From the NCBI GenBank assembly GCA_030867685.1, contig JAQOWU010000001.1, forward strand, positions 496,001 to 560,000: 64,000 bases of DNA, in the 5' to 3' direction. The notes below the pieces were generated by a model. The model was not told the DNA's origin. It saw nothing but the letters and a program-made list of their open reading frames with translations, and made no database searches. Made by a program: the position numbers and the translations under genes. This DNA comes from Wickerhamiella versatilis. Its lineage: Eukaryota. Below are positions 1 through 64,000 of the stretch, in pieces. Numbering within the stretch: the stretch's first letter is position 1; the number at the start of each line of letters is the position of its first letter.

Positions 1-198
1 GGACTATATATCACTTAGAAGCAACACATAGGAGGATTTGTACCACTCGAGTCGATGCCCGCTTCTAAGACTTTAAAGAAATACTGAATGGTATCTTTGT
101 AGTAATAGCATTAAGCAAAGAGCTTCTTGTCTAATAGTATTTCCGGCATATTCCCCTCGCCTTCATACTGTTACGTGGAGACTGTCTTACCAAGCAAA

Positions 199-2814
199 AT
201 GCAGCTGCTGCTGTGGCTTTTGTACTTGGTACAATGTTTCGCGCCTGTTCTATCCGTGAAGCATTGGATGTTTCGTAAATGTGAGCAGAATCCATTCTGT
301 CAGAGAGCTCGAGATCTCGCATCTCACAGTGGAAGTGAATACACTGTTAGTGAGGTAAAGCCTGGAGACAATGAAATTACTGGGTTCCTTGGCACTCCTG
401 GTGATAAGAGTTTACCATTTTCACTACAGGTGGTTTCTGATGGTGCACTACGCTTCCTTGTAGATGAGCCTGATCGCATTGTAGGCCCGGACTACCTTTC
501 AAATGCACGTTTCGACCCTGATGTGTTCATGCTTGACATGTCGAATAAGAGACGAATTCCGGAAGCAAAAATTGATGTGAAAAAAGATAAAGCTTCTATT
601 CATTTCGATGATGTTGAGGCAACCTTGTTCTTGTCACCCCTTAAGCTTGTTGTCGAGCGCGCTGGAGAACCGTTGGTGGTGCTCAATGAACATAAATTAC
701 TTCATATGGAGACGCTCAGGCAGAAATCTGATTCAGATGAACCTACGATGTGGGAAGATAGCTTTGATGGTCATACCGATAAGAAAATTCGAGGACCTGA
801 GTCTGTCACCGCTGATTTCACGTTTCCAGGAGCTCGTCATGTATACGGAATACCAGAGCACTCTGACTCTCTGTCTCTGAAAGATACAAGAAAAGAGCAC
901 ACAGATCCATATAGGATGTTCAACGTTGATATTTTCGAGTATGAAACAGAAAGTGAGATGCCTATGTACGGTTCTATTCCATTCATGTTGGGTTTACGGC
1001 CCGATGCATGTGCCGGTATTCTATGGCTAAACTCAGCAGATACATATGTTGATATTACCAAGGAAAAGGATTCGACTTGGACCCACTGGATCTCTGAAAC
1101 AGGAAAACTGGATGCATTCATATTTGTTGGAAAAACCCCCACTGATGTCGTTTCGAAGTATTCTGAGGTTGTAGGAACTAATGCATTGCCTCAGTTATGG
1201 GCAATTGCTTATCATCAGTGCAGATGGAACTATAATTCGGAAACTGATGTTTTGAATGTCAACAAGCAGTTTGATGATCATCTAATCCCATACGATGTCA
1301 TATGGCTGGATATCGAATATACTGGCCAGCGTAAATACTTCACGTGGAACGAGCATACTTTCCCGAATCCAGAAAAAATGCTGTTTGAACTAGATGAGAC
1401 CAAACGCAAACTAGTTCCACTTATTGATCCACATATCAAGGTTGCGTCAGACTACGATATTTACAATGACGTTAAAAAAGTTGCAGTTCAAAATGCGGAG
1501 GCATCAAAGCCGTTTGAAGGCCATTGTTGGCCTGGCAATTCTATTTGGATTGACACGATGAACCCAGAATGTTATAAGTATTGGAATAAATTCCACGCAA
1601 TGGGTGCTTTCGGCGGAAATGCGCCAAACCTTGGTATATGGAACGATATGAGCGAACCATCTGTCTTCAGTGGGTCGGAAACAACTGCTTATAAGGATCT
1701 TGTCCATTATGGCGGCTGGCAGCATCGCGATGTACACAATCTGTTTGGTCAAACTTTCACTAATGCAACTTTTGAAGCCCTTTTGCAGAGATATGACCAC
1801 AAGCAAAGACCATTTATTCTCACAAGGAGCTTTTTCGCAGGAAGTCAGCGCCTCGCTGCTACGTGGACTGGAGATAACCAGGCTGAATGGGAGTATCTTA
1901 GAGCAGCGACACCCACTATTCTTACTTTGGGAGTTGCTGGTATGCCTTTCTCTGGAGCGGATGTCGGTGGGTTTTTCCGCGATCCTGAGCCTGAGCTTCT
2001 AACTAGATGGTACCAGAGTGGTCTATTTTATCCCTTCTTCCGCGCTCACGCGCATGAAGATTCTAGGCGACGTGAGCCCTATCTGCTTGCACCACCATAC
2101 AATACTACCATTGCTGCTGCGATTGAACTTAGATACCAGCTTCTTCCACAGTTTTACACCGCTTTCTGGGAGTCTTCAATCAACCTTTCACCTGTCATGC
2201 GTCCAGTATGGTGGGAATACCCATCCGAAGAAGACTGGTACGATGTCGAGGACTCTTTTTTCATAGGTTCAAGTCTCTATGCCCACCCAGTCACCTCAAA
2301 GGACTCTGAGATAAACTTGAAACTCCCCCCTGGAGCTTGGTATGATTACTTTAGTGGTGCTAAGCCAAGCGAGGGTAAGCGTCATGTCGCTCTTGATGAA
2401 ATTCCACTATTTGTTCGTGGTGGATCTATAGTATTCAGACGGGATAGAATTCGCCGGTCTAGTGAGCTGACAATGAGAGATCCATACACCCTACTAGTAG
2501 CACTCAACGATGATGGAAGAGCTGAAGGGACTCTTTATGTTGATGATGGTATATCTTATGCATACGAGGAGGGCCGATATCTGATCACGGACGTCACATT
2601 CGCTGATGGCATTCTGCGCGGAACTCCTCGCCACTCGACTAAGGATCCGTTTGCAAGTGTACCCATTGAAAGAGTCATATTTTATGGTTTGGACAAACCT
2701 GAAAGCGCATCTACTTCAGGAAAGCCGCTTCAAGTTATTTCTCAGGACGATGGTTTTATTGTGCGTAACCCCCGGGTTAAGATAGGCGAAGCATGGGAAA
2801 TCAAATTTGACTAG
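199..2814 (+). CDS. ROT2: ER glucosidase II alpha subunit (GH31)
   Basis: GH31 motifs WLDIEY, WNDMSEPSVF and WTGDN. The start is moved from TTG127 to ATG199, which gives a signal peptide (MQLLLWLLYLVQCFAPVLS). Confidence 0.93.
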   Translation: MQLLLWLLYLVQCFAPVLSVKHWMFRKCEQNPFCQRARDLASHSGSEYTVSEVKPGDNEITGFLGTPGDKSLPFSLQVVSDGALRFLVDEPDRIVGPDYLSNARFDPDVFMLDMSNKRRIPEAKIDVKKDKASIHFDDVEATLFLSPLKLVVERAGEPLVVLNEHKLLHMETLRQKSDSDEPTMWEDSFDGHTDKKIRGPESVTADFTFPGARHVYGIPEHSDSLSLKDTRKEHTDPYRMFNVDIFEYETESEMPMYGSIPFMLGLRPDACAGILWLNSADTYVDITKEKDSTWTHWISETGKLDAFIFVGKTPTDVVSKYSEVVGTNALPQLWAIAYHQCRWNYNSETDVLNVNKQFDDHLIPYDVIWLDIEYTGQRKYFTWNEHTFPNPEKMLFELDETKRKLVPLIDPHIKVASDYDIYNDVKKVAVQNAEASKPFEGHCWPGNSIWIDTMNPECYKYWNKFHAMGAFGGNAPNLGIWNDMSEPSVFSGSETTAYKDLVHYGGWQHRDVHNLFGQTFTNATFEALLQRYDHKQRPFILTRSFFAGSQRLAATWTGDNQAEWEYLRAATPTILTLGVAGMPFSGADVGGFFRDPEPELLTRWYQSGLFYPFFRAHAHEDSRRREPYLLAPPYNTTIAAAIELRYQLLPQFYTAFWESSINLSPVMRPVWWEYPSEEDWYDVEDSFFIGSSLYAHPVTSKDSEINLKLPPGAWYDYFSGAKPSEGKRHVALDEIPLFVRGGSIVFRRDRIRRSSELTMRDPYTLLVALNDDGRAEGTLYVDDGISYAYEEGRYLITDVTFADGILRGTPRHSTKDPFASVPIERVIFYGLDKPESASTSGKPLQVISQDDGFIVRNPRVKIGEAWEIKFD

Positions 2815-2958
2815 AAAGTGATCTAAATTGGGATATAATCCTATCAAAAATATAAAACTAAAGGTATTAGGCATATTTGCAGGCTAGACCACATCACTGA
2901 TATCAAGAAACATTCCAAGTATCGCATGGGAGGGTAAGGTTTAGTTCAGGCGTAAGCT

Positions 2959-4017
2959 ATGAGCCAGGATGAACAAATTGAATCGTTCTGCAGAGGCATT
3001 CCAAAAATTGAACTGCACTGCCATTTATATGGAACTATTCGAAAATCTACATTTGAAGAACTAAACAAGGAGGCGGGTTGTCCTCTTTCATCCACTGAAA
3101 TCGATGAATTTTATACGCGTGGATCCAAGCCAGTAGGGGTACTTAGAATATTTCGGGCACTAGATTCCGACCTAATTCGGAAGCCTGAACATTTGGAAAG
3201 GATAACTGGTGAATATCTGGAAGACATAGCGCAGCATAATGTGCAATACTCTGAATTCTTTTGGAACCCCACAGGCACCGTTCGCATTTCACGGATCCCT
3301 TTTGTTGAGGCTCAACGTGCCATATTATCAGCTATGGAAAAGTCAACCGTTGATTCGAGGCTTATAATGTCCATAGATAGAGAGCAAAGTGCTGAGGAGG
3401 CGGTTGATATGGTCAGATGGATGATCCAACACCGATCAGAAAACGTGATTGGAATCGGTATTGACTATCGGGAGGAGCTGGGACCACCTGAAAAATTTGA
3501 GAAGGCATATCGTCTCGCTAAAGAGGCCGGGTTTCGAGCAACTGCACATGCAGGTGAATTCGGTTGTTCCCCGAAGAACATTAGAGCTGCTATAGATTTA
3601 TTGGCGGTCGATAGAGTGGACCACGGTTACACAGTGATCGAGGATCAAGAGTTGACTGAGAGCTGTATTCGGGATAATATTATATTTTGTGTCGTACCTA
3701 CGAATTCATACTATTTACGTACTTTGCCCCCGGAGGAATGGTCCCGAAAGCATCCTATAAGAGAGATGGTACGACTAGGTATACGGCTATTCCCCAATAC
3801 TGATGATCCCGCTTTTCACCATGTCACACCTACTGGTGCCTGGGCTATGATGGTTAAGTACTTTAATTGTGGAGTAAACGACCTCCGTCATTTTGTTATT
3901 AATAGTATAGATGCTTCCTGGCTTCCTGAATCTCGCAAAGAGCAATTACGGAAGGAATGGCCAGTTTATTTCGACAATACAGGCTTATCCTGTTTAGAAT
4001 CTTCTATAAGAGGTTAG
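2959..4017 (+). CDS. Adenosine/adenine deaminase family amidohydrolase, bacterial-like
   Basis: Metal-binding and catalytic motifs PKIELHCHL, AHAGE, RVDHG and NTDDP are all intact. Confidence 0.9.
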   Translation: MSQDEQIESFCRGIPKIELHCHLYGTIRKSTFEELNKEAGCPLSSTEIDEFYTRGSKPVGVLRIFRALDSDLIRKPEHLERITGEYLEDIAQHNVQYSEFFWNPTGTVRISRIPFVEAQRAILSAMEKSTVDSRLIMSIDREQSAEEAVDMVRWMIQHRSENVIGIGIDYREELGPPEKFEKAYRLAKEAGFRATAHAGEFGCSPKNIRAAIDLLAVDRVDHGYTVIEDQELTESCIRDNIIFCVVPTNSYYLRTLPPEEWSRKHPIREMVRLGIRLFPNTDDPAFHHVTPTGAWAMMVKYFNCGVNDLRHFVINSIDASWLPESRKEQLRKEWPVYFDNTGLSCLESSIRG

Positions 4018-4042
4018 GTTTCTGTTATCAGTGAAAGAAAAA

Positions 4043-5467
4043 ATGAACTTAGATTTTGGATCAGACATGGCGAAATTTGATGGAACTGTTACTTCGCTTG
4101 AGGAAGAGGAGGAAGCGGAGATTGATATGCGTCGCCTTACCAGGAAGGTAGACATCCGTATATTACCTCTACTTCTTTTAACCTACAGTCTACAATTCAT
4201 GGACAAGCTAGCCCTCTCAAACGCTTCGGTATACGGTATAAGAGATTCAAACAACATAGATGATTCACAGTATTCATGGGTGTCATCAATTTTCTATTTC
4301 GGATTTCTTGCTGGTCAGTTTCCGCTGGTAGAGCTGGCTAAAAAATATCCATTGGGTAAAATTGCTGGCCTTTCTGTGATGGTCTGGGGTGCTATATTAG
4401 CTTGCACCGCTGCATCTCATTCCTATGGCGCTTTACTTGCTTGCAGATTTCTATTGGGTTTATTTGAATCGGCTATATCGCCGACGTTTGTGCTCTTGAC
4501 CTCAAGGTGGTATACCCCTTCACAGCAGCCACTGCGAATAAGTTTTTGGTTTGCAGGAAATGATCTTGGTGGTATCGTAAGTGGGTTCATTGCGTTTGGA
4601 ATTGGTCACATCACGGGCTCGCTTTACCCATGGCAATACCTCTTCATCATATATGGTTGTGCCACTTTTGTGCTGGGGATTGTTCTTTTCTTTTTCCTGG
4701 CAGATGATCCATCTAGTGCTAAATTCTTGACTGACAATGAACGGTCATGGTATGCCCAAAAAAATCAAGTCTCAGCCAGGGAGCCATTCAATTGGTACCA
4801 GGCATTAGAGGCATTAATAGACCCTCAGTTATTGCTTTATATCTCTCTAACTGTGCTCAATATTCTTCCAAATGGCGGAGTGGTATCATACGGGTTAATT
4901 CTCGTCAAGTCGTTTGGTTTTTCCTCCATTGAAACCACTGCTTTACAGGTGCCAGGCTCTGCCATCACATGGATAGCTATATTATTATTCGGCTTGCTGT
5001 CTTCCAAAATTCCTAATTTCCGTTGTTATGCTCTAGCTCTTACTGTCCTTCTTCCAATTGTTGGGGCTAGTGTCCTCTACAGGTTACCGGAGTCACCCAG
5101 GGGAGTCAGACTAATGGCATATTATTTTCTCCTAGTACAGCCGGCGACATTCCCTCTTCTTCTGGCTATGATAACTTCCAATATTAAAGGGGCCACAAAG
5201 AAGCCAACATCAACTGCAATTATTTTTATTTGGTACTGCGCTTCTAATATAGCGGCACCTCAGCTATTTCGCGAAGCTGAAAAACCAGCATATCCTACGG
5301 CAATGAGAGCATGGATCGTATGCTTTGCCTTGACGGTTCTACTTTCAATGATACTACGCGCTTACTTGGGCTGGCAAAATAATCGTCGAAAAAAATCGCC
5401 AGCCGAAAATGTTTCGGAACCAGAAAAATCAGATCTCAAGGATTTTTCATTAATTTATCTGTATTAG
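4043..5467 (+). CDS. MFS anion:cation symporter (allantoate permease/DAL5-like family)
   Basis: LTRKVDIRILP, LQFMDK, QYSWVSSIFYFG and about 12 hydrophobic segments. First ATG is 4043 (the ORF track starts at GTG4031). Confidence 0.9.
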   Translation: MNLDFGSDMAKFDGTVTSLEEEEEAEIDMRRLTRKVDIRILPLLLLTYSLQFMDKLALSNASVYGIRDSNNIDDSQYSWVSSIFYFGFLAGQFPLVELAKKYPLGKIAGLSVMVWGAILACTAASHSYGALLACRFLLGLFESAISPTFVLLTSRWYTPSQQPLRISFWFAGNDLGGIVSGFIAFGIGHITGSLYPWQYLFIIYGCATFVLGIVLFFFLADDPSSAKFLTDNERSWYAQKNQVSAREPFNWYQALEALIDPQLLLYISLTVLNILPNGGVVSYGLILVKSFGFSSIETTALQVPGSAITWIAILLFGLLSSKIPNFRCYALALTVLLPIVGASVLYRLPESPRGVRLMAYYFLLVQPATFPLLLAMITSNIKGATKKPTSTAIIFIWYCASNIAAPQLFREAEKPAYPTAMRAWIVCFALTVLLSMILRAYLGWQNNRRKKSPAENVSEPEKSDLKDFSLIYLY

Positions 5468-5530
5468 GCACGCATTGATAGGCATAAAGTGGACCTCGGG
5501 TTAGGTTATAGGGGCCTCAGGTAGTACTTC

Positions 5531-6748
5531 ATGGATCTAATAGCGTCATCTGATTGGCGACGAAAGATAGTGAGGCGCTTTGGCCCTCACTGGATGGATC
5601 CACAACGTGTTTCTAAAAGCTACGATCATTTATATTTAAGCGCTGAAGTGGTTGGTCGTGATGATGTGGCTGACGCGCTTCGACAACGTCTAACTCCAGA
5701 ATTATTCCAGCAAGAGGCTCCACTATTAGAGACCCTACGACTACTGGCGGGTGACTGGTTAGAAGCACCTCTTCCTGTTTTTGTAGAGTCTGTCCCGGAT
5801 ACCCCTACATGGGCAGAGTTAATGCAGGGACTTAGTGATCGATCACTGGATTTCAGCCCTTCTTCATCAATGCATTCAAGTAATTCCTCTTCTGTTAGTG
5901 ATACTAGTGAAAATTCGTCCTTTGGTGAAGCACTACAGGATCAAGAGGTTTGTATTAAGGCACCAACATATATGGCACCTGCTATACCTAGTGAGCTAAG
6001 CCCGAGGCAAGTAATTGATGAGGCTAGGCTTGTCATGGCTGGCTTCCCTTCCGTTTTGGAATCAGTTCGCAAGATTCATGGTTTGTCAAGCCTCTGCAGT
6101 CAGGCTTATATTAAAGAACTATTAACTCAAAGAAAGCCGTTCAATGAGGCCCATACGCTTCTCCAGTGTTTAGCACAATGGCGCCTTCGATCAGAAAAAG
6201 GTGGTAATAAAGAAGTTGATGTCATCCAGGCAGACAATTCGGATATATCTAGTCCTCCCAATGACATTCACGAAGTACAGGTGAAATCGTGGCAATATCA
6301 TATCGAAAGCTTGCATAATAAAGTAAGAATTTTGCGACCGATCTTAGCCAGAGACTGGTCTATACTTGCAGGAATTTTTCTTGGACAGGATCCAAGAATG
6401 CTTGATTACATGTGGAGATGTCGGCATTTATTAACTCAACAGCACCGAATACCTGCTGCGGCTGAACTTTCTGTCAGTTGGCCCCACGCACCTTTTTACC
6501 TCGATAATGAGTGTATTCCAGTGGCAACCTCCTTGGCACCAGAAACATGGAATCATGTGTCAAGGTCTCATCTAAGGGATTCGTGGAAACGGATTCTGAA
6601 TGCTATTGCAGGACCACCAAGCCTAGAATCTGCTATCCTCCAGTGTGAAATGCATAAAATATCTACAGAAGTTGAAAATTTTATCAACAGCAGTTTGTCG
6701 CTGCAAATTGTCTTCCCGCTCACAAGCAAATCTGACAGTGTTATCTAG
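5531..6748 (+). CDS. Hypothetical protein; N-terminal part resembles fungal gamma-tubulin complex component GCP5
   Basis: 405-aa ORF from an ATG. Segments GRDDVADALRQRL, PTWAEL and RQVIDEARLVMAGFPS recall GCP5 N-terminal blocks. Confidence 0.5.
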   Translation: MDLIASSDWRRKIVRRFGPHWMDPQRVSKSYDHLYLSAEVVGRDDVADALRQRLTPELFQQEAPLLETLRLLAGDWLEAPLPVFVESVPDTPTWAELMQGLSDRSLDFSPSSSMHSSNSSSVSDTSENSSFGEALQDQEVCIKAPTYMAPAIPSELSPRQVIDEARLVMAGFPSVLESVRKIHGLSSLCSQAYIKELLTQRKPFNEAHTLLQCLAQWRLRSEKGGNKEVDVIQADNSDISSPPNDIHEVQVKSWQYHIESLHNKVRILRPILARDWSILAGIFLGQDPRMLDYMWRCRHLLTQQHRIPAAAELSVSWPHAPFYLDNECIPVATSLAPETWNHVSRSHLRDSWKRILNAIAGPPSLESAILQCEMHKISTEVENFINSSLSLQIVFPLTSKSDSVI

Positions 6749-6799
6749 CAACGGTATCTTGCTTATTAATCAATTTTGGGTTTTGAGACGTATACCTCA

Positions 6800-7909
6800 A
6801 TGTCTGAGAAAGATCCAACATTCTTTGATATTCTCACAGGCTTGTATGTCAATGCTGTCGACAAAAAGGTTCCGAAGATTCGGAAACAGGTCGTACGGGC
6901 AAAACGGAAGCTGGACCCACAAGGAGAAAGATTCTGGCAGCAGATGACTCGCGTGGATAGAATGTTCAGGGAGAATCATGTAGTCAGTCGTACAAACAAG
7001 ATTTGGTTTGCCGTATCTATCCTCAATATTTTTTGGTTTGGAATTCTGATAGGCAGTCTACCAGACTGGGTTCATGTCGTATACACAGTTGAGGTTGCCT
7101 TTCTCTTGCCTATTCGTTTTATCACGTACAAACTACGCGGTATGCAATATTACCTGGCAGATATCTGCTACTACGTTAATTTTTTGACGTTCTTATACAT
7201 TTGGGTCTGGCCGGAGTCGAAAGTCTTGTGGATATCAATATACGCATTCAGTTTTGGCACCCTCTGTATGGCGGTGATTGTTTGGCGAAACTCGCTGGTA
7301 CTTCATTCCATCGATAAGACAACGAGTGCATTTATTCATCTCCTCCCCCCTACAACATTACATACCATCAACTTCCGAATCCCGGCACAATTCAAAGCAG
7401 AGCGTTTTCCTGCGGCCCTCAAGGTTGAAACATGGGCAACGTTGCGCGCTCTACTAATAACAACCGCATTTTATTGGGTATGGCAGGTTTCATATCAGTA
7501 TTTTATCACTTTTCGCAAGAAGGATAAGATCGCAAACGGAAGAGTCACAAGTTTTGAGTTTATGCGCAGGAAGTACGCCAAGACAGCAATTGGAAAATTT
7601 GTAAACTCACTACCTGGTGTTCTACCTCATATTGCATTTGCTGGGATTCAGTTCGGATTTCAGCTTGTTACTATGATCCCATGCCCGCTACTCTACAAGC
7701 ATGAAAGCCTCTCAACATGTTACCTTGTGTTCGTTCTATCAGTTGCTTCATATAATGGTGCAACTTACTATATAGATGTCTTTGGCGAGCGATTTCATAA
7801 GGAATTGAAAGCACTCCAAGAGGAGCTGGATGAAAGTGACGATGATCAATCATCGGAGGAATCTTCCTCAAAGTCCCATGAAGAGTATACACAAAAAAAG
7901 AATAAATAG
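6800..7909 (+). CDS. GPC1: Glycerophosphocholine acyltransferase (DUF2838), copy 1
   Basis: YYLADICYYVN, WRNSLVLHSIDKTTSAFIHLLPP, GRVTSF and YNGATYYIDVFG. First ATG is 6800. Confidence 0.85.
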   Translation: MSEKDPTFFDILTGLYVNAVDKKVPKIRKQVVRAKRKLDPQGERFWQQMTRVDRMFRENHVVSRTNKIWFAVSILNIFWFGILIGSLPDWVHVVYTVEVAFLLPIRFITYKLRGMQYYLADICYYVNFLTFLYIWVWPESKVLWISIYAFSFGTLCMAVIVWRNSLVLHSIDKTTSAFIHLLPPTTLHTINFRIPAQFKAERFPAALKVETWATLRALLITTAFYWVWQVSYQYFITFRKKDKIANGRVTSFEFMRRKYAKTAIGKFVNSLPGVLPHIAFAGIQFGFQLVTMIPCPLLYKHESLSTCYLVFVLSVASYNGATYYIDVFGERFHKELKALQEELDESDDDQSSEESSSKSHEEYTQKKNK

Positions 7910-8405
7910 AAGTGATAACTGGTTCAGACCCTGAATCACTCGGTACAAATGGGAAAGATTATCTATTCAAAACTTAGCATAGCTGATTTCACACATGAAT
8001 ACGACATTTAGTGAAATAAAAATATCTCTTGCTATTACTACTGATTCAAACTTGAAAGATTTAAATAATAATACATATTTCAAAGTGTGCCAGCACGACT
8101 TTATCAAATCAACTATGGTGTTTCCGCGTCGCGCGATTTCGAAAAAAAATGGTCAATCGTAGCAAATACAATATTGGCTTAATTTTAGGAATAAAATGCC
8201 CTAGCTCGCAATAATCTCACCCCAATTGGTTGATTGCTGACGCTGTAAACTAATCTCCCCCAAAAAGTGGTCCACGTGCTTCAGATGTTAGGGTAGACTC
8301 ATACCTTACGGATCGTGCTTGGTTGTCCTTCGCAAACAAATTTATTCAGCTCTCATACTGTGACTTCATCCTCATCTTTGAACCAAGCTTCTCATATTTT
8401 GTGAA

Positions 8406-9593
8406 ATGCTAATTGAGACTAGGGATAAGCCCACAGTAGTCGATCTAACGAAACTTTATGTGGATACGTTTGATGATCACGTTCCACGCTTGCGGAAGCA
8501 TGTTGATCAAATGCGGCACAAGTGGGGCCCTAGCAGACGGCGAATTGAGGACAAACTGAAGCAGCAGATTCAGAGGCTTGATAAGACATTCAATGAGGAG
8601 TCGGTTGCAAGTCGCGTCGATAAAATATGGTTTGCAGTTTCTGTTCTCAACATTTTTTGGTTTGGAGTGTTTATAGGCAGTATGCCACAATGGGTCCACG
8701 TAATTTATACAGTCCAACTCGCTATCTTGCTTCCGATTCGGTTCTATACCTTTTTCTGCAAAGACTGGCAATATTACCTTGCGGATTTGTGCTACTTTGT
8801 GAACTTGATCACTATGCTATACATATGGGTTTGGCCTCAATCCAGCTTTTTGTGGATTTCATCTTACGCTTTCAGCTTCGGTACGCTATGTTTGGCTGTT
8901 GTTCTGTGGCGAAACTCATTTGTACTTCATTCCGTTGAGAAGACCACTAGCACCGTCATACATGTACTCCCGCCCGTGATTCTTCACACTATTAACTTTC
9001 GGATTCCAAATGAACTGAAGCGCAGTCGGTTTCCGGGTGCCTTATCCGTTGGTACGTGGACAGGCTTACGCTCTGTCATGATAACTACGGTCACTTATTT
9101 ACTATGGCAATTATTTTACCATTACTTTATCACTATTCGGTGTCGAGAACACATCGCTCGTGGTCGAGTAACGAGCTTTGAGTTCCTAAGGCGAAAGTAT
9201 GCGAAGGCTTGGGTGGGAAAATTTGTAAATTCGCTTCCCGGGCATTTCCCGCATGTAGCCTATGCACTTATTCAATTTGGACTACAGCTTTTAACCATGG
9301 TCCCGATTCCCTTATTCTACCATTATGAATGGCTGTCAACAGCCTATCTCATCGCTATCTTCTCTGTCGCATCTTATAACGGTGCTAGCTACTACGTAGA
9401 CGTCTTTGGGAAGCGTTTCCACAAAGAGCTTGTGAAATTGCAGAAAGAATTAGAGAATGATCAATACCACAAGTCTTCCGTCTTGCGTGAGGCCTCTTCC
9501 AAAAACAATATCCTCGCTTCAGAAAAAGTCAAGATGCCATTTTCTACAAGTGATCCTTTTGAGTGTAAGAGTGCTCCTGTGTTAGCCTATTAG
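8406..9593 (+). CDS. GPC1: Glycerophosphocholine acyltransferase (DUF2838), copy 2
   Basis: Same motifs as the upstream paralogue (YYLADLCYFVN, WRNSFVLHSVEKTTS, YNGASYYVDVFG). Confidence 0.85.
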   Translation: MLIETRDKPTVVDLTKLYVDTFDDHVPRLRKHVDQMRHKWGPSRRRIEDKLKQQIQRLDKTFNEESVASRVDKIWFAVSVLNIFWFGVFIGSMPQWVHVIYTVQLAILLPIRFYTFFCKDWQYYLADLCYFVNLITMLYIWVWPQSSFLWISSYAFSFGTLCLAVVLWRNSFVLHSVEKTTSTVIHVLPPVILHTINFRIPNELKRSRFPGALSVGTWTGLRSVMITTVTYLLWQLFYHYFITIRCREHIARGRVTSFEFLRRKYAKAWVGKFVNSLPGHFPHVAYALIQFGLQLLTMVPIPLFYHYEWLSTAYLIAIFSVASYNGASYYVDVFGKRFHKELVKLQKELENDQYHKSSVLREASSKNNILASEKVKMPFSTSDPFECKSAPVLAY

Positions 9594-9669
9594 GATGACA
9601 ATATTTAAGATTATTTTATATATCAAGTTATATATTACCACTTACATATATATTCAATATAGTACATTT

Positions 9670-11226
9670 CTATGCGTTAAAATCTTTTTCCCGAGGATGG
9701 GCATCTTTTTCAGCATTGACTTTCGCTCGTGCTTTATCAACATGGGGGGCAGCTCCTCCGACAATTTCTTGACGACAGAACTCATTACACTCAGAGAACA
9801 CCCTAGCCTGATTCGCGATTTCACTGAGGCGACCCAATACTTTGCCATTGGAATGGGCAAACCCATAAATTGTATAGTGTAGTCCGAGTTCTTCACAGAA
9901 TTTTATTACTCTGGGCTGTACTTTTCTGTAGTTGTGTCTTGGCATACGGGGAAACAGATGGTGGATCGTCTGGAACTGAAGCCCACCGTGGACATAGTCT
10001 ATCCAAGCTGGGCAGTCGACATCCATAGTGGTCCTCACCTGGTGCTGAGGGAATGATTCCCCAGGGCCCAAATTTGATGTAGACTGAGCAAAATGGGAGA
10101 GAACTATCTGTACATGCACCGGCATGGGAACAATGTTAGAGACCATGAGAAATAGCCAGCGCTCTGAGGGTGTCTCTAGAGCTCTATAACAGACTCGATA
10201 GAAGTACCAGTAGGTGAAAACAACCAGGCCTACCAGCTCAAACCACCTCAGGAAGACAGCTTTTCCCTTCTTAGGGCCTAGTCCGAATAAGACGTATCCC
10301 CACGATAACCTGTACAAGTTGAATCTTCCAAATGATAAAATTGGGTAATAAAGATATTGCTGCAGCGGTACTAGAAAGCGTGCAGCAGCATCAAATGTTA
10401 GAATCTTGTCATAGTAGGTCGAATAAACCGATCCAAAGAGTTTAGACGTGATTGCAAAAAAAGGCAGATGTTGAATATCTGGGTCATGCGTAGGATCGTT
10501 AGTTACCAAGTGGTGAACATTATGATTCCGTTTCCACCACCCAAGACTAAGGCCACCCACGTAGGATCCAAGAAAACAACCGATTAGACTATCAACCCAA
10601 TAGTTATGTGTGATCTCCAGATGTCCAGCATCATGTCCAATAAACACTAGTTGATGCCAGCCCAGTCCGAGCGCTACAGCTGATAGAAATAGCTGCCAGA
10701 GGTTCGAATGTGTTTTGAAAAAGTATATACTTATCGCAAACAGCGAACATATTCGTGACGCTTCCCATGCGTAGGCCCAATAATCGCAATCGAAGCTCCC
10801 ATCCTGCTCAAACTCATGGTAGAGGTCCCAAAACTTCCGTCTTATATTTTCTTGTGTAGCTTCGTCAACGGTCGGGTATCTGCGTTCGTCGGCCTCAAGT
10901 TCCTTTGCGATATTTTTGTCAATGTGCTCACCCTGGGCCGCGGTGCACTTTCTTATCTCTTCCTGTTGAATAGGAGGAACTAAATTCTTCCACGGTAAAG
11001 CAACAGTACCTATCTTCCACCTTTTCATACTTTCAATGGTTTTTTCCGAGTGATACACATCCATTTGGTCAGAAGCATCACGGCCTACCATATGTAAAAT
11101 TGCCTTATCACCACCGGGATGACGATCAATCCACTGGTTGAGCCTCAAGACATCACCGCGATGTATCACAAGTAATTCACCATTTTCAATTCGTTCGCGG
11201 ATATCCGAGGGGCTCAGTAGACCCAT
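9670..11226 (-). CDS. SLD1: Sphingolipid delta-8 desaturase (cytochrome b5 fusion)
   Basis: HPGG b5 motif and His boxes HDAGH, HNVHH and QTIHH. The likely start is MGLLSPS at 11226; the ORF extends in frame to 11343. Confidence 0.9.
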   Translation of the reverse strand: MGLLSPSDIRERIENGELLVIHRGDVLRLNQWIDRHPGGDKAILHMVGRDASDQMDVYHSEKTIESMKRWKIGTVALPWKNLVPPIQQEEIRKCTAAQGEHIDKNIAKELEADERRYPTVDEATQENIRRKFWDLYHEFEQDGSFDCDYWAYAWEASRICSLFAISIYFFKTHSNLWQLFLSAVALGLGWHQLVFIGHDAGHLEITHNYWVDSLIGCFLGSYVGGLSLGWWKRNHNVHHLVTNDPTHDPDIQHLPFFAITSKLFGSVYSTYYDKILTFDAAARFLVPLQQYLYYPILSFGRFNLYRLSWGYVLFGLGPKKGKAVFLRWFELVGLVVFTYWYFYRVCYRALETPSERWLFLMVSNIVPMPVHVQIVLSHFAQSTSNLGPGESFPQHQVRTTMDVDCPAWIDYVHGGLQFQTIHHLFPRMPRHNYRKVQPRVIKFCEELGLHYTIYGFAHSNGKVLGRLSEIANQARVFSECNEFCRQEIVGGAAPHVDKARAKVNAEKDAHPREKDFNA

Positions 11227-11545
11227 CAGAGACGAGGGAATGATGATGTAAGGTGTAAACTGAATAAACGGCACGCGTTCTACGAGAATACGAAATCGGC
11301 AGTCTCCTAATAAGTTGAAGTTATCCCATAAATAAATTCCCATTTATGCTATTGAATACTTTTATATTCTGAAATGACCTCACAGTGGCTTGTCTAAAGC
11401 GACATGGCTTAAAAGAAAGATAGAAATAATCAAAAGACCAAAGTAATTGTTTGTAGCGTCAGCTGCAGCTGTATCAATGGGTTTAGCCTGGTATATTTTT
11501 TGATTAAATGCAAAACAGATTGTCGACCTCTGTGTGACTAATCAC

Positions 11546-12385
11546 ATGACAGACTTCGTGCTTCGGTGGGTCAATTCACCTGCTGCGTCCAATGCCGCGA
11601 GTCGTGCAGTGTCTGACGTTCTAGAGTGCGCAATATGCAATGAAATCATGAGAAATCCATATACTACAAGCTGTGGTCACAGTTTCTGTGGCCCATGTCT
11701 CGCAAACTGGTTTCAAACGAATCCTCAACGAAGGACATGCCCAGCTTGCCGCGCAAGCATTGTAAATGAGCCAGCACCAGCACATGGTCTTCGGCATATT
11801 AGCTATGCTCTAATAGCTGCTTATAATGATGCACACCCAGATAAACCTGTGGATTGGTCTGACGAAGAAAATCGTACGGGCTCAGAAAACCTGTTCAAAG
11901 GAATAAGTTGGGAGCAGGCATACTACGACGAGGATGATGATGTGATGAGATGTCCACATTGCAGTTTTGAGCTCTGGGATGGCCACTGTGAACGCTGTGG
12001 CCGTGATTATGATGTGCCATCAGGCGATAACTACTCTGACCAAGCCATGTTCAGTGACGCTGGCAACGATGGAGGAGATGATGATGCACTGAATACAAGT
12101 GATAGAGAATTTATTGCACCAGATGAGGAGGTAGAGGCAGAGGATGGTATATACGACGATTCAAGTGAAGAATCGGAAGGTTTCTACCCCAGTAGACGTC
12201 GCATACGGCCAATTGAGGACGACGATGACGATGAAGTTGAAGATACAAATATGTACGATGATTCAGAGAATGCGGAGGATGATGGATCTAGTGATGCACC
12301 CATCTACGTTGGTAGCCGGACAGTTGGAGAGTCCGAACCACGGAGCCGTCGTATCATCACTATCGATGATAGTGACTCCGACTGA
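11546..12385 (+). CDS. PSH1: RING E3 ubiquitin ligase, Psh1-like
   Basis: C3HC4 RING (CAIC...CGHSFCGPCL...CPAC), a second CxxC-CxxC motif (RCPHCSFELWDGHCERC) and an acidic tail. Confidence 0.7.
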   Translation: MTDFVLRWVNSPAASNAASRAVSDVLECAICNEIMRNPYTTSCGHSFCGPCLANWFQTNPQRRTCPACRASIVNEPAPAHGLRHISYALIAAYNDAHPDKPVDWSDEENRTGSENLFKGISWEQAYYDEDDDVMRCPHCSFELWDGHCERCGRDYDVPSGDNYSDQAMFSDAGNDGGDDDALNTSDREFIAPDEEVEAEDGIYDDSSEESEGFYPSRRRIRPIEDDDDDEVEDTNMYDDSENAEDDGSSDAPIYVGSRTVGESEPRSRRIITIDDSDSD

Positions 12386-12587
12386 ATGGATAAAAGATTC
12401 CTCTTTTTCTTTGAAATACTTTGTCCTTCTGATAGAAAGGCCATTCTGAAGCGGGGGATAGCACATTGCATTTAATATTTACGTCACGAGCTTAATGGGA
12501 ATACATTCTTACATGATGGAACTATATAGATATTCTTTTCCTCTTAATATATTTTTAGAATTATTCAAAAAATGCCCTCGTGAATAT

Positions 12588-13802
12588 TCATGGTTTTTTG
12601 ATCAATCCTGATTGTCGCAGGGCTTGGTCAAGGTCAGCAATGAGATCATTTGGATTCTCGATTCCAACACAGAGACGAATCAAATCCTCTGGGAATTGGC
12701 GCTCTGCCCGAGTTTTCGCATCAATTGAGGCATGGGACATCTTGCAGGGCAGAGATATCAGAGAATTTACACAGCCAAAGCTTACACTAATTCCCCAGAT
12801 CTTGGTTGCCTCCACGATACGTTCACTTGTAGAGACATCACCCGTTTCGAAGGACACAACTGCACCGGGTCCACGAGCAATACGGCTATGAATTTCCGCG
12901 CCACTGCCTAAAGAGGGGTATCTTACCTTCAGCCCGAGATTGTGAAGGTATGTTGCGATAAGATGAGCATTTGACTGCTGCTTCTCAAATCTTACAGCTA
13001 GTGTCTTGACTCCACGCAGCAACAACCAAGAGTCGAAAGGGGCAAGCCCGCAACCGTTAGCGTTAATCACATTAAAGAGATCGCTCCCAAGTTTAAGATC
13101 ATTCACTGCAATAACCCCAGCCATGATGTCGTGATGTCCGCACAGGAACTTTGTAGCCGACTCGTAGCTCACGTCGGCACCCAGTTCAAGGGGTCTCATG
13201 TTGATGGGGCTCATCATCGTGTTGTCAACAACTACAAGAGCTCGATCAGATAATTCATGAACTGCTTGGCATACTGCTTGGATATCACATATTTTGATCA
13301 AAGGATTGGTTGGGCTCTCTAATAGCACCATGCGGGTCCGCGGATTGACGCAGCTTCGTACAGTGGCCACATCCGTCGTATCTATGTGGCGGACTACAAT
13401 ATCCTGATTGGTCGCCAAGTATTTTAGAAGCCTGTTTGAACCTCCGTAGAGATCATCACCGGCCACTATTTCATCACCTGGTCTAACCAGGCGAGTGAGA
13501 ACATCAAGAGCAGTCATACCACTAGAGACTGCCAGACATCGAGAGGCTCCCATTATTTTAGCCATATGCCTTTCTAGATGGGTTCTTGTGGGGTTTCCAG
13601 AGCGAGTATAGTCATATTCACCCATGTCGCTGAGTGAATCCTGTTTGAAAGTCGCAGACTGATATATTGGGACACTCGAGCTGCGAAACTGATCATTACT
13701 GTCCATATATACCACTTCGGTGTCTAGCGCATACCTCATTACCTGGGCAGGCTGGCTAGGTGCCGCATTCGACGATGCCGGCGAAGGCGGACCGTTATCC
13801 AT
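12588..13802 (-). CDS. STR3: Cystathionine beta-lyase
   Basis: YDYTRSGNPTR, LESPTNP, the PLP lysine motif SATKFLCGH and SVSFGCVNSLIS. Confidence 0.9.
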   Translation of the reverse strand: MDNGPPSPASSNAAPSQPAQVMRYALDTEVVYMDSNDQFRSSSVPIYQSATFKQDSLSDMGEYDYTRSGNPTRTHLERHMAKIMGASRCLAVSSGMTALDVLTRLVRPGDEIVAGDDLYGGSNRLLKYLATNQDIVVRHIDTTDVATVRSCVNPRTRMVLLESPTNPLIKICDIQAVCQAVHELSDRALVVVDNTMMSPINMRPLELGADVSYESATKFLCGHHDIMAGVIAVNDLKLGSDLFNVINANGCGLAPFDSWLLLRGVKTLAVRFEKQQSNAHLIATYLHNLGLKVRYPSLGSGAEIHSRIARGPGAVVSFETGDVSTSERIVEATKIWGISVSFGCVNSLISLPCKMSHASIDAKTRAERQFPEDLIRLCVGIENPNDLIADLDQALRQSGLIKKP

Positions 13803-14088
13803 GTTCGATTCAATCGGTGTGACTAATTCAGAATGTCGTCACCACTAACCAACCTTCCTTCCCACGTCTAAAGCATAAAAATCGATCTAAAAACCATGGC
13901 TAAATTTGTACTTGATATTTTATGTTTTGTCGTTCGTAATATTTGCATTTGTGTCCTGTATCGAGATTTTCTTTGTAGCTCAACAGATCCGTACTTCGAG
14001 TACCCTAGTCACACAAGCCTTTAGACAAGATTTTGATCAGAGAATTTGGACATGAATCTGAGGACCCAATAACGCGTGAATAACTTGA

Positions 14089-15438
14089 TTAGCGGAGGTA
14101 GGACCGCATAATATCACCAAGTTTCGTAGCCCCCTGTTCAAGGGCTGCTTTGACATCCTCCATATCCATGTGCTGAGCAAACTCACCAGCTTTCTGGGCT
14201 ATTTGATGAGCAGCCAAAGAAAGATCTCCTTCGTTGGAATTGGCAATAGGCTCCGATTCGTCTCTACCAAAGTATGAGCTCGATGAAATAGATGTTGCCC
14301 CTGAAAAGCCCTGCAAACGTGATTTGGCCTCTGCGTCTGCGGACGAAGAATTACGGCCAAAAAAGTCATCACTAGAGATTCCTTTAGCTGTACCAAACTT
14401 CTGTGCGATGTTCGACGATGATGCATCATAGTTATCAACAACCTTGGGTTTAGGCTTGGAGACTTGAGGTGGAGCGGTGGCTGCTGTTTGGCCAAATCCA
14501 AATTTTCTGAACTGCTGCACTGGTGGTTCTGACTTCGTCGCCTTCTGGCCAGAATCTGAAGATGGCTTAGTGAAATCAGCATCAGCAGATGTCTGTGGAA
14601 TTGAGCTGCTATTAAACGATTGGGAAGACTTCGGCTCATCCTCAGTAGGATCGTAACCAAGACTTTGAGTCCGTTCCCGCTCCTCCTCAGCCTCTTTCTC
14701 TAGAGCATCGAAATCAATTTCAGCTGCTTTTGGCTTGTGCTTATGGGCCTTTGGCTTCCTTGAACTCAATATAGACCCCTTAGACTTAGTTGCCGCAGGC
14801 TTCTTTTCAGCGGCACTCGGCGCAGGCTTCGCAGTGCTTGCCGGTGTCTGCAGGGAAGAAACGCTACTAGCTGCAGAGGGAGGGCCAGAACGCTTCGCTG
14901 CAGGTTTCTGGGTCATATTAGAAAAGAAAAGATCCTTTCCCTCTGCCTCACTAGGCTCCGATGGTGCTTCAACCTCTGTACTAGCCGAGTCATCATCTAG
15001 TACGTGTTCGCCTGGATGCTCTTTTCTGTCAATTGCCGACAGCCGGCTAAGCTCTTTAACATAGCTTTTAGCAGCACGAGACTCGTATTTCTCTTGGGTA
15101 TTCGAACCTGGGCGTAGGTATTGCTTGCCGCCATGTGACGCGAACCATTCAGCTGCCTTGGCATTACCACCGACTTTCACGTTGCGTAGATGGGCAATCT
15201 GCCAGTTATCCATACTCACGCTACGTACAAAAGTTGTATGCACACCAATATTGCGATGAATAGCAGAGCAGTCATAGCAAATAAAGATGCCGAAAGTCGC
15301 ACTGGCCCAAGCGGGAGCACGGGCACTACAGTCAAAGCATTTACGGTTCTCTGGCTGCTTCTGAGCCCGTGCAAAGAAATCCACGAGGCTCTCTTTATCC
15401 AGTTGTGCCGTCTCCGGCGCTGGGGAGTCGGTATCCAT
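14089..15438 (-). CDS. GLO3: ARF GTPase-activating protein
   Basis: ArfGAP zinc finger CFDC...CYDCSAIHR and the Glo3 motifs [11 protein letters not shown] and [12 protein letters not shown]. Confidence 0.9.
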
Positions 15439-15680
15439 CCTATCTTAGTAATAAGTGTGACGCGTCCTCTCCCTGTTAAATATTGAGATATCACTACGAA
15501 CCTAATGGCGTGAACCCTAGTATTGGCCATCGCCTTCGAGCGAACCCGCTAATTATCAATGTTTAATCCACTCTCTTTCTAAAAAGACTTATGGAGTACA
15601 AGTCTAATTTTTATTGTCTTCAACTATCGTAGTTTCTCAATAATAACCCATTTTCCACCCCGCTTCACCCCTCCAGTGAT

Positions 15681-15716
15681 CTAAGGACTTCCCTGAGTAC
15701 TTCCCTAAGGACTTTT
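15681..15716. repeat. Imperfect 12-bp tandem repeat, three copies (CTAAGGACTTCC) between GLO3 and TIM21
   Basis: Units ctaaggacttcc / ctgagtacttcc / ctaaggactttt read directly from the sequence. Confidence 0.7.
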
Positions 15717-15783
15717 CTTTAACTGCGAAGCGCGGCCCCGTTGGACGATACAATCGCAGTAAAAAAATTTGTCATCATAAGAA

Positions 15784-16392
15784 ATGCTGCGAAGAAGTCT
15801 GGGCTTTCCGCGCATTAAAGCCACTCGGCTTCCATCTAATATTCGAATGAGGTCGACTAAGTCTCAAAGTATAGCCGCTGGTGCAGCTCTTAGGGCAGCA
15901 AGAGTGTTCGGCCGTGCTTCGAGCTTTACTTTTCACACGGGTATTTTCCTAGGCGGTTTAGGACTCATTGGTGTCTGTGGATACTATCTCGTTCATGAGC
16001 TGGTATTGCCCAGTTCTGATGTGCAGATTTTTCAGCGATCATTCGCACTCATCGAGAAGGATGCAAAATCACAGCAGCTGCTCGGAACGAAGATGAAAGC
16101 CCACGGCGAGGACACCCGGAGTCGAAACACAATTAATAGGCCACTGGCGACAAAGAGAGGAGTTGATATGTATGGACGGGAGCATGTAAAGATGCAATTT
16201 CATGTTGATGGCGACAAAGCCTCGGGTGTGGTCCGCTTGGAGCTCATCGACAACCGCGGCCACCTTGATTACCGTTACCTGGTTCTGGAGGTTCCCGGAC
16301 ACTCAAATCACTTCTTGATAAACAAGGAACCACAGAGGCCGAAGGGAACGGGCCTCTTTGGTATCAAATGGGGTCCGCGAAAGAGCGAATAG
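15784..16392 (+). CDS. TIM21: Mitochondrial import inner membrane translocase subunit Tim21
   Basis: Basic presequence, a single TM segment, MKAHGE...GREHVKMQFHVDG and the C-terminal GLFGIKWG. Confidence 0.85.
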   Translation: MLRRSLGFPRIKATRLPSNIRMRSTKSQSIAAGAALRAARVFGRASSFTFHTGIFLGGLGLIGVCGYYLVHELVLPSSDVQIFQRSFALIEKDAKSQQLLGTKMKAHGEDTRSRNTINRPLATKRGVDMYGREHVKMQFHVDGDKASGVVRLELIDNRGHLDYRYLVLEVPGHSNHFLINKEPQRPKGTGLFGIKWGPRKSE

Positions 16393-16649
16393 ATACAGAT
16401 AAACGTCCCCGAATGAACTTAGCATACACCTACATATATATTTCCCACATATTGGCTGATACCGGCTATTAAGTTCTAGTGGTTGCAGAAGCGAGTTGTT
16501 GCCCTGCTTAAGTTGGAACGTTCGAGACATAAGCTAGGAAGAAACAAGATAGCTCAGTTCAGCCTCGCCCGAATATATCATACTGTGCAGTTTTGGACAT
16601 AGCCGTAATAATAAGGACTTGCAAGCGCGCGTAAGAAGATTTCATCACT

Positions 16650-17369
16650 CTAGAGCTCACGAGTGACTGAGGCAACGTTAAAAGGCTGCTTTTCGAGCAA
16701 TGTCTTTTGTCCAGAGCGCGGTTCTATCGTATCGCGGTGCTTACCACCCTGCGGGCCGACTCTAACCTTCTTTCCTGCCTTTAGATCGTCAATAAGCTTC
16801 TTTGTGCTCTCTGGAGTCAAATCCTCGAAATAGTCGTCATTTACCTGCAGCATTGGTGCATTAGAGCAGGCACCAAGGCACTCTACCTCACTAAATGTGA
16901 AAAGCTTGTCCTCAGTGGTGTGCCCCGGACTGACCCCGATCTCCTTTTCGAGTGTCTCCATGATTTCATCACTGCCACGCAACTGGCATGGAGTTGTCGT
17001 ACAGCATTGCACATGGTACTTGCCAACAGGAGTGCGGTTATACATGGTATAAAATGTCGCAACCTCGTATACCCGCATCGGGGGCATTTCCAAGAACTTA
17101 GCAACATAGTTCATGACACTGATCGAGCAGAAGCCGTGCTGACGTTGAGCAAGATCAAGTATCGGCATGACTGCTGCTTTCTTGTACTGAATAGGGTACC
17201 GGGCCATGATGTCCTTAGCTCTCTCGACATTTTCGGGGGTGAGCTCGAACGGAATACCTAGATTATTATCGGGTGTGTCTCTGTGAACTCCGGAGATAGA
17301 ATAATTACGTCTTGCCATGCGAGGGATCGCAGGTATCCCTCTGCGAAAGGACAGCCGGCAGAGCATCAT
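16650..17369 (-). CDS. NDUFV2: NADH:ubiquinone oxidoreductase 24 kDa subunit (NDUFV2/NUHM)
   Basis: [11 protein letters not shown] and the 2Fe-2S cysteines in CTTTPC and ECLGAC. Confidence 0.95.
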
Positions 17370-17413
17370 CTCTGCTTATACTATTTGGCGACGGGATGAT
17401 TGGTCACCCCTGT

Positions 17414-17422
17414 GTCACGTGA
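17414..17422. promoter_or_regulatory. Cbf1-type E-box (GTCACGTGA) upstream of NDUFV2
   Basis: Exact RTCACGTG match about 45 nt upstream of the ATG. A similar CACGTGAC sits at 18673-18680 upstream of CUZ1. Confidence 0.45.
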
Positions 17423-17973
17423 TGGATGTCCGAATTGGTTTTCGAGATGCATTATTGTTGCATTGTCAGAAAAATAAGTTGTTTTTCGGGAATTTAATTT
17501 GGTATTTTTTTTCTGATAATGCTCCTCTGAAAGCATTGTTATACGCCAAAGCACTCTGAATATCCAAGCCGCTATAGATCAATAAGGTAACTATAATAAT
17601 ACTAATAATAATAATTTGACCCAACGGGGTTGTCAAAAAGGCATGTCGTAATTCTCTCTCTCGTGTGGATCAAGATATATCCTATAAGGAATGGAAAAAC
17701 TGGTAAGGTCAGTTGTAACCCTTGCCTTGAACAATTTATTGCACCCCGAAATGATGTAGTGGTGATGGCGTTGCCTTACATTGGACCCTTTTTTTTGCAA
17801 TTGATAATTATTATGATTTTCAACTGCTTCGATGATAGTTCATGCTTACTTCATGGACGATCAACAAATTAGGATGCTTGATTTGGGACCACAAAGTTCT
17901 AGTATTCACTTCAAAACCTCTTGATTTAAATGGCTACTATTATTTCTGAATAATGTACAGCAGAAGCCATTGC

Positions 17974-18600
17974 CTACGACTTTAAGACTAATTTTTTACC
18001 TTGCTCGATTGAACCCATGCTAAGACCCGAATCCAATTCCTCGAACCCATGACTCACTGTTTGCAACTTCGATGCTGCACGATCAGCCACTTGCCCCATT
18101 TTCAACGACTTATCAAAGAACAATGGCATGGTTTTTGAAGGCCTAGTCTCCATTTTTCCTGTAAGAGTATTTTTGTAAGATTTAGATGGCCGCTCAACGT
18201 AAACATAAACTCTGGCAGACTCAGGTATCTTAGAATCACCTTGAGCTTCCTTTTTCAATCCTGCCAGAGGATCTGGTTTCCAAGAACCCCTAAATGATCT
18301 ACCTCTCCCTGACACAAGACCCCTGAGCTTTTCCAGCGCGGGATTGGCTTTGCCACCCAATGCTTGACCTCTCGATTGCGAGGGCGTTGTCCCTACTACC
18401 CTATTTTGGCTCTTTGGTGGTGATGAAGGCTCTGATGGCTTTTTCTTAGAGTTCTTATGCACAGGAAGCGGCTCAGGCTCAGCTTCCTGCCTACAGCCAT
18501 GATTACGGTGTTCAAGACATAGATCTGCCCCACAGTGGGGACAGGTAAAAGGCAAAAAGTCAAGTTGTCCACATACAGCACAGTGAACTCCCACGTCCAT
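17974..18600 (-). CDS. CUZ1: AN1-type zinc finger protein, Cuz1-like
   Basis: MDVGVHCAVCGQLDFLPFTCPHC...CLEHR-H, followed by AQGDSKIPESARVYVYV. Confidence 0.8.
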   Translation of the reverse strand: MDVGVHCAVCGQLDFLPFTCPHCGADLCLEHRNHGCRQEAEPEPLPVHKNSKKKPSEPSSPPKSQNRVVGTTPSQSRGQALGGKANPALEKLRGLVSGRGRSFRGSWKPDPLAGLKKEAQGDSKIPESARVYVYVERPSKSYKNTLTGKMETRPSKTMPLFFDKSLKMGQVADRAASKLQTVSHGFEELDSGLSMGSIEQGKKLVLKS

Positions 18601-19057
18601 TAGATTATAGTGAGGCCCTTTGTTTAACAGTTCCTGATAGTGGTTCTCAGGCAGGAAGGAAGTAGGGTACTACACGTGACGTAAGTGGATCCGGAGTACT
18701 GGCTGGAAGATGCTGAGAAAAGAAGGAGACTATCAACAGATTTCTGAATGAGAGTTATTGTGACTTTCTGAAATGTTGGCCTCGAAGAATTGGCAGTTTA
18801 GTCACTAGAGTTTGGGCGGAGGGGTGGCCCCGCATTTAACTAGTTCGAGTGGAGACGGGAGAATTGGAAAGCCAATTACAAGTGAAATACGGCCAGATCC
18901 CGAAAATCTTGATTGAAGTACTAAAATTTTAAATCATCAATTTTCTAATGCAAAACCTGGGCTAGAGGTATGAAAAATAGTTCAAATCGCATGTCTCTTT
19001 TACGAATAAGAAACACGTGCGTCTAATAAATTAGTAACACTCTGCTGCTACGACCTT

Positions 19058-20635
19058 ATGGTGTCTAGGTGGGTACGTTTACTATATGTTGCCCGCGCAG
19101 CTACAATGCCATTAATGATGGAGTTGAAAGAAAACGTACCAGAAGCGCCGGATGTCTCGGAAACAGCCGTCTGGGCACGAGCTCTTGCATCTGTAGTACT
19201 CGTTCTCCTCGGAGGGGTCTTTGCTGGACTTACCATAGGATTAATGGGTCAGGATGAAGTGACTCTCCAGGTGATTGCTCAAAGTGGGGAGCCTAAGGAG
19301 CGAAAGTGCGCTATCAAGGTTCTAAACCTGCTTGCCAAGAGCAAGCACTGGGTTTTGGTTACTTTGCTGTTGAGCAATGTAATCACCAATGAGACCTTGC
19401 CTATTGTGCTTGACCGTATCCTTGGCGGTGGGTGGCCAGCTGTGGTAAGTTCTACCGCAGCAATAGTCATATTCGGTGAGATTATTCCCCAGTCAATATG
19501 CGTGCGTTATGGTCTTCCATTAGGTGCCTTTTTCACCCCATTTGTACGCGTATTAATGTATCTCATGTACCCAGTCGCTGTGCCAATAGCGCAGCTGCTG
19601 GACTATGCTTTGGGTGAAGACCATGGGACAGTATACAAGAAAGCTGGTCTTAAGAGTCTTGTCACTCTCCACCACAACATGGGCAATGATCCTTTGAATA
19701 CTGATGAGGTCACAATTATTAGTGCAGTTCTAGATCTCAAGGCAAAGCCTGTCGAGAAGGTGATGACACCGATTAAGGACGTATTCGTACTGTCAAGTGA
19801 TGCTATCCTAGACGAATCCTTGGTTGAGCAGATCCTTCTCACGGGATTCAATCGTATTCCGATACATGCTCCTGGGGAGCCTCTAAATTTCATGGGTATG
19901 CTACTTGTTCGAACGCTTATCACTTATGATCCAGAAGATGCTATGCCAATTTCTAGTTTCACACTGGCAACTCTTCCGGAGACGTCGCCTGATACTTCGT
20001 GCCTCAATATCTTGAATTATTTCCAGGAAGGAAAGTCGCATATGGTGGCTGTGTCCACAGATCCAGGTGCTGGTAATGGTGTTGTGGGAGTGGTCACCCT
20101 TGAGGATGTAATTGAGGAACTCATCGGTGAAGAAATCGTTGATGAATCCGATGTTTATGTGGATATTGGAAAAGCAATCCGCAGAGTGAACACGCCTATA
20201 CCTGCTCTGAGAAAAGCGGCAGCGGTGTCCCACATGACCAAGAAACTCCGTCCTTCAAATCGTGCCAGAGAACCTCGTGTTACTCATAATTCTAAGATTA
20301 CGATAAAGCATCCTTATGCGGCAGAGGTCGTCAACTCAGAAGCTGCAGCTGTGAGTCGGAATACCGGTAAAGCGTCTCAAGATAGACAGCAAGTAGCATA
20401 CGGTCCAGGTCCAGGGCCGGGGCCAGCATCTGGCCCAGGACCTAGTCGCCCGGATAGTTCTCATCCAGAGACAATATCACGAGAAGATAAAGACGCAATA
20501 AACCTGCGTCTTGGTTCCTTCACGGAAAATATTGTGCATGTAAATGGATTGAACAAAGTTATCATTGCTGATCATCCATCGGAGAATGAGGACGAACCAT
20601 TAGTTAGGGTCAACGATGAGCGGAGGCAGAGCTAA
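19058..20635 (+). CDS. MAM3: CNNM/DUF21-CBS metal homeostasis membrane protein
   Basis: GGVFAGLTIGLMGQD, HWVLVTLLLSNVITNETLP, FQEGKSHM and TLEDVIEELIGEEIVDESD. Confidence 0.9.
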   Translation: MVSRWVRLLYVARAATMPLMMELKENVPEAPDVSETAVWARALASVVLVLLGGVFAGLTIGLMGQDEVTLQVIAQSGEPKERKCAIKVLNLLAKSKHWVLVTLLLSNVITNETLPIVLDRILGGGWPAVVSSTAAIVIFGEIIPQSICVRYGLPLGAFFTPFVRVLMYLMYPVAVPIAQLLDYALGEDHGTVYKKAGLKSLVTLHHNMGNDPLNTDEVTIISAVLDLKAKPVEKVMTPIKDVFVLSSDAILDESLVEQILLTGFNRIPIHAPGEPLNFMGMLLVRTLITYDPEDAMPISSFTLATLPETSPDTSCLNILNYFQEGKSHMVAVSTDPGAGNGVVGVVTLEDVIEELIGEEIVDESDVYVDIGKAIRRVNTPIPALRKAAAVSHMTKKLRPSNRAREPRVTHNSKITIKHPYAAEVVNSEAAAVSRNTGKASQDRQQVAYGPGPGPGPASGPGPSRPDSSHPETISREDKDAINLRLGSFTENIVHVNGLNKVIIADHPSENEDEPLVRVNDERRQS

Positions 20636-20672
20636 AATCTAAAAAATAAATAGACGTTACGAAGGCAATATT

Positions 20673-21869
20673 TCATGTCCATAGTTTAACTGTATTGTCG
20701 ACTGATGCGGTTGCAATCATGCGCTGTCGCCAGGCTAAGCTAGTTATAAAGTGGTCGTGTGCCCGAACAAGTCTTAAGCATTTTCCAGATGCAACATCCC
20801 ACACGCGCAGCGTCTGATCATCGCTAACACTTACCAGGTACTTACCGGATGGCCCAAATGCGATTCCTTGGACCCAATTGTCGTGCCCTACTAGCTTGTG
20901 AATGGCATGAGTTGGTCGATCACTTCGCCAGATGCAAATTATATTATCTCTTCCGCCCGTTGCGAAGACAAATGCGGGATCTTTGACGTCGAATATACTT
21001 TTTGTTGCCTCAGGAGCTATAGTACAGCATTCAATAACATTGTCATGGCCTTCAAACCTCGTATCACTGCTCTTTGCATTTTCAGGATCGCTTATACGAG
21101 ATACCAGTGCTACCTTATCCTTACCTGCAGATACAAAATAGTCACCGTATACATCCAGACAACGAACCCAATCATCATGCATACGCAGAACACGTTCGCA
21201 GAGCCCATTTTCTGTATTCCACACTCTAACAGTGGTGTCTCTGGATGCACTAAGTAGTTGTGAGGGGGTACTTTTGACGAATTTCACAGCACTCACGGTA
21301 TGCTCATGGCCCATCAGGGTATGCACGTTATTAAAATTGTCATTCGTATCCCAGAGTTTGATTGTGAGATCAGCACTGCAAGTAGCGAGTAAATCATTGC
21401 TGAAATCCAGACAGGTAGCAGCTCGTGTATGTGCTTTCAACGTGCGCTCGAGCTCCCCAGACTCCGTATCCCACAATTTCACTGCACCGTCCTCGCATGC
21501 AGATGCCAAAAGAGACCACGCAGGATGAAATGCTACAGATGTCACGTGACCTCTATGTCCTCGAAGAACGTGTGACCATGTTCTAGGCAACCAGTCGCGT
21601 GATAAGGGTCCAGATGCTTGAGCAGGCTTCCTATGGGACTCCTTAAGTTCTTGCTTAAGGCGTTCTGTTTCAGAAGTTAGTTCCATCACCTTTTTTTGGA
21701 GCCGCCATACTGCAGTCCACTTCTTCTCGAGCAATGTTGGGTCTTGAGGGGCTGCATTCACACGCAATTCATTTCTCAGCAGTTCAGCAGTATCAGGTGA
21801 TACGTAGCTACCAACGTAGTCTACTATAGCTTGATGGAGTGCAGCTCTTTGTTTACCATCACTGTGCAT
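20673..21869 (-). CDS. PAC1: LIS1/NudF dynein regulator (LisH, coiled coil, WD40)
   Basis: LLEKKWTAVWRLQKKVMEL plus WD40 repeats. The likely start is MHSDGKQ at 21869. Confidence 0.9.
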   Translation of the reverse strand: MHSDGKQRAALHQAIVDYVGSYVSPDTAELLRNELRVNAAPQDPTLLEKKWTAVWRLQKKVMELTSETERLKQELKESHRKPAQASGPLSRDWLPRTWSHVLRGHRGHVTSVAFHPAWSLLASACEDGAVKLWDTESGELERTLKAHTRAATCLDFSNDLLATCSADLTIKLWDTNDNFNNVHTLMGHEHTVSAVKFVKSTPSQLLSASRDTTVRVWNTENGLCERVLRMHDDWVRCLDVYGDYFVSAGKDKVALVSRISDPENAKSSDTRFEGHDNVIECCTIAPEATKSIFDVKDPAFVFATGGRDNIICIWRSDRPTHAIHKLVGHDNWVQGIAFGPSGKYLVSVSDDQTLRVWDVASGKCLRLVRAHDHFITSLAWRQRMIATASVDNTVKLWT

Positions 21870-22518
21870 CCGTATTATTAACAAAGACCCACGCGGGGCC
21901 AGAGGCAACGATAAATAACGTACCTCAAAACTTATGAATCTTAACAAGACGTAATTTATTAACACTGCTGGATTGTAAACTAGTGATAAAGTTGGTGAGA
22001 AGCCGGTGAAATAGGACCTGATGACGTTATTAGTCTTCATATATGTAGGTTGCATGGGTATTTAGATCTATCAGATCTCGGTTGCTATGATCCGGTGGGG
22101 TTGCACCTAAAAATAACCGAAGGTCTTAAATATTAAGCATTTCATAATGGGGCGGATTGCTAACATTCATTCCATTGGGGCCATCTGATATGGTACACAG
22201 GACAAAAGAACCGTGGTTTGCAGAGCTAGGGGATTTAATGAGGTGGCTAAATGTTTATCAAATTATCATTTGAAGACCATTTTTTTTAAATGTCAACGAC
22301 AGAGATCACGGTATACGAAAGCGATCGGCTGGTTGTATACCACCAGAGCGCAGCAATCAGGCAATAAAAGTACAAATTACAAAATTTTCGGGATACAATT
22401 ATTTAGAGGCATTACAATTGAAACATATTTTTTGTTTTTCCGGGTGACATTTAATTTAAAATACTGATTACTTTCGATGTGTCAACAATTACATATCAAA
22501 CAATCCGATGACATAAAC

Positions 22519-22543
22519 TTAGGGCTAAAGCCCAGCCCACTCG
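22519..22543 (+). promoter_or_regulatory. Tbf1-like ribosomal protein promoter element (TTAGGGCTAAAGCCCAGCCCACTC)
   Basis: TTAGGGCTA begins 69 nt upstream of the RPL25 ATG. A related element precedes RPS19. Confidence 0.6.
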
Positions 22544-22587
22544 TGACAACGACTCTCACAGGCTCACCACCTTCGACTAGCTACGAA

Positions 22588-23022
22588 ATGGCCGCCGCAG
22601 ATCAGAAGAAGGCTCTTGCCGCTAAGAAGGCTGTCACCAAGGGTGCCCACAGCCATAAGGCTCAGAAGGTGCGGACCACCACCACCTTCCGTCTTCCACA
22701 GACCCTCAAGCACCGCCGCCAGCCTAAATACCTTCGCAAGTCGGTTCCTCGTCTCCCTCGCATGGACGAGTACAAGGTTATCATCAAGAACATCAACTCT
22801 GAGGTTGCTACTCAGAAGATTGAGGCACAGAATACTCTTGTTCTTGAGGTCCACATGTCCGCCAACAAGGGCCAGATCAAGCAGGCCGTCAAGAAGGTGC
22901 TCGGTGCGGATGCTCTGAAGGTAAACACTCTTGTGCGTCCTGACGGCACCAAGAAGGCTTTTGTCCGATTGACTGCTGACCATGATGCACTTGACGTTGC
23001 TAGCCGTGCTGGTTATCTGTAA
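22588..23022 (+). CDS. RPL25: 60S ribosomal protein L25 (uL23)
   Basis: KVRTTTTFRLPQTL and KVNTLVRPDGTKKAFVRL, with strongly biased codons. Start is ATG22588. Confidence 0.96.
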   Translation: MAAADQKKALAAKKAVTKGAHSHKAQKVRTTTTFRLPQTLKHRRQPKYLRKSVPRLPRMDEYKVIIKNINSEVATQKIEAQNTLVLEVHMSANKGQIKQAVKKVLGADALKVNTLVRPDGTKKAFVRLTADHDALDVASRAGYL

Positions 23023-23213
23023 TTATTACCGCGAATGTTTCGTGGGGTTCATAGTTAAAAAGTCAAATGTTACGAGGCTAATTTAGAAGCGTTTTGTGGT
23101 TAAACACTTGCTGAGATAGTCTACTTAGCAAGCTAATTATCATTAGAGCGGTACCTTGGTGCGTCTTTCCAATAAGTTTCTCCTGGGTTGCCCACGCAGG
23201 ATTAGGCTGACTC

Positions 23214-24224
23214 ATGGTCGTGACTATATGGGTCACAAGACACGGCCTACGGGCAAATCAAGACCCACCGCCGTCTGGCATTGATGGGGATGTGCCTCTC
23301 TCTGCCGATGGTGTAGGCCAAACCCATGAGTTAGCGGCCCACCTCTCTCAAGTGACCCCCAGGATAGAGCGCATCTATTCTTCACCTTTTTATAGATGCC
23401 TCCAAACTGCCACCCCCTCTGCGGAAGCATTGAAGCTCCCTATATATGTAGAAGCTGGTATTGGTGAGCACTATGCGGTATCTCGTCCCACTCATCCTGT
23501 TCCGCCGACGGCAGAGACATCAAAGGGTGCATTCCCAGCCATTGAAACCTCTTACGAGTCCAAGGTCAGCGTTTCCCCTCTTGGAGAAACGTTTGAGTCT
23601 GTTAATGAGCGTGTGCAACGCGCTCTTGACGCGATCATTGCTGACGCTGAGGCAAATGGTGTTGAAACAATATTGCTCACCACGCATGCAGCAGTTAAGA
23701 TAGTTATAGGGGAGTGTTTAGCTGGCGTATCTGTCAGGGCAGGCACTTGCTCCGTTGACCGATATGACCGTTCTCCTGAAAGCGACAAAGGCTGGAAATG
23801 CATTGTTGATGGGGACACCAGTTTCCTCAAGGGTGGTGAGCAGATGCACTGGTCTTTTGATATGGCATACGAAGCAGGTTCAGTCGCCGATGAAGTAAGT
23901 CGACGCGAAACTCAAAAAGTTTTGATACCTCTTGAGTTTCCACCAAATACAACCCCAGATAAAATTGCTGGTACCCTTCAGTTTAGCGACCTTGATAAGG
24001 ATCAACCTTTCGTGCGTGTATCGGATCAAGTGTTCGAGGGACGTTGGACGGACATAGTAGGCACTGAAGTGTATGCGACTCCTCAAGGTGAAGTTATCGG
24101 GGTAGGGAAACAGCGTGTAGTTCTTCAGCCAGTTCAAACGGAGCCTCAGTCCACCAGAAAACTTGTCGACAAGATCAGAGACATTGACTTGGCACGGCAA
24201 GAAGAAAAGAATGTGAATAACTAG
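23214..24224 (+). CDS. TFC7: TFIIIC tau55 subunit (histidine phosphatase domain plus C-terminal barrel)
   Basis: TRHGLR, SSPFYRCLQT and TTHAA, with the C-terminal LQFSDLDKDQPFVRVSDQVFEGRWTDIVGTE. Confidence 0.8.
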   Translation: MVVTIWVTRHGLRANQDPPPSGIDGDVPLSADGVGQTHELAAHLSQVTPRIERIYSSPFYRCLQTATPSAEALKLPIYVEAGIGEHYAVSRPTHPVPPTAETSKGAFPAIETSYESKVSVSPLGETFESVNERVQRALDAIIADAEANGVETILLTTHAAVKIVIGECLAGVSVRAGTCSVDRYDRSPESDKGWKCIVDGDTSFLKGGEQMHWSFDMAYEAGSVADEVSRRETQKVLIPLEFPPNTTPDKIAGTLQFSDLDKDQPFVRVSDQVFEGRWTDIVGTEVYATPQGEVIGVGKQRVVLQPVQTEPQSTRKLVDKIRDIDLARQEEKNVNN

Positions 24225-24283
24225 TTCATAAACTTTTTTTTATAGACATTCTTAATATAGCCAGATTAATTGCTAAAAGTCGT

Positions 24284-24706
24284 TTAGTACCCCTTTCTCC
24301 GGACCTCCTGGGCTAACTTGAATAGCTTCCTGATGCCATCATTGAATTCTCTATGCTTTCTTTCGATTTCAATGCGCAACCTCGCCTTTCCTGGGCGTTC
24401 ATGATACTGCTGTAAGCGTGCTGTCCGTGGTACTGCATTGATTTTGTTCATGATGTTCACTCGCCTAACAGCTAACGGAAGTTGGCTTTGGTCATTTACA
24501 TCCACACTACGTCCGACAAGGGTGCCTGTGCGAGGAGGGAGCGGCATCGGAGCTAACGAGCGGACCCTGGGTGTCGTCTGTGTGCGACCCGCGCGACGAC
24601 TTCCTGACTCTGTATTTATTTTCAAAAGATCCAACAAAGCCTGGTGATGGCTTGCCGTTCCATTTCGGTTGGTTGGTGCAGCTAGCCTTATCCAGCTATT
24701 TTTCAT
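24284..24706 (-). CDS. MRP21: Mitochondrial ribosomal protein bS21m
   Basis: GRSVDV...YHERPGKARLR...FNDGIRKLF...RRKGY. Confidence 0.8.
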   Translation of the reverse strand: MKNSWIRLAAPTNRNGTASHHQALLDLLKINTESGSRRAGRTQTTPRVRSLAPMPLPPRTGTLVGRSVDVNDQSQLPLAVRRVNIMNKINAVPRTARLQQYHERPGKARLRIEIERKHREFNDGIRKLFKLAQEVRRKGY

Positions 24707-24750
24707 GTCGCCTGGTGTGAAGCTGATTAGTCATACACGCGCAGCTGGGC

Positions 24751-24996
24751 ATGAGCCAGGAATCGACCCGGTTGAATGGACTGGTTCCTAAAAAAAACGC
24801 CGGGTGCTTACGCCGTGCATGGGATGTGATTGGTATGGAGTGGTTTCCCTATATGGGTATCGCTACACAAGGTGAAACTGTCATCTACCATGGCGTACTG
24901 GCAGCTGTGATTTTCTTGCTTGGCTACGCATGCGTTGCGGTGATCCCCCGTATAATTACCTCTACAGTAGAGATCATGGCAGCAATAACTCACTGA
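24751..24996 (+). CDS. Putative small subunit of serine palmitoyltransferase (ssSPT/Tsc3-like)
   Basis: 81 aa with an amphipathic segment followed by one TM helix, PYM...ETVIYHGVLAAVIFLLGYACVAVIPRII. This matches the layout of ssSPT proteins. Confidence 0.55.
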   Translation: MSQESTRLNGLVPKKNAGCLRRAWDVIGMEWFPYMGIATQGETVIYHGVLAAVIFLLGYACVAVIPRIITSTVEIMAAITH

Positions 24997-25332
24997 AACT
25001 TTGTTCTTTTTTTGCCTATACGAAGTTAGTTGCCTTAACATCAAGTCTGGCTGAAAAGCCACGACAACGGAACACGACTGCTTCAAAGAGATAGGAGACA
25101 AGAAAAAAAACGAAGAATTTCATATATTTCCGCTTGTATACTCCATACAATGATATTGCTGGTGGGTCATAAAGTGCTTACCCACCTAACATTATTGGTA
25201 GTCAACTCCGAAAGTTGTCCGTAAATAGCTGTTCGATTAAATAGTATGCATCAGTCTCGAGACTTAATTTTTAAGAGTGAGAATTCATTTTCTTCTACTA
25301 CGAGAGACATAATTATCATCTATGCGTGGTAA

Positions 25333-27639
25333 TTAACTTGACGACTTGTGGATCTTGAGATTGGTTGGTTTTGGCCTCGGTTTCTTAGGAGGCTCATCAG
25401 CCTCTGCAGATGCAGCACTAGATGCTAAGGAATTGTCTGATTGTGTACGAGGCAGCAAGCGAGGCTTAAGATGTTTGGGAGGTATTGGTGGGGGCACTCC
25501 AAGGGTCTTTGACCGAGTTTCGACTTTACGAAGATTGGTGGTGAGAGACGGTGTGCTTTTGGACATGCCCAGGCTAGACTGAAGATCGCCTTCTCCGTTA
25601 TCAGTATACTTTCCATAACCTTTAGCGGTTCGAGGGGCTTCCAGCTCAACAGACTGTCTATTGAGGTAATCGTGAACACGCTGTTGAATTGAGTTTGATG
25701 GTCTGAATTCACCTATTTCACCATCATCATCATCATTCAAATCATCTCCGAATCCAGATTCTACAGATACAGAACTCTCACTATCACCGAGCGAACTGTT
25801 GTGTGATTCCCATGATCGGTGATGGTTGTGTCCACCACGGAACAGTGACAACTTGTGGTTATGTTTGGGCTTTTCATGCCCCTCTGAACCACCTAAAGAG
25901 CGCAGAAAGTCGACACTGCTGTCCATATTTGGTCCTTTACTCTCCATGACAACTGTTGAGCTCTTTTCATCCAGTCCTGTCAAAATGCGATGCAATTTGT
26001 TTTGCTCTTGGCCGGCGGGAGGCTTTTTCACTGAAGGTCTCCTGGGCATCGGATAATCTTCTTCGTCCAAATCAATCAATTCATCCAGCCCCTGCTGAGG
26101 CTGGGTCTGCGGTGCCTTAACTTGCGGTCCATTAAGAATGGAAAGAGACTCATGCGACTTTGAAGGAGAAACACCACCTATACTTGGCTTAGTTGACCTT
26201 GACGGAAGGCTTATAGGTTTAGGCGGGAGTGGTGGTCCCACATTTGGCAGTGCTCCCGGACTAGCTGCCGATGCAGATCCTGGTACTGTGCCAGGCACAA
26301 ATGGTGGAGAACGAGAAGACAGGGGCGCAGACGTAGGTGCAGACGTAGGAACAGATGTAGGAGCAGGCTTAGGAGCCCGCGTAATAGTTGATTCAGGAAC
26401 GGGCTTGGGACCGGGCTTGGGACCGGGCTTGGGAAGAGGCCTCGGGGGAGCTTTTGGTGCTGGTGCAACCGACGAGCCAGGAACACTTGAAGAAGCGGGA
26501 ATCATCAGGGGACCAGGAACAGATGCAGGTGCTAAGGTAGGAGCCTGCCCGGGCGAGGCGGCAGGAATGCTTTGCCTGGAAGAAGGGGCAGAGGTCGGAG
26601 CAGGGATTGCTTGTACAGGCGATTTCACTGTCATTGGTGGACGTACGGGTAGACCGGCTATTTCTTCCACTGATGGGAAGCGCTTCATAACATCCTCTTC
26701 GGGGTTTTGTGGAGCAACAAGGTTTTGTATTGGTATTCCACGCATTGAGCTCAGTTCCTCCAAGACTTGGTCAATATTAGGCCGGTTCATTGGATTTGTT
26801 TGCAAAAGGACGCGTATCATGTTTTTTAGCCGTTCACTATATGCTGGCCGAGGGGGAAACAATACTTGCCCTTCCAATATTGCTGCATTAATCTGTGGGC
26901 CCGCTCGCTCAAAGGGTGTTGTATAATAGCAGAGCTTGTAAAGAAATATACCTAGAGCCCATATATCACTTTTCTCGTCAATGGGAAACCCTCTTGTCAC
27001 GTCAATCATCTCAGGAGCCCGGTATTGAAGGGTTGTGTGATGGTTAATATCGTCTTCAAGAATTTGACACTCGACAGGGTTGGTAGGGACACGTAGAGCT
27101 GGGGATACGCTACCGAAATCGCAAAGTTTATAATCCCGCCCATCCTTTGTGAGCAGCACATTCTCGATCTTCAGATCGCGGTGAATGATTGGGGGTTGCA
27201 AGTGGTGCATCTGCGCAACGCCAACACAAATGTCGCTCATAATCTTCAGGATCTCGAATTCGCGCAATTGATCCTTAAGTCTTGTATTCATGAAATCAAT
27301 GAGTCCGCCTCCAGGACAGAATTCCATCAAGAGAAGCACTTCGTACCCATGCTCGCCGTTCTTAAGGCGCTCTGCATGCGAATCAATATACTGTACAACA
27401 TTTGGCGCTCCTTGAAGTCGCTGCATTGCCTCTACCTCTGCACGAAGGAGGTTGAGGAATACCTTATCAGGCACCACGACTCGTTTCAGACATGCAAGGT
27501 CAGCACCTACAGGTGGCTCGACATATACTGTGTAGACATGTGCAAACCCGCCTGCTGATATATACTTTTTTATCACCACCTCATGAGTGCCTACTGTGAG
27601 CCGGGTGCCAGGCTGGTAAACAGTAGGTGGTGTTGGCAT
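25333..27639 (-). CDS. Ark1/Prk1/Akl1 (NAK) family Ser/Thr kinase
   Basis: GGFAHVY, IHRDLKIEN, LCDFGS, TTLQYRAPEMID and YYTTPFE, with a long Pro-rich tail. Confidence 0.92.
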   Translation of the reverse strand: MPTPPTVYQPGTRLTVGTHEVVIKKYISAGGFAHVYTVYVEPPVGADLACLKRVVVPDKVFLNLLRAEVEAMQRLQGAPNVVQYIDSHAERLKNGEHGYEVLLLMEFCPGGGLIDFMNTRLKDQLREFEILKIMSDICVGVAQMHHLQPPIIHRDLKIENVLLTKDGRDYKLCDFGSVSPALRVPTNPVECQILEDDINHHTTLQYRAPEMIDVTRGFPIDEKSDIWALGIFLYKLCYYTTPFERAGPQINAAILEGQVLFPPRPAYSERLKNMIRVLLQTNPMNRPNIDQVLEELSSMRGIPIQNLVAPQNPEEDVMKRFPSVEEIAGLPVRPPMTVKSPVQAIPAPTSAPSSRQSIPAASPGQAPTLAPASVPGPLMIPASSSVPGSSVAPAPKAPPRPLPKPGPKPGPKPVPESTITRAPKPAPTSVPTSAPTSAPLSSRSPPFVPGTVPGSASAASPGALPNVGPPLPPKPISLPSRSTKPSIGGVSPSKSHESLSILNGPQVKAPQTQPQQGLDELIDLDEEDYPMPRRPSVKKPPAGQEQNKLHRILTGLDEKSSTVVMESKGPNMDSSVDFLRSLGGSEGHEKPKHNHKLSLFRGGHNHHRSWESHNSSLGDSESSVSVESGFGDDLNDDDDGEIGEFRPSNSIQQRVHDYLNRQSVELEAPRTAKGYGKYTDNGEGDLQSSLGMSKSTPSLTTNLRKVETRSKTLGVPPPIPPKHLKPRLLPRTQSDNSLASSAASAEADEPPKKPRPKPTNLKIHKSSS
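26327..26434. repeat. Two coding 12-bp minisatellites in the kinase tail (encoding PTSA and PKPG repeats)
   Basis: GCAGACGTAGG(T/A)-like unit three times at 26327-26362 and CGGGCTTGGGAC about three times at 26400-26434. Confidence 0.8.
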
Positions 27640-28000
27640 CCAGGTTGCTTACGCAGCGATGCCATCCAGCAAGCTGCGCCTTTTCACTCAAGAGACATGC
27701 AAGAGGCACGAAAATTTGATAGGTATTGAATTCTGAACGAGGAGCTTTTCTATTAATTTGTTTTTCTGTATAATGAATTCATGACGTTTCGCTGATCACC
27801 TACGTTTTCCGCCCGCATACCGGGAATATCATATTAACGATTTAAATAAATGAGCAGCATCCATATTTCAAAATAATGAGTTCAATTCATTTTCCGTTGC
27901 CCAGCCGTATGGGTATTTACTGAAATCAAAAAAATACTGCTAGTTGGTACCCTTACCTCGGTGATTATCTCTGTTTCCGCTATTAGTGGGGGACAATTAA

Positions 28001-29260
28001 ATGCAGGACTGGGTGGCCATTGAGCCGTCAGAAGCAGATGAGCATATACAGGTGATACTTAGCAATTTTGGGGATGCCCGTGGCCTTCCAATTGCTAGTC
28101 CAAACGTTGTCTCGCCTAACTATCGATTTCACTGGGTGCGCGATGGCGCGTTCAGTGCCGGTGCCCTTATAGATGAGCTTAATAGATCCACTTCTTTAAA
28201 AGAAACGATAACTGACTATATCGATGCCAGTATATGCGTCCAGAAAGTTCCTAATTTATCAGGTGGACTGGGTGAGCCAAAATTCATGCCCAACGGCAGT
28301 GCTTTCAACGACCCGTGGGGGAGACCACAAAATGATGGTCCAGCGATACGGGCTATGACACTCTGTAAATATGCCTATGGTCAATGCACCTACGAAGATG
28401 CTTGTGAGTTGTACGATAGATGTATTCAGCCAGACCTCCAATTTGTGGCAACCCACTGGAGAGAGGCCTGCTTTGATCTATGGGAAGAGTTATATGGTAG
28501 GCATTTCTTTACGTCCGTTATGCAATATGGCTCCCTTCGAGCGGGCAAGTTGATTGCTTCCTATACAGGTAATCTCTCTGATGCGGTTCTCTATTCTGAA
28601 CAACTTATCAAGATAGCGAACTATATCAATAACAAGTGGCTGAATGCATCTAATTGGAGCGAGCATATCCCTTCGAATCTTGGCAACCGATCAGGGCTAG
28701 ATGTGGCTTCTGTTTTGGCCGCTGTAGAACTAGAGCACCAGGCCACTTGGACAATCGAGTTCGACACAATTCCACTAATTGTTACACCACGGCATCCTAA
28801 AATTCAACAAATCATTGATAGTCTAATTGAAGACTTCTCCCACCGCTTTCCGATAAACTTGGGCCAGCCAGGGGGAATCGGCCGATATCCAGAGGATATG
28901 TACGATGGAGTGACACGCGGTGGCGGGAATCCATGGTTTATATGCACTGCAGTAGTGGCTGAGGCTCTACTACGAAGTGGTCAGGCTGATAGAGCGATAC
29001 CACTTCTTAGTTTTATAGGTCGACACAGGGGCTACACTATAAGTGAACAGGCAGATCGCTCTTCAGGATTCATGCGAGGAGCTGCAAAACTTTCCTGGTC
29101 CCACTCCTCTGTTTATCGTGTTTGCCGTACGGCGGAGATTGTGGGACGCCCCGATCTGGCTGATCTAACCCGGCGGCCGGTCTACAGCCAGCCAAATGGA
29201 ATTGCTTCTTCATCCATTTGGTGGCAGAGACTATGGCGTCGTATACAAAGTAAGTATTAG
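28001..29260 (+). CDS. SGA1: Glucoamylase (GH15), no signal peptide, Sga1-like
   Basis: HWVRDGA, GLGEPKF, WGRPQNDGPA, DLWEE, GRYPEDMYDG, SEQ and LSWSH. Confidence 0.88.
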   Translation: MQDWVAIEPSEADEHIQVILSNFGDARGLPIASPNVVSPNYRFHWVRDGAFSAGALIDELNRSTSLKETITDYIDASICVQKVPNLSGGLGEPKFMPNGSAFNDPWGRPQNDGPAIRAMTLCKYAYGQCTYEDACELYDRCIQPDLQFVATHWREACFDLWEELYGRHFFTSVMQYGSLRAGKLIASYTGNLSDAVLYSEQLIKIANYINNKWLNASNWSEHIPSNLGNRSGLDVASVLAAVELEHQATWTIEFDTIPLIVTPRHPKIQQIIDSLIEDFSHRFPINLGQPGGIGRYPEDMYDGVTRGGGNPWFICTAVVAEALLRSGQADRAIPLLSFIGRHRGYTISEQADRSSGFMRGAAKLSWSHSSVYRVCRTAEIVGRPDLADLTRRPVYSQPNGIASSSIWWQRLWRRIQSKY

Positions 29261-29629
29261 TTGAAGGGTGATGCGACGGGCCGATGAAGCGCCATCTGGA
29301 CCCCCAGAAATTAGAACTTGCCGTATTGCTGCAGCATCCTCTGCAACGTAAGTAAGTAATAGAGTCATATCTTCATTATGGTCATAATTCGTTACAGTTA
29401 CAGCGTTAAGCATTGCTGCAGCTAGCAGCTCTAGCTTATCGCAATTGGGCAGAACTTCTGTCAAATCGCCTAAGGGAGGCTGCAATGCTGCGCGAATTGT
29501 GCGCACACATAGCAGACAAGTACGCCAGGCTTGTGAAATAGTACTTGAGACTTCTGGAGGAAATCCTGGTGAATCAACTGGCGATTCTAGCGACGTCGCT
29601 GAGGCCGACGGAGTTTCATCTGACAGCAT
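29231..29629 (-). CDS. Hypothetical protein (132 aa)
   Basis: ATG-initiated ORF filling an otherwise large gap. It overlaps the 3' end of the glucoamylase by 30 nt. No family recognised. Confidence 0.35.
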   Translation of the reverse strand: MLSDETPSASATSLESPVDSPGFPPEVSSTISQAWRTCLLCVRTIRAALQPPLGDLTEVLPNCDKLELLAAAMLNAVTVTNYDHNEDMTLLLTYVAEDAAAIRQVLISGGPDGASSARRITLQLILTLYTTP

Positions 29630-29819
29630 AGTGTGGGTTAGGTGACTTCGTGTATGATTAACCTTTGCCGATATTTCCAAGATTACTCCAATTCAACATT
29701 GCAGAGCTTGGGCTTCGAAGTATTCTAGATTTTATTATATATTGGGCTGTATACGGTTCCACCGACTCACCTGAGAATATAGGTCTTTGTCCTGACGCTT
29801 ACGAATTGACTGATTTATT

Positions 29820-31091
29820 ATGAGCCATCGCGTGGCCATAATAGGATCGGGGCCTGCGGGGTTCTACACAGCTCTAAGGCTTCTTCCTAAAGCCAAAGTG
29901 GATATTTTCGAGCAGCATGTATTCCCATTCGGTCTTGTCAGATACGGGGTTGCGCCCGATCATCCAGAAGTCAAAAACTGTGAGGAACGTTTCTTCGAAG
30001 TTGCAGCCTCTCCGCACTTCAAATACTATGGAAATGTACGGATAGGGTCGGATATTAGCATTAAGAAAATTTCAGAAAGTTACAATGCAGTGGTTCTTGC
30101 ATATGGGGCAGAAAAAGCAAGGACGTTGAATCTCCCAGGAATTCACGATTCTAAAAGAATATGGTCAGCCCGTGATTTTGTCGGCTGGTATAACGGAGAA
30201 CCAGAATACCAAAACCTGGATTTTCCACTTGAGAAATCGGAGAGGGCAACGATTGTGGGCAATGGAAATGTGGCACTGGATGTGGCCCGTGTGCTTCTCA
30301 AAGATCCGGAGAGGTTTGAGGCCACGGATATTACGTCGAAAGCTCTAGAGAAACTTCGACAAAGCACGATCCGGCATGTTGACATTGTGGGCAGAAGAGG
30401 GCTGTATCAAGCAGCATTCACCACAAAAGAAATAAGAGAGCTATTAAAAGAACCCGACGTCGCATTGATCAATGATACCTCCGAATGGTCGGATTTGCAA
30501 CCTAAGGAACGCCAGTTGAAAAGAAAGCTTGATGTACTTCGTAAGGGGTCCAGCACGGCTCGAGAAGATGCGAAAAAAACCTGGAAACTTAGTTTTTGGC
30601 GAGCTCCTGTCGGTCTTTCGGGAAACACCATGGAATGGGCCGTCACGCGCCTAAATGGTGATGCGATAGAGGTTACTGATGAGAGGCAAGTGACACATGC
30701 AGACATTGTATTTGGAAGCATTGGTTATTTGTCCAGCCCATTGTCCGACCTTGAGGCCCTAGGTATTGAGTGGGACCAGAAAAAGCAGGTACTCTCGGCA
30801 ACCCAGGGGAGTCACGTGGGTGGAAATGTATGGGCTGCAGGATGGGTCCGAACTGGACCTGTTGGCGTTATAATGACTACAATGATGGATGCATTTTCCA
30901 CTGCGGATGAAATACTGGAATCATTAACAGGTCCAGAGAAGCCCGGGGTCAAACCCGAAGGTACTGTGGTATCTTGGACTGACTGGCTTAAGATTAACGA
31001 AGAAGAAAAGAAACGTGGTTCGAAAGTAGGAAAACTTCGCGAAAAATTCAATTCTGGAAAAGAGGCACTAGCATTTCTAAATTCTCATTGA
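29820..31091 (+). CDS. ARH1: Mitochondrial adrenodoxin/ferredoxin reductase
   Basis: GSGPAGFY, GLVRYGVAPDHPEVKN, GNGNVALDVAR and GWVRTGPVGVI. Confidence 0.93.
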   Translation: MSHRVAIIGSGPAGFYTALRLLPKAKVDIFEQHVFPFGLVRYGVAPDHPEVKNCEERFFEVAASPHFKYYGNVRIGSDISIKKISESYNAVVLAYGAEKARTLNLPGIHDSKRIWSARDFVGWYNGEPEYQNLDFPLEKSERATIVGNGNVALDVARVLLKDPERFEATDITSKALEKLRQSTIRHVDIVGRRGLYQAAFTTKEIRELLKEPDVALINDTSEWSDLQPKERQLKRKLDVLRKGSSTAREDAKKTWKLSFWRAPVGLSGNTMEWAVTRLNGDAIEVTDERQVTHADIVFGSIGYLSSPLSDLEALGIEWDQKKQVLSATQGSHVGGNVWAAGWVRTGPVGVIMTTMMDAFSTADEILESLTGPEKPGVKPEGTVVSWTDWLKINEEEKKRGSKVGKLREKFNSGKEALAFLNSH

Positions 31092-31135
31092 TAGACTAAC
31101 TCATTCAGACTGACTAATCAACACTAGTTTCATCC

Positions 31136-31600
31136 ATGATCCGATTGGGCACCAGGTTCGTGCGCCCATTCAGCTCTGCACGGGTACTCCGAAGAGGAGC
31201 CGAGATCTCCATAAAGGAGGAAACTGACGTTGAGCCCGATGCTGCCAAAATGTCTCAACAACCTGAGGAACTCACGAGGAGAATAGTGCGCATATACAAG
31301 GAAGCACCATCAGCAACGCAGTCTGGAAGGCATCACCAGGTTGGTTGGAATATTGACTGGGACATCGTCCCTAACGCCCATCGGTGGGAGGACCATACTA
31401 TCGGATACGAATCTAGCGGTGACTATATGCAAGCGACTCAAGTAAAGTTCCGCGAGAAGGAAGATGCCATCCGTTTCGCAACAAACCAGGGCTGGGACTT
31501 TTTCGTACAAGAGCCGAATTATCGCCGGTTTAAGCCTAAGTCCTACGCTGACAATTTCTTGCACTCTCCAGGGAAACTTAAGAATATTATGACAAAGTAG
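31136..31600 (+). CDS. NDUFS4: Complex I accessory subunit NDUFS4 (NUYM)
   Basis: RIVRIYK...ATQSG, SSGDYMQ, EDAIRFA..QGW and KSYADNF. Confidence 0.92.
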   Translation: MIRLGTRFVRPFSSARVLRRGAEISIKEETDVEPDAAKMSQQPEELTRRIVRIYKEAPSATQSGRHHQVGWNIDWDIVPNAHRWEDHTIGYESSGDYMQATQVKFREKEDAIRFATNQGWDFFVQEPNYRRFKPKSYADNFLHSPGKLKNIMTK

Positions 31601-31785
31601 ATCATAAAATTTGACATACTTATCTATTATGGAGTGCTTCATAATAATTAGAGGACACAGGAACCTAGAGAACTAGCCTACGCTTGCAGTCGATTCTTGA
31701 CTGTATGTGTTCAATGGTGTAATGGTTCGGCAAGGAAGAGGGTTGTACACACCTATGGCAACACAAAACACGTCTTTGTCATGAT

Positions 31786-34374
31786 ATGCGACTGAGTTTG
31801 TTCAGATGGGCTCAACGTGCAACAAAAGTACATAAAGGGAAGCTTGCGGAGCTTGGTGCGCATACTTTTCCTTCCCGTGCGCCTTTAGGACCTGCTAAGG
31901 AAACCCCCTCCACGATGTTAGGATATATCTGGGACGTCATGCAACAACATCCCCAGTCAGTTGTTCTTGCACAGGTAGGATCATTTTATGAATTGCATTT
32001 TAATCAGGCAGTGGAGTGGGGTCCCCCTTTGAATCTCAAGGTCGCGCGTAAGAGGCAACAATGTCCTGTGTCAAATGCCCCCTTCGTCAACATGGCGGGT
32101 TTCCCGGTACCTCAGCTAGAAAGATTTGTCCGACAGCTAATTGAAAACCATAATAAGACTGTAGTACTACTGGAGCAAGACCAGAAGGCTATAGCAGATG
32201 GCAGCATCGAATCGGCTAAGCGTCCAATGACGCGAATCGTCACTCCCGGAACGCTTATTGCAGAGTCATTCATGAATAGTCAAACTAATAATTGGCTCGT
32301 TTCGTTACAGCCGGCTCCACATACCCGTCCCACAAGTGAGATAGGTCTTGTTTGGGTCGATATCGCAGGGGGTGGACAAGTCCGCTTCCAGTCAACAACC
32401 TGGAACGATATTGACAGTGATATTGCTCGAATTTCTCCCGCAGAAATTCTGCTGGAAGATGGGAGAATAGCTGATCAGATTGGTGAAAACCATGCCTTTG
32501 TCAATGTGCGACGGTTCCCACCAAGGGAGAGTATCGACTACGAGCGCTGGTTTTGTGACCCTCCAGAAGCAGTTCGCTACATAGTCGACCATCATATGTC
32601 AGAGCGGACCCAAAAAGCATTTGCTGCGGTCTTGGACCATATATCAGAAACGCATCCGGGTTCACACATCCAATTAGGCCTACCGAGGCAATATAATCCT
32701 GACGAGGTCATGCAGCTAGATGCCAGGGCCCGTGATGCATTGGAACTTAGCGAAGTAGGATCCGGGAGTGCGAAAGGATCACTACTCAGTACTTTACGCC
32801 GAACTGTGACCCAGCCGGGGGCTCGCCTGCTGCACCAGTGGCTATCTGAGCCGTTACGCCATCATGCAGGTATAATGAGTCGACAGGAAAAAGTCCAGCG
32901 ATTCTTGGATGACTCCGCTAAACGTGACAATGTGAGAGCGTTGTTAAGTGGCCAACCCGATGGCCCACGGTTACTTCAAAAGCTGGGAGCCCGTAAGCTC
33001 GAGCCTTTGGATCTTGTCGCCATTGCTCAATCTATCGAAAATGCGGCAGAATTGAGGCAGCACTTATCTGAGTTCGAAGAGTGGGCTGCTACTTTGGATT
33101 GCCTTACATCCGCTGCTTCGAAAACTGCTGGGAAAATTCTACGTGCTATAGATTTCGATCAGATACTGAGAGGGCCGGACGATTCCGACGAGCCAAATGA
33201 TCTTCTTGTCGAGAAAGGTGACGAATTGAAGTACATACCTATTCTGAGACCAGCCACATCCAAGCGGCTGCGGGATTTGTGGTCTTCACAAGCGAGCTTT
33301 TCCGATCGCCGGGCTGCTATCGCAAAAAGATTGTCAGAGGAAGTGGGAGCTAATCTAACGCTACGATGGAGTGCGCAGTATGGGTACCATGCTCATATCA
33401 AATCACCCTCGCCAGCTGTGGATCACAAGTTTGAGGTCCTAAGTCGCTCTAAAAAGACTGCAAATATTATAGACAGGGAATGGAGACAGCTCGGCCACGA
33501 ACGTGACGAATTCGGGGAGCTTCTCCGACGCGAGGAAGCAAGAATTTTAGAAAAACTACGTTCCGAGTTGATTCAACACTCCCGTGAACTCCGAAACGCC
33601 TATGAGGTTCTGGCCAGTATTGATGCGCACCTGAGCTTGGCAGTACTGGCCATCGAGAAAAATCTGGTGAAGCCAGAGATTGTGGAAGCTCCAATATTGG
33701 ATATAAAAGGCGGGCGCCATATATCTGTAGAAATGGGACGCGCACTAGGGGGGCACTCGTTCACTGTGAATGACTGCGAACTGACATTAGATCGACCAGT
33801 TTGCATGGTCACAGGTCCTAATATGGGAGGAAAGTCAACCTTCATTAGGCAAGGTGCCGTAATCGCCCTTCTTGCCCACATTGGATGTTGGGTGCCGGCC
33901 AACTCCGCGGTCATTGGACTAGTAGATCGTATTTTTTGTCGTATTGGTGCAGGAGACGACCTTTATAGAGGGAGAAGCACATTTATGATGGAAATGCTGG
34001 AGACTTCCACCATATTAGGCAGTGCGAGCCGTCATTCACTCGCCATCTTGGACGAGGTGGGCCGTGGAACGGCTCCACTTGACGGCCTCGCCCTTGCATA
34101 CGCCACGATCCAGCATTTATCCGAGAGAAACCATTGTCGGACGCTTTTCGCGACCCACTTTGGCCCTGAAATTGCATCTGCCTTGGGCGGGAAACATATA
34201 TCATACCTAAAAGCTACGGTGGATGTCGCCGGTGACGACGTTCATTTTAATTACAAATTAAAGCCTGGGGTAGCAACGGACTCCCATGGACTTATGGTGG
34301 CTAAAATGGCAGGTTTTCCGAAAAGAGCCTTGGACAATGCCTGGAAATATGTACAAGGTGTAACGATCCAGTAA
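31786..34374 (+). CDS. MSH1: Mitochondrial MutS homologue
   Basis: QVGSFYEL, MAGFP, Walker A TGPNMGGKST, STFMMEM and DEVGRGT. Confidence 0.92.
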   Translation: MRLSLFRWAQRATKVHKGKLAELGAHTFPSRAPLGPAKETPSTMLGYIWDVMQQHPQSVVLAQVGSFYELHFNQAVEWGPPLNLKVARKRQQCPVSNAPFVNMAGFPVPQLERFVRQLIENHNKTVVLLEQDQKAIADGSIESAKRPMTRIVTPGTLIAESFMNSQTNNWLVSLQPAPHTRPTSEIGLVWVDIAGGGQVRFQSTTWNDIDSDIARISPAEILLEDGRIADQIGENHAFVNVRRFPPRESIDYERWFCDPPEAVRYIVDHHMSERTQKAFAAVLDHISETHPGSHIQLGLPRQYNPDEVMQLDARARDALELSEVGSGSAKGSLLSTLRRTVTQPGARLLHQWLSEPLRHHAGIMSRQEKVQRFLDDSAKRDNVRALLSGQPDGPRLLQKLGARKLEPLDLVAIAQSIENAAELRQHLSEFEEWAATLDCLTSAASKTAGKILRAIDFDQILRGPDDSDEPNDLLVEKGDELKYIPILRPATSKRLRDLWSSQASFSDRRAAIAKRLSEEVGANLTLRWSAQYGYHAHIKSPSPAVDHKFEVLSRSKKTANIIDREWRQLGHERDEFGELLRREEARILEKLRSELIQHSRELRNAYEVLASIDAHLSLAVLAIEKNLVKPEIVEAPILDIKGGRHISVEMGRALGGHSFTVNDCELTLDRPVCMVTGPNMGGKSTFIRQGAVIALLAHIGCWVPANSAVIGLVDRIFCRIGAGDDLYRGRSTFMMEMLETSTILGSASRHSLAILDEVGRGTAPLDGLALAYATIQHLSERNHCRTLFATHFGPEIASALGGKHISYLKATVDVAGDDVHFNYKLKPGVATDSHGLMVAKMAGFPKRALDNAWKYVQGVTIQ

Positions 34375-34425
34375 TGAGCGGGGGAGAATGATCAGCCCTT
34401 TGTAAGCAGAATATTATTGTTCACA

Positions 34426-35259
34426 ATGCAGTCCCTTCCTGAAATCCCTCCTGTGGCGGTACTGTCACCCTTTGTTGTGCGTATACTAGGTGACAATCCC
34501 AGTAGTTTCAGGTTACAAGGTAGCAATACCTATCTTGTAGGGGCACCGGGCCAGTCTGAGCGAGTACTTATTGACACCAGTGAGGGGGAAGCTAAATATC
34601 TTTCCGTCCTGAGCCAGTACCTTGCATTAACAGGAATTAAAATTATTGGCATGATATGCACTCACCACCATATTGATCACATTGGTGGTGTGAATGCGAT
34701 TCGCAAGACACTGGGGTATCCGATACCCGTATACAAAGTCCCCCACCCGTCTGATTCGTTTGAACCGACGCCTATTTCGGATGGCGACACTCTAGAACTT
34801 GCAGGAGTCCAATTGCATGTACTTTTCACACCAGGCCACGCAGTGGACCACGTATGCATATTTCTACCTAGTGACAATAATGCATTGTTCAGCGGAGACA
34901 ATGTGTTAGGCCATGGGTCAACATATTTTAATGATTATGCCGCATATATGAAGAGTCTTAAGAAAATGCAGGGAACGCCCCAACTAGGACGAATCTATCC
35001 TGGACATGGGCAGCTACTACTAGATGGTCCCAGAGCAATCCAAGGGTATATTTTACACCGTGAGCAGCGGGAGAAGCAGCTACTCAAAACACTGCAGGTG
35101 GACACAATGATGACGCCAAAAGAAATTACATATGCAATGTATCCAGGCATCCCCAGTGAAACATTCTCTGCGGCTGAGAGACTGGTGCAACAATACCTAG
35201 AAAAGCTACTGTCCGAGGGAATAATAAGGCAAGCGTCGTCGCGTTACGCGCGACTATGA
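34426..35259 (+). CDS. Metallo-beta-lactamase fold hydrolase, LACTB2-like
   Basis: LQGSNTYLVG, THHHIDH, TPGH, SGDNVLG and YPGHG, with a winged-helix-like tail. Confidence 0.85.
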   Translation: MQSLPEIPPVAVLSPFVVRILGDNPSSFRLQGSNTYLVGAPGQSERVLIDTSEGEAKYLSVLSQYLALTGIKIIGMICTHHHIDHIGGVNAIRKTLGYPIPVYKVPHPSDSFEPTPISDGDTLELAGVQLHVLFTPGHAVDHVCIFLPSDNNALFSGDNVLGHGSTYFNDYAAYMKSLKKMQGTPQLGRIYPGHGQLLLDGPRAIQGYILHREQREKQLLKTLQVDTMMTPKEITYAMYPGIPSETFSAAERLVQQYLEKLLSEGIIRQASSRYARL

Positions 35260-35264
35260 CTGGC

Positions 35265-35600
35265 TTACTGAGGTCCGCCACCCCCCAGGGCTCGAGGCCT
35301 TTTGAATAAGAGAATGTGCGGCTCAGGTTTGTGGGTCTCGTAGTGGACCCAGCCAAGGCTCTGAGTGATACCAAGGCCTCTCCACTCCTCCTCGTGTAGA
35401 ATGCGCAATTCTCCTGTGCTTGGATTAAAGTAATCTTTGGGTATGACCTTGAGCATGTTCTTTGGCAAAATAACGTGACGGTATTCATATAGATCATCGT
35501 GGTACCGCTGGCTATAGTGTATGTGATCCTGAAACTCCTCAAGACGTGCACGCTCTGCAACGGTCAACAGTCGCGGCTGTCCCTGCGGATTCTGAGCCAT
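35265..35600 (-). CDS. CKS1: Cyclin-dependent kinase regulatory subunit
   Basis: [10 protein letters not shown] and [33 protein letters not shown]. Confidence 0.97.
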
Positions 35601-36054
35601 CACCTTATGGGGGGTTCTTTCGTGACTGTGGGAAAGATATTTGTCAGTCTTCCTATAGAAATCGGTTCAATGCTTCGTACCCCAACCCTACCTAGGATCC
35701 GGTCTTGAGGGTGGCCTCTAGCTTACGTATGTAGATCTGTCATGGTCGAATTGATAGCATTTAACATAAAACAAGCACTGATATCTTGACTTGTGGATGG
35801 CCAAAGATGAAATACAGAGGTAAAAAGTTGACTTATTTCAAGTTATATTTTTCTCAACCTGTGAATTGGCAATATTCCTGGTTGGAGCACGGTTACACCT
35901 AAACCTACTGTCTCACCTAGATCAATAAATTAATTACGAGCGAAAAAGCTGGGTTTCAGCTGCATTGGGTTGATTTTTCGCGGTGGAGGGCCGGCATGAT
36001 GCGATACGCGTCACGTCGAGGGTTTTGTTTTCATCGCTGACAATTCCGATTTGC

Positions 36055-37968
36055 ATGGAGGAGAACGAGATCCCCGCCTTCTACATAGGCATAAATCTTC
36101 CAGCCAAGGGAGGGGTCTCGAACTCTGAAGTTGTAGATACAGCACTAGACCAAGGATATGACTTTGTTACCTCGCGGCTGACCTCGAGAGCGTACCGTAA
36201 AAGAGTGCAGGAACTTTACCAGGGTCACGACCACTCTTCACTCTCGACGGACTCTTCGGCAAGGAATGGGCAAATACTGAGAGTGCCCTTAAGCAGTGTT
36301 CCATGCGCAGATCCGCCTGCGTCCGCTGCAGATATCGCCATTCATCCAGGACCGCATGTATCAAACACCGTTGGTCTTGCGGCCCCCTGGATCGAATTGG
36401 ATGCCAAGGATGATACGCTTGCCACAGTGTCGGAGCAGGTACTATCGCATGAGCTACAGCACGCCAGTTATTGCGGTTTACCCTATGTTATTGTCGAGGG
36501 CCCTCGCCGTCGAACGTATGTCGGCCGTTATGCACATTCGTTGCGGAAGCTGTTGGCCAGACATCCAGATATGAACATTATATTGCATACCACATTTACG
36601 GAAGAATTTCGTGATGGTAAACCACCAGGAGAACTACTGAGTACCTGGGAGGTGTGGGACGCGGTGCGCTCACTTTGTGGTTACCCTGCGAACCTTGGGG
36701 TAGCTCTCGAGCTAGGGCCACATCCAATACCAGATAGAGTGATTCGACGGTGGCTAAGTGAGCCGGTTGCACTCCTCATTCTTTCAGGCAACTCGTGCTT
36801 CGTGCCAAACTCCAAGAATTATCCGGTGCTTCCCAGACACACCCAGCAAATATTGGCTCAATGCTCCCAATTTAGAATACGGCCCTTCCTTTTGGTCAAG
36901 GATACTGAGGACTCGGAGCCGCTAGTGTATTTGCGATACCTTTGCTCCAAAATAAACAGCGGGGCTAATCAGTACGCAGATCTGTTGCAGAAACCTTTGC
37001 AGCCGCTTACTGAAAATCTTCGAAGCACAGTATACGAAACATTTGAAGCTGACAAGCCGAAATATGAGCTCTATTCACAGGCTATAGCGGCTGCTCTTGC
37101 GGAACTATCTTGGGTAGGCACGCTGGTCATAATGATTGCTGGAGCTGGGCAGGGGCCCCTGGTGTCGCAAACGCTAAATTGTCTTGACGGTCGCGATACT
37201 GTAGTCTACGCCATCGAGAAAAATTCCGGTGCAGCTGCTTATCTCTCGTCAACCATCACTGATCCTCGTGTCAACGTGGTATGTGCAGACGTTAGATCTT
37301 GGACACCGCCACATCGCGCACACCTTATTATATCTGAGCTTTTAGGCTCGTGGGGAGACAATGAGTTAAGTCCTGAGTGTTTGGAGCCATTCGTTCAAAC
37401 AGCCCTTGAACCTTCCGGCAAAGTAATCCCCCAATCTTATACTGCATATGCCGCACCCATACAATGCCCTATTCAGTGGGCAATGGCAAGGAAAGCTGAT
37501 GGATTGGAACGGCCGTGGGTGGTTGATTTTCACCAGGCAGACATGCTTGCCGATCCCCAACCATTATGGCAGTTTATGCATCCGTCACCGTCATCCTCGA
37601 CCGTACGAACTCGATATGCGAAGGCTTGTTTTGAATTGCCACATAATGAGCGCTGTAGGGTTTATGGGTTTGTAGGTTATTTCGAGAGCGAGCTCTACGG
37701 TGGTATCACCGTCAGTACTTTACCATCACGTCATACCCCTCATATGCATTCCTGGTTTCCGCTTTGGCTGCCCCTCTCCACTCCCCTTGACTGCCCAAGG
37801 GGTGCTGAGGTCGATTTCAGCGTGTGGAGAGATGCCAATAATGATGCGGTTTGGTACGAGTGGTCTGCTGAGACCTTCACAAAAACCAGAGAAGCTTATC
37901 GTGCTCGTCTGGGTGCTTCTAATATACATAATGCCGATGCATCGCATTTCTGCATGAAACTCAAGTAG
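36055..37968 (+). CDS. HSL7: PRMT5-family arginine methyltransferase
   Basis: LQKPLQPLTENL..VYETFEAD..KY, GAGQGPL, ISELLGSWGDNELSPECL and MHSWFP. Start is ATG36055. Confidence 0.9.
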   Translation: MEENEIPAFYIGINLPAKGGVSNSEVVDTALDQGYDFVTSRLTSRAYRKRVQELYQGHDHSSLSTDSSARNGQILRVPLSSVPCADPPASAADIAIHPGPHVSNTVGLAAPWIELDAKDDTLATVSEQVLSHELQHASYCGLPYVIVEGPRRRTYVGRYAHSLRKLLARHPDMNIILHTTFTEEFRDGKPPGELLSTWEVWDAVRSLCGYPANLGVALELGPHPIPDRVIRRWLSEPVALLILSGNSCFVPNSKNYPVLPRHTQQILAQCSQFRIRPFLLVKDTEDSEPLVYLRYLCSKINSGANQYADLLQKPLQPLTENLRSTVYETFEADKPKYELYSQAIAAALAELSWVGTLVIMIAGAGQGPLVSQTLNCLDGRDTVVYAIEKNSGAAAYLSSTITDPRVNVVCADVRSWTPPHRAHLIISELLGSWGDNELSPECLEPFVQTALEPSGKVIPQSYTAYAAPIQCPIQWAMARKADGLERPWVVDFHQADMLADPQPLWQFMHPSPSSSTVRTRYAKACFELPHNERCRVYGFVGYFESELYGGITVSTLPSRHTPHMHSWFPLWLPLSTPLDCPRGAEVDFSVWRDANNDAVWYEWSAETFTKTREAYRARLGASNIHNADASHFCMKLK

Positions 37969-38097
37969 AAAATTAAACTTTTTATTCTGTCATATATACA
38001 TTCAATTTATGAAACTGGCAAAGGATTCAAATATCTTTTTGTTTACTCTACATTTAGCACAATATATATTTACCGTTTTCATCATCAACATAGAAAA

Positions 38098-38168
38098 GCA
38101 TTGGTGGTTTAGTGGTAAAATTGGTCGTTGCCATCGACTAGCCCCCGGTTCGATTCCGGGTCAATGCA
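38098..38168 (+). tRNA. tRNA-Gly (GCC)
   Basis: 71-nt cloverleaf. Acceptor stem GCATTGG/TCAATGC, anticodon loop TTGCCAT, T-loop GGTTCGATTCC, and a T-rich terminator downstream. Confidence 0.96.
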
Positions 38169-38296
38169 TTTCCGATTTCATTTTTGTTTTTATTTAATTT
38201 TTTTCTTCTTTTAACTTATAACTTCACAAGCTTTTTGACACAACAGGCTACTGAGCTATTCACACAGCAAAGTTTCATAACTATACATAATTAAGT

Positions 38297-38941
38297 TTAG
38301 CGGCTAAGCGATCGTAGAACATTCAACGTTGATATCGCGTTGAACTGCAGCCATTGAGCCGTACTATCTCCGGCATACTCCAAATTACCCCAACTATCTA
38401 CCAACTTTTCTGCAAGTGCAAGTGTGTCACGGAAACGTCTTGACTTATCCCTCGCCATGAAAGATTCACTGGCAGCATAAATTCCAGCAAGTGAGCCCCG
38501 TCTGGTATACCACGTAGTATCAGTGCTACGATCACCCGCAAGGTACCATATTTCATCAGACAGCGCATTTAACGGTTTAAGCGAGCCAGGCAGACCACAA
38601 GCCATTATCTTTGTGGCTTCGCCCAGCTGAGATCCCAATTTTTCATTTGCCAGCAATCGAGAATGTAGAAGTTCCTTAACGCGAGACGTAGGATCCAATG
38701 CCTTTAATTCAACATCTTTTAGCGATTGTAATTCACGCGAATAATTGTGCTCGACAAGAGCCCGGGCTGCTCCCTGGGGGAATATGCTGACCACCTGATC
38801 CGAGAGCCCAAGATGCCGTGTGGCCTCGGTAACTGAATCCTTCCACCCTAATCGTGGGACGAAAGGTAGTGCCACATCAAGTATGTCCGTGACCTGGCGC
38901 GTAGCGTAACCTCGACAAAAACCTCGACGCAATAATGACAT
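38297..38941 (-). CDS. COQ9: Ubiquinone biosynthesis protein
   Basis: FVPRLGW and LSDEIWYLAGDRSTDTTWYTRR..LAGIYAASE. Confidence 0.9.
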   Translation of the reverse strand: MSLLRRGFCRGYATRQVTDILDVALPFVPRLGWKDSVTEATRHLGLSDQVVSIFPQGAARALVEHNYSRELQSLKDVELKALDPTSRVKELLHSRLLANEKLGSQLGEATKIMACGLPGSLKPLNALSDEIWYLAGDRSTDTTWYTRRGSLAGIYAASESFMARDKSRRFRDTLALAEKLVDSWGNLEYAGDSTAQWLQFNAISTLNVLRSLSR

Positions 38942-38973
38942 GACGTAAGACTCCGCATTTCGAACCTCAGACT

Positions 38974-40107
38974 ATGGACGGTGCTCTCTCCCGAAACAAC
39001 ACCCGTCGGTCACAGTACGCATTGGTTCTCGTTATGAACCCCATGAATGGGACATTTGATAAAAAAAACTTGTTCCTCCCGTTCAAACCAGAAGTCCTCA
39101 AGCTCGGCCGCCAAACATCTCCTAAGCTTGTGGCTGCCTCGAATAATGGTCTTTTTGACTCACGCGTGCTATCGCGGCAGCATGCAGAAATATGGGCTGA
39201 CAGGGATACCGGAAATGTGTGGATCAAAGATTGCAAGAGCTCCAACGGCACCTACGTTAATAGGCGACGACTTAGTGGCGAGAATACCGAAAGTGATCCT
39301 TTCCCGCTTAAGCAGGGGGATATCCTTGAACTAGGCGTGGACATTTCTACCGAAGAGAGTTCTACACTGGTTTATCGCAAGATTTCCGCCCGTATTGAAA
39401 AGATTTCTTTTGTATCCCTCACCGCAAAACAGATTGAGCAGCAGCGCACGCAGCCAAAGCCAGCATCGTTGCCATCTATAACAACGAGGGCTGCCCAGAA
39501 GACAGAAACAAGTCTACAAAATGCGGTGTTTGGGACGGCGTTGGAGACTTTGGTGATGCCATACCTTTCCAGTACATCTAACACTACAGGACTAGCCATG
39601 AAAGAAGAAATGCGCTCACAATTGAATTTTGAACTGGCCGCAAAAATACTAGTGAGCCAAATCCGAGCTGTCTATGTTGATACTGCGAGGATTCAGAGTG
39701 TACGAACGATGCTGGAGGCTATGCGCGCTGGAAGTGGTGCTTCTCGAGATGAGGAAACTATAGAAAAACTCAAGGAGGAGAACGATTTATTGAGAGCCGA
39801 AATTATGCAGCTTCGAGATGCGCCCAGTCAAGCCGTTGTTCCAACAGCTGTTACCCCGTTAGCAGGTCCACAACGACAACACACACGCCAAACGTCTGAA
39901 AATCAAATGCTGAGGCAGCTCAGAAGACCGCGACGCGAGAAGGTGCTCCGTCCCTCGGAGATCAATAACCTTGTGCTTTTAGTTGTAACCACTTTGCTTA
40001 TGACGACGACGGGAGTCTTCATTATGTACTTCTTCAATCCACCTGTATGGCAAGCAGAGTGGCTAGCAGATGCGACTGGCTGGACCAGTCCGAAACTTGC
40101 ATTTTAA
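38974..40107 (+). CDS. FHA-domain tail-anchored STRIPAK/Far complex protein (Vps64/Far10-like)
   Basis: LKLGRQT...FDSRVLSRQHAEIW...DCKSSNGTYVN, then a coiled coil and a C-terminal TM segment. Confidence 0.85.
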   Translation: MDGALSRNNTRRSQYALVLVMNPMNGTFDKKNLFLPFKPEVLKLGRQTSPKLVAASNNGLFDSRVLSRQHAEIWADRDTGNVWIKDCKSSNGTYVNRRRLSGENTESDPFPLKQGDILELGVDISTEESSTLVYRKISARIEKISFVSLTAKQIEQQRTQPKPASLPSITTRAAQKTETSLQNAVFGTALETLVMPYLSSTSNTTGLAMKEEMRSQLNFELAAKILVSQIRAVYVDTARIQSVRTMLEAMRAGSGASRDEETIEKLKEENDLLRAEIMQLRDAPSQAVVPTAVTPLAGPQRQHTRQTSENQMLRQLRRPRREKVLRPSEINNLVLLVVTTLLMTTTGVFIMYFFNPPVWQAEWLADATGWTSPKLAF

Positions 40108-40546
40108 GGGCGACAGGGCCTATATCTAAGGCTTTGTTTGCATAAAGGTCATCATGGCCAGTGGATAATAGCAAGATGTCTATCTTTTTCTGATTGGTCT
40201 TGGCCAGAACATATGGACATTTTAAAAGTTACTTTAATAATGCTAATTTAATCATGATATCTGAATTAAGTCAAGCTGTATATCTAAATGGTATACAAAG
40301 TATTACTAGATTACAGCCTTCTATTATGCTTTACCGGGCCATTAGTGCTTCATTGTTTAGGTCCTTACGAAAATTTGACATAGAGTCTTTTTTTTTGTGA
40401 TATCCTGATGGCTAGGCGGGTCCGGGCCAGCACAGAAAGCACAAGCATGCGTATGACATGAAACATAAAAATGTGGCCATATGACCTTTCATTTTCATAA
40501 TACTTTTACTAGGAGAGCGCGAACGTTAGGCCAAGATTCCATACAA

Positions 40547-41170
40547 TTAGAAATTTTCGAAGGTTTCACAGGCAGCTAGCAAGGCGTCAAGTCGAGCTAA
40601 GCATAGTGATATCTCATAGGAAACCTTTACGTGTCGCAATATACGATATACTCGTAGAAACAGAACAGTAGAAAGACCAAAATGGGCATCAACATACACA
40701 GCTGCATTTCTTGCGAGAGAGGGTCCCACACTGTTGGCAACAGTATCGCTTAAGTCAAGATACGACATGGTGTCCCCATTTAACAAGCGCCACATAACAT
40801 CGCTAAGGACTCTACGAGTCTCAGCAGGCTGCAATTCCGTAGCTAGATACGAAAGATCTAGGGCCAACTCATCAGGCGGCATGGCTGTTTCCCGAGAATA
40901 AATGGGTACTGGAGACTCGACAACCTTTGGATCTGTATCGTAGATCTCATGAACAGCTATGACTTCATCAAGAGAATCTGCACTGAGATGTACATCGTTA
41001 TATGCTCCCGTCTGCTGAAGCAATAGGAATTCATTCTCCGGAAGGATTCCCCGGAATGCCTCAAGCTCGGCAGTAGACTCACCGGGAACTAAACCACCAA
41101 GCTCGAGAAGCTGTGAAGCACGCTCACTTGCCTTATGAAGACTTTTTTTAGCTTTCGACCCACGAGCCAT
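40547..41170 (-). CDS. Hypothetical protein (207 aa)
   Basis: ATG-initiated ORF that overlaps no other gene. No family recognised. Confidence 0.6.
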   Translation of the reverse strand: MARGSKAKKSLHKASERASQLLELGGLVPGESTAELEAFRGILPENEFLLLQQTGAYNDVHLSADSLDEVIAVHEIYDTDPKVVESPVPIYSRETAMPPDELALDLSYLATELQPAETRRVLSDVMWRLLNGDTMSYLDLSDTVANSVGPSLARNAAVYVDAHFGLSTVLFLRVYRILRHVKVSYEISLCLARLDALLAACETFENF

Positions 41171-42133
41171 CTTTACATGTTTTTGATTTTGGTTTAGCTT
41201 TTTGTGGTCACCACCTCCTCAATGAACAAGTCGGGAGCTGCAGTCCGTAGATCTATAAATCCTTGATTAATAAGAGTTTAAATCTCATATAAATCGAGGA
41301 AAATAAATACCTCGAGAATTCATGCTGAGTTACGACACGGGCCAATAGAAATGATTGTAAAGACAACCTGAAAAGTCCTAAAAATAATTGAGATCCAAAA
41401 ATATTCGACTAGCGGAGGGTATTGACATAAGATTAAGATCGTATGCATGACGAAAAAGTCTATAGTCTAAAGCCTGAGGCTTAAGTACTAAATGCTCAGA
41501 AGGTCTGTTGAAAACTCAACCGCTAATTGCTTATGCAAATAAGTAGATTAAGTCGGGTGGAGAAAAGGCTGCGACTATTTACTGCAAACAATTCGCGATG
41601 GCCCCGAGGGTAAGCTAAGCAGGATTAAATCCAACATGCCTCGATGGCCGAATAGTGAATTCACCTGGCACTTATTTGGATGTATCAGATGTAGAGCCTG
41701 AATTACACATGAAGCTACCTTTACTTTTGCTGATTTTTATCGACACTATAATGGAAAATGGTAAGCTCTTTTGATATGCCAATGGAAATGCTTGGGCCTA
41801 ATATTACAATTCTTTAATTCTCATGTGATTTTACACCACTGTGCCAGTTTATTTTGCACTCAAGTAATCTTTACCTTCATCATAAGTGTCTTGTGGGGTA
41901 GTTATTTATAGGATAGGGAATGTCTTATGAATGGAATTTATTTGACAATTATAACATAACCTCATGTTAGTACAGCAAATCCAGGCCTTTTTATTATCTA
42001 GCGCTGCAGTATCATTCTCAAGGAACTAACCAGAAGTTGGTGGGTGTTGAGGGCCAGTGTCTCACAACTGACTAATCAATACATATTTCATCGTATTAAC
42101 TGAGATTTCAGATCCGAGATACAGAACGTGCTG

Positions 42134-43729
42134 ATGTATTTCAGCCTAGGAGCTGCAATATGGATGGGGGTGAAACCATTGGTTAAGATTTATGGTACCA
42201 TTGGTGCTGGCTATCTAGCTTCACACAAAGGGATTCTGACCATGGAGTCAGGCCGGGCTATAGCATGGCTAGTCCTGTACTTCTTTATGCCAGCATTGAT
42301 TTTCTATAATATTGTTTCGAATATTATGGATACAGATATTGAGATGCTGGGAGTTCTGTGTCTTTCAGGAGCAATATATTACGTTCTCGGCCTTCTCTTT
42401 GGTCTATGTGTTTATCTAGTGTCACCAATTCCCCGTGGCTGGTTTGGTGGTTTGCTGCTTTGTTGTATGATCAATAATGCCTCAGATATGCCCATAGCTT
42501 ATGTTCAAACTATAGGGGGCTCTGGAGTAATGCCTTCTGGCTCAAGTTCTCTGGGTGGAGCATATACCGTTCTTTTCAGCTTGATGTTTAATATAATCAC
42601 ATTCAATCTTGGTGGAACTAGGCTGGTTGAGTGGGATTTTAATCGCTTCGATCCCAGCCGGAATGAGCCAACAAAACCACTATTATCGTGGAAGGCGTGT
42701 AAAGATTTTTACCGTCGCCATTTAGGAAAAAACGATGCAACAACCAAAGAGGAAGCCCAAACTGAGCATCACAACTCTATAAGTAGGACTCGAACTATGT
42801 CATCGACGGATAGCAGAGATGGCAATTCTGATCTGGCACGCTCGTATTTCGGCCGTACCGTTTCACGGGCAAGCGACTCTGTTGCTTACTCTAGTAGCAA
42901 TGTTGATACGGATACAAATCAGCTTCAGAGGTACAATACCGCACAGTCTTTTATCTCGACCATGGCCGGGGCTGATTCCGCCAGGTTTAATCGTGACGAC
43001 TCAGACGGACAAGATACGGCTTCTATATCTGGAATAATTCCATTGCATGTTGTGAAAAGCTCTCAACCAAAGTCGAGACCGCAAAAGATTAAACAGTGGT
43101 GGTTAAAGAAATGGAAGAAGTTTGAGAAAAAGAATTATGCTACTATGTATATTTCTCATTTTATATGTGATCTGGCAGCACCTCAAATGCTCGCTTTAAT
43201 GTCTGGCATTGCTATTGCGATGATACCATGGGCCAAAAGGTGTTTTTCCAACCAACAACATATTGGTGGATTCAGAGACCCACCAGATGGACTACCTCCA
43301 CTAGATTTTATCATGGTTTTTCTAGATTTTTTTGCTGGGGCTCAAATTCCATTAGGTCTAATAATGGTTGGTGCCACAATTCAGCAACTCAAGATCGGCC
43401 GTCTTGTCCCCGGATTCAAGCGTACTGCAGTTCTCATAGCCGCATTCAAATTGGCAATTCTACCAATTATTGCTTGTGGTTGGATTGTGGCACTACGTGA
43501 ACTCGGCTGGATTGACAAGGATGATCCCTTGGCCGCCATAGTTTTAGCTGTGGATGCCGCAACACCCTCTGCTACCGTGCAAGTTTACGTTACTGCGTTA
43601 CACAGCGACCCTAATGGCGAAAAGCTTGAACTGAACTCTTTCGGTTATTGCCTAATTATTCAATATATTTTCATGCCCATATCTCTGACAATCGTCGTTG
43701 CTTTCGTGCTGAAACACTTCTCCGCTTAA
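42134..43729 (+). CDS. ECM3: Auxin-efflux-carrier-family (PIN-like) membrane transporter, Ecm3-like, copy 1
   Basis: LGAAIWMGVKPLVKIY, NASDMPIAYVQT, FNLGG and PPDGLPPLDF, in a 5+5 TM layout around a hydrophilic loop. Confidence 0.8.
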   Translation: MYFSLGAAIWMGVKPLVKIYGTIGAGYLASHKGILTMESGRAIAWLVLYFFMPALIFYNIVSNIMDTDIEMLGVLCLSGAIYYVLGLLFGLCVYLVSPIPRGWFGGLLLCCMINNASDMPIAYVQTIGGSGVMPSGSSSLGGAYTVLFSLMFNIITFNLGGTRLVEWDFNRFDPSRNEPTKPLLSWKACKDFYRRHLGKNDATTKEEAQTEHHNSISRTRTMSSTDSRDGNSDLARSYFGRTVSRASDSVAYSSSNVDTDTNQLQRYNTAQSFISTMAGADSARFNRDDSDGQDTASISGIIPLHVVKSSQPKSRPQKIKQWWLKKWKKFEKKNYATMYISHFICDLAAPQMLALMSGIAIAMIPWAKRCFSNQQHIGGFRDPPDGLPPLDFIMVFLDFFAGAQIPLGLIMVGATIQQLKIGRLVPGFKRTAVLIAAFKLAILPIIACGWIVALRELGWIDKDDPLAAIVLAVDAATPSATVQVYVTALHSDPNGEKLELNSFGYCLIIQYIFMPISLTIVVAFVLKHFSA

Positions 43730-43929
43730 CTTCTTAATTTTGCCAAATTTTAATTCCAATGACAATTGACCTAACACCTAACTTAATGTCTACGATTTCA
43801 ATTTTTTTATAACTAAAGTTCTGGAATGCCTCAATATTGGTATGATAGTGATAGTGTCTCACCCCAGATCAGTCTTACAAATAATAAGCAATCTGACAAA
43901 CAAGATCTGAGTGCCGAACTCTCAGGAGT

Positions 43930-45525
43930 ATGGACTTTAGTATAAGAGCTGCCATTTGGATTGGGGTGAAACCTCTATTCAAGGTATATGGCACAATAGC
44001 GGCGGGATATATTGCTTCGTCTAAAGGTGTTCTTACCGTAGAGGCGGGGCGTACAATCTCTTGGCTAGTCTTGTACTTTTTCATGCCAGCCCTTATCTTT
44101 TATAACATTGTTTCGAATATAAAGGATACAGATATCAAAATGTTAGGAGTATTGGATCTGTCTGCTTTCATCTATTATATCATTGGATTATGTTTTGGTG
44201 TTATCGTTTATTTGATCTCACCAATTCCACGAGGATGGTTCGGTGGACTGCTACTTTGTACACTTCTTAACAATTCCTCTGACATGCCCATCGCATATGT
44301 TCAGACACTCGGAGATTCTCAGCAGATGGCGAAAGGGTCGAGTGCCTTAGGAGGTGCATATGTCGTTCTTTTTTCCCTGGTGACCAACCTAATCACCTTT
44401 AACCTTGGAGGAACTAGACTAGTAGAGTGGGATTTTGCCCGACATGATCCCCACCGGGATGAACCAACAGTCCCCTTGATATCGTGGAAATCTTTTATGA
44501 ATTTGTGGCGGTCTATGACGAAAAAACCTGAAAAGAGTGAGGTTGAATCTTCTCATGAAGAGCCGCAATCTATATACGAGCAACGTCCGCGAAGAGGATC
44601 AAATTACGAATTGTCGAGTGCTTACTTTGGTCGGGTTCGCTCTCGCGCCAGTGAATCAGTTATTTTGTCCCGTGAACGGCCAGATATATCTGAAAGAGAC
44701 AATCCGCTTCGCAGATACAGAACTTCCGGCTCATTTTTATCGGTAATGAGTGGAGCTGATAGCGATGACAGGGAGTGGGCTGAGGATGCTGTTGTTGATG
44801 CTAATGACGAGTCGGCGGTAGAGGAACCCGAGCAGCCCGAAAAAAGTGCTAGCTCTCCACAGACTCAGTCGAAAGCTTCTAGGTTCAAAGCTCGTCTCAA
44901 AAAGAACTGGAGGAGATTCGAGCATAAAAACCTTGCCACTACTTATATCTGCCATTTTCTTGAAGACATATTAAGCCCCCAAATAATTGCTGTCATACTT
45001 GGTATTACAATTGCGATGATTCCATGGGCAAAAAGATGCTTCTCTAATCAACAAACTATACATGGCTTCAAAGACCCACCAGACGAGCTTCCACCTTTAG
45101 ATTTCCTAATGGTTTTTTTTGAATTCTTTGCCGGAGCTCAAATTCCTTTAGGTCTTATCATGGTTGGAGCATCTATTCAGCGCCTTAAGATTGGCCGCCT
45201 TGTGCCTGGATTCTGGCGGACTGCTTTGATTGTGACTGCTTTCAAATTGGCTATATTACCAATTATCGCATGTGGCTGGATCTCTCGATTAAGAAAAATT
45301 GGTTGGATTGATAGAGATGATCCGTTGGCTGCTGTGGTATTGGCAGTAGGAGGTGCAACACCATCGGCAACAGTTCAGATTTATATCACTGCATTGCACA
45401 GTGATCCTAATGGTGAACAGCTTGAACTCAACTGTTTTGGCACGTGCTTGATAATGCAGTATATATGTCTACCTATCACTCTGACATTTGTGGTCGCCTT
45501 TGTGTTGAAAAACTTTGCATCATGA
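43930..45525 (+). CDS. ECM3: Ecm3-like membrane transporter, copy 2
   Basis: Clear paralogue of the upstream gene with near-identical TM regions. Confidence 0.8.
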   Translation: MDFSIRAAIWIGVKPLFKVYGTIAAGYIASSKGVLTVEAGRTISWLVLYFFMPALIFYNIVSNIKDTDIKMLGVLDLSAFIYYIIGLCFGVIVYLISPIPRGWFGGLLLCTLLNNSSDMPIAYVQTLGDSQQMAKGSSALGGAYVVLFSLVTNLITFNLGGTRLVEWDFARHDPHRDEPTVPLISWKSFMNLWRSMTKKPEKSEVESSHEEPQSIYEQRPRRGSNYELSSAYFGRVRSRASESVILSRERPDISERDNPLRRYRTSGSFLSVMSGADSDDREWAEDAVVDANDESAVEEPEQPEKSASSPQTQSKASRFKARLKKNWRRFEHKNLATTYICHFLEDILSPQIIAVILGITIAMIPWAKRCFSNQQTIHGFKDPPDELPPLDFLMVFFEFFAGAQIPLGLIMVGASIQRLKIGRLVPGFWRTALIVTAFKLAILPIIACGWISRLRKIGWIDRDDPLAAVVLAVGGATPSATVQIYITALHSDPNGEQLELNCFGTCLIMQYICLPITLTFVVAFVLKNFAS

Positions 45526-45667
45526 AAAGCTGTTGATTCTTATCCAATGCAATTATTTAATATTGAATTTATTAATTTATATCTTTAATAACATTGTAGT
45601 CCACTAGCTTGCCAAAAAAGACATATATTCGAATAAAAAACTGGAAATATTTCCCTGACTCATCACG

Positions 45668-46003
45668 ATGTCTGAGATGGAGGTAGATAACACGGCGCCA
45701 CCGGCTGAGCCAGCCCAGAAGGAGGAAAAGCCTCGGTTTGAAGTGCGTAAGTGGAGTGCTGTCGCTTTCTGGTCTTGGGATATAGAGGTGGACAACTGTG
45801 CTATATGCCGTAACCACATCATGGATATTTGTATCGACTGTCAATCTCAGGAAGCCAACGCGCGAACAAAGGAGGAGTGTACTGTTTCGTGGGGCATGTG
45901 TAACCACGTCTTTCATTCTCACTGTATAACCCGGTGGTTAAAGTCTCGTCCAGTGTGTCCACTAGATAATCAGACGTGGGAGCTTCAGAAATATGGTCAT
46001 TAA
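45668..46003 (+). CDS. HRT1: SCF RING subunit Rbx1
   Basis: [31 protein letters not shown]...CPLDN. Confidence 0.96.
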
Positions 46004-46027
46004 CTTAAGTGCGGCTGGTCCGTAGTA

Positions 46028-46861
46028 CTATTTTTTAGTATAGTGTTCATAGCGGGTATAAGTGCCAAGAATGCGTACATCTGCCAGTTCTTTGAGGCGT
46101 TTCAATGCCTGTTGAAATGCTGCTGATTGGAAAGAGCCCGTGACTTCTACAAGCCACACGTACGTCCAATCACGCTGAGCAGGTCGTGATGTTAAATAGC
46201 ATAAATTCAAATTCTCCGTCTTAAATACCGCCAGCGCTGACGCGAGGCTCCCTGGCTCATCATGCGGCACTTCTAGAGTCAGAAGAACATGTTCACCATC
46301 ACCCCAGGGCTCACTTGGTTCTACATGCTGTAGCAAAAGGAATCTAGTAGTGTTTCCTTTTTTGTCTGCAATATTCCCTTCGAACGGGAGAATACCATGC
46401 ACCAAGCCCGCAGCTCGACCTGCGATGGCTGCAGAGCCGTTCGGTTCTTTTACATAAAGCTCTACAGCACGTGCAGTAGATGATGTATCGATTCGTTCCA
46501 CATCTGGTATCCACCTCTTAAGCCATGTAGCCACCTGGCCCCACACCTGTGGATGCGTATAAATTTTTGTTACATTCTTCAATGGTTCCTTTGCATACAA
46601 AACGGGTTCAATGGATACCCTTATTTCTCTCACTGCTCTCACAGGGCCTTTAAAATGAATTAGTGAGTCAATAGCTAGAACAACTGACCCGTTTGTCGAG
46701 TTTTCAAGTGGAAGAACACCATACTCAGTATCGCCTTTGTGGACAGCCTCTACAACCCCCCAGAGTGTATTTTTAGGATAGTACATCCCATCGCTGAATG
46801 CTTTTATAGCTGCATCGTGGCTGTAAGTACCTGGAGGCCCCAAATATGCCACAGAAGGCAT
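46028..46861 (-). CDS. PHA2: Prephenate dehydratase
   Basis: AYLGPPGTYSH, LPLENSTNGSV, HPQVWGQ, NTTRFL and a C-terminal ACT domain. Confidence 0.92.
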   Translation of the reverse strand: MPSVAYLGPPGTYSHDAAIKAFSDGMYYPKNTLWGVVEAVHKGDTEYGVLPLENSTNGSVVLAIDSLIHFKGPVRAVREIRVSIEPVLYAKEPLKNVTKIYTHPQVWGQVATWLKRWIPDVERIDTSSTARAVELYVKEPNGSAAIAGRAAGLVHGILPFEGNIADKKGNTTRFLLLQHVEPSEPWGDGEHVLLTLEVPHDEPGSLASALAVFKTENLNLCYLTSRPAQRDWTYVWLVEVTGSFQSAAFQQALKRLKELADVRILGTYTRYEHYTKK

Positions 46862-46956
46862 GCAACGTTAGATTAGATCAGGCTTATGTGTTCTGGAGGG
46901 GGGTTGGTCAGTATACCAAGCTATCAGGCTATAACGCTATATATGTACAAATGCAC

Positions 46957-47805
46957 CTAATCAATAGTTTCGACGGCATTTATAAGCCTTTCGATTTGGA
47001 ACTCTGGAGATCCATGGTTAAAATAATACAGCAGCTTCAACTTTTCCGCCCCATTCAGGTTAGTCGGATCAGCCGTATAGAACCGCTGTAAATTGAGTAA
47101 AAGAAGCACAGCAGCATCCATAGGCACCGCTTTTGTCATTACCGTATTCACAAGGGCCACACCTTTGTCGGCAACCAAGTCACTGTGCACCAGCACAGTT
47201 GTGTGTGGATGGGCATACTCCGTGTGGAGCTTATACTCCGCAAGACCCGTGATAAGACAGTGAAGGGTATTTCCAGGCATAAAAGACCACTGTATATAGT
47301 GTAGCTCGGCGGTTCCTTCGTCCCGTGGAAGTGGAAGCACAAACTTCGGGAACTTACGGGCGTTCACGTAAAGTCGGCTAAATGCATCTGCATTCATGGC
47401 ACCACAAAATTCGTTGTTGCTATGGACGAATCGCGCCTTCCAAAGCATTTCAATTTCCTTCTTCGAGTGAGCCTGAAACTTTTCGACGTCGATATAGCTT
47501 GCCAAATCTTTGGTAGCTTTATCAGTATTTGTCTTGGGTATCTTGGGAATAAAATCGGATTTTTCTGCAGGTTTTGGCCTAAAATGTTTAACCAGATCCT
47601 CTCCCTCAGCGCGCTGTGCCTCTTTAGCCTTTTCACGGTATTTCTCGATTAATTCTTCCACTGAGACCCCTTCTTCCTTTGCCTTGCTTTCCAGCTTCGA
47701 TACATAATCACCCGCAACTTTGCTAGCCCAGCGAACACAAAGCAGAGTCTGACGGGGCCGAAGCAGTCGAGCGCGCAACGCGTGACGGCAACCGAGCGTC
47801 AACAT
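46957..47805 (-). CDS. ATP11: F1 ATPase assembly chaperone
   Basis: KEIEMLWKAR, FVLPLPR..ELHYIQW and LAEYKLHTEYAHPH. Confidence 0.92.
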   Translation of the reverse strand: MLTLGCRHALRARLLRPRQTLLCVRWASKVAGDYVSKLESKAKEEGVSVEELIEKYREKAKEAQRAEGEDLVKHFRPKPAEKSDFIPKIPKTNTDKATKDLASYIDVEKFQAHSKKEIEMLWKARFVHSNNEFCGAMNADAFSRLYVNARKFPKFVLPLPRDEGTAELHYIQWSFMPGNTLHCLITGLAEYKLHTEYAHPHTTVLVHSDLVADKGVALVNTVMTKAVPMDAAVLLLLNLQRFYTADPTNLNGAEKLKLLYYFNHGSPEFQIERLINAVETID

Positions 47806-47899
47806 CAGTCTCTAGTGCTCTTACCTCTGATTACGAAGGTGCCTCAGCAGACGGCTTTGTGTATGTGATGACCGCTGAATGGCAACCAGGAAAAAGGGG

Positions 47900-48160
47900 C
47901 TACAATTCATCTATCATTCCCTCTGCCTTACCTGTATATTCTGGCTCTTTTTCTTCGATTGGCTTACGTTCGACAGAATAGACACTGGCCTTAATTTGGG
48001 TCAGGATAAACGACAATCCTGCCTCAAGTCCTTGCATCTCATTGTAACCTGCTGCTGCCGCTCGCGTAAGGGCATCTATACGTGAATTGACCGTTCTCAA
48101 TACTTCATATAGCCTGGAGTACTTGGCTAGCATGGTTTGCTCATCCGCGCTTAATTCCAT
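47900..48160 (-). CDS. DAD3: DASH/Dam1 complex subunit Dad3
   Basis: 86 aa with LSADEQTMLAKYSRL...MQGLE..LSFILTQIKASVYS, matching the Dad3 pattern. Confidence 0.75.
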   Translation of the reverse strand: MELSADEQTMLAKYSRLYEVLRTVNSRIDALTRAAAAGYNEMQGLEAGLSFILTQIKASVYSVERKPIEEKEPEYTGKAEGMIDEL

Positions 48161-48829
48161 TTAACAAGTGGTGCTTGGGAAATCCCTTACCCCGAAGCAC
48201 AAGGACCCGTTCAGGTGCTTCTAACGATGAATTCCAAACGGGCTCCAACTATGAATCTGACCTTTTTTTTCTGCTACTGTCTATTCACAGATGGTTTTAT
48301 GTATAATTAATTGCATTTATTCTCCGCCAAGTAGCTCAAATGAGCAAACGAAGAGTTTGGGTTTTTCGCAAGCCAAAAAGTTCACTTTTTGAAGCTGTCT
48401 GAGAATTTATGCCTATATCCGTTGCATGTTCGCCACACAGTGCTGGTAGGGCCAAACTAAGCCCAATTCCTGATCGTTTAGATAATTAACTGAAACCCTT
48501 TCCCTGTTTTAATCTTATTGCCACACACACACGATCTACGCGGCATACTGGTATTTTTTTTCGGCAAAAAATAAGACTCACATATTTTTGTTTATACATT
48601 CTAGCGGGGAGCCTCTTTTGTCTCACTTAGCCTTCTGATGAAGTAATGTTTAAAAAGATAAAGAATAACGTTCCTTACCCTATTATTCAGGTTAAAGGAT
48701 TTTCTTGTATAATAAGTCGGTCGCTTCGCTTGGGGGTAGACGGATCTTCTTATTGACCTTGTTTTTTAGGCTGTGAAAGCGTAATTTTTGTAGCTACGAC
48801 CGTGGTCCTCAAAGTTGCCGGGAGTCTAA

Positions 48830-50464
48830 ATGAATGATTACATCACCCATAAGGTTGTGGAGATGCCAGAAGCCGACACCAGTGATGAGAAGCTTATACG
48901 CAAGCTGTTGACGGCAAAGTGGGGCTGGAGAGCATTCATATCTGCTATTGTTGCAATGGTAATCATTGTATTGGCTAATGCTGTCCTTGCCCCAATATTC
49001 AACGCGAAAATAAACGAGAAGCCGAGCCTGTTGCGGAGGCGGACGTTCAAGCTTGCCTGGTCAAAGTTTGGCTTGTTACTGTGGACGTTTTCTATTCTTG
49101 TGATGAGTGTGATAGAAACGCACCAAGACTTGACCTACTTGGTGAAAAGACTTGGTCGCGTCTCTGTTGCCCTTATGCCACCAATGTATCTTCTCACCTT
49201 GCGTCCCAGTCCTCTGCCTCGAACATTTTATCTACAGGTTATTCCAATGCATAAGTGGCTTTCTCGGATTGTAGTCTTTTTGTCCTTTTGGCATGGGGTT
49301 CTATATGCGTATATCTATTATGAGCAAGGTACTTTTTCCAAACTGAAAAAACCTGCTAACATTTATGGAATAATTGCTTTGTTTTGTTTCCTTATGATGG
49401 CTTATACCGGCTGGTACTGGTTCCGCCGTCGTCACTACGAGCCGTTTTATTCTTTCCATGTGATAAGCGCTTGGGCGTGCGTATTTCTTGTCTATGCACA
49501 TTCACGTCCCCCAGCCACTGGATATATGGCAATGTGCCTATTTTGCCTACTCTTTCAAGTTGTTTTCAGGATATGGTGCACAGGAAGAGTCCGGTTGCGC
49601 GTCCAATACGTTAGTCCGACTTTGCTTTTGGTAGACATTCCGAAATCGCAATTGCCTGGTCGACTATGGAAGTGGTCACCAGCTGCCCATGTGCGTATTT
49701 CTGGATTGCTCACCAACCCATTCACTTGGATTCACTCGTCACACCCTTATACAATAGCAAACTTGAGTGATGACCCCACACTTCGATTGGTGGTCAGGCC
49801 AGGTGATTATAAGCCGAAAATGCGGCGAGACTACTCTATATTTGGTCCTCAACGTTCCATACCTACTTATCTGGAGAAACAAATTCAGCGGCGCATGCTT
49901 CGTCGCGTGTTATTCGTAACTGGTGGATCGGGTATTGCTTTTGCTGCTCCCATAATGAGATATCTGCAACTCTATGGTATCGAAACCCATTTGATCTGGG
50001 CAATTCGTGATCCTTACGATGCACGTGTGCTTCCCTCGCTTAAGCTGCACGAGAATATGTTGGAAGGGCGCATTGAGGTATACTTCACTGGTGAACCACC
50101 AGAGTCGATACCTTCTAGTGAGACGGAGGATAGTAATCTTACTATTTCCACCTCGGACTTCTGCGATGATTGTATTGCGACTCCTACGTCAAGGCGGGTC
50201 CTTAGAGATGACATATTGCGGCATTACACGCCATATATGTACAATTCAAGACCACATCTAAATTTGAGGCACAAGACATGGCTTTACGGATATGATAATG
50301 AGGATGACGATTGCTGCTGTGCAGACCGATTAATCGATTCATGCGACGAGGACCAGCTAGGTGCGTGGGTTTTCTCGGCGGGTGGACCCCAACTCGTTAG
50401 AGAAGCTCGAAGATGGGCGGATCAATCCGGCATCTGCTTTTTCGAGGAACCATTTTCCCTATGA
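48830..50464 (+). CDS. AIM14: Ferric reductase/NADPH oxidase family protein, Aim14 (Yno1)-like
   Basis: KRLGRVSVAL..LTLRPSPLP..HKWLSR, heme histidines, the FAD motif HPYTI and GGSGIAF. Confidence 0.75.
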   Translation: MNDYITHKVVEMPEADTSDEKLIRKLLTAKWGWRAFISAIVAMVIIVLANAVLAPIFNAKINEKPSLLRRRTFKLAWSKFGLLLWTFSILVMSVIETHQDLTYLVKRLGRVSVALMPPMYLLTLRPSPLPRTFYLQVIPMHKWLSRIVVFLSFWHGVLYAYIYYEQGTFSKLKKPANIYGIIALFCFLMMAYTGWYWFRRRHYEPFYSFHVISAWACVFLVYAHSRPPATGYMAMCLFCLLFQVVFRIWCTGRVRLRVQYVSPTLLLVDIPKSQLPGRLWKWSPAAHVRISGLLTNPFTWIHSSHPYTIANLSDDPTLRLVVRPGDYKPKMRRDYSIFGPQRSIPTYLEKQIQRRMLRRVLFVTGGSGIAFAAPIMRYLQLYGIETHLIWAIRDPYDARVLPSLKLHENMLEGRIEVYFTGEPPESIPSSETEDSNLTISTSDFCDDCIATPTSRRVLRDDILRHYTPYMYNSRPHLNLRHKTWLYGYDNEDDDCCCADRLIDSCDEDQLGAWVFSAGGPQLVREARRWADQSGICFFEEPFSL

Positions 50465-50515
50465 TCGTAAAAATCATTTACTGGGTCCCACTATAACACC
50501 TAACCCATACGCTTT

Positions 50516-51799
50516 ATGCCATCACGCGCAAATTCGATTAGGCTTGAAGATGATCCATTGGCGACTGCGTTAGGTATGTCGCCACCACATTCGCCACGGC
50601 GCGCGACCTCTCCTTCAGGTTCACCCACCAGAACATCCTTACATCCTTCCCCGAGGCGTACGCCGCTCGGTACTCCAACTCGGCGATCCCTGCCTGTGCG
50701 TAATCTTCCATCACTACCACATTTAGAAATTTCGGATGTGAAATTGCAACAACCACCCCGTTGGACCCAAGACTATGTTCTTGATGCGGATGGTATTCGC
50801 GACGACTTCTATTCTACGATTGTGGCAGCCAGTACTGATATTGAGGAAACGATAGCTGTGGCTTTGGGCGGTCACGCACGCCTTTGGACTAATCAACGTG
50901 GCTCATCCCGTGTCTATTTACCACATGGAGGAAATATCACCTGTATAGCTTTTTCAACCAGCTCAACGAAGTTAGCCATTGGTTTCAGTGATGGCTCAGT
51001 ATACATCTATAATATTGGATTGCAGCTTGTAACAAGTAGGCTCCCACGATTAGGTGGAGCCCCAAAGCCTTATCCCTCTTGTTGTCGGTGGTTGTCTGAA
51101 GATAGTCTTCTCGTTGGCGACAGTGTTGGGCATCTTCGTATGGTGGTTTTGGACAAGACACAGATGAGGCATACACTTCAAGAAAGTTGGAGCGATGGAT
51201 CTGTTCATCCAGATCTCATTTGTGCTTTGTCAATCGATCCTGAGGGCAAAACAGTTGCATGTGGGGCAAATGATAACTCCGTATCACTATGGAGAGTAGA
51301 GTATAACAGATTGAAATTTTTCACACGTTTAGCTCATCCATCTGCCATCAAAGCAATGTGCTTTTGCCCTTGGATTCCAAACTTACTTGTTACCGGTGCC
51401 GGGAGACATGATCGCAAATTACGAATTTGGGATACTAATTCTGGAACACTGATCCAAGAAGTGAAAACACCAGCCCAAATCACAGCAGTATTCTGGGTGG
51501 GAAAATGGGAAGTTTTTGTAGGCTTGGGCCACTCCCGGTTGCGGAGGCGTGAAAAGGATGACCCCACGTTACCTTTCAGCGGGCTTGCGCAAATTTATCG
51601 GCTGCCTGAGGGAACAATTGTCTCAACTATTCCCGGTGAAGGACGTTGTATGTCGGCTGTGTGCCTTCCGTGTGGGTTTTGCATCGCCACGAACCGATCG
51701 AATTTGTGTTTCTACAAATGGCAAGAGGAGTCACGAACAGTACCCGCAGATCTGATAGCAACTGTGCGTGCGCTGGGAATATCTGAGAGCATTCGTTAG
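50516..51799 (+). CDS. APC/C activator of the Cdc20/Ama1 WD40 family (Ama1-like)
   Basis: VLDADGIRDDFYS, CGANDN, AIKAMCFCPW...GAGRHDR and a C-terminal IR tail. Confidence 0.75.
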   Translation: MPSRANSIRLEDDPLATALGMSPPHSPRRATSPSGSPTRTSLHPSPRRTPLGTPTRRSLPVRNLPSLPHLEISDVKLQQPPRWTQDYVLDADGIRDDFYSTIVAASTDIEETIAVALGGHARLWTNQRGSSRVYLPHGGNITCIAFSTSSTKLAIGFSDGSVYIYNIGLQLVTSRLPRLGGAPKPYPSCCRWLSEDSLLVGDSVGHLRMVVLDKTQMRHTLQESWSDGSVHPDLICALSIDPEGKTVACGANDNSVSLWRVEYNRLKFFTRLAHPSAIKAMCFCPWIPNLLVTGAGRHDRKLRIWDTNSGTLIQEVKTPAQITAVFWVGKWEVFVGLGHSRLRRREKDDPTLPFSGLAQIYRLPEGTIVSTIPGEGRCMSAVCLPCGFCIATNRSNLCFYKWQEESRTVPADLIATVRALGISESIR

Positions 51800-52073
51800 T
51801 CTTTTTATTTCATGATAGAGAAAAGTAAATTAAAATAGTAGGTTGTGGTAACACATTTAATTAAATCACAAGATGATTCCACTGGGAATCTACAGCCAAA
51901 TTAGGCATCATAACGATTCTAATGTGCATAAATAGTTCAACGAAAGTAAAAAGAAAGACAAAAGCTATGAAAGTTTAATCAACCAATTAGTATTACTTCT
52001 AAAATCCAAGTACTGGGTTTGCGCGCCTAAGGGTGATTTCGCCCACTGACATACATACTCACAGTAAGCAAAT

Positions 52074-52730
52074 ATGGAGACCGTGGTGCTTGGATCGACG
52101 GGATTATGTGGTGCGGCGTATCTTCACGCAGCATGCCAAAGCAGTTTATTCAAGAAAGTCTGGGCATTTAGCCGGCGTGCATTGCCTTCAGACCCCAAAC
52201 TGGAGAACATAGTTGGGGACTCGAAGGATTGGACTTCTCAATTCCCTAGGGCAGATGTTGTGTTTAGCGGGCTTGCCACTACGCGCGCAGCAGCTGGTGG
52301 ATTGGAAAATCAGTACAAGATTGACCATGACCTGAATGTGGAGCTTGCTGAAGCAGCAAAGAAGGCTGGATGCAAAACGTATATCATTGTGAGCAGTGCA
52401 GGTGCAAATCCTAATTCTTTCTTTGGATACTTCAAAATGAAAGGTGAAATAGAGAGGGACATTTCCAGGATTGGCTTTGACAAAACGGTTTTCCTTAAGC
52501 CTGGACCATTGTTGGGCAAAAGACAGGGAAATTTCAAAGGCTTTGGCAACAGTATTGCAGAAAATTTGGGTGCTATGATCTACAAAACACCACTACAACG
52601 ATTTATGAGATATCCCGTCTACGACAAGGATGTCGCTGCAGCTGCTTTATGGGCAATCAGTGACCTTCCTAATGGCGTGCACTATATATCCAGTGAGCAA
52701 ATACAAGAGATCAGCGATAAAAACAAGTAA
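52074..52730 (+). CDS. FMP52: NAD(P)-binding mitochondrial outer membrane protein
   Basis: LGSTGLCG, LATTRAAAGGLENQYKIDHDLN and KMKGEIE. Confidence 0.88.
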   Translation: METVVLGSTGLCGAAYLHAACQSSLFKKVWAFSRRALPSDPKLENIVGDSKDWTSQFPRADVVFSGLATTRAAAGGLENQYKIDHDLNVELAEAAKKAGCKTYIIVSSAGANPNSFFGYFKMKGEIERDISRIGFDKTVFLKPGPLLGKRQGNFKGFGNSIAENLGAMIYKTPLQRFMRYPVYDKDVAAAALWAISDLPNGVHYISSEQIQEISDKNK

Positions 52731-52784
52731 ATAAATATATAAATAAATAAATATATATATAAAGTAAAACATACATAAAAGCAT

Positions 52785-54293
52785 TTATTCCGCAACTCCT
52801 TCCTTGACACTGACCACCTGCCGTGGGGAGTAGCGTCTTACAGGAGAGAAGGCCCTTTCCCATTCAAAGTAGATCATGCTACAGAGTATGCAAAATGAAG
52901 CGACAGCGGCTACCGTTATATATGCAACTCCATTACGGTCAGTTTGTCGTACATTATACGGGCAGATCGCCTGTACACCCCCACTGACCCAGCAGTTTGG
53001 AATATATAAAGAATTAATATCAGCCCAGAGCTCACCAACTTGAAGGGTGTCATGCAAATACCTTGCTTCAAGAGATGAGCGAGGCAGTGAGAATTCATAA
53101 TCATCAGGGCAATCTGCATCGAAGTATCTTGATTTGTCCTCGTTAATTGTCCATTGGAAGCCATCGTGCTTATGCCTGCACAAGCAATGCAGTCTGTATG
53201 TGCAGTTCACTGCGACCAGTCCTTCACTAGTCCACATACCACATGCACTCCTACCATTATCCTCCGCTTCACCATCACTGGGTCCTGTTGACGTAGCAAA
53301 ACTAGGTTGGTTTTCAGCCCACATCCAAGAAGATGAATTCATAATTGAAATCAGTTCAGAATCTGTCTGTGAAGTATTTAAGATAGGCGAGAACCCAGAA
53401 TCGCGTGCTGTGCTCCATTGACTTCTTAGGTGATCCTTGTCATCTAAGACAACAGCCCTGAACTCCTGATCTGCCTCACTCAACAGATATTCCGAAGAAT
53501 TAGTGGCTATCAGCCCGTAGGGCGTAAAAGGGTGTCTTTTAAATGCCACATCGTGGAGATCAAAGAAGTTCCCCACCATATCATCCTCGGGAATGTACGA
53601 GACGAGTAAACGTTTTTTCATTGTGACAACCACGTACTTTAAACTCGGCCATGAATGCTTTGTACCTTTCCTTCTTGTACCTACATTTGAGATCTGACCC
53701 GATTTTCGCAAACTTGACAGATCCTGGGGGTCAAATATTCTATTACCGAGGGACGAAACCAGTGTCTGGTTGATAGATGAATCGGCAGGGATAACAGTTC
53801 TTGTGGAATTTCGCCCGATTTGTTTTGGAATACTTCGAGGGTGTAATGTGATTAGGAGGATTTCCGACGCAATATCCGTATCACTTCCGGAAAGATATTC
53901 ACCGATTTCAGCCACAAAAGCCCCAAAGGTGGCATCAGGAGAACAAAGAACCGTGGAATTATCGCGTAAAGAGGTCACATTGTAGTTACCAGACTGCGTT
54001 ACATTCGGAGGGAAAACACCGGGGCAAAGCTGCCAAGATTGCGCCATGTTATCATACCATACGTCTAAATGCACCGAATGAAAACCCATATCCACCATAC
54101 GCGCAATTTTGCGGATTGAGTCTCCGGTGTAGCCCTGGTTATCAAAGACAACGCGGTTTGCGTCGAATCCTGGAATACAGACCTGATCCAGGGCTGTATC
54201 ATATTGTATGTCACGCTCGCTGAGTCGAGTCAACTGAGCTGTTGCCGAGAGATTAGTGCATAGCGATTCATTCCATACACAACTGACGGACAT
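52785..54293 (-). CDS. MTC6: Mtc6-like PLC-phosphodiesterase-fold membrane protein
   Basis: SERDIQYDTALDQV, WQLCP, GFSPILN, WMWAENQP, NCWVSGG..AICPY and a C-terminal TM segment. Confidence 0.8.
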   Translation of the reverse strand: MSVSCVWNESLCTNLSATAQLTRLSERDIQYDTALDQVCIPGFDANRVVFDNQGYTGDSIRKIARMVDMGFHSVHLDVWYDNMAQSWQLCPGVFPPNVTQSGNYNVTSLRDNSTVLCSPDATFGAFVAEIGEYLSGSDTDIASEILLITLHPRSIPKQIGRNSTRTVIPADSSINQTLVSSLGNRIFDPQDLSSLRKSGQISNVGTRRKGTKHSWPSLKYVVVTMKKRLLVSYIPEDDMVGNFFDLHDVAFKRHPFTPYGLIATNSSEYLLSEADQEFRAVVLDDKDHLRSQWSTARDSGFSPILNTSQTDSELISIMNSSSWMWAENQPSFATSTGPSDGEAEDNGRSACGMWTSEGLVAVNCTYRLHCLCRHKHDGFQWTINEDKSRYFDADCPDDYEFSLPRSSLEARYLHDTLQVGELWADINSLYIPNCWVSGGVQAICPYNVRQTDRNGVAYITVAAVASFCILCSMIYFEWERAFSPVRRYSPRQVVSVKEGVAE

Positions 54294-54805
54294 GCGTAAG
54301 CAGTGTTACCAACGGCAACGGTGAATAATAGATAAAGTAAAGATTCATCATCACTATCTCACAGTTCTTATTTGGCTTTTAATTTTATTCTCTTTCTATT
54401 ATTCAATGGGCTCACAACTTGTGGGGGCGGTAGAGCACCAGAGTACCCGCGTATGCACCACGAGAATATTAATTACCATTCTTGGATTACGAGGAAGGAA
54501 AAATTCCCTTTCAGTGTTTTATTTATCTGCTTAAGAACCGACTTAATGGATTCAGTTTTGATCTCCAGTTGAACGCCAAATCCAGTAAACCTGCTTACGT
54601 ATCATTATCACTTTTAAGGCATATTCTCTACTTCGATACCACCTATTTAAGCGACCAGGAACAATTTATACTCCCTCTTACGGTAATAACATCCTAATTT
54701 TCGTAACAAAGTATTTCCGCTTTCATAGTAAGACACTATAAGTTTGGACATCTGCCACGAATCTTTTGACATTGATACCACCGAGTGGAATATTTGATAG
54801 ATTCA

Positions 54806-55045
54806 ATGGCACCAACAAAAGAAGAAAATAAGCCCGTGAAGCCTGCTGGTGATGAAAATACTAATCCTTGTGGCCTTGCAGCCTGCTTTGGAGCTAGCTT
54901 GTGCTTGACAAATTGCTTCTCCTCGAACCCAAAATTGGGAAAGCTACTAGGATGTAAGAAACCAGCACATATCCATTCAAACGCACCACCATCTGCCGAT
55001 GCTAGAAGCGCCGCTCGGACAGCTCTCAAGAGCCACAGTGACTAA
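54806..55045 (+). CDS. Hypothetical small Cys-containing protein (79 aa)
   Basis: ATG in an A-rich context, in a gap between MTC6 and DIE2. No family recognised. Confidence 0.4.
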   Translation: MAPTKEENKPVKPAGDENTNPCGLAACFGASLCLTNCFSSNPKLGKLLGCKKPAHIHSNAPPSADARSAARTALKSHSD

Positions 55046-55176
55046 TATGGACCCACCATCATCTGATAACTGGCCAATGTACTAATTATTTAAATAGATA
55101 ACCTCATAATATGCGTGAAGTCACATATCTTCGTAACTGTCAAACCAAAACACGGCTCATTGCAGTTAACCACTAG

Positions 55177-56328
55177 ATGACATCAGCGAGTCATGCGTGG
55201 GCAAAGCCTGCCATAGCTATTCTATCTGCATGCTTGGGTTTCTGGACTGTTCAACAATCAATTTCAAGTCCATATATGGACGAGGTATTTCATATCGAGC
55301 AAACTCGACGCTATTGTGCAGGTAAATTTCACGAGTGGGATTCAAAAATCACGACACCGCCAGGCCTCTATTTGCTGGGGTATTTCGAAGGCTGCTCGAG
55401 TCTCAGTGGATTGAGGTTTATAAATATTGCAGCGCTTTGTTTAACGGCCTTGATATATTCACCAGGGAAGACAGCTTTAATAGTTGCATTTCCTCTTATG
55501 GCCTTTTATTCAAACCTTTTTTACACTGACGTTATTAGTGTTCTCTTGGTTATAACTGGGATGATGGTGCCAAATGCTATAGTGAGTAGCATCTTCTTCA
55601 GTATCTCGCTTTGGTTCCGACAAACCAATATAGTCTGGGCCGGCTATGAGGGTTTTGTAAGATTATGGAAAGTCAGTCCTTACGATTTGCGAGGACTTTG
55701 GAAACATTGGAAAATAACACTGCCTTTTATATTAGTGGCTCTTCAGTTTGCATTTTACCTAGTTTGGAATAAGGGTGCTATCACATTAGGCGATCAGGAC
55801 AACCATACCCTGTCGCTCCATTTCGCACAGCTTCTCTACTTTGTTCTATTCACAGCGGCTTTTTCTATGCCTCTTGTAACTCAAAAGTGGATAAGGTGGT
55901 ACTTTAGGCGACTCTTGTGCTGGAGGACGGTGCTTGAATTAGCTGTAATTGTCCTCATTGTGCATTTTTTCACAGTGGAGCATCCATTTATCCTGGCAGA
56001 TAATAGACACTATACTTTTTACCTATGGAGACGCCTTCTGCGTCCACCACGGGGGTATTTATTAGTTCCCGTCTATCATGCGGCAGCGTTATGGTTTTTC
56101 TATCCTCTTTCTTGTGACATAACCACCGTTGCGTATTTGGCAGCCACTAGTGCCGTGCTGGTGCCGACACCATTATTAGAACCTCGGTACTTCATCGTTT
56201 CGTACTTTTTATGGCGCCTTTATTTGGTGAGACGCGCGGTTACTTGGAGAGAAATTGGATGGTATGAATGTATCAATGCTGCGACAATAGCCGCATTCTG
56301 CCATACAAAAACGCATTTCATGTGGTAA
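55177..56328 (+). CDS. DIE2: Alpha-1,2-glucosyltransferase Alg10
   Basis: PYMDEVFHIEQ..YC, WDSKITTPPGLY, FRQTNIVW, HPFILADNRHYTFY and EPRYFI. Confidence 0.93.
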   Translation: MTSASHAWAKPAIAILSACLGFWTVQQSISSPYMDEVFHIEQTRRYCAGKFHEWDSKITTPPGLYLLGYFEGCSSLSGLRFINIAALCLTALIYSPGKTALIVAFPLMAFYSNLFYTDVISVLLVITGMMVPNAIVSSIFFSISLWFRQTNIVWAGYEGFVRLWKVSPYDLRGLWKHWKITLPFILVALQFAFYLVWNKGAITLGDQDNHTLSLHFAQLLYFVLFTAAFSMPLVTQKWIRWYFRRLLCWRTVLELAVIVLIVHFFTVEHPFILADNRHYTFYLWRRLLRPPRGYLLVPVYHAAALWFFYPLSCDITTVAYLAATSAVLVPTPLLEPRYFIVSYFLWRLYLVRRAVTWREIGWYECINAATIAAFCHTKTHFMW

Positions 56329-56385
56329 TGTAACAATATAAGATTAGCTATACTTAGCTTCTAAATAGTTCATATGTCAATTATA

Positions 56386-57690
56386 TCACTTCTGAAGGTC
56401 TATGTCTTTCAACACATTCTCACCACTTTTTCCATCCTCGGTGTCTGCCGCCTCTTGGTTTTCTTTGTCTGCTGTGGCCGCATCTTCCTTTGATGCATCC
56501 TTATCACCATTAGCCGGTGTAAGAGTGATGATAGTTTCTTCCTGTGGCTCATCGCCATTCGCAAGCGGCGTGTCCGCTCGGGTATCACCAGATGTCTCAG
56601 CAGTCGTGGACGACGCCGATTCAGCAGCTGTATGTGTAGATGCACTGTTATTATTTTGTGCATTCGACGTAGCCCTTCGTCGGAGAAGTTCGAAATACGA
56701 GACAAGACGCCCATAGGGCTGCTTATATGCAAATACGGCATTCTCAAAGTCATCGTCAATAAACCAATTTCCAGACTCAATGTCAGCTGCAAATTGGGCC
56801 AAGAAATCACCCCAGCTTGGACTGACAACGAATTTGGTATCAAAGTCACGGCCAAACAGAATGACTTGCCCATAGCGACCACGTGGTCCAGGTGCTGTAT
56901 CAACAGCAATGTTATTTCCCTCAAAATCCTTAGCGAGAGGAATCCATCCTGGGTGACAATAGACTGGTTGAATGTGCTCCCGTGGAAAGCTACGCTGATG
57001 CTCAACCCAGTTGGGAACGCTACGACGAGGTTGCACAGGGGATGCTGGGGCTGATGAAGATGACGGGCCCTTTGGCGCAGGTTTGGACGCTTGGTTTCTC
57101 CTGCGTAGCTCGTTCAAACGCACAGCGGTATTTCGCCACACAGCCCATTCCTCAGATACAGACTCGAGGTCAAGAATAGTAATTCCAAAAAACAATCCAG
57201 TGGGCCGTCCACCACGCTCTTGTCCATCGTGCACCATCATAGATTCCCGCACATCGGCAGGCAAAGAGGCATCAATATCATGCTCAAGTTCGTTGACATC
57301 GGCTTCCGTTGCTCCGCTGAGTATTTGATCTCCAAGCTCGGGATAGTTCTTCTCCAGAAAAGTTTCAATACGTTCCCACGAAAGCTGTGGGGATGGAATA
57401 GGGCTCATATCATCAAGCGCAATTTCAGCCCCATTGTTATCAGCACTACCTCTTGAAGTCGAGTTAAGCTGAGCTGAGCGCGATCCAACAGGTGCCCCAG
57501 CACTAGAGCTTGGCCTACTCGATGGTATACTCGAAGAAGACATTCGTGCAGCGGATGACGACGATGGATACGCGAGTGGCACCTTCGCGTCCTGCTGAGA
57601 ACTTGTGCGGTTGGGGTCGTACGCAGCATAGTGATCTGACGTACTTAAACTGTGTACATAAGACTTCAGGTTGGCCAGAAACTTGCTCAT
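56386..57690 (-). CDS. SMI1: Cell wall assembly regulator Knr4/Smi1
   Basis: LSTSDHYA, HDGQERGGRPTGLFFG, HPGWIPL..D..GNNIAVD and GQVILFGRDFD. Confidence 0.93.
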   Translation of the reverse strand: MSKFLANLKSYVHSLSTSDHYAAYDPNRTSSQQDAKVPLAYPSSSSAARMSSSSIPSSRPSSSAGAPVGSRSAQLNSTSRGSADNNGAEIALDDMSPIPSPQLSWERIETFLEKNYPELGDQILSGATEADVNELEHDIDASLPADVRESMMVHDGQERGGRPTGLFFGITILDLESVSEEWAVWRNTAVRLNELRRRNQASKPAPKGPSSSSAPASPVQPRRSVPNWVEHQRSFPREHIQPVYCHPGWIPLAKDFEGNNIAVDTAPGPRGRYGQVILFGRDFDTKFVVSPSWGDFLAQFAADIESGNWFIDDDFENAVFAYKQPYGRLVSYFELLRRRATSNAQNNNSASTHTAAESASSTTAETSGDTRADTPLANGDEPQEETIITLTPANGDKDASKEDAATADKENQEAADTEDGKSGENVLKDIDLQK

Positions 57691-58314
57691 CCGTGAAGTT
57701 TATACGTAACGAAGGTAAAGATTCCAATCCAGTGGATGGCGGGGATATTTGATTACAAACCCATCATAAGGGGTAAAAAGCCCCTAATGGTAAGTTTCTG
57801 TTGAATACTTCAAAGTTCCATACAGTTGACTAGTGAGTATCAGATAAAGTTTGGGTGGTCCAGATTCTCAAAGATAACCTTCAACTCGCATTAGCTAAAA
57901 CTTATTCGTCACAGTATAGCATTACTGAAGGCTTTTAATCCTCGCTTCAAAATAAGAATGGAATATGGTAGCTATACGCGTTCATGAAGAAAAATTATGC
58001 ATATGTATTGCTTTGATTTCTCGGTTCTCAAATTGAATGCTAGTAAGTTAATAGACATTTGACAGCGTCCTCTGGTCTCATAGACTGTTTCAGGCAGCAA
58101 CAACTACATGCTATAAATATAAAGGTTAGCTTGTGTGACATAGAATTTCAAGCACTCTCTAATCCAAAAAAATTTGCAATCTCGATCTTAATTTATCTTG
58201 AATACAGTTTAGTGTCATGTTTTGTCATTACCCAAAGGGGTAATCTAGGAGCAAGTTACCATTACCTTCAGACAAACCTTGTCCCACGTGTTGTCACGCA
58301 TTGCACACCCTCCT

Positions 58315-58509
58315 ATGTTCTCTTCAAGTGAAAAGAAATGTGTCTATTCGCCCACAGACAATATGATGTCGCCATGTAGCAAGCAGTTATTGACTCGGAG
58401 AACCCAGCATCGACCGTTGCCCACAAGCTTGTTTCCAAGGACAAGCAGTCAGTCGAGGGATACCGCCCCCCATGAGCCGTCTCCCTTATCTCAGGAATTG
58501 CATCAATGA
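58315..58509 (+). CDS. SPO12: Spo12-family mitotic exit (FEAR) protein, 64 aa
   Basis: The hallmark motif SPTDNMMSPCSKQL followed by P.SLF. First ATG is 58315. Confidence 0.75.
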   Translation: MFSSSEKKCVYSPTDNMMSPCSKQLLTRRTQHRPLPTSLFPRTSSQSRDTAPHEPSPLSQELHQ

Positions 58510-58631
58510 GGATACTAGCTAGTATTATCGTGGATAGGAGGAACTTTTGGAAAGTAGAATACTGAAAAATACAAAAAAATATACACCTAAATATACACAA
58601 GTAATATCTCTCAAATGAAGGAATAACGTTT

Positions 58632-59225
58632 TCATTTGCGTCGGTTCTTTCTTCTTGTCCAGGCCGATTGCTTTCTGAAGTTAAGAAATAGAAATGACCC
58701 GGCTCCTTCATTCTCTTCCGCAAACGATGGGGTAGGCAGCTTTAACGTTTTTCCTTTACAGTTGCGCTTAGAGACCCTATTATTCAGGGACATATGGTAC
58801 GATGGGGCGGATACAATCGTACTCATGTGCTGGCCCTGCAGGAGAAAATTGTCCTTTTCCTCATTGCTTTGGCCCGACGGCGAAAAAGCATAGGGAAGAC
58901 CCAGTTCTTGCTCTATATCAAATGAAGGGACACCACTATCAATTCCAAGTCCCATTGATACGGAAGGTGTATCACCAACTGGTATTGTATCTTCCATTCC
59001 AAGCGCGTAGATGTCAAGGAGGTTGTCAGTGCTAGCCGGTGCCGCGGGCGACAATGCCCAATCATCGCTGGTAAAAGAGGGGGTATTTGTGGATGGCAGA
59101 AGATCATCAGAGACTTCCTGTGGCGAGATAGATCTCTGTTGTGTTGTTAGCCCAGGAAGATCATGCCACAAACTGTAGTATTGGTCCGGCGGCAATGTAT
59201 CAAAGGGACTCAATTCCTCCGTCAT
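58632..59225 (-). CDS. Hypothetical protein (acidic Ser/Pro-rich with a basic C-terminus)
   Basis: 197-aa ATG ORF ending in TRRKNRRK (NLS-like). No family recognised. Confidence 0.5.
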   Translation of the reverse strand: MTEELSPFDTLPPDQYYSLWHDLPGLTTQQRSISPQEVSDDLLPSTNTPSFTSDDWALSPAAPASTDNLLDIYALGMEDTIPVGDTPSVSMGLGIDSGVPSFDIEQELGLPYAFSPSGQSNEEKDNFLLQGQHMSTIVSAPSYHMSLNNRVSKRNCKGKTLKLPTPSFAEENEGAGSFLFLNFRKQSAWTRRKNRRK

Positions 59226-60071
59226 TACGGAGTACAGGCTAACACATTTTGATATTTAATGACCCATCATTGTTCTCTTCTACGTACTTGGCAACTGGTG
59301 GCATTGGATCTCGCATGGTCCTAATGGAGAAAGTTTCCCAACCTAGAAGGTCCTAAGTAAAGCCAAGATAGATGCTACTCTGGCTTGAGTGTATTTGGGG
59401 TCATTATTTTGTTATTGACAATGTAATTGTGTAGATATGCAATTCAAGCGTAAAACTTACCACTGACCTAAGACTTAGAACCTATTTTCATCCCATAAAT
59501 ACAAGATAGTTATTTTGATAGATGTGTCACTATGTCTATCAGCACACCGATTAATTTGTTTTTACAATGCATACCCAAGAGCCAAAGATATGATTTCCCT
59601 GAGGCAAGTCCAACAGTATGTGTAGTATTATTGGACTTGTGACGCACCATGAGCTAAGATTCTAGGAGTTTAGCGGATTCCCTGACATTTGATCAGTTAA
59701 GCAGTTGAGGGAAATGCTGCTTGCGGAGGCATGTCAGTCTCAATTCATTGATATGCGTGACTCTAGTACAACTTTACACAGCAATGCATAGCCTGCTCGC
59801 TTATAAACACCAGTGATTACGCTAGCACTTTGATGAAAAACACGCTATACCTGTAAAGAAAAGTAATGCCACCTGATAGCCAGCTTCCAGTGCCTACTAT
59901 TGAGGTAAAATTCATATTAGTCTTGACCTCTATCCTGTTCTATAATCAAGTATCGGTTATCCTGCTAGTTTCAGTTTAACTGGCATATTGTTGTCTCACT
60001 TATTAGTAACTTGCTTATTTACATAGATAACCATATCGAACGTAATCTTCCTACTAAACCAAATTGAAAAT

Positions 60072-61115
60072 ATGACTGAGGCTGTTAAAGCTTATGCTAG
60101 TAAGGAGGTGAAGGCCCCTTTGGGACCATATGAGATAACACGTCGGGATTTACGTCCTGACGATGTTAAAATTAAGATCACATATTGTGGTATCTGCCAC
60201 TCTGACCTCCACGAGGTCAATAACGATTGGGGTGGAGCAAAATATCCCATCGTTCCAGGACATGAAATAATTGGCCACGTCCAGGCTGTGGGTGACAAGG
60301 TGACGAAGTACAAGAAAGGTGACCTTGTAGGTGTAGGGTGTATGGTGAACTCATGCCGTCATTGCAAACAATGCAAAAAAGGTGACGAGCAGTTCTGTAA
60401 AAAACAGGTTGGTACTTATAGTAGCGATGACATTGATGGTACCATAACTTATGGTGGGTATTCTCAGGAAGTTGTGGTCACCGAGCATTTTGTACTTAAG
60501 GTCCCTGATAACCTGGATCCTGCAGGCGCTGCTCCCTTGCTTTGTGCCGGAGTTACCACGTATGCTCCATTGAAGCAATTTGGCGCCGGACCTGGAAAGA
60601 CAGTTGCGGTAATTGGTCTTGGTGGCCTTGGCTACATGGCCATAAAGCTTGCCCACGCTATGGGTGCAGAGGTCTCTTTAATCTCCCGTTCACTTAACAA
60701 GGCTGAAGATGCGAAACGTCTTGGTGTTCACAGCATAGTAGTTTCAAGTGACCCCAAGGAGATGGAGAAGGTTGAGGGATACTTCGATATCGTCATCGAT
60801 ACAATTCCTTACGACCACGACATCAACACTTACTTAAACGTCTTGGCTCCTACCGGTGCACTGTGCATTGTTGGATACATAGGTGTTCTCGAAAACAGGG
60901 TAATTACGGGCCCGTTGGTTGGACAACAGAAAACTATCTCTGGATCACTTATAGGTGGTATTCCTATTACCCAGGAAGCTCTTAACTTCTGCGGTAAGCA
61001 TGGGATCACCTCTGACATTGAGTTGATAAAGATACAAGATATAAACGAAGCATATGCCAGGCTACTCAAGGGTGACGTCAAGTACCGGTTCGTCATTGAC
61101 AACTCCTCGCTATAG
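60072..61115 (+). CDS. ADH6: Zn-dependent NADP(H) alcohol dehydrogenase (cinnamyl-ADH family, Adh6-like), bacterial-like
   Basis: CGICHSD, PGHEIIG, structural Zn cysteines, PLLCAG, GLGGLG and the C-terminal GDVKYRFVID. Confidence 0.88.
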   Translation: MTEAVKAYASKEVKAPLGPYEITRRDLRPDDVKIKITYCGICHSDLHEVNNDWGGAKYPIVPGHEIIGHVQAVGDKVTKYKKGDLVGVGCMVNSCRHCKQCKKGDEQFCKKQVGTYSSDDIDGTITYGGYSQEVVVTEHFVLKVPDNLDPAGAAPLLCAGVTTYAPLKQFGAGPGKTVAVIGLGGLGYMAIKLAHAMGAEVSLISRSLNKAEDAKRLGVHSIVVSSDPKEMEKVEGYFDIVIDTIPYDHDINTYLNVLAPTGALCIVGYIGVLENRVITGPLVGQQKTISGSLIGGIPITQEALNFCGKHGITSDIELIKIQDINEAYARLLKGDVKYRFVIDNSSL

Positions 61116-61340
61116 AAATATCTAAATTAGAGTATATGTACTAACTTAGAAATGTCAAGGCTATATTCAGTTGTGGCGAGTTTGCACATGCTGACAATAC
61201 GTTGGAGCAAATGCATACTCATTACAATCCTGTCGCGACGCGTGGGCTTCTTCTTAACACCTGGTAATAAACTTCTTAAGGTTCGATTTTCTTTTATTTT
61301 AAGGGGCGTAAATATTAGAGTTATTTATGCACCGCCTGCC

Positions 61341-61790
61341 TTACTCGTCGTCCTCGTCCTCGTCAGCGGCAGCAGTCTGTGCAGCAATACGGTCAAGATC
61401 ACGCTGGCCGTTCTCTGAGATACGGCGTCCACCCTTGTCGGTCTGCTCAACGATTCCGAGCTTCTCAAGGGCTTGCAGAGCCTTACGGTTCACAGAACCA
61501 GAGCTATCACGGTGATGAGAGGGGGCGAAGCCTCTGTTCACAGCAGAGCCGTAACGTTTGTTAAGTCGGCCGACACCCACGTCCTTGTGGAGGTAGATGT
61601 GACGAGCAATAGATGCGGAACGCTTGTAGAACCATCCACCAGCGTCCTGGGGAGGAAGCTCCCTGCTGCTACCAGTCTTGACAACCTCGACGTAACCTGG
61701 GACGTCGAGCTTACCTTGGCGCTGCAAGAAAGCCGCGTATGCGTTTATGAATTCCTGGGCTGGCACATCGCGAACGGTAATCCCGGCCAT
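61341..61790 (-). CDS. RPS19: 40S ribosomal protein S19 (eS19)
   Basis: MAGITVRDV, FLQRQGKL, WFYKR.ASIARHIY and GRRISENGQRDLDRIA. Start is ATG61790. Confidence 0.97.
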   Translation of the reverse strand: MAGITVRDVPAQEFINAYAAFLQRQGKLDVPGYVEVVKTGSSRELPPQDAGGWFYKRSASIARHIYLHKDVGVGRLNKRYGSAVNRGFAPSHHRDSSGSVNRKALQALEKLGIVEQTDKGGRRISENGQRDLDRIAAQTAAADEDEDDE

Positions 61791-61843
61791 TGTGGATATC
61801 GGACTTGTCGGACAGTCAATGATGATGTGCTCTACCAAAGACA

Positions 61844-61867
61844 GAGTGGGTGAGGGCTACGCCCTAA
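61844..61867 (-). promoter_or_regulatory. Tbf1-like palindromic element upstream of RPS19 (TTAGGGCGTAGCCCTCACCCACTC on the minus strand)
   Basis: A near-palindrome beginning 77 nt upstream of the ATG that parallels the RPL25 element. Confidence 0.6.
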
Positions 61868-62196
61868 AATGAATAAGCAGAAAATCTAGAGTCAACCGAA
61901 AGCAGAAGATTGTGAGGATTAACGAGCATTCTTGACTTCTAGTTTAAAGTAAAAATATTATTTTTTTATCAAAGGATTGTATATGAGATCTTAGGGGTCT
62001 CATCCTATGAATTATACGGCATTAAGTTCCATGCGCCTTAATCATGATCAGTGCGGTTGCTATGCATTGTAGGTAATACTAGTTAATATATTTACTCGGA
62101 ACTATTCGCGACTCGGCAATCTGTTGTAGCTTTTCTAGTACTATCACCATATTCGCTGGCAGTTACCCATTACGTAATTACGTGAATTGCCTCTCG

Positions 62197-63111
62197 ATGT
62201 CGCAGCAACAGCAGTTTCAAGACCTTGTCAAGCGTTTGCAGAGAATGGGACAGCAAGGGGCTCGAGGAGGTGGTGGCCGTGGACCTATGGGTGGACCTGG
62301 TGCTTTCGCAGGCCTTGGTGGTATTATCCTTCTTGGTGGTGGTGCCTTACTGCTGAATTCGGCACTATTTAACGTGGAGGGTGGCCATCGTGCCATCATA
62401 TACTCTCGGTTAGGCGGTATTCAATCACAGCTGTACAACGAGGGTACGCATTTTGCTATTCCATGGTTCCAGCGACCAATTATTTTCGACGTTCGCGCGA
62501 AGCCCCGGAGTGTTGCCAGTCTCACTGGCACGAAGGATTTGCAAATGGTGAATATTACTTGTCGTGTCCTCTCGCGTCCGCGAGTGGAGTCGCTAGCGAC
62601 TGTATTCAGGACATTGGGAGTCGACTACGATGAGCGTGTGCTCCCGTCGATTGTCAACGAGGTTTTGAAGTCTGTGGTGGCCCAGTTCAATGCCTCACAG
62701 CTTATTACCCAACGTGAACGGGTATCAAGACTTGTTCGCGATTCGCTCGTGAAGCGAGCAGCCAAATTCAACATCCTGCTTGACGATGTATCTATTACCA
62801 TGATGAGCTTTTCTCCGGAATTCACGGCTGCCGTAGAGGCAAAACAGATTGCCCAGCAGGATGCATTAAGAGCCGCATTTATTGTGGACCGTGCACGTCA
62901 AGAGAAACAGAGCTTACTTGTGCGTGCTCAAGGTGATGCGCGCTCCGCTGAACTCATTGGAGAAGCTGTGAGGAAGAACACTGGCTATCTCGAGCTCAAA
63001 CGGATCGACACGGCTCGTGATATCTCGGGGCTTGTGGCAAAGTCAGGAAACCGTCTGCTTCTTGATAATAAGGACCTTCTCCTAAATCTGTCTGATGAAA
63101 TCACTAAATAA
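62197..63111 (+). CDS. PHB2: Prohibitin 2
   Basis: LFNVEGGHRAIIYSR, SLTGTKDLQMVNITCRVLSRP and AVEAKQIAQQ. Start is ATG62197. Confidence 0.95.
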   Translation: MSQQQQFQDLVKRLQRMGQQGARGGGGRGPMGGPGAFAGLGGIILLGGGALLLNSALFNVEGGHRAIIYSRLGGIQSQLYNEGTHFAIPWFQRPIIFDVRAKPRSVASLTGTKDLQMVNITCRVLSRPRVESLATVFRTLGVDYDERVLPSIVNEVLKSVVAQFNASQLITQRERVSRLVRDSLVKRAAKFNILLDDVSITMMSFSPEFTAAVEAKQIAQQDALRAAFIVDRARQEKQSLLVRAQGDARSAELIGEAVRKNTGYLELKRIDTARDISGLVAKSGNRLLLDNKDLLLNLSDEITK

Positions 63112-63217
63112 TTCCGAACATCTTTTAGAACAGCATTTCGTAGGAGTATATGTATATATTGGGTAAATCGGGTTCGGGTTATATTTATCAGCTTCCAACC
63201 TCCGCATTCCCGCCGGA

Positions 63218-64000
63218 ATGGAGTATCTTTCAGACGTGAAGGAGCTGACCCGCGACGTTTGGTCAACAGCCAAGCCGAGAGAAATTGATCCTAGTGACCT
63301 TAAAGGCCGTGTGTACATAGTCACTGGAGGTTCAAGCGGAATCGGCTTCGAAGCAGCACGGTATCTTATCCAAGCCGGTGCCAAGGTGTATATTACTGGA
63401 GGCACCCCAGCAAATATTACACGTGCTGTGGACGAGTTATCAAATGTGAAACAAGGCGAGGTCCATGTGCTACCACTCAACAATTTGGATTTGTCGTCCA
63501 TCAAACCTGCAGTGACCCAATTCCTCCAGCAGGAATCTCGTCTGGATGGGATCCTGCATAATGCAGGAATAAATTACCGCGGTCAAAATTACACGAAAGA
63601 TGGACTACTAGACATCATTCAAGTAAACGTAGTCGCACCATGGCTTTTGCAGAAATTGCTCGATTCGCTTCTCATTCAAACAGGATCCTCGAGAATTGTT
63701 TGGGTAACCAGTGCAATACACTTTTATAGTCCACCGTGCGGTGGCATTGATTGGGAGAATATGTCTAGTTTTGACTCCGGTGGCTATCTAGGAGCTGGCA
63801 ATGGCATGTACGGGCAGACGAAAGCTATGAACATCTATGAGGCAGTTCTTTGGGCAAAACATCACAAGGATACTGATGTTATATCTGTTAGCGCACATCC
63901 GGGAACGATAGTCTCTGATATCCGTCGGGTAAACAGGTGGCGTAAGTTTGTCATGGAGCTTTGGGCGCGGCCGACCACATATGGAGCGCTGGCTGAGCTA
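63218..64000 (+). CDS. Short-chain dehydrogenase/reductase (retinol-DH/Env9-like), runs off the window end
   Basis: Read manually: MEYLSDVKEL...VYIVTGGSSGIGFEAA, LHNAGI, the catalytic YGQTK and AHPG. It is absent from the ORF track because no stop lies in the window. Confidence 0.85.
   Translation, partial: MEYLSDVKELTRDVWSTAKPREIDPSDLKGRVYIVTGGSSGIGFEAARYLIQAGAKVYITGGTPANITRAVDELSNVKQGEVHVLPLNNLDLSSIKPAVTQFLQQESRLDGILHNAGINYRGQNYTKDGLLDIIQVNVVAPWLLQKLLDSLLIQTGSSRIVWVTSAIHFYSPPCGGIDWENMSSFDSGGYLGAGNGMYGQTKAMNIYEAVLWAKHHKDTDVISVSAHPGTIVSDIRRVNRWRKFVMELWARPTTYGALAEL

What the first reader, a model, noticed from the sequence alone, without database searches (positions are those of the whole stretch)
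2959..4017. Deaminase looks horizontally acquired from bacteria
Segments such as FYTRGSKPVGVLRIFRALD, YSEFFWNPTGTVR, IGIDYRE and VVPTNSYYLRTL resemble, from my recollection, a proteobacterial adenosine-deaminase-like subfamily rather than yeast Aah1. The gene is intronless. Bacterial gene acquisition is well known in Wickerhamiella/Starmerella yeasts. Substrate specificity of this subfamily is uncertain and may not be adenosine.
Basis: inference. Interest (0 to 1): 0.7.

Follow-up and report, generated by a model that had tools for sequence, protein, structure and literature searches.

The report
Bacterial-type purine deaminase in a yeast
This yeast gene encodes a purine deaminase that budding yeasts once acquired from soil bacteria and now keep beside a fungal transporter gene; the transfer is real, but the same kind of transfer has been reported in the wine yeast Brettanomyces since 2007.

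Summary
Observation confirmed. ORF 2959-4017 (+) encodes a 352-aa A_deaminase protein containing all four quoted segments.

Interpretation supported.
- Apart from a few yeast sequences, its closest relatives are Burkholderiales proteins at 52-58% identity. PDB 4gxw matches at E 1.3e-120, against 1e-32 for adenine deaminases.
- In a careful ML tree, nine yeast-like sequences form one clade (100/99). That clade is nested with Oxalobacteraceae (96/91) inside a Burkholderiales clade.
- The gene sits among ordinary yeast genes. Its composition matches the host (GC3 38% against 89% in bacteria). It has no intron. A close relative transcribes it from a start about 10 nt upstream of the ATG.
- It is paired with a fungal Dal5-family MFS permease. 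The pairing recurs in Hyphopichia, Priceomyces and three unnamed lineages.
- In bacteria the gene lies beside uptake genes in 75 of 80 loci.
- All catalytic residues are kept. The positions that define adenosine or adenine specificity differ, so the substrate is unknown.

A horizontally transferred "adenyl deaminase" was reported in Dekkera bruxellensis in 2007. I therefore rate this a new member of a known kind, of modest interest.

The parts
2959..4017 (+). Coding sequence of the 352-aa bacterial-type A_deaminase (4gxw-type subfamily), stop codon included
   Evidence: ORF; translation; PF00962 at E 1.3e-48; 4gxw_A at E 1.3e-120; tree placement; RNA coverage in a close relative.
2815..2958 (+). 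144-bp upstream intergenic region. It holds the promoter and a very short 5' leader, with an apparent transcript 5' end at about 2949.
   Evidence: The GH31 ORF ends at 2814. RNA depth drops to about 3-5 in bin 2796-2919 and rises again from 2920 (table 2). Five poly(A)-library reads carry a 21-nt non-genomic adaptor-like tail just before 2948 (table 7). Reading that tail as a template-switch oligo is my recollection.
4018..4042 (+). 25-bp spacer between the deaminase stop codon and the ATG of the permease ORF
   Evidence: It is the shortest of the 37 intergenic gaps in the window, but 9 of 37 gaps are 63 bp or less. RNA depth falls to about 0-1 from bin 4036-4159 onwards, so the two genes are not one abundant transcript.
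4043..5467 (+). 474-aa MFS permease of the fungal Dal5 / anion:cation symporter family, the conserved neighbour of the deaminase in several yeasts
   Evidence: PF07690 at E 3.4e-37; TIGR00893 at 2.8e-58, below its cut-off. Its best relatives are the neighbours of the yeast deaminases. It forms a 9-row yeast clade (SH-aLRT 100) that is sister to a Pezizomycotina clade (98).

Best explanation
ORF 2959-4017 is a functional, expressed, zinc-dependent hydrolytic deaminase of the adenosine/adenine deaminase superfamily. It belongs to the subfamily typified by PDB 4gxw, which is otherwise found in Burkholderiales bacteria. An ancestor of several budding-yeast lineages acquired it from such a bacterium. 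The nearest bacterial relatives in my tree are of the Oxalobacteraceae type, where the gene closes an operon of porin, ABC importer and nucleoside hydrolase. The transfer is old: composition and codon use are now those of the host, and the yeast copies are only 57-63% identical to one another outside the closest pair. In yeast the gene became coupled to a native fungal Dal5-family MFS permease, and the two genes have since evolved together as a pair. Inferred mechanism: the permease brings in an external 6-aminopurine-type compound. The enzyme replaces its C6 amino group, or a substituted amino group, with oxygen, using zinc-activated water. This releases ammonia (or an amine) and a 6-oxopurine for nitrogen supply and purine salvage. 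Shown here: the homology, the tree placement, integration in the yeast chromosome, transcription, the conserved pairing and the conserved catalytic residues. Inferred: the direction and single origin of the transfer, the functional coupling with the permease, and the reaction. Not known: the physiological substrate. The enzyme lacks the specificity residues of both adenosine and adenine deaminases.
For: Homology. PF00962 matches at E 1.3e-48 and 4gxw_A at E 1.3e-120 over residues 9-340, against 1.2e-32 for the next chain.

Relatives. In one search, 15 of the 120 listed hits carry an organism name: 1 yeast (Hyphopichia burtonii, 62%), 13 from Burkholderiales genera and 1 'Pseudomonadota bacterium'. 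In one-genome-per-species prokaryote contigs, 527 of 589 candidate stretches encode a relative. The best 80 are 52.7-58.5% identical, and every title that names a genus names a Burkholderiales genus. The exceptions are a few MAGs labelled only Proteobacteria, Pseudomonadota, beta proteobacterium or Burkholderiales/Burkholderiaceae, and one labelled Rhizobiales.

Tree (67 rows, LG+C20+F+G4 PMSF, careful search).
- Window + P0004: 100/100.
- Seven yeast-like rows: 100/98.
- These plus Lachancea mirantina and the fusion protein P0258: 100/99.
- That clade with Collimonas, Janthinobacterium, Duganella, Herbaspirillum and an Acidovorax-labelled MAG: 96/91.
- All of these inside a 56-row clade: 99/94.

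Integration. The flanking ORFs are a GH31 glucosidase, an MFS, DUF2838, a cytochrome-b5 desaturase, a RING protein, an ArfGAP and a CDC20-type WD40 protein. Gene GC is 43.6% and GC3 38.0%, against window-ORF means of 46.9% and 43.2%. Its codon-usage distance ranks 17th of 37. The bacterial homologues have median GC 68.0% and GC3 88.9%.

Expression. In four RNA runs of a close relative, depth over 3044-3787 is about 8-31 per orientation. It is about 16-64 over the GH31 gene and 0-6 over the permease.

Constraint. Of the 22 listed differences inside the ORF, 16 are synonymous and 6 are not.

Catalytic residues, by HMMER alignment to mouse ADA: H20/H22 = H15/H17, H197 = H214, E200 = E217, H222 = H238, D282/D283 = D295/D296.

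Pairing with the permease.
- Consecutive accessions in H. burtonii: ODV69117.1 and ODV69118.1.
- Consecutive accessions and locus tags in Priceomyces carsonii: CUM68119.1 and CUM68118.1, PRCAT00005836001 and PRCAT00005835001.
- The same longest-contig lengths for P0004/P0138 (120711), P0016/P0142 (16203) and P0020/P0141 (3753).
- The permease tree repeats the groupings of the deaminase tree.

Bacterial context, 80 loci. A TctC receptor lies immediately downstream in 53. A nucleoside hydrolase lies immediately upstream in 22, with ABC importer genes upstream in 19-20.

Literature. Passages seen in PMC3923673 and PMC2459174 describe a horizontally transferred proteobacterial or Burkholderia-like adenyl/adenosine deaminase in D. 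bruxellensis.
Against: - treekit flags the amino-acid make-up of six yeast rows (window, Hyphopichia, Priceomyces, Lachancea, P0007, P0016) and of one outgroup row (P0271) as unlike the rest. Composition could therefore help to pull the yeast rows together.
- No canonical fungal Aah1 sequence could be put in the tree. The outgroups are unnamed representatives.
- Only the best 120 of 3751 hits and of 3855 hits are listed, so further fungal homologues may be hidden. No Brettanomyces or Ogataea deaminase appeared, so orthology with the published DbHAD1 is indirect.
- The eukaryotic origin of P0004, P0007, P0016, P0020 and P0258 is inferred from sequence signatures and linked permeases, not from names.
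- The permease is almost silent where the deaminase is expressed, so co-regulation is not shown.
- The donor lineage rests on one 96/91 branch.
- No assay exists for any member that I could find. Searches for '4GXW' and 'cog1816' gave nothing relevant.
Confidence: 0.8

Rival explanations
1. It is a plain adenosine deaminase, as database names say. It gives the yeast an adenosine-to-inosine step that Saccharomycotina otherwise lack.
For: Sources name its relatives 'adenosine deaminase'. All catalytic residues of ADA are present. A nucleoside hydrolase lies next to the gene in 22 of 80 bacterial loci and is fused to it in P0258, which links it to nucleoside metabolism. A passage in PMC4022394 states that Blastobotrys adeninivorans lacks an adenosine deaminase.
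Against: TIGR01430 scores 194.8 bits against a cut-off of 216.55. The eight NF0068xx adenosine deaminase equivalogs score 32.8-168.4 bits against cut-offs of 412-549. The residue aligned with ADA Asp19 is Tyr24 here, and Phe or Leu in relatives. The segment aligned with ADA 'DLAGDE' reads 'GIDYRE' here. Asp19 is the 5'-OH ligand by my recollection of the ADA structures. The neighbouring transporters, a TctC receptor and an anion:cation-symporter MFS, are not the usual nucleoside carriers.
Confidence: 0.2
2. It is an adenine (free base) deaminase, redundant with or replacing Aah1.
For: The second- and third-best PDB matches, 3rys and 3ou8, are enzymes that I recall as characterised adenine deaminases. 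Loss of the ribose-binding Asp fits a free-base substrate. A nucleoside hydrolase upstream would deliver free bases.
Against: Those enzymes carry Glu where this family has Tyr, Phe or Leu, and 'DSAE'/'DSSE' where this family has an invariant 'DYRE'. Similarity to them is only E 1e-28 to 1e-32. Per the legend of Fig. S5 of PMC3923673, D. bruxellensis keeps a canonical adenine deaminase beside the transferred gene, which argues against simple redundancy.
Confidence: 0.25
3. It acts on a modified or substituted 6-aminopurine, for example N6-alkyl or N6-acyl adenines from RNA breakdown or cytokinins, possibly one that carries a carboxylate. The permease imports this compound.
For: Family-specific invariant residues sit at specificity positions (Y/F/L24, Y170, R171). 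Both transporter types linked to the gene belong to families whose known substrates are organic anions: TctC/Bug receptors in 53 of 80 bacterial loci, and a Dal5/ACS-family MFS in yeasts (the substrate ranges are recalled). The nucleoside hydrolase link suggests nucleoside-derived bases. I recall that a cytokinin deaminase and an aminofutalosine deaminase exist within the same COG, so unusual N6 specificities have precedent.
Against: The case is purely contextual. No member has been assayed, no ligand-bound structure was seen, and the charge argument is indirect.
Confidence: 0.35
4. The patchy occurrence in distant yeasts reflects yeast-to-yeast transfer of the deaminase-permease pair, or several independent bacterial transfers, rather than one ancient gain followed by many losses.
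For: Holders span a CTG=Leu yeast (the window), two species of the CUG-Ser clade (Hyphopichia and Priceomyces; clade membership recalled), a Lachancea, and Brettanomyces/Ogataea by the literature. The two gene trees are congruent, so the pair moves or descends as a unit.
Against: Yeast copies are as divergent from each other (57-63%) as from bacteria (52-58%), which fits old vertical descent. All nine eukaryote-like rows form one clade at 100/99, which argues against many separate bacterial donors. No species tree or presence/absence map could be built here.
Confidence: 0.3
5. The gene is bacterial contamination or an assembly chimera, or the transfer ran from fungi to bacteria.
For: None beyond the bacterial affinity itself.
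Against: The stretch is contiguous with eukaryotic genes on both sides, and its composition is that of the host. Stretch 2800-5600 is held with half or more of its sampled words in 19 listed runs; the 20 holding rows come from 11 studies. It is covered by poly(A) RNA reads. The yeast clade is nested within wide bacterial diversity, with 527 relatives among species-representative prokaryote genomes.
Confidence: 0.02

Closest known systems
DbHAD1, the horizontally transferred 'adenyl deaminase' of Dekkera/Brettanomyces bruxellensis. Woolfit et al. 2007, Eukaryot Cell 6:721, was not held; I know it from passages in PMC3923673 and PMC2459174 and from recollection of its abstract.
   Same: An ADA-family gene in a budding yeast whose nearest relatives are proteobacterial, Burkholderia-like. 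It is kept beside a canonical adenine deaminase. PMC3923673 suggests it predates the Brettanomyces-Ogataea split. The Brettanomyces MFS P0146, whose cluster includes the deposit ABP33175.1 'putative permease', falls inside the clade of deaminase-linked permeases.
   Different: A different host, with CTG read as Leu and a very compact genome. Direct orthology could not be tested because no Brettanomyces deaminase sequence was retrievable. The conserved pairing with the permease, the Oxalobacteraceae-type sister group and the bacterial operon contexts are not mentioned in any passage I saw.
PDB 4gxw (depositor's name 'Adenosine deaminase'). I recall it as a structural-genomics COG1816 amidohydrolase from Burkholderia ambifaria with bound zinc and no published function.
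   Same: E 1.3e-120 over residues 9-340. The same family motifs are present: FYxRGxKPVGVL, FFWNPTGTV, GIGIDYRE and VVPTNSYYLRTL.
   Different: Bacterial protein with 'HLLG', 'EFGMPW' and 'PTLH' where the window protein has 'HLYG', 'EFGCSP' and 'PAFH'. Its function is equally unknown. My search for '4GXW' found one unrelated paper.
Canonical adenosine deaminase (mouse ADA 2ada/1a4l; E. coli Add; TIGR01430)
   Same: TIM-barrel amidohydrolase with identical metal ligands and catalytic Glu, His and Asp.
   Different: E about 1e-21. Below the curated cut-offs. Asp19 is replaced by Tyr24, and Gly184-Asp185 by Tyr170-Arg171.
ADA-fold adenine deaminases (3rys, 3ou8; fungal Aah1 by recollection)
   Same: The same fold and catalytic set, and the nearest characterised enzymes after 4gxw.
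   Different: E 1e-28 to 1e-32. Glu in place of Tyr24, and 'DSAE'/'DSSE' in place of 'DYRE'.

Membership tests
Pfam A_deaminase (PF00962), amidohydrolase-superfamily purine deaminases | Full-length match to the family model above the gathering score | tested here: met
   166.3 bits against a cut-off of 27, residues 15-332 on model positions 1-325 of 330.
Pfam A_deaminase (PF00962), amidohydrolase-superfamily purine deaminases | Metal ligands and catalytic residues (ADA H15, H17, H214, D295; E217, H238, D296) | tested here: met
   H20, H22, H197, D282, E200, H222 and D283 align with them. All are invariant in 16 of 16 aligned family members. The numbering and roles of the ADA residues are recalled.
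Canonical adenosine deaminase (Add/ADA; NCBIfam equivalogs) | Score at or above the curated equivalog cut-off | tested here: not met
   TIGR01430 scores 194.8 bits against 216.55. The eight NF0068xx models score 32.8-168.4 bits against 412-549.
Canonical adenosine deaminase (Add/ADA; NCBIfam equivalogs) | Ribose-binding Asp after the HxH motif (ADA D19) and the 'AGD' gate strand (G184, D185) | tested here: not met
   Tyr24, Tyr170 and Arg171 occupy these aligned positions. Relatives have Phe or Leu at position 24.
ADA-fold adenine deaminase (3rys/3ou8 type, Aah1) | Close sequence relationship and Glu after the HxH motif ('HIEG'/'HLEG') | tested here: not met
   E 1.2e-32 and 1.5e-28 only. Tyr24 aligns with the Glu. 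No fungal Aah1 sequence was available for comparison.
4gxw-type Burkholderiales deaminase subfamily | High full-length similarity and placement within the clade | tested here: met
   E 1.3e-120. 52.7-58.5% identity to the 80 best prokaryote loci. Inside the 56-row clade at 99/94.
4gxw-type Burkholderiales deaminase subfamily | Enzymatic activity and substrate of the subfamily | not testable with these tools
   No assay was found.
Yeast horizontally transferred 'adenyl deaminase' (DbHAD1 group) | Yeast gene of proteobacterial (Burkholderia-like) ancestry, distinct from the canonical adenine deaminase | tested here: met
   for this gene. The definition comes from passages in PMC3923673 and PMC2459174.
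Yeast horizontally transferred 'adenyl deaminase' (DbHAD1 group) | Orthology with the D. bruxellensis / O. parapolymorpha genes in one tree | not testable with these tools
   No Brettanomyces or Ogataea deaminase appeared among the 120 rows listed in either. The only indirect support is the Brettanomyces permease inside the linked-permease clade.

The most novel reading that the evidence does not exclude
The bacterial deaminase and the fungal Dal5-family permease form a two-gene uptake-and-deamination cassette. It has been kept, and perhaps passed between distantly related budding yeasts, because it opens a nutrient that neither adenosine nor adenine deaminases handle: an anionic or N6-substituted purine released from decaying RNA or plant material. 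On this reading the 4gxw subfamily is a new substrate specificity within the ADA fold. Bacteria serve it with TctC receptors or with an ABC importer plus nucleoside hydrolase. Yeasts serve it with an MFS.
Probability: 0.2. Interest if true: 0.6.

Novelty: new member of a known kind. Interest (0 to 1): 0.35.

Why it matters
This is a clean, well-supported case of a bacterial metabolic gene fixed in a yeast chromosome. It extends a transfer first seen in Brettanomyces to more, and more distant, yeasts.

Two parts go beyond the passages I saw in print. First, the gene is coupled to a native fungal permease, and the pair has evolved together. Second, in bacteria the gene almost always sits beside uptake genes (75 of 80 loci), and in one eukaryotic lineage it is fused to a nucleoside hydrolase. 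Together these point to a dedicated route for an external purine-like compound, through an enzyme subfamily that has a crystal structure but no known substrate.

Finding that substrate would annotate thousands of bacterial genes (3751 hits at E <= 1e-10). It would also explain why food-fermentation and spoilage yeasts keep the gene.

Tried and rejected
- **Own genome.** Not held. I could not look for a canonical AAH1, for paralogues or for the species identity.
- **Woolfit 2007 (PMC1865652).** Not held, so its tree and any statement on neighbouring genes were not seen. Supplements are closed, so Fig. S5 of PMC3923673 (the DbHAD1 tree) was not seen either.
- **Other papers.** The Hellborg 2008 DAL5 paper has no mention of a deaminase. 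Neither do the Brettanomyces comparative paper, the 2009 yeast HGT paper or the 2026 W/S-clade HGT paper. A search for 'adenosine deaminase' + 'horizontal gene transfer' + 'Hyphopichia' found 0 papers.
- **Earlier findings of this scan.** Nothing by place, sequence or words.
- **ESM Atlas.** Only generic bacterial adenosine deaminase clusters, no use for fungal range.
- **Metagenome contig scan with the yeast-only profile.** 309 relatives; the best 80 are all at the bacterial level (52-58%), with no yeast-type contig.
- **Co-transfer of nucleoside hydrolase and deaminase.** Rejected. The N-terminal hydrolase domain of fusion P0258 is only 26-31% identical to the bacterial operon hydrolases, and the window has no such gene (best E 0.38).
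- **Bicistronic deaminase-permease transcript.** Rejected for the sampled conditions: depth falls to about 0-1 after 4036.
- **First pass at bacterial gene calling.** Picking the longest ORF selected antisense shadow ORFs. It was replaced by a GC-position filter and by tblastn counts.
- **Sequencing-run search.** No RNA holder listed among the indexed runs. RNA evidence comes only from the four raw-read runs that were laid.
- **Structure prediction and complex prediction.** Not run. A 1e-120 match to a solved structure already fixes the fold, and the tools return no coordinates for judging the pocket.
Full report
**1. The observation**

One search lists an ATG-to-stop ORF at 2959..4017 on the + strand, 352 aa. 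Pfam A_deaminase (PF00962) covers residues 15-332 at E 1.3e-48. The frame is uninterrupted, and RNA reads show no joints, so 'intronless' holds.

**2. What it resembles**

- Against solved structures, the best chain is 4gxw_A at E 1.3e-120 over residues 9-340.
- The next chains are 3rys (1.2e-32), 3ou8 (1.5e-28) and mouse ADA (about 1e-21).
- All 10 NCBIfam models listed fall below their curated cut-offs. TIGR01430 scores 194.8 against 216.55. The eight adenosine deaminase equivalogs score 32.8-168.4 against 412-549.

The protein therefore belongs to the ADA superfamily, but to none of the curated adenosine deaminase families.

**3. Relatives**

The word-indexed search found 3751 proteins at E <= 1e-10 and listed the best 120.

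- The top five are a 99% variant (P0003), an 80% relative (P0004), P0005 at 63%, P0006 at 62% and P0007 at 59%.
- The cluster of P0005 contains a Priceomyces carsonii protein. P0006 is from Hyphopichia burtonii.
- Of the 15 rows that carry an organism name, 1 is a yeast, 13 are Burkholderiales genera (Variovorax, Ramlibacter, Herbaspirillum, Hydrogenophaga, Acidovorax) and 1 is a 'Pseudomonadota bacterium'.

A profile built from seven yeast-like sequences added Lachancea mirantina LAMI_0B05974g at 55%.

The exhaustive search of 50%-identity representatives shows a tight subfamily: one representative at 57%, then 52%, 47%, 47% and 40%. Below that lies the general ADA background at about 30-35%.

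A scan of one genome per prokaryote species gave 527 relatives among 589 candidate stretches. The best 80 are 52.7-58.5% identical. Every title that names a genus names a Burkholderiales genus. The exceptions are some MAGs with only higher-rank labels and one labelled Rhizobiales. A metagenome scan with the yeast-only profile gave 309 relatives but no yeast-type contig; its best 80 are at 52-58%.

**4. Tree**

The tree has 67 rows and 356 columns, built with LG+C20+F+G4 by PMSF in a careful search (the quick tree is). Support is given as ultrafast bootstrap / SH-aLRT.

- Window + P0004: 100/100.
- Seven yeast-like rows (window, P0004, Priceomyces, P0007, Hyphopichia, P0016, P0020): 100/98.
- These plus Lachancea mirantina and the C-terminal domain of fusion protein P0258: 100/99.
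- This nine-row clade with Collimonas, Janthinobacterium, Duganella, Herbaspirillum and an Acidovorax-labelled MAG pair: 96/91.
- All of these within a 56-row clade: 99/94.

The rows were a chosen sample:

| Source | Rows used |
|---|---|
| Yeast-like sequences | 9 |
| Genome loci | 28 of 80 |
| Unnamed top hits | 17 |
| Unnamed representatives (outgroups) | 13 |

Caveats: treekit flags the amino-acid make-up of six yeast rows and one outgroup row as deviant, and no named fungal Aah1 could be included.

A shared derived residue supports the clade. Cys11 is present in all nine eukaryote-like sequences, where the nine bacterial sequences aligned have Val, Leu or Phe.

**5. It is a resident yeast gene**

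- *Neighbours.* The neighbouring ORFs encode a GH31 glucosidase, an MFS, two DUF2838 proteins, a cytochrome-b5 desaturase, a RING protein, a Cys/Met PLP enzyme, an ArfGAP, a CNNM protein, a ferric reductase and a CDC20-type WD40 protein.
- *Composition.* Gene GC is 43.6% and GC3 38.0%. The 37 window ORFs average 46.9% (sd 2.4) and 43.2% (sd 4.2). The gene's codon-usage distance to the rest ranks 17th of 37. The homologous bacterial genes have median GC 68.0% and GC3 88.9%. Local GC shows no step.
- *Genetic code.* CTG codons sit at invariant Leu positions: L19 and L87 of the deaminase, and L219 of the permease, where 13 of 13 homologues have Leu. The host therefore reads CTG as Leu.
- *Occurrence.* Stretch 2800-5600 is held by 20 listed runs from 11 studies, many of them food-fermentation metagenomes. 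Nine runs may be the source itself.

**6. Expression**

Four raw-read RNA runs, carrying the species label of a run that holds 83% of the sampled words, were laid on 2300-6000. Most reads are 95-99% alike, so they come from a close relative and not from the same strain.

| Region | Depth per orientation |
|---|---|
| GH31 gene (2300-2795) | about 16-64 |
| Intergenic bin 2796-2919 | about 3-5 in the three paired runs (X21-X23); 4.7 and 20 in the poly(A) run X24 |
| Deaminase (3044-3787) | about 8-31 in most bins (3.3 in one orientation of X24 at 3044-3167) |
| Permease (4036-5523) | 0-6 |
| Next ORF (from 5524) | about 10-25 in the paired runs; about 2-12 in X24 |

Five reads of the poly(A) run carry a 21-nt non-genomic tail just before 2948. 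I recognise it, from memory, as the end of a template-switch oligo. That places the mRNA 5' end about 10 nt before the ATG.

The deaminase is thus its own transcription unit. The permease is nearly silent under these conditions.

Of the 22 differences listed inside the ORF, 16 are synonymous and 6 are not. A further 52 differences across the whole stretch were not shown, so this is only indicative of purifying selection.

**7. The partner permease**

ORF 4043-5467 begins 25 bp after the deaminase stop codon. That is the shortest of 37 intergenic gaps, but 9 of 37 are 63 bp or less, and ORFs of 200 aa or more already cover 74% of the window. The ORF encodes a 474-aa MFS of the anion:cation symporter / Dal5 type.

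Its best relatives mirror those of the deaminase:

| Permease | Identity | Link to a deaminase |
|---|---|---|
| P0138 | 73% | Longest contig 120711, as for deaminase P0004 |
| P0139 | 54% | P. carsonii PRCAT00005835001; the deaminase is PRCAT00005836001 |
| P0141 | 49% | Longest contig 3753, as for P0020 |
| P0142 | 48% | Longest contig 16203, as for P0016 |
| P0143 | 44% | H. burtonii ODV69118.1; the deaminase is ODV69117.1 |

After these hits come Brettanomyces and many Pezizomycotina proteins.

In a quick ML tree of 34 chosen rows, the linked permeases plus the Brettanomyces pair form one clade (SH-aLRT 100). That clade is sister (98) to a Pezizomycotina clade. Its inner groupings repeat those of the deaminase tree: window + P0138, and Hyphopichia + P0142 + P0141.

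So the permease is fungal, the deaminase is bacterial, and the two have evolved as a pair. Adjacency in the other yeasts is inferred from consecutive accessions and equal contig lengths, not read from DNA.

**8. Bacterial context**

Among the 80 genome loci:

- A TctC (Bug-type) periplasmic receptor gene lies immediately downstream on the same strand in 53.
- A divergent LysR regulator lies upstream in 43.
- An inosine-uridine nucleoside hydrolase gene lies immediately upstream in 22. In 19-20 of the 80 loci it is preceded by porin, solute-binding protein, permease and ABC ATPase genes.
- Together, 75 of 80 loci put the deaminase directly beside an uptake-linked gene.

Among the 80 metagenome loci, many of them short, the corresponding counts are 38 (TctC) and 15 (nucleoside hydrolase).

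The bacterial sister group of the yeast clade is the set with the ABC importer and nucleoside hydrolase operon.

P0258 is an unnamed 679-aa protein that fuses a nucleoside hydrolase domain to a deaminase of this clade. Its hydrolase part is only 26-31% identical to the bacterial operon hydrolases. The fusion is therefore a second, independent functional link, not evidence that the two genes were transferred together.

**9. Mechanism**

By HMMER alignment to mouse ADA, the residues correspond as follows:

| Window protein | Mouse ADA |
|---|---|
| H20, H22 | H15, H17 |
| H197 | H214 |
| E200 | E217 |
| H222 | H238 |
| D282, D283 | D295, D296 |

All are invariant in the 16-sequence alignment. 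The enzyme should therefore carry out the standard zinc-activated-water attack at C6 of a purine-like ring.

The specificity positions differ from both known types. ADA Asp19 aligns with Tyr24 (Phe or Leu in relatives), whereas the adenine deaminases 3rys and 3ou8 have Glu there. ADA 'DLAGDE' and the adenine deaminase 'DSAE'/'DSSE' align with an invariant 'GIDYRE'. The roles of these ADA residues are recalled from the ADA structural literature.

I conclude that the reaction type is safe and the substrate is open. My estimates are: adenine 0.25, adenosine 0.2, and a modified or substituted 6-aminopurine 0.35, possibly an anionic one. The last estimate reflects that both linked transporter families are known, by my recollection, for organic anions. 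The remainder covers anything else.

**10. Comparison with the literature**

[quoted passage not shown] It also mentions a separate canonical adenine deaminase.
- PMC2459174 (passage seen) says that the D. bruxellensis ADA gene groups with Burkholderia.
- Woolfit 2007 itself was not held.
- The Brettanomyces permease cluster includes ABP33175.1 'putative permease' and lies within the linked-permease clade. This fits DbHAD1 being an orthologue with the same neighbour, but I could not retrieve DbHAD1 to test it.

The kind of event is therefore known. What appears unreported in the passages and searches I made is its presence in this yeast, Hyphopichia, Priceomyces and Lachancea, the co-evolving permease partner, and the bacterial contexts. 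Large HGT catalogues in supplements that I could not open may well list it.

**11. Verdict**

The gene is a genuine, old, domesticated bacterial gene in a yeast chromosome. It is a new member of a known kind, of modest interest (0.35). The open question worth pursuing is the substrate of this structurally solved but functionally uncharacterised deaminase subfamily and of its transporter partners.

Noticed in passing
window 6800-7909 and 8406-9593 (+): Two tandem DUF2838 (PF10998) genes of 369 and 395 aa, 59% identical over 371 residues. This is an old tandem duplication just downstream of the locus.
   Followed up: partly
window 42134-43729 and 43930-45525 (+): Two tandem ORFs, both of 531 aa, both matching Mem_trans (PF03547, auxin-efflux-carrier type), 63% identical over their full length.
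   Followed up: partly
window 5531-6748 (+): A 405-aa ORF with no Pfam family. It is nevertheless transcribed in the relative's RNA runs, at depth about 10-25 per orientation from 5524 in the three paired runs and about 2-12 in the poly(A) run.
   Followed up: no
whole window: Very compact gene arrangement. ORFs of 200 aa or more cover 74% of the 64 kb, and 9 of 37 gaps between them are 63 bp or less. Three same-strand gaps measure exactly 51 bp.
   Followed up: partly
protein P0258 (unnamed Logan contig, 61292 bp): A 679-aa natural fusion of an inosine-uridine nucleoside hydrolase domain with a deaminase of the yeast-like clade. In the tree it groups with Lachancea mirantina at 99/94. Its organism is unknown.
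   Followed up: partly
locus L062 (6001-7008): A MAG labelled 'uncultured Rhizobiales bacterium' carries a deaminase that sits among Burkholderiales sequences (100/98 with unnamed P0018). This could be a binning error or a bacterial transfer.
   Followed up: no
window 4043-5467 (+): The permease is almost untranscribed (depth 0-6) in the four RNA runs where both of its neighbours are expressed. This suggests tight conditional control.
   Followed up: no
window 38098-38168 (+): tRNA-Gly(GCC) is the only tRNA gene found in the window.
   Followed up: no

Follow-up and report, generated by a model that had tools for sequence, protein, structure and literature searches.

A deaminase gene of bacterial type and a fungal permease gene lie on the same strand, 25 nt apart, in the 64,000-nt stretch of Wickerhamiella versatilis DNA analyzed here (the window). 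We think it somewhat better than an even bet that they form a conserved cluster, in which a horizontally transferred deaminase and a fungal carrier would together serve the uptake and deamination of one purine-like compound and would be expressed from two overlapping mRNAs. The linkage of the pair in other yeasts supports this reading more strongly than the short spacer does.

The gene pair and its surroundings

The two open reading frames, their spacers, and their neighbors are arranged as follows.

199..2814, + strand: ROT2 (glucosidase II alpha subunit, GH31), the upstream neighbor, with Pfam Glyco_hydro_31 domains
2815..2958, + strand: 144-nt intergenic region upstream of the deaminase, presumed promoter and 5′ UTR
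2959..4017, + strand: deaminase ORF, A_deaminase family, 352 aa, intact, stop codon TAG
3985..4029, − strand: two GATAA motifs (TTATC on the + strand, at 3985 and 4025), candidate GATA-factor promoter element of the permease
4018..4042, + strand: 25-nt spacer from the deaminase stop to the permease ATG, with the A-rich run AAGAAAAAA at its end, abutting the ATG
4043..5467, + strand: permease ORF, MFS, probable ACS/Dal5 type, 474 aa, starting with the ATG at 4043
5468..5530, + strand: 63-nt spacer from the permease to the next same-strand ORF
5531..6748, + strand: next ORF downstream, 405 aa, no Pfam family

The first-pass annotation had described an intact deaminase ending at 4017 and a permease beginning at 4043 on the same strand, and both ORFs and the spacer between them are confirmed. 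The minus strand beneath 2959–5467 holds no ORF of at least 80 aa. The deaminase and permease ORFs lie in different frames (2959 is 1 modulo 3, 4043 is 2 modulo 3) and the spacer length is not divisible by three, which rules out a fusion of the two proteins through read-through. The ATG at 4043 is the likely permease start: the closest relative (P0122) starts at the corresponding alignment column, and its N terminus is similarly short. Even if translation began at the second in-frame ATG, at 4070, the gap would be no more than 52 nt. A CUG-Ser code was considered and set aside, as the CTG at 3013–3015 encodes the nearly invariant L19 of the deaminase, consistent with the standard code. ROT2 lies outside the module and is an anchor for taxon and synteny: its best named match is from Wickerhamiella sorbophila (53%), and its relative P0242 (83%) has a longest contig of 120711, a value shared with P0002, a relative of the deaminase, and P0122, a relative of the permease. 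Near the pair there are no purine catabolism genes besides the pair itself; the neighbors are ROT2, the unknown downstream ORF, and DUF2838 proteins.

The window contains 46 non-overlapping ATG-initiated ORFs of at least 110 aa, with a coding fraction of 0.79 and 18 same-strand gaps (25, 44, 51, 51, 51, 63, 95, 111, 144, 185, 191, 200, 274, 286, 496, 604, 626, and 941 nt). The gap within the pair is the minimum, five more fall at 44–63 nt, and the median is about 165 nt. Because 6 of the 18 gaps measure 63 nt or less and the distribution is continuous, 25 nt is its edge rather than an outlier. Unrelated neighbors are packed as tightly, including a MutS homologue beside a metallo-beta-lactamase-fold protein and a ferric reductase beside a WD40 protein (51 nt each). 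Spacing alone is thus weak evidence in so compact a window, as had been cautioned at first reading.

A bacterial-type deaminase in yeasts

By its sequence, the product of the first gene is a zinc amidohydrolase of the adenosine/adenine-deaminase family, belonging to the 4GXW-like subfamily of COG1816 and retaining its catalytic residues. It matches Pfam A_deaminase (PF00962) over profile positions 1–325 of 330 (E 1.3e-48, 166.3 bits, cut-off 27). The metal and catalytic columns H20, H22, H197, E200, H222, D282, and D283 are invariant in a 17-row alignment and cover the HxH motif, the H and E of AHAGE, the H of DHG, and the DD of TDD. Among structures, PDB 4gxw_A is matched over residues 9–340 with an E-value of 1.3e-120, and the next deaminase structure reaches 1.2e-32; a match at the 4GXW level means that the fold is already fixed. 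This entry was deposited as 'adenosine deaminase', and we take it to be a COG1816 amidohydrolase from Burkholderia ambifaria. It shares HxH, AHAGE, DHGY, NTDDP, and GIDYRE with the yeast enzyme in a full-length match within one subfamily. Literature searches on 4GXW returned no published substrate, and their single match was unrelated to function.

More distant are the canonical ADA/Add enzymes and the ADA-like adenine deaminases (3rys, 3ou8), which belong to the same Pfam family and have the same metal-binding and catalytic residues but match the yeast enzyme only at E 1e-22 to 1e-32. The residue after HxHL is Y or F in the yeasts, L in the bacterial subfamily, and E in 3rys. Against the NCBIfam adenosine-deaminase equivalogs the yeast protein falls under every cut-off, the best being TIGR01430 (194.8 bits vs 216.55), and the other equivalog models (NF0068xx) score 33–168 bits against cut-offs of 412–549. 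The reach of COG1816 beyond adenosine is illustrated by Patl2390 of group 3, which the available text of PMC13296781 describes as a cytokinin or N6-substituted adenine deaminase inactive on adenine or adenosine. Patl2390 is not among the deaminase matches listed, and it is set beside the yeast enzyme by description, not by sequence.

The yeast proteins also depart from their bacterial relatives, 4GXW included. All seven yeast rows deviate from the bacterial residue at 12 positions where at least 90% of the bacterial rows agree, and the replacements at positions 203, 205, 278, 285, and 286 sit beside catalytic residues (for example M203C, loss of W205, H278F, T285A/S, and L286F, bacteria to yeast). 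Owing to these 12 yeast-specific replacements, the bacterial gene context may not predict the yeast substrate.

That context was surveyed at 19 bacterial loci scanned by Pfam, with ORFs chosen by a GC3 filter. Purine-related neighbors occur at 6 of the 19 loci and at none of the other 13. A Xan_ur_permease gene is present in Collimonas (L001), B. cenocepacia (L019), and Novosphingobium (L020); in B. cenocepacia the permease precedes the deaminase on the same strand across a 45-nt gap. A fourth locus (L022) shows this layout by its ORF arrangement only, and the enzymes of all four carry the GIDYRE motif of the yeast protein. An IU_nuc_hydro gene lies nearby at L005, L010, L012, L019, and L020. 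The gene for the bacterial enzyme is often part of a purine scavenging locus, immediately following the gene for an NCS2-type nucleobase permease, with a nucleoside hydrolase and a LysR regulator encoded close by. Nine loci from alphaproteobacterial MAGs have an OpuAC-type ABC transporter and/or MmgE/PrpD instead, so the substrate of the subfamily may not be uniform. An MFS/ACS partner was found at none of the bacterial loci scanned. The bacterial purine loci (L019, L020, L001) resemble the yeast pair in enzyme subfamily and in placing a transporter gene against the deaminase gene, but their transporter is a Xan_ur_permease where the yeasts have an MFS/ACS carrier of fungal descent, and their order, permease then deaminase, is reversed in yeast.

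The yeasts most likely acquired the deaminase through horizontal transfer of a bacterial gene, a direction that we infer from a subfamily that is otherwise bacterial. Homologues were taken as the best 120 of 3762 matches; seven of these form the yeast clade, the rest group with bacteria of several phyla, and none comes from a eukaryote outside the yeast clade. All 14 species-named non-yeast matches among those listed are bacterial (Burkholderiales or Pseudomonadota), which, with the 4gxw_A match, bears out the initial description of a bacterial-type enzyme. The yeast protein clusters with representative P0029 at 57% identity, and the nearest ESM-Atlas clusters are bacterial. The yeast clade has 100% support in both trees, and in the outgroup-rooted IQ-TREE tree (56 rows) it falls within a 42-row bacterial clade (SH-aLRT 96); the nesting as a whole carries SH-aLRT values of 96 and 95. 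An AU test did not reject placing the yeasts outside one clade of all 39 bacterial ingroup rows (p-AU 0.367); neither the nesting nor, with it, the donor lineage is thus established, and the case for transfer is mainly one of phyletic distribution. This gene did not turn up in searches of the literature on yeast HGT; in the supplements of PMC5897096 there is no 'adenosine/adenine deaminase', 'A_deaminase', or 'PF00962', and the available part of the PMC13376923 supplements has no 'adenosine/adenine deaminase', 'PF00962', or 'allantoate'.

A fungal permease and the linkage of the pair

The permease is, on sequence grounds, a fungal protein of probable ACS/Dal5 type (TC 2.A.1.14), unrelated to the permease that partners the bacterial deaminase. 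It matches MFS_1 (PF07690) above cut-off (E 3.4e-37), and its best NCBIfam model is TIGR00893 (2A0114; E 2.8e-58, 197.7 bits against a cut-off of 395), a model built for bacteria. In trees it belongs to a yeast clade of 9–10 rows (100%), with Pezizomycotina "allantoate permeases" as its sister group. These assignments agree with the fungal allantoate-family permease that had been proposed from the sequence. The nearest named relatives outside the yeasts are likewise fungal proteins labeled allantoate permease, a label assigned automatically to most Dal5-family members. We know of no Dal5-family carrier that moves purine bases.

Synteny in related yeasts had been suggested as a check on the pair. 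Linkage was scored as an equal longest-contig size in the deaminase and permease match lists, a measure in which orientation and spacing are not seen. Four such coincidences were found: P0002/P0122 (120711), P0014/P0126 (16203), P0018/P0125 (3753), and P0004/P0127 (1978862, Hyphopichia burtonii). The relatives concerned are only 44–80% identical. The two ORFs on the contig of 3753 nt (392 and 473 aa) take up 2601 nt of it, so the genes must be neighbors; in H. burtonii the linkage is at scaffold level only, and a shared 1.98-Mb scaffold says little. The groups {window, c120711} and {H. burtonii, c16203, c3753} appear in the deaminase tree and in the permease tree alike, and for the latter group the branching found with the deaminase is not rejected by the permease data (p-AU 0.225). 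The check thus favors linkage in its contig coincidences and compatible trees, but Priceomyces carsonii and Brettanomyces bruxellensis have a yeast-clade permease and no named deaminase among the best 120 of 3762 matches, a pattern indicating that the permease can exist alone. Taken together, the sequence comparisons suggest that the pair is a real two-gene cluster of enzyme and transporter, kept together in evolution, and this linkage is stronger evidence than the 25-nt spacing.

Expression and function of the pair

The pair had first been read as operon-like and possibly co-transcribed. The common strand and the shortest gap in the window uphold part of that description, but the gap is the edge of a compact genome's distribution and the junction is ordinary. 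RNA structure across 3975–4095 is unremarkable (z +0.57), with 140 of 200 shuffles folding at least as well, which rules out a structured element there. The last ATG before 4043 lies at 3957, leaving an 83-nt ATG-free leader with an A-rich context before the permease ATG. Two GATAA/TTATC motifs fall within 60 nt upstream of that ATG, where about 0.14 would be expected from the window rate of 0.0024 per nt; as a post-hoc observation, this enrichment is a lead only. The 144-nt region upstream of the deaminase contains five GATA/TATC cores where the rate across the window predicts 1.35, a weak lead, and it lacks the canonical GATAA and GATAAG forms. Measured from F338 of the deaminase (its last nearly invariant residue) to D37 of the permease (the first invariant residue after M1), the conserved protein cores are encoded about 178 nt apart, close to the median tandem gap of the window, which favors separate transcripts. 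The GATAA motifs and the ATG-free leader would be more in line with a permease promoter inside the pair than with a bicistron, and separate overlapping mRNAs appear more likely than co-transcription as the predicted transcript structure.

In the mechanism that we favor, the permease would import a purine-like, probably anionic, nitrogen compound, and the deaminase would hydrolyze its exocyclic amino or substituted-amino group, with the ammonium or amine released supplying nitrogen. We infer both that the two proteins have a substrate in common and what kind of compound it is. The bacterial logic of permease plus deaminase would thereby be rebuilt in yeast with a non-homologous fungal carrier. 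Two separate mRNAs would overlap: the 3′ end of the deaminase mRNA would form where the permease ORF begins or farther downstream, and the permease would have its promoter and start site within the last part of the deaminase ORF, which is under little constraint. Both genes may respond to nitrogen via GATA factors.

A tentative alternative, with a real but clearly smaller chance of being correct, places the link at the level of the pathway: both genes would belong to purine or ureide nitrogen catabolism but act on different molecules, the permease on allantoate, a ureide, or another organic anion and the deaminase on intracellular adenine or modified adenine, and they would be linked for co-regulation. 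The yeast DAL cluster is the model for such linkage, and allantoate is itself a product of purine breakdown. The allantoate permease labels of the nearest non-yeast relatives, the origin of allantoate in purine breakdown, the purine-related bacterial contexts of the deaminase, the GATA-type motifs upstream of both ORFs, and the presence of the permease clade in named yeasts that lack a listed deaminase are all in keeping with it. Weighing against it, the labels are automatic and spread over most of the Dal5 family, and the vicinity (ROT2, the unknown ORF, DUF2838 proteins) offers nothing else from purine catabolism. We consider it unlikely that the genes are neighbors with no functional tie, having arrived or stayed together on a single DNA segment of a very compact genome, the spacer then reflecting compaction only. 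Such a reading could draw on the six tandem gaps of 63 nt or less, on unrelated neighbors as tightly packed as the two pairs at 51 nt, and on the scaffold-level nature of the H. burtonii linkage, but it sits poorly with four contig coincidences at 44–80% identity, one of them on a contig of 3.7 kb, with compatible deaminase and permease trees, and with the pairing of the same enzyme with a permease in bacteria too.

Least probable, to the point of being hard to credit, is a true bicistronic mRNA from which the permease is translated by reinitiation after the deaminase stop 25 nt upstream. The genes do share a strand across the shortest spacer of the window, and precedents can be named: the available text of bioRxiv 10.1101/399394 describes, for a bacterial operon in W/S-clade yeasts, some transcripts that are potentially bicistronic, and that of PMC11952965 reports that reinitiation by 80S ribosomes on bicistrons is inducible in yeast. 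PMC11952965 also states, however, that a second cistron is not normally translated in yeast; in addition, bacteria place the permease gene ahead of the deaminase gene, opposite to the yeast order, and the junction has no unusual structure. Since the permease is not of bacterial origin, the arrangement is no operon relic. A bolder reading of the pair, which we regard as doubtful, is a portable nitrogen-scavenging cassette of two genes assembled in yeast: the deaminase would have lost its nucleobase permease, captured a fungal Dal5-type carrier, shifted its substrate, and moved with the carrier as a unit across distant orders of yeasts, between the Wickerhamiella-like and Hyphopichia lineages, and the 25-nt junction may permit bicistronic expression on occasion. 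The supposed substrate shift draws on the 12 yeast-specific replacements at conserved positions, several of them beside the active site.

The favored uptake-plus-deamination cluster has a parallel in the enterobactin system of W/S-clade yeasts, in which, according to the available text of PMC11043216 and bioRxiv 10.1101/399394, bacterial ent operon genes work with the fungal importer ENB1. The deaminase pair would share with it the functional coupling, within one yeast group, of horizontally gained bacterial enzymes to a fungal transporter of MFS type. As described there, however, a whole operon was transferred and its function was shown by experiment, whereas the deaminase pair, known from sequence alone, involves one enzyme gene with its transporter physically adjacent.

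The operon-like aspect of the pair is probably just genome compaction, and the pair opens no long-standing question. If the favored reading is true, it would be a compact example of a eukaryote domesticating a bacterial catabolic enzyme, in which the enzyme was kept, the bacterial transporter dropped, and a native carrier of an unrelated superfamily recruited alongside, a minimal-scale parallel to the ent operon and ENB1. It would also provide a handle on a deaminase subfamily with a solved structure (4GXW) and no published substrate found in our searches, and the yeast pair would make that subfamily amenable to straightforward genetics, through growth on candidate nitrogen sources.

Layout of the gene pair and its surroundings

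The deaminase and permease open reading frames (ORFs) lie in tandem on the same strand. The first-pass annotation had described an intact deaminase ending at 4017 and a permease ATG at 4043, and both ORFs are indeed seen at this spacing.

2959-4017, +, deaminase ORF (352 aa; Pfam A_deaminase PF00962, E 1.3e-48)
4018-4042, +, spacer between deaminase and permease (25 nt)
4043-5467, +, permease ORF (474 aa, first ATG at 4043; Pfam MFS_1, E 3.4e-37)

A read-through fusion of the two is excluded, because the frames differ. The permease likely starts at ATG 4043, since its closest relative (P0122, 72-73% identical) starts at the aligned position, and no ORF of at least 80 aa was found on the opposite strand beneath the pair.

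The window is that of a very compact eukaryotic genome, with a coding fraction of 0.79, 46 non-overlapping ORFs of at least 110 aa and only one tRNA gene found. Its 18 same-strand gaps measure 25, 44, 51, 51, 51, 63, 95, 111, 144, 185, 191, 200, 274, 286, 496, 604, 626 and 941 nt, so the gap within the pair is the minimum. Six of the 18 are 63 nt or shorter and such tight gaps part functionally unrelated genes, in keeping with the original caution that spacing alone is weak evidence. The last nearly invariant column of the deaminase is F338, followed by 14 more residues, and the first invariant column after the permease start is D37; some 178 nt thus separate the constrained cores, a distance similar to the window's median tandem gap (~165 nt). 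Judged from the alignments, the ends of both proteins that flank the junction are weakly constrained.

The gene upstream of the deaminase encodes glucosidase II alpha (ROT2), whose best named relative is from Wickerhamiella sorbophila (53%), followed by Trichomonascus, Sugiyamaella and Blastobotrys (44-48%). Other features of the window include:

5531-6748, +, 405-aa ORF without a Pfam family, directly downstream of the permease (63-nt gap)
6800-7909 and 8406-9593, +, tandem DUF2838 paralogues (369 and 395 aa) that share closely similar sequence blocks and follow the pair at a short distance
38098-38168, tRNA-Gly(GCC), between PRMT5/Hsl7 and COQ9
38297-38941, -, COQ9, and 38974-40107, +, FHA-domain ORF; divergent, with only 32 nt between them and hence hardly any space for a shared promoter
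42134-43729 and 43930-45525, +, tandem duplicates (531 aa each) of the Mem_trans (auxin-efflux-carrier-like) membrane transport family

Ancestry and linkage of enzyme and carrier

The deaminase falls below every adenosine-deaminase equivalog cut-off in NCBIfam (best TIGR01430, 194.8 bits vs 216.55). Its best PDB match is 4gxw_A (E 1.3e-120); for the next deaminases (3rys, 3ou8 and mammalian ADA) the E values lie at just 1e-32 to 1e-22. Among the best 120 of 3762 homologues, one is 99% identical, one 80%, five 58-63% and the remainder 53-58%. The Hyphopichia burtonii protein (62%) is the only named eukaryote in this set, and all 14 species-named matches at 53-58% are from Burkholderiales or Pseudomonadota; the named bacterial relatives include Variovorax, Ramlibacter, Herbaspirillum, Hydrogenophaga and Acidovorax. 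The nearest ESM-Atlas clusters are also bacterial. One relative, P0362 (679 aa), is a fusion protein: residues 340-678 make up its deaminase domain (47% identical), preceded by an additional N-terminal half.

In a FastTree phylogeny of 133 rows, the window deaminase groups with seven of these homologues (support 100), and every member of this clade has a residue composition unlike the remaining alignment. A 56-row IQ-TREE phylogeny was rooted with ten distant full-length relatives from an exhaustive representative search (5528 matches at E ≤ 1e-3, 108 at E ≤ 1e-30). Here the yeast clade again has support 100, with a single sequence as its sister (95), and is nested in a group of 42 rows (96) with the Burkholderiales; deaminases of Alphaproteobacteria, Myxococcota and Entotheonella diverge before them. 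A tree that unites all 39 bacterial rows and leaves the yeasts outside is not rejected by the AU test (p 0.367). The case for a putative bacterium-to-yeast transfer is thus mainly one of phyletic distribution, a multi-phylum bacterial family set against a handful of yeasts. The Wickerhamiella/Starmerella clade is described as unusually rich in bacterial genes (PMC13376923, PMC9044934).

The best NCBIfam model for the permease is the ACS-type TIGR00893 (E 2.8e-58, under the model's cut-off). Its two closest matches are 100% and 73% identical; next come Priceomyces carsonii (54%), H. burtonii (44%) and Brettanomyces bruxellensis (42%), together with three further sequences at 48-52%. Below these rank numerous Pezizomycotina proteins (37-45%), to which automatic annotation often gives the name 'allantoate permease'; ACS transporters of bacteria align over just half the length, at ~29% identity. 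The yeast permeases form a clade in both FastTree (10 of 103 rows, support 100) and IQ-TREE (9 of 18 rows, support 100/100), with a Pezizomycotina group as sister. With an enzyme probably bacterial by descent and a fungal carrier, the pair is therefore chimeric, as first proposed.

Linkage in relatives was inferred from equal longest-contig values between the deaminase and permease yeast clades, of which there are four.

Longest-contig values shared by deaminase and permease relatives
P0002 and P0122: 120711, common also to the ROT2 relative P0242
P0014 and P0126: 16203
P0018 and P0125: 3753
P0004 and P0127 (H. burtonii): 1978862, a shared 2-Mb scaffold only

The presence of P0242 makes a syntenic ROT2-deaminase-permease neighbourhood plausible in that relative, and P0018 and P0125 must be adjacent, as the two ORFs fill 2601 of 3753 nt. 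The two phylogenies agree on two groups, one of the window and the 120711-nt contig and the other of H. burtonii and the 16203- and 3753-nt contigs. The trio is ordered differently in the two trees; with the permease alignment, the arrangement from the deaminase tree is not rejected (p-AU 0.225). Synteny across related yeasts, which the first-pass annotation had put forward as a check, is indirectly supported by these shared values and groups. Some observations speak against obligatory coupling: for P. carsonii and B. bruxellensis, both carriers of the permease, no named deaminase is among the best 120 of 3762 matches, and W. sorbophila is absent from both that list and the listed permease matches.

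Bacterial gene contexts and the putative role of the enzyme

Gene neighbours were assigned by Pfam in 19 bacterial loci, comprising 17 from genome contigs (18 were found; L007 was too short and left out) and two Burkholderia/Novosphingobium replicons from a plasmid collection. Purine-related neighbours occur in six (L001, L005, L010, L012, L019, L020). The Burkholderia cenocepacia locus L019 reads porin, IU_nuc_hydro nucleoside hydrolase, divergent LysR, Xan_ur_permease (NCS2-type) and deaminase, the last 45 nt after the nucleobase permease and in the same direction; B. arboris L022 matches it by ORF layout alone. Novosphingobium L020 carries TonB receptor, M20 peptidase, nucleoside hydrolase, nucleobase permease and deaminase on one strand, and Collimonas L001 has nucleobase permease, LysR and porin as neighbours. 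A nucleoside hydrolase adjoins the deaminase in L005, L010 and L012, the latter two also with ABC-transporter genes. The GIDYRE signature is common to the yeast enzymes and all four loci with the nucleobase-permease layout (L001, L019, L020, L022); its R position is N or I in L005, L010 and L012.

The other 13 of the 19 comprise four loci with unrelated neighbours and nine alphaproteobacterial MAG loci (L002, L003, L004, L006, L008, L011, L013, L015, L016), which have a divergent betaine-like OpuAC-type ABC transporter (six) and/or an MmgE/PrpD protein after the deaminase (seven). This MAG context has no obvious purine link and may hint at a different substrate. No MFS/ACS partner was found beside the deaminase in the 19 loci. 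On Salmonella enterica plasmid CP076091.1 (L023, 2913-8104), genes for a DcuC C4-dicarboxylate transporter, an amidohydrolase and an asparaginase precede, on the same strand, a more distant relative of the deaminase (39% identical); this is another pairing of transporter and hydrolase genes, here with an anion carrier.

The subfamily most plausibly serves in scavenging loci, where its core function would be to deaminate a purine base, either adenine or a modified form of it. The literature searched gave no published substrate for 4GXW. COG1816 is reported to include a cytokinin/N6-alkyladenine deaminase that refuses adenine and adenosine (PMC13296781), so the substrate need not be adenine itself.

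The window enzyme looks functional from its alignment: H20, H22, H197, E200, H222, D282 and D283 are invariant across 17 rows. The codon for the nearly invariant L19 is CTG (3013-3015), which fits the standard genetic code. At 182 positions, one residue is shared by at least 90% of the 113 non-yeast rows; all seven yeast rows retain this bacterial residue at 113 of the positions and all replace it at 12 (13, 64, 203, 205, 208, 228, 260, 264, 278, 285, 286, 342). Several replacements neighbour catalytic residues (M203C, loss of W205, H278F, T285A/S, L286F), and we infer that they could reflect a changed substrate after a swap of permease partner.

Expression and meaning of the pair

The stretch 3960-4042 contains no ATG, an A-rich run directly precedes ATG 4043, and a search for unusual RNA structure at the junction found none. 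Two minus-strand GATAA motifs (3985 and 4025) lie <60 nt from the permease ATG (~0.14 expected), and five GATA cores (1.35 expected) but no GATAA occur in the 144 nt ahead of the deaminase; both counts are post hoc and serve as leads only.

The first-pass annotation had read the pair as operon-like. Some potentially bicistronic ent transcripts are reported in Wickerhamiella/Starmerella yeasts (bioRxiv 10.1101/399394), and 80S-mediated reinitiation can reportedly be forced in yeast (PMC11952965). However, the 25-nt gap sits at the edge of what a compact genome offers, the permease is no leftover of a bacterial operon, and bacteria have the opposite order, permease and then deaminase. Because of these last two points, a translated bicistron appears less likely than two overlapping mRNAs, for which the permease would have its own promoter within the last, weakly constrained part of the deaminase ORF. 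Of the proposed module, the chimeric and linked character is supported by the descent of both genes, the equal longest-contig values and the compatible trees; the operon-like reading is not supported.

No paper on this pair was found in the literature searched. The closest known situation, in the same yeast group, is ent/ENB1, described as bacterial genes and a fungal transporter forming one functional unit (PMC11043216); the pair described here is smaller, its two genes adjoin each other, and it is known from sequence alone. It is doubtful that the two genes are a portable cassette, moved between yeast orders after the bacterial permease was replaced. Overall, the first-pass interpretation is partly supported, and the pair is best seen as a probably horizontally acquired enzyme whose gene has come to lie beside that of a native yeast transporter.
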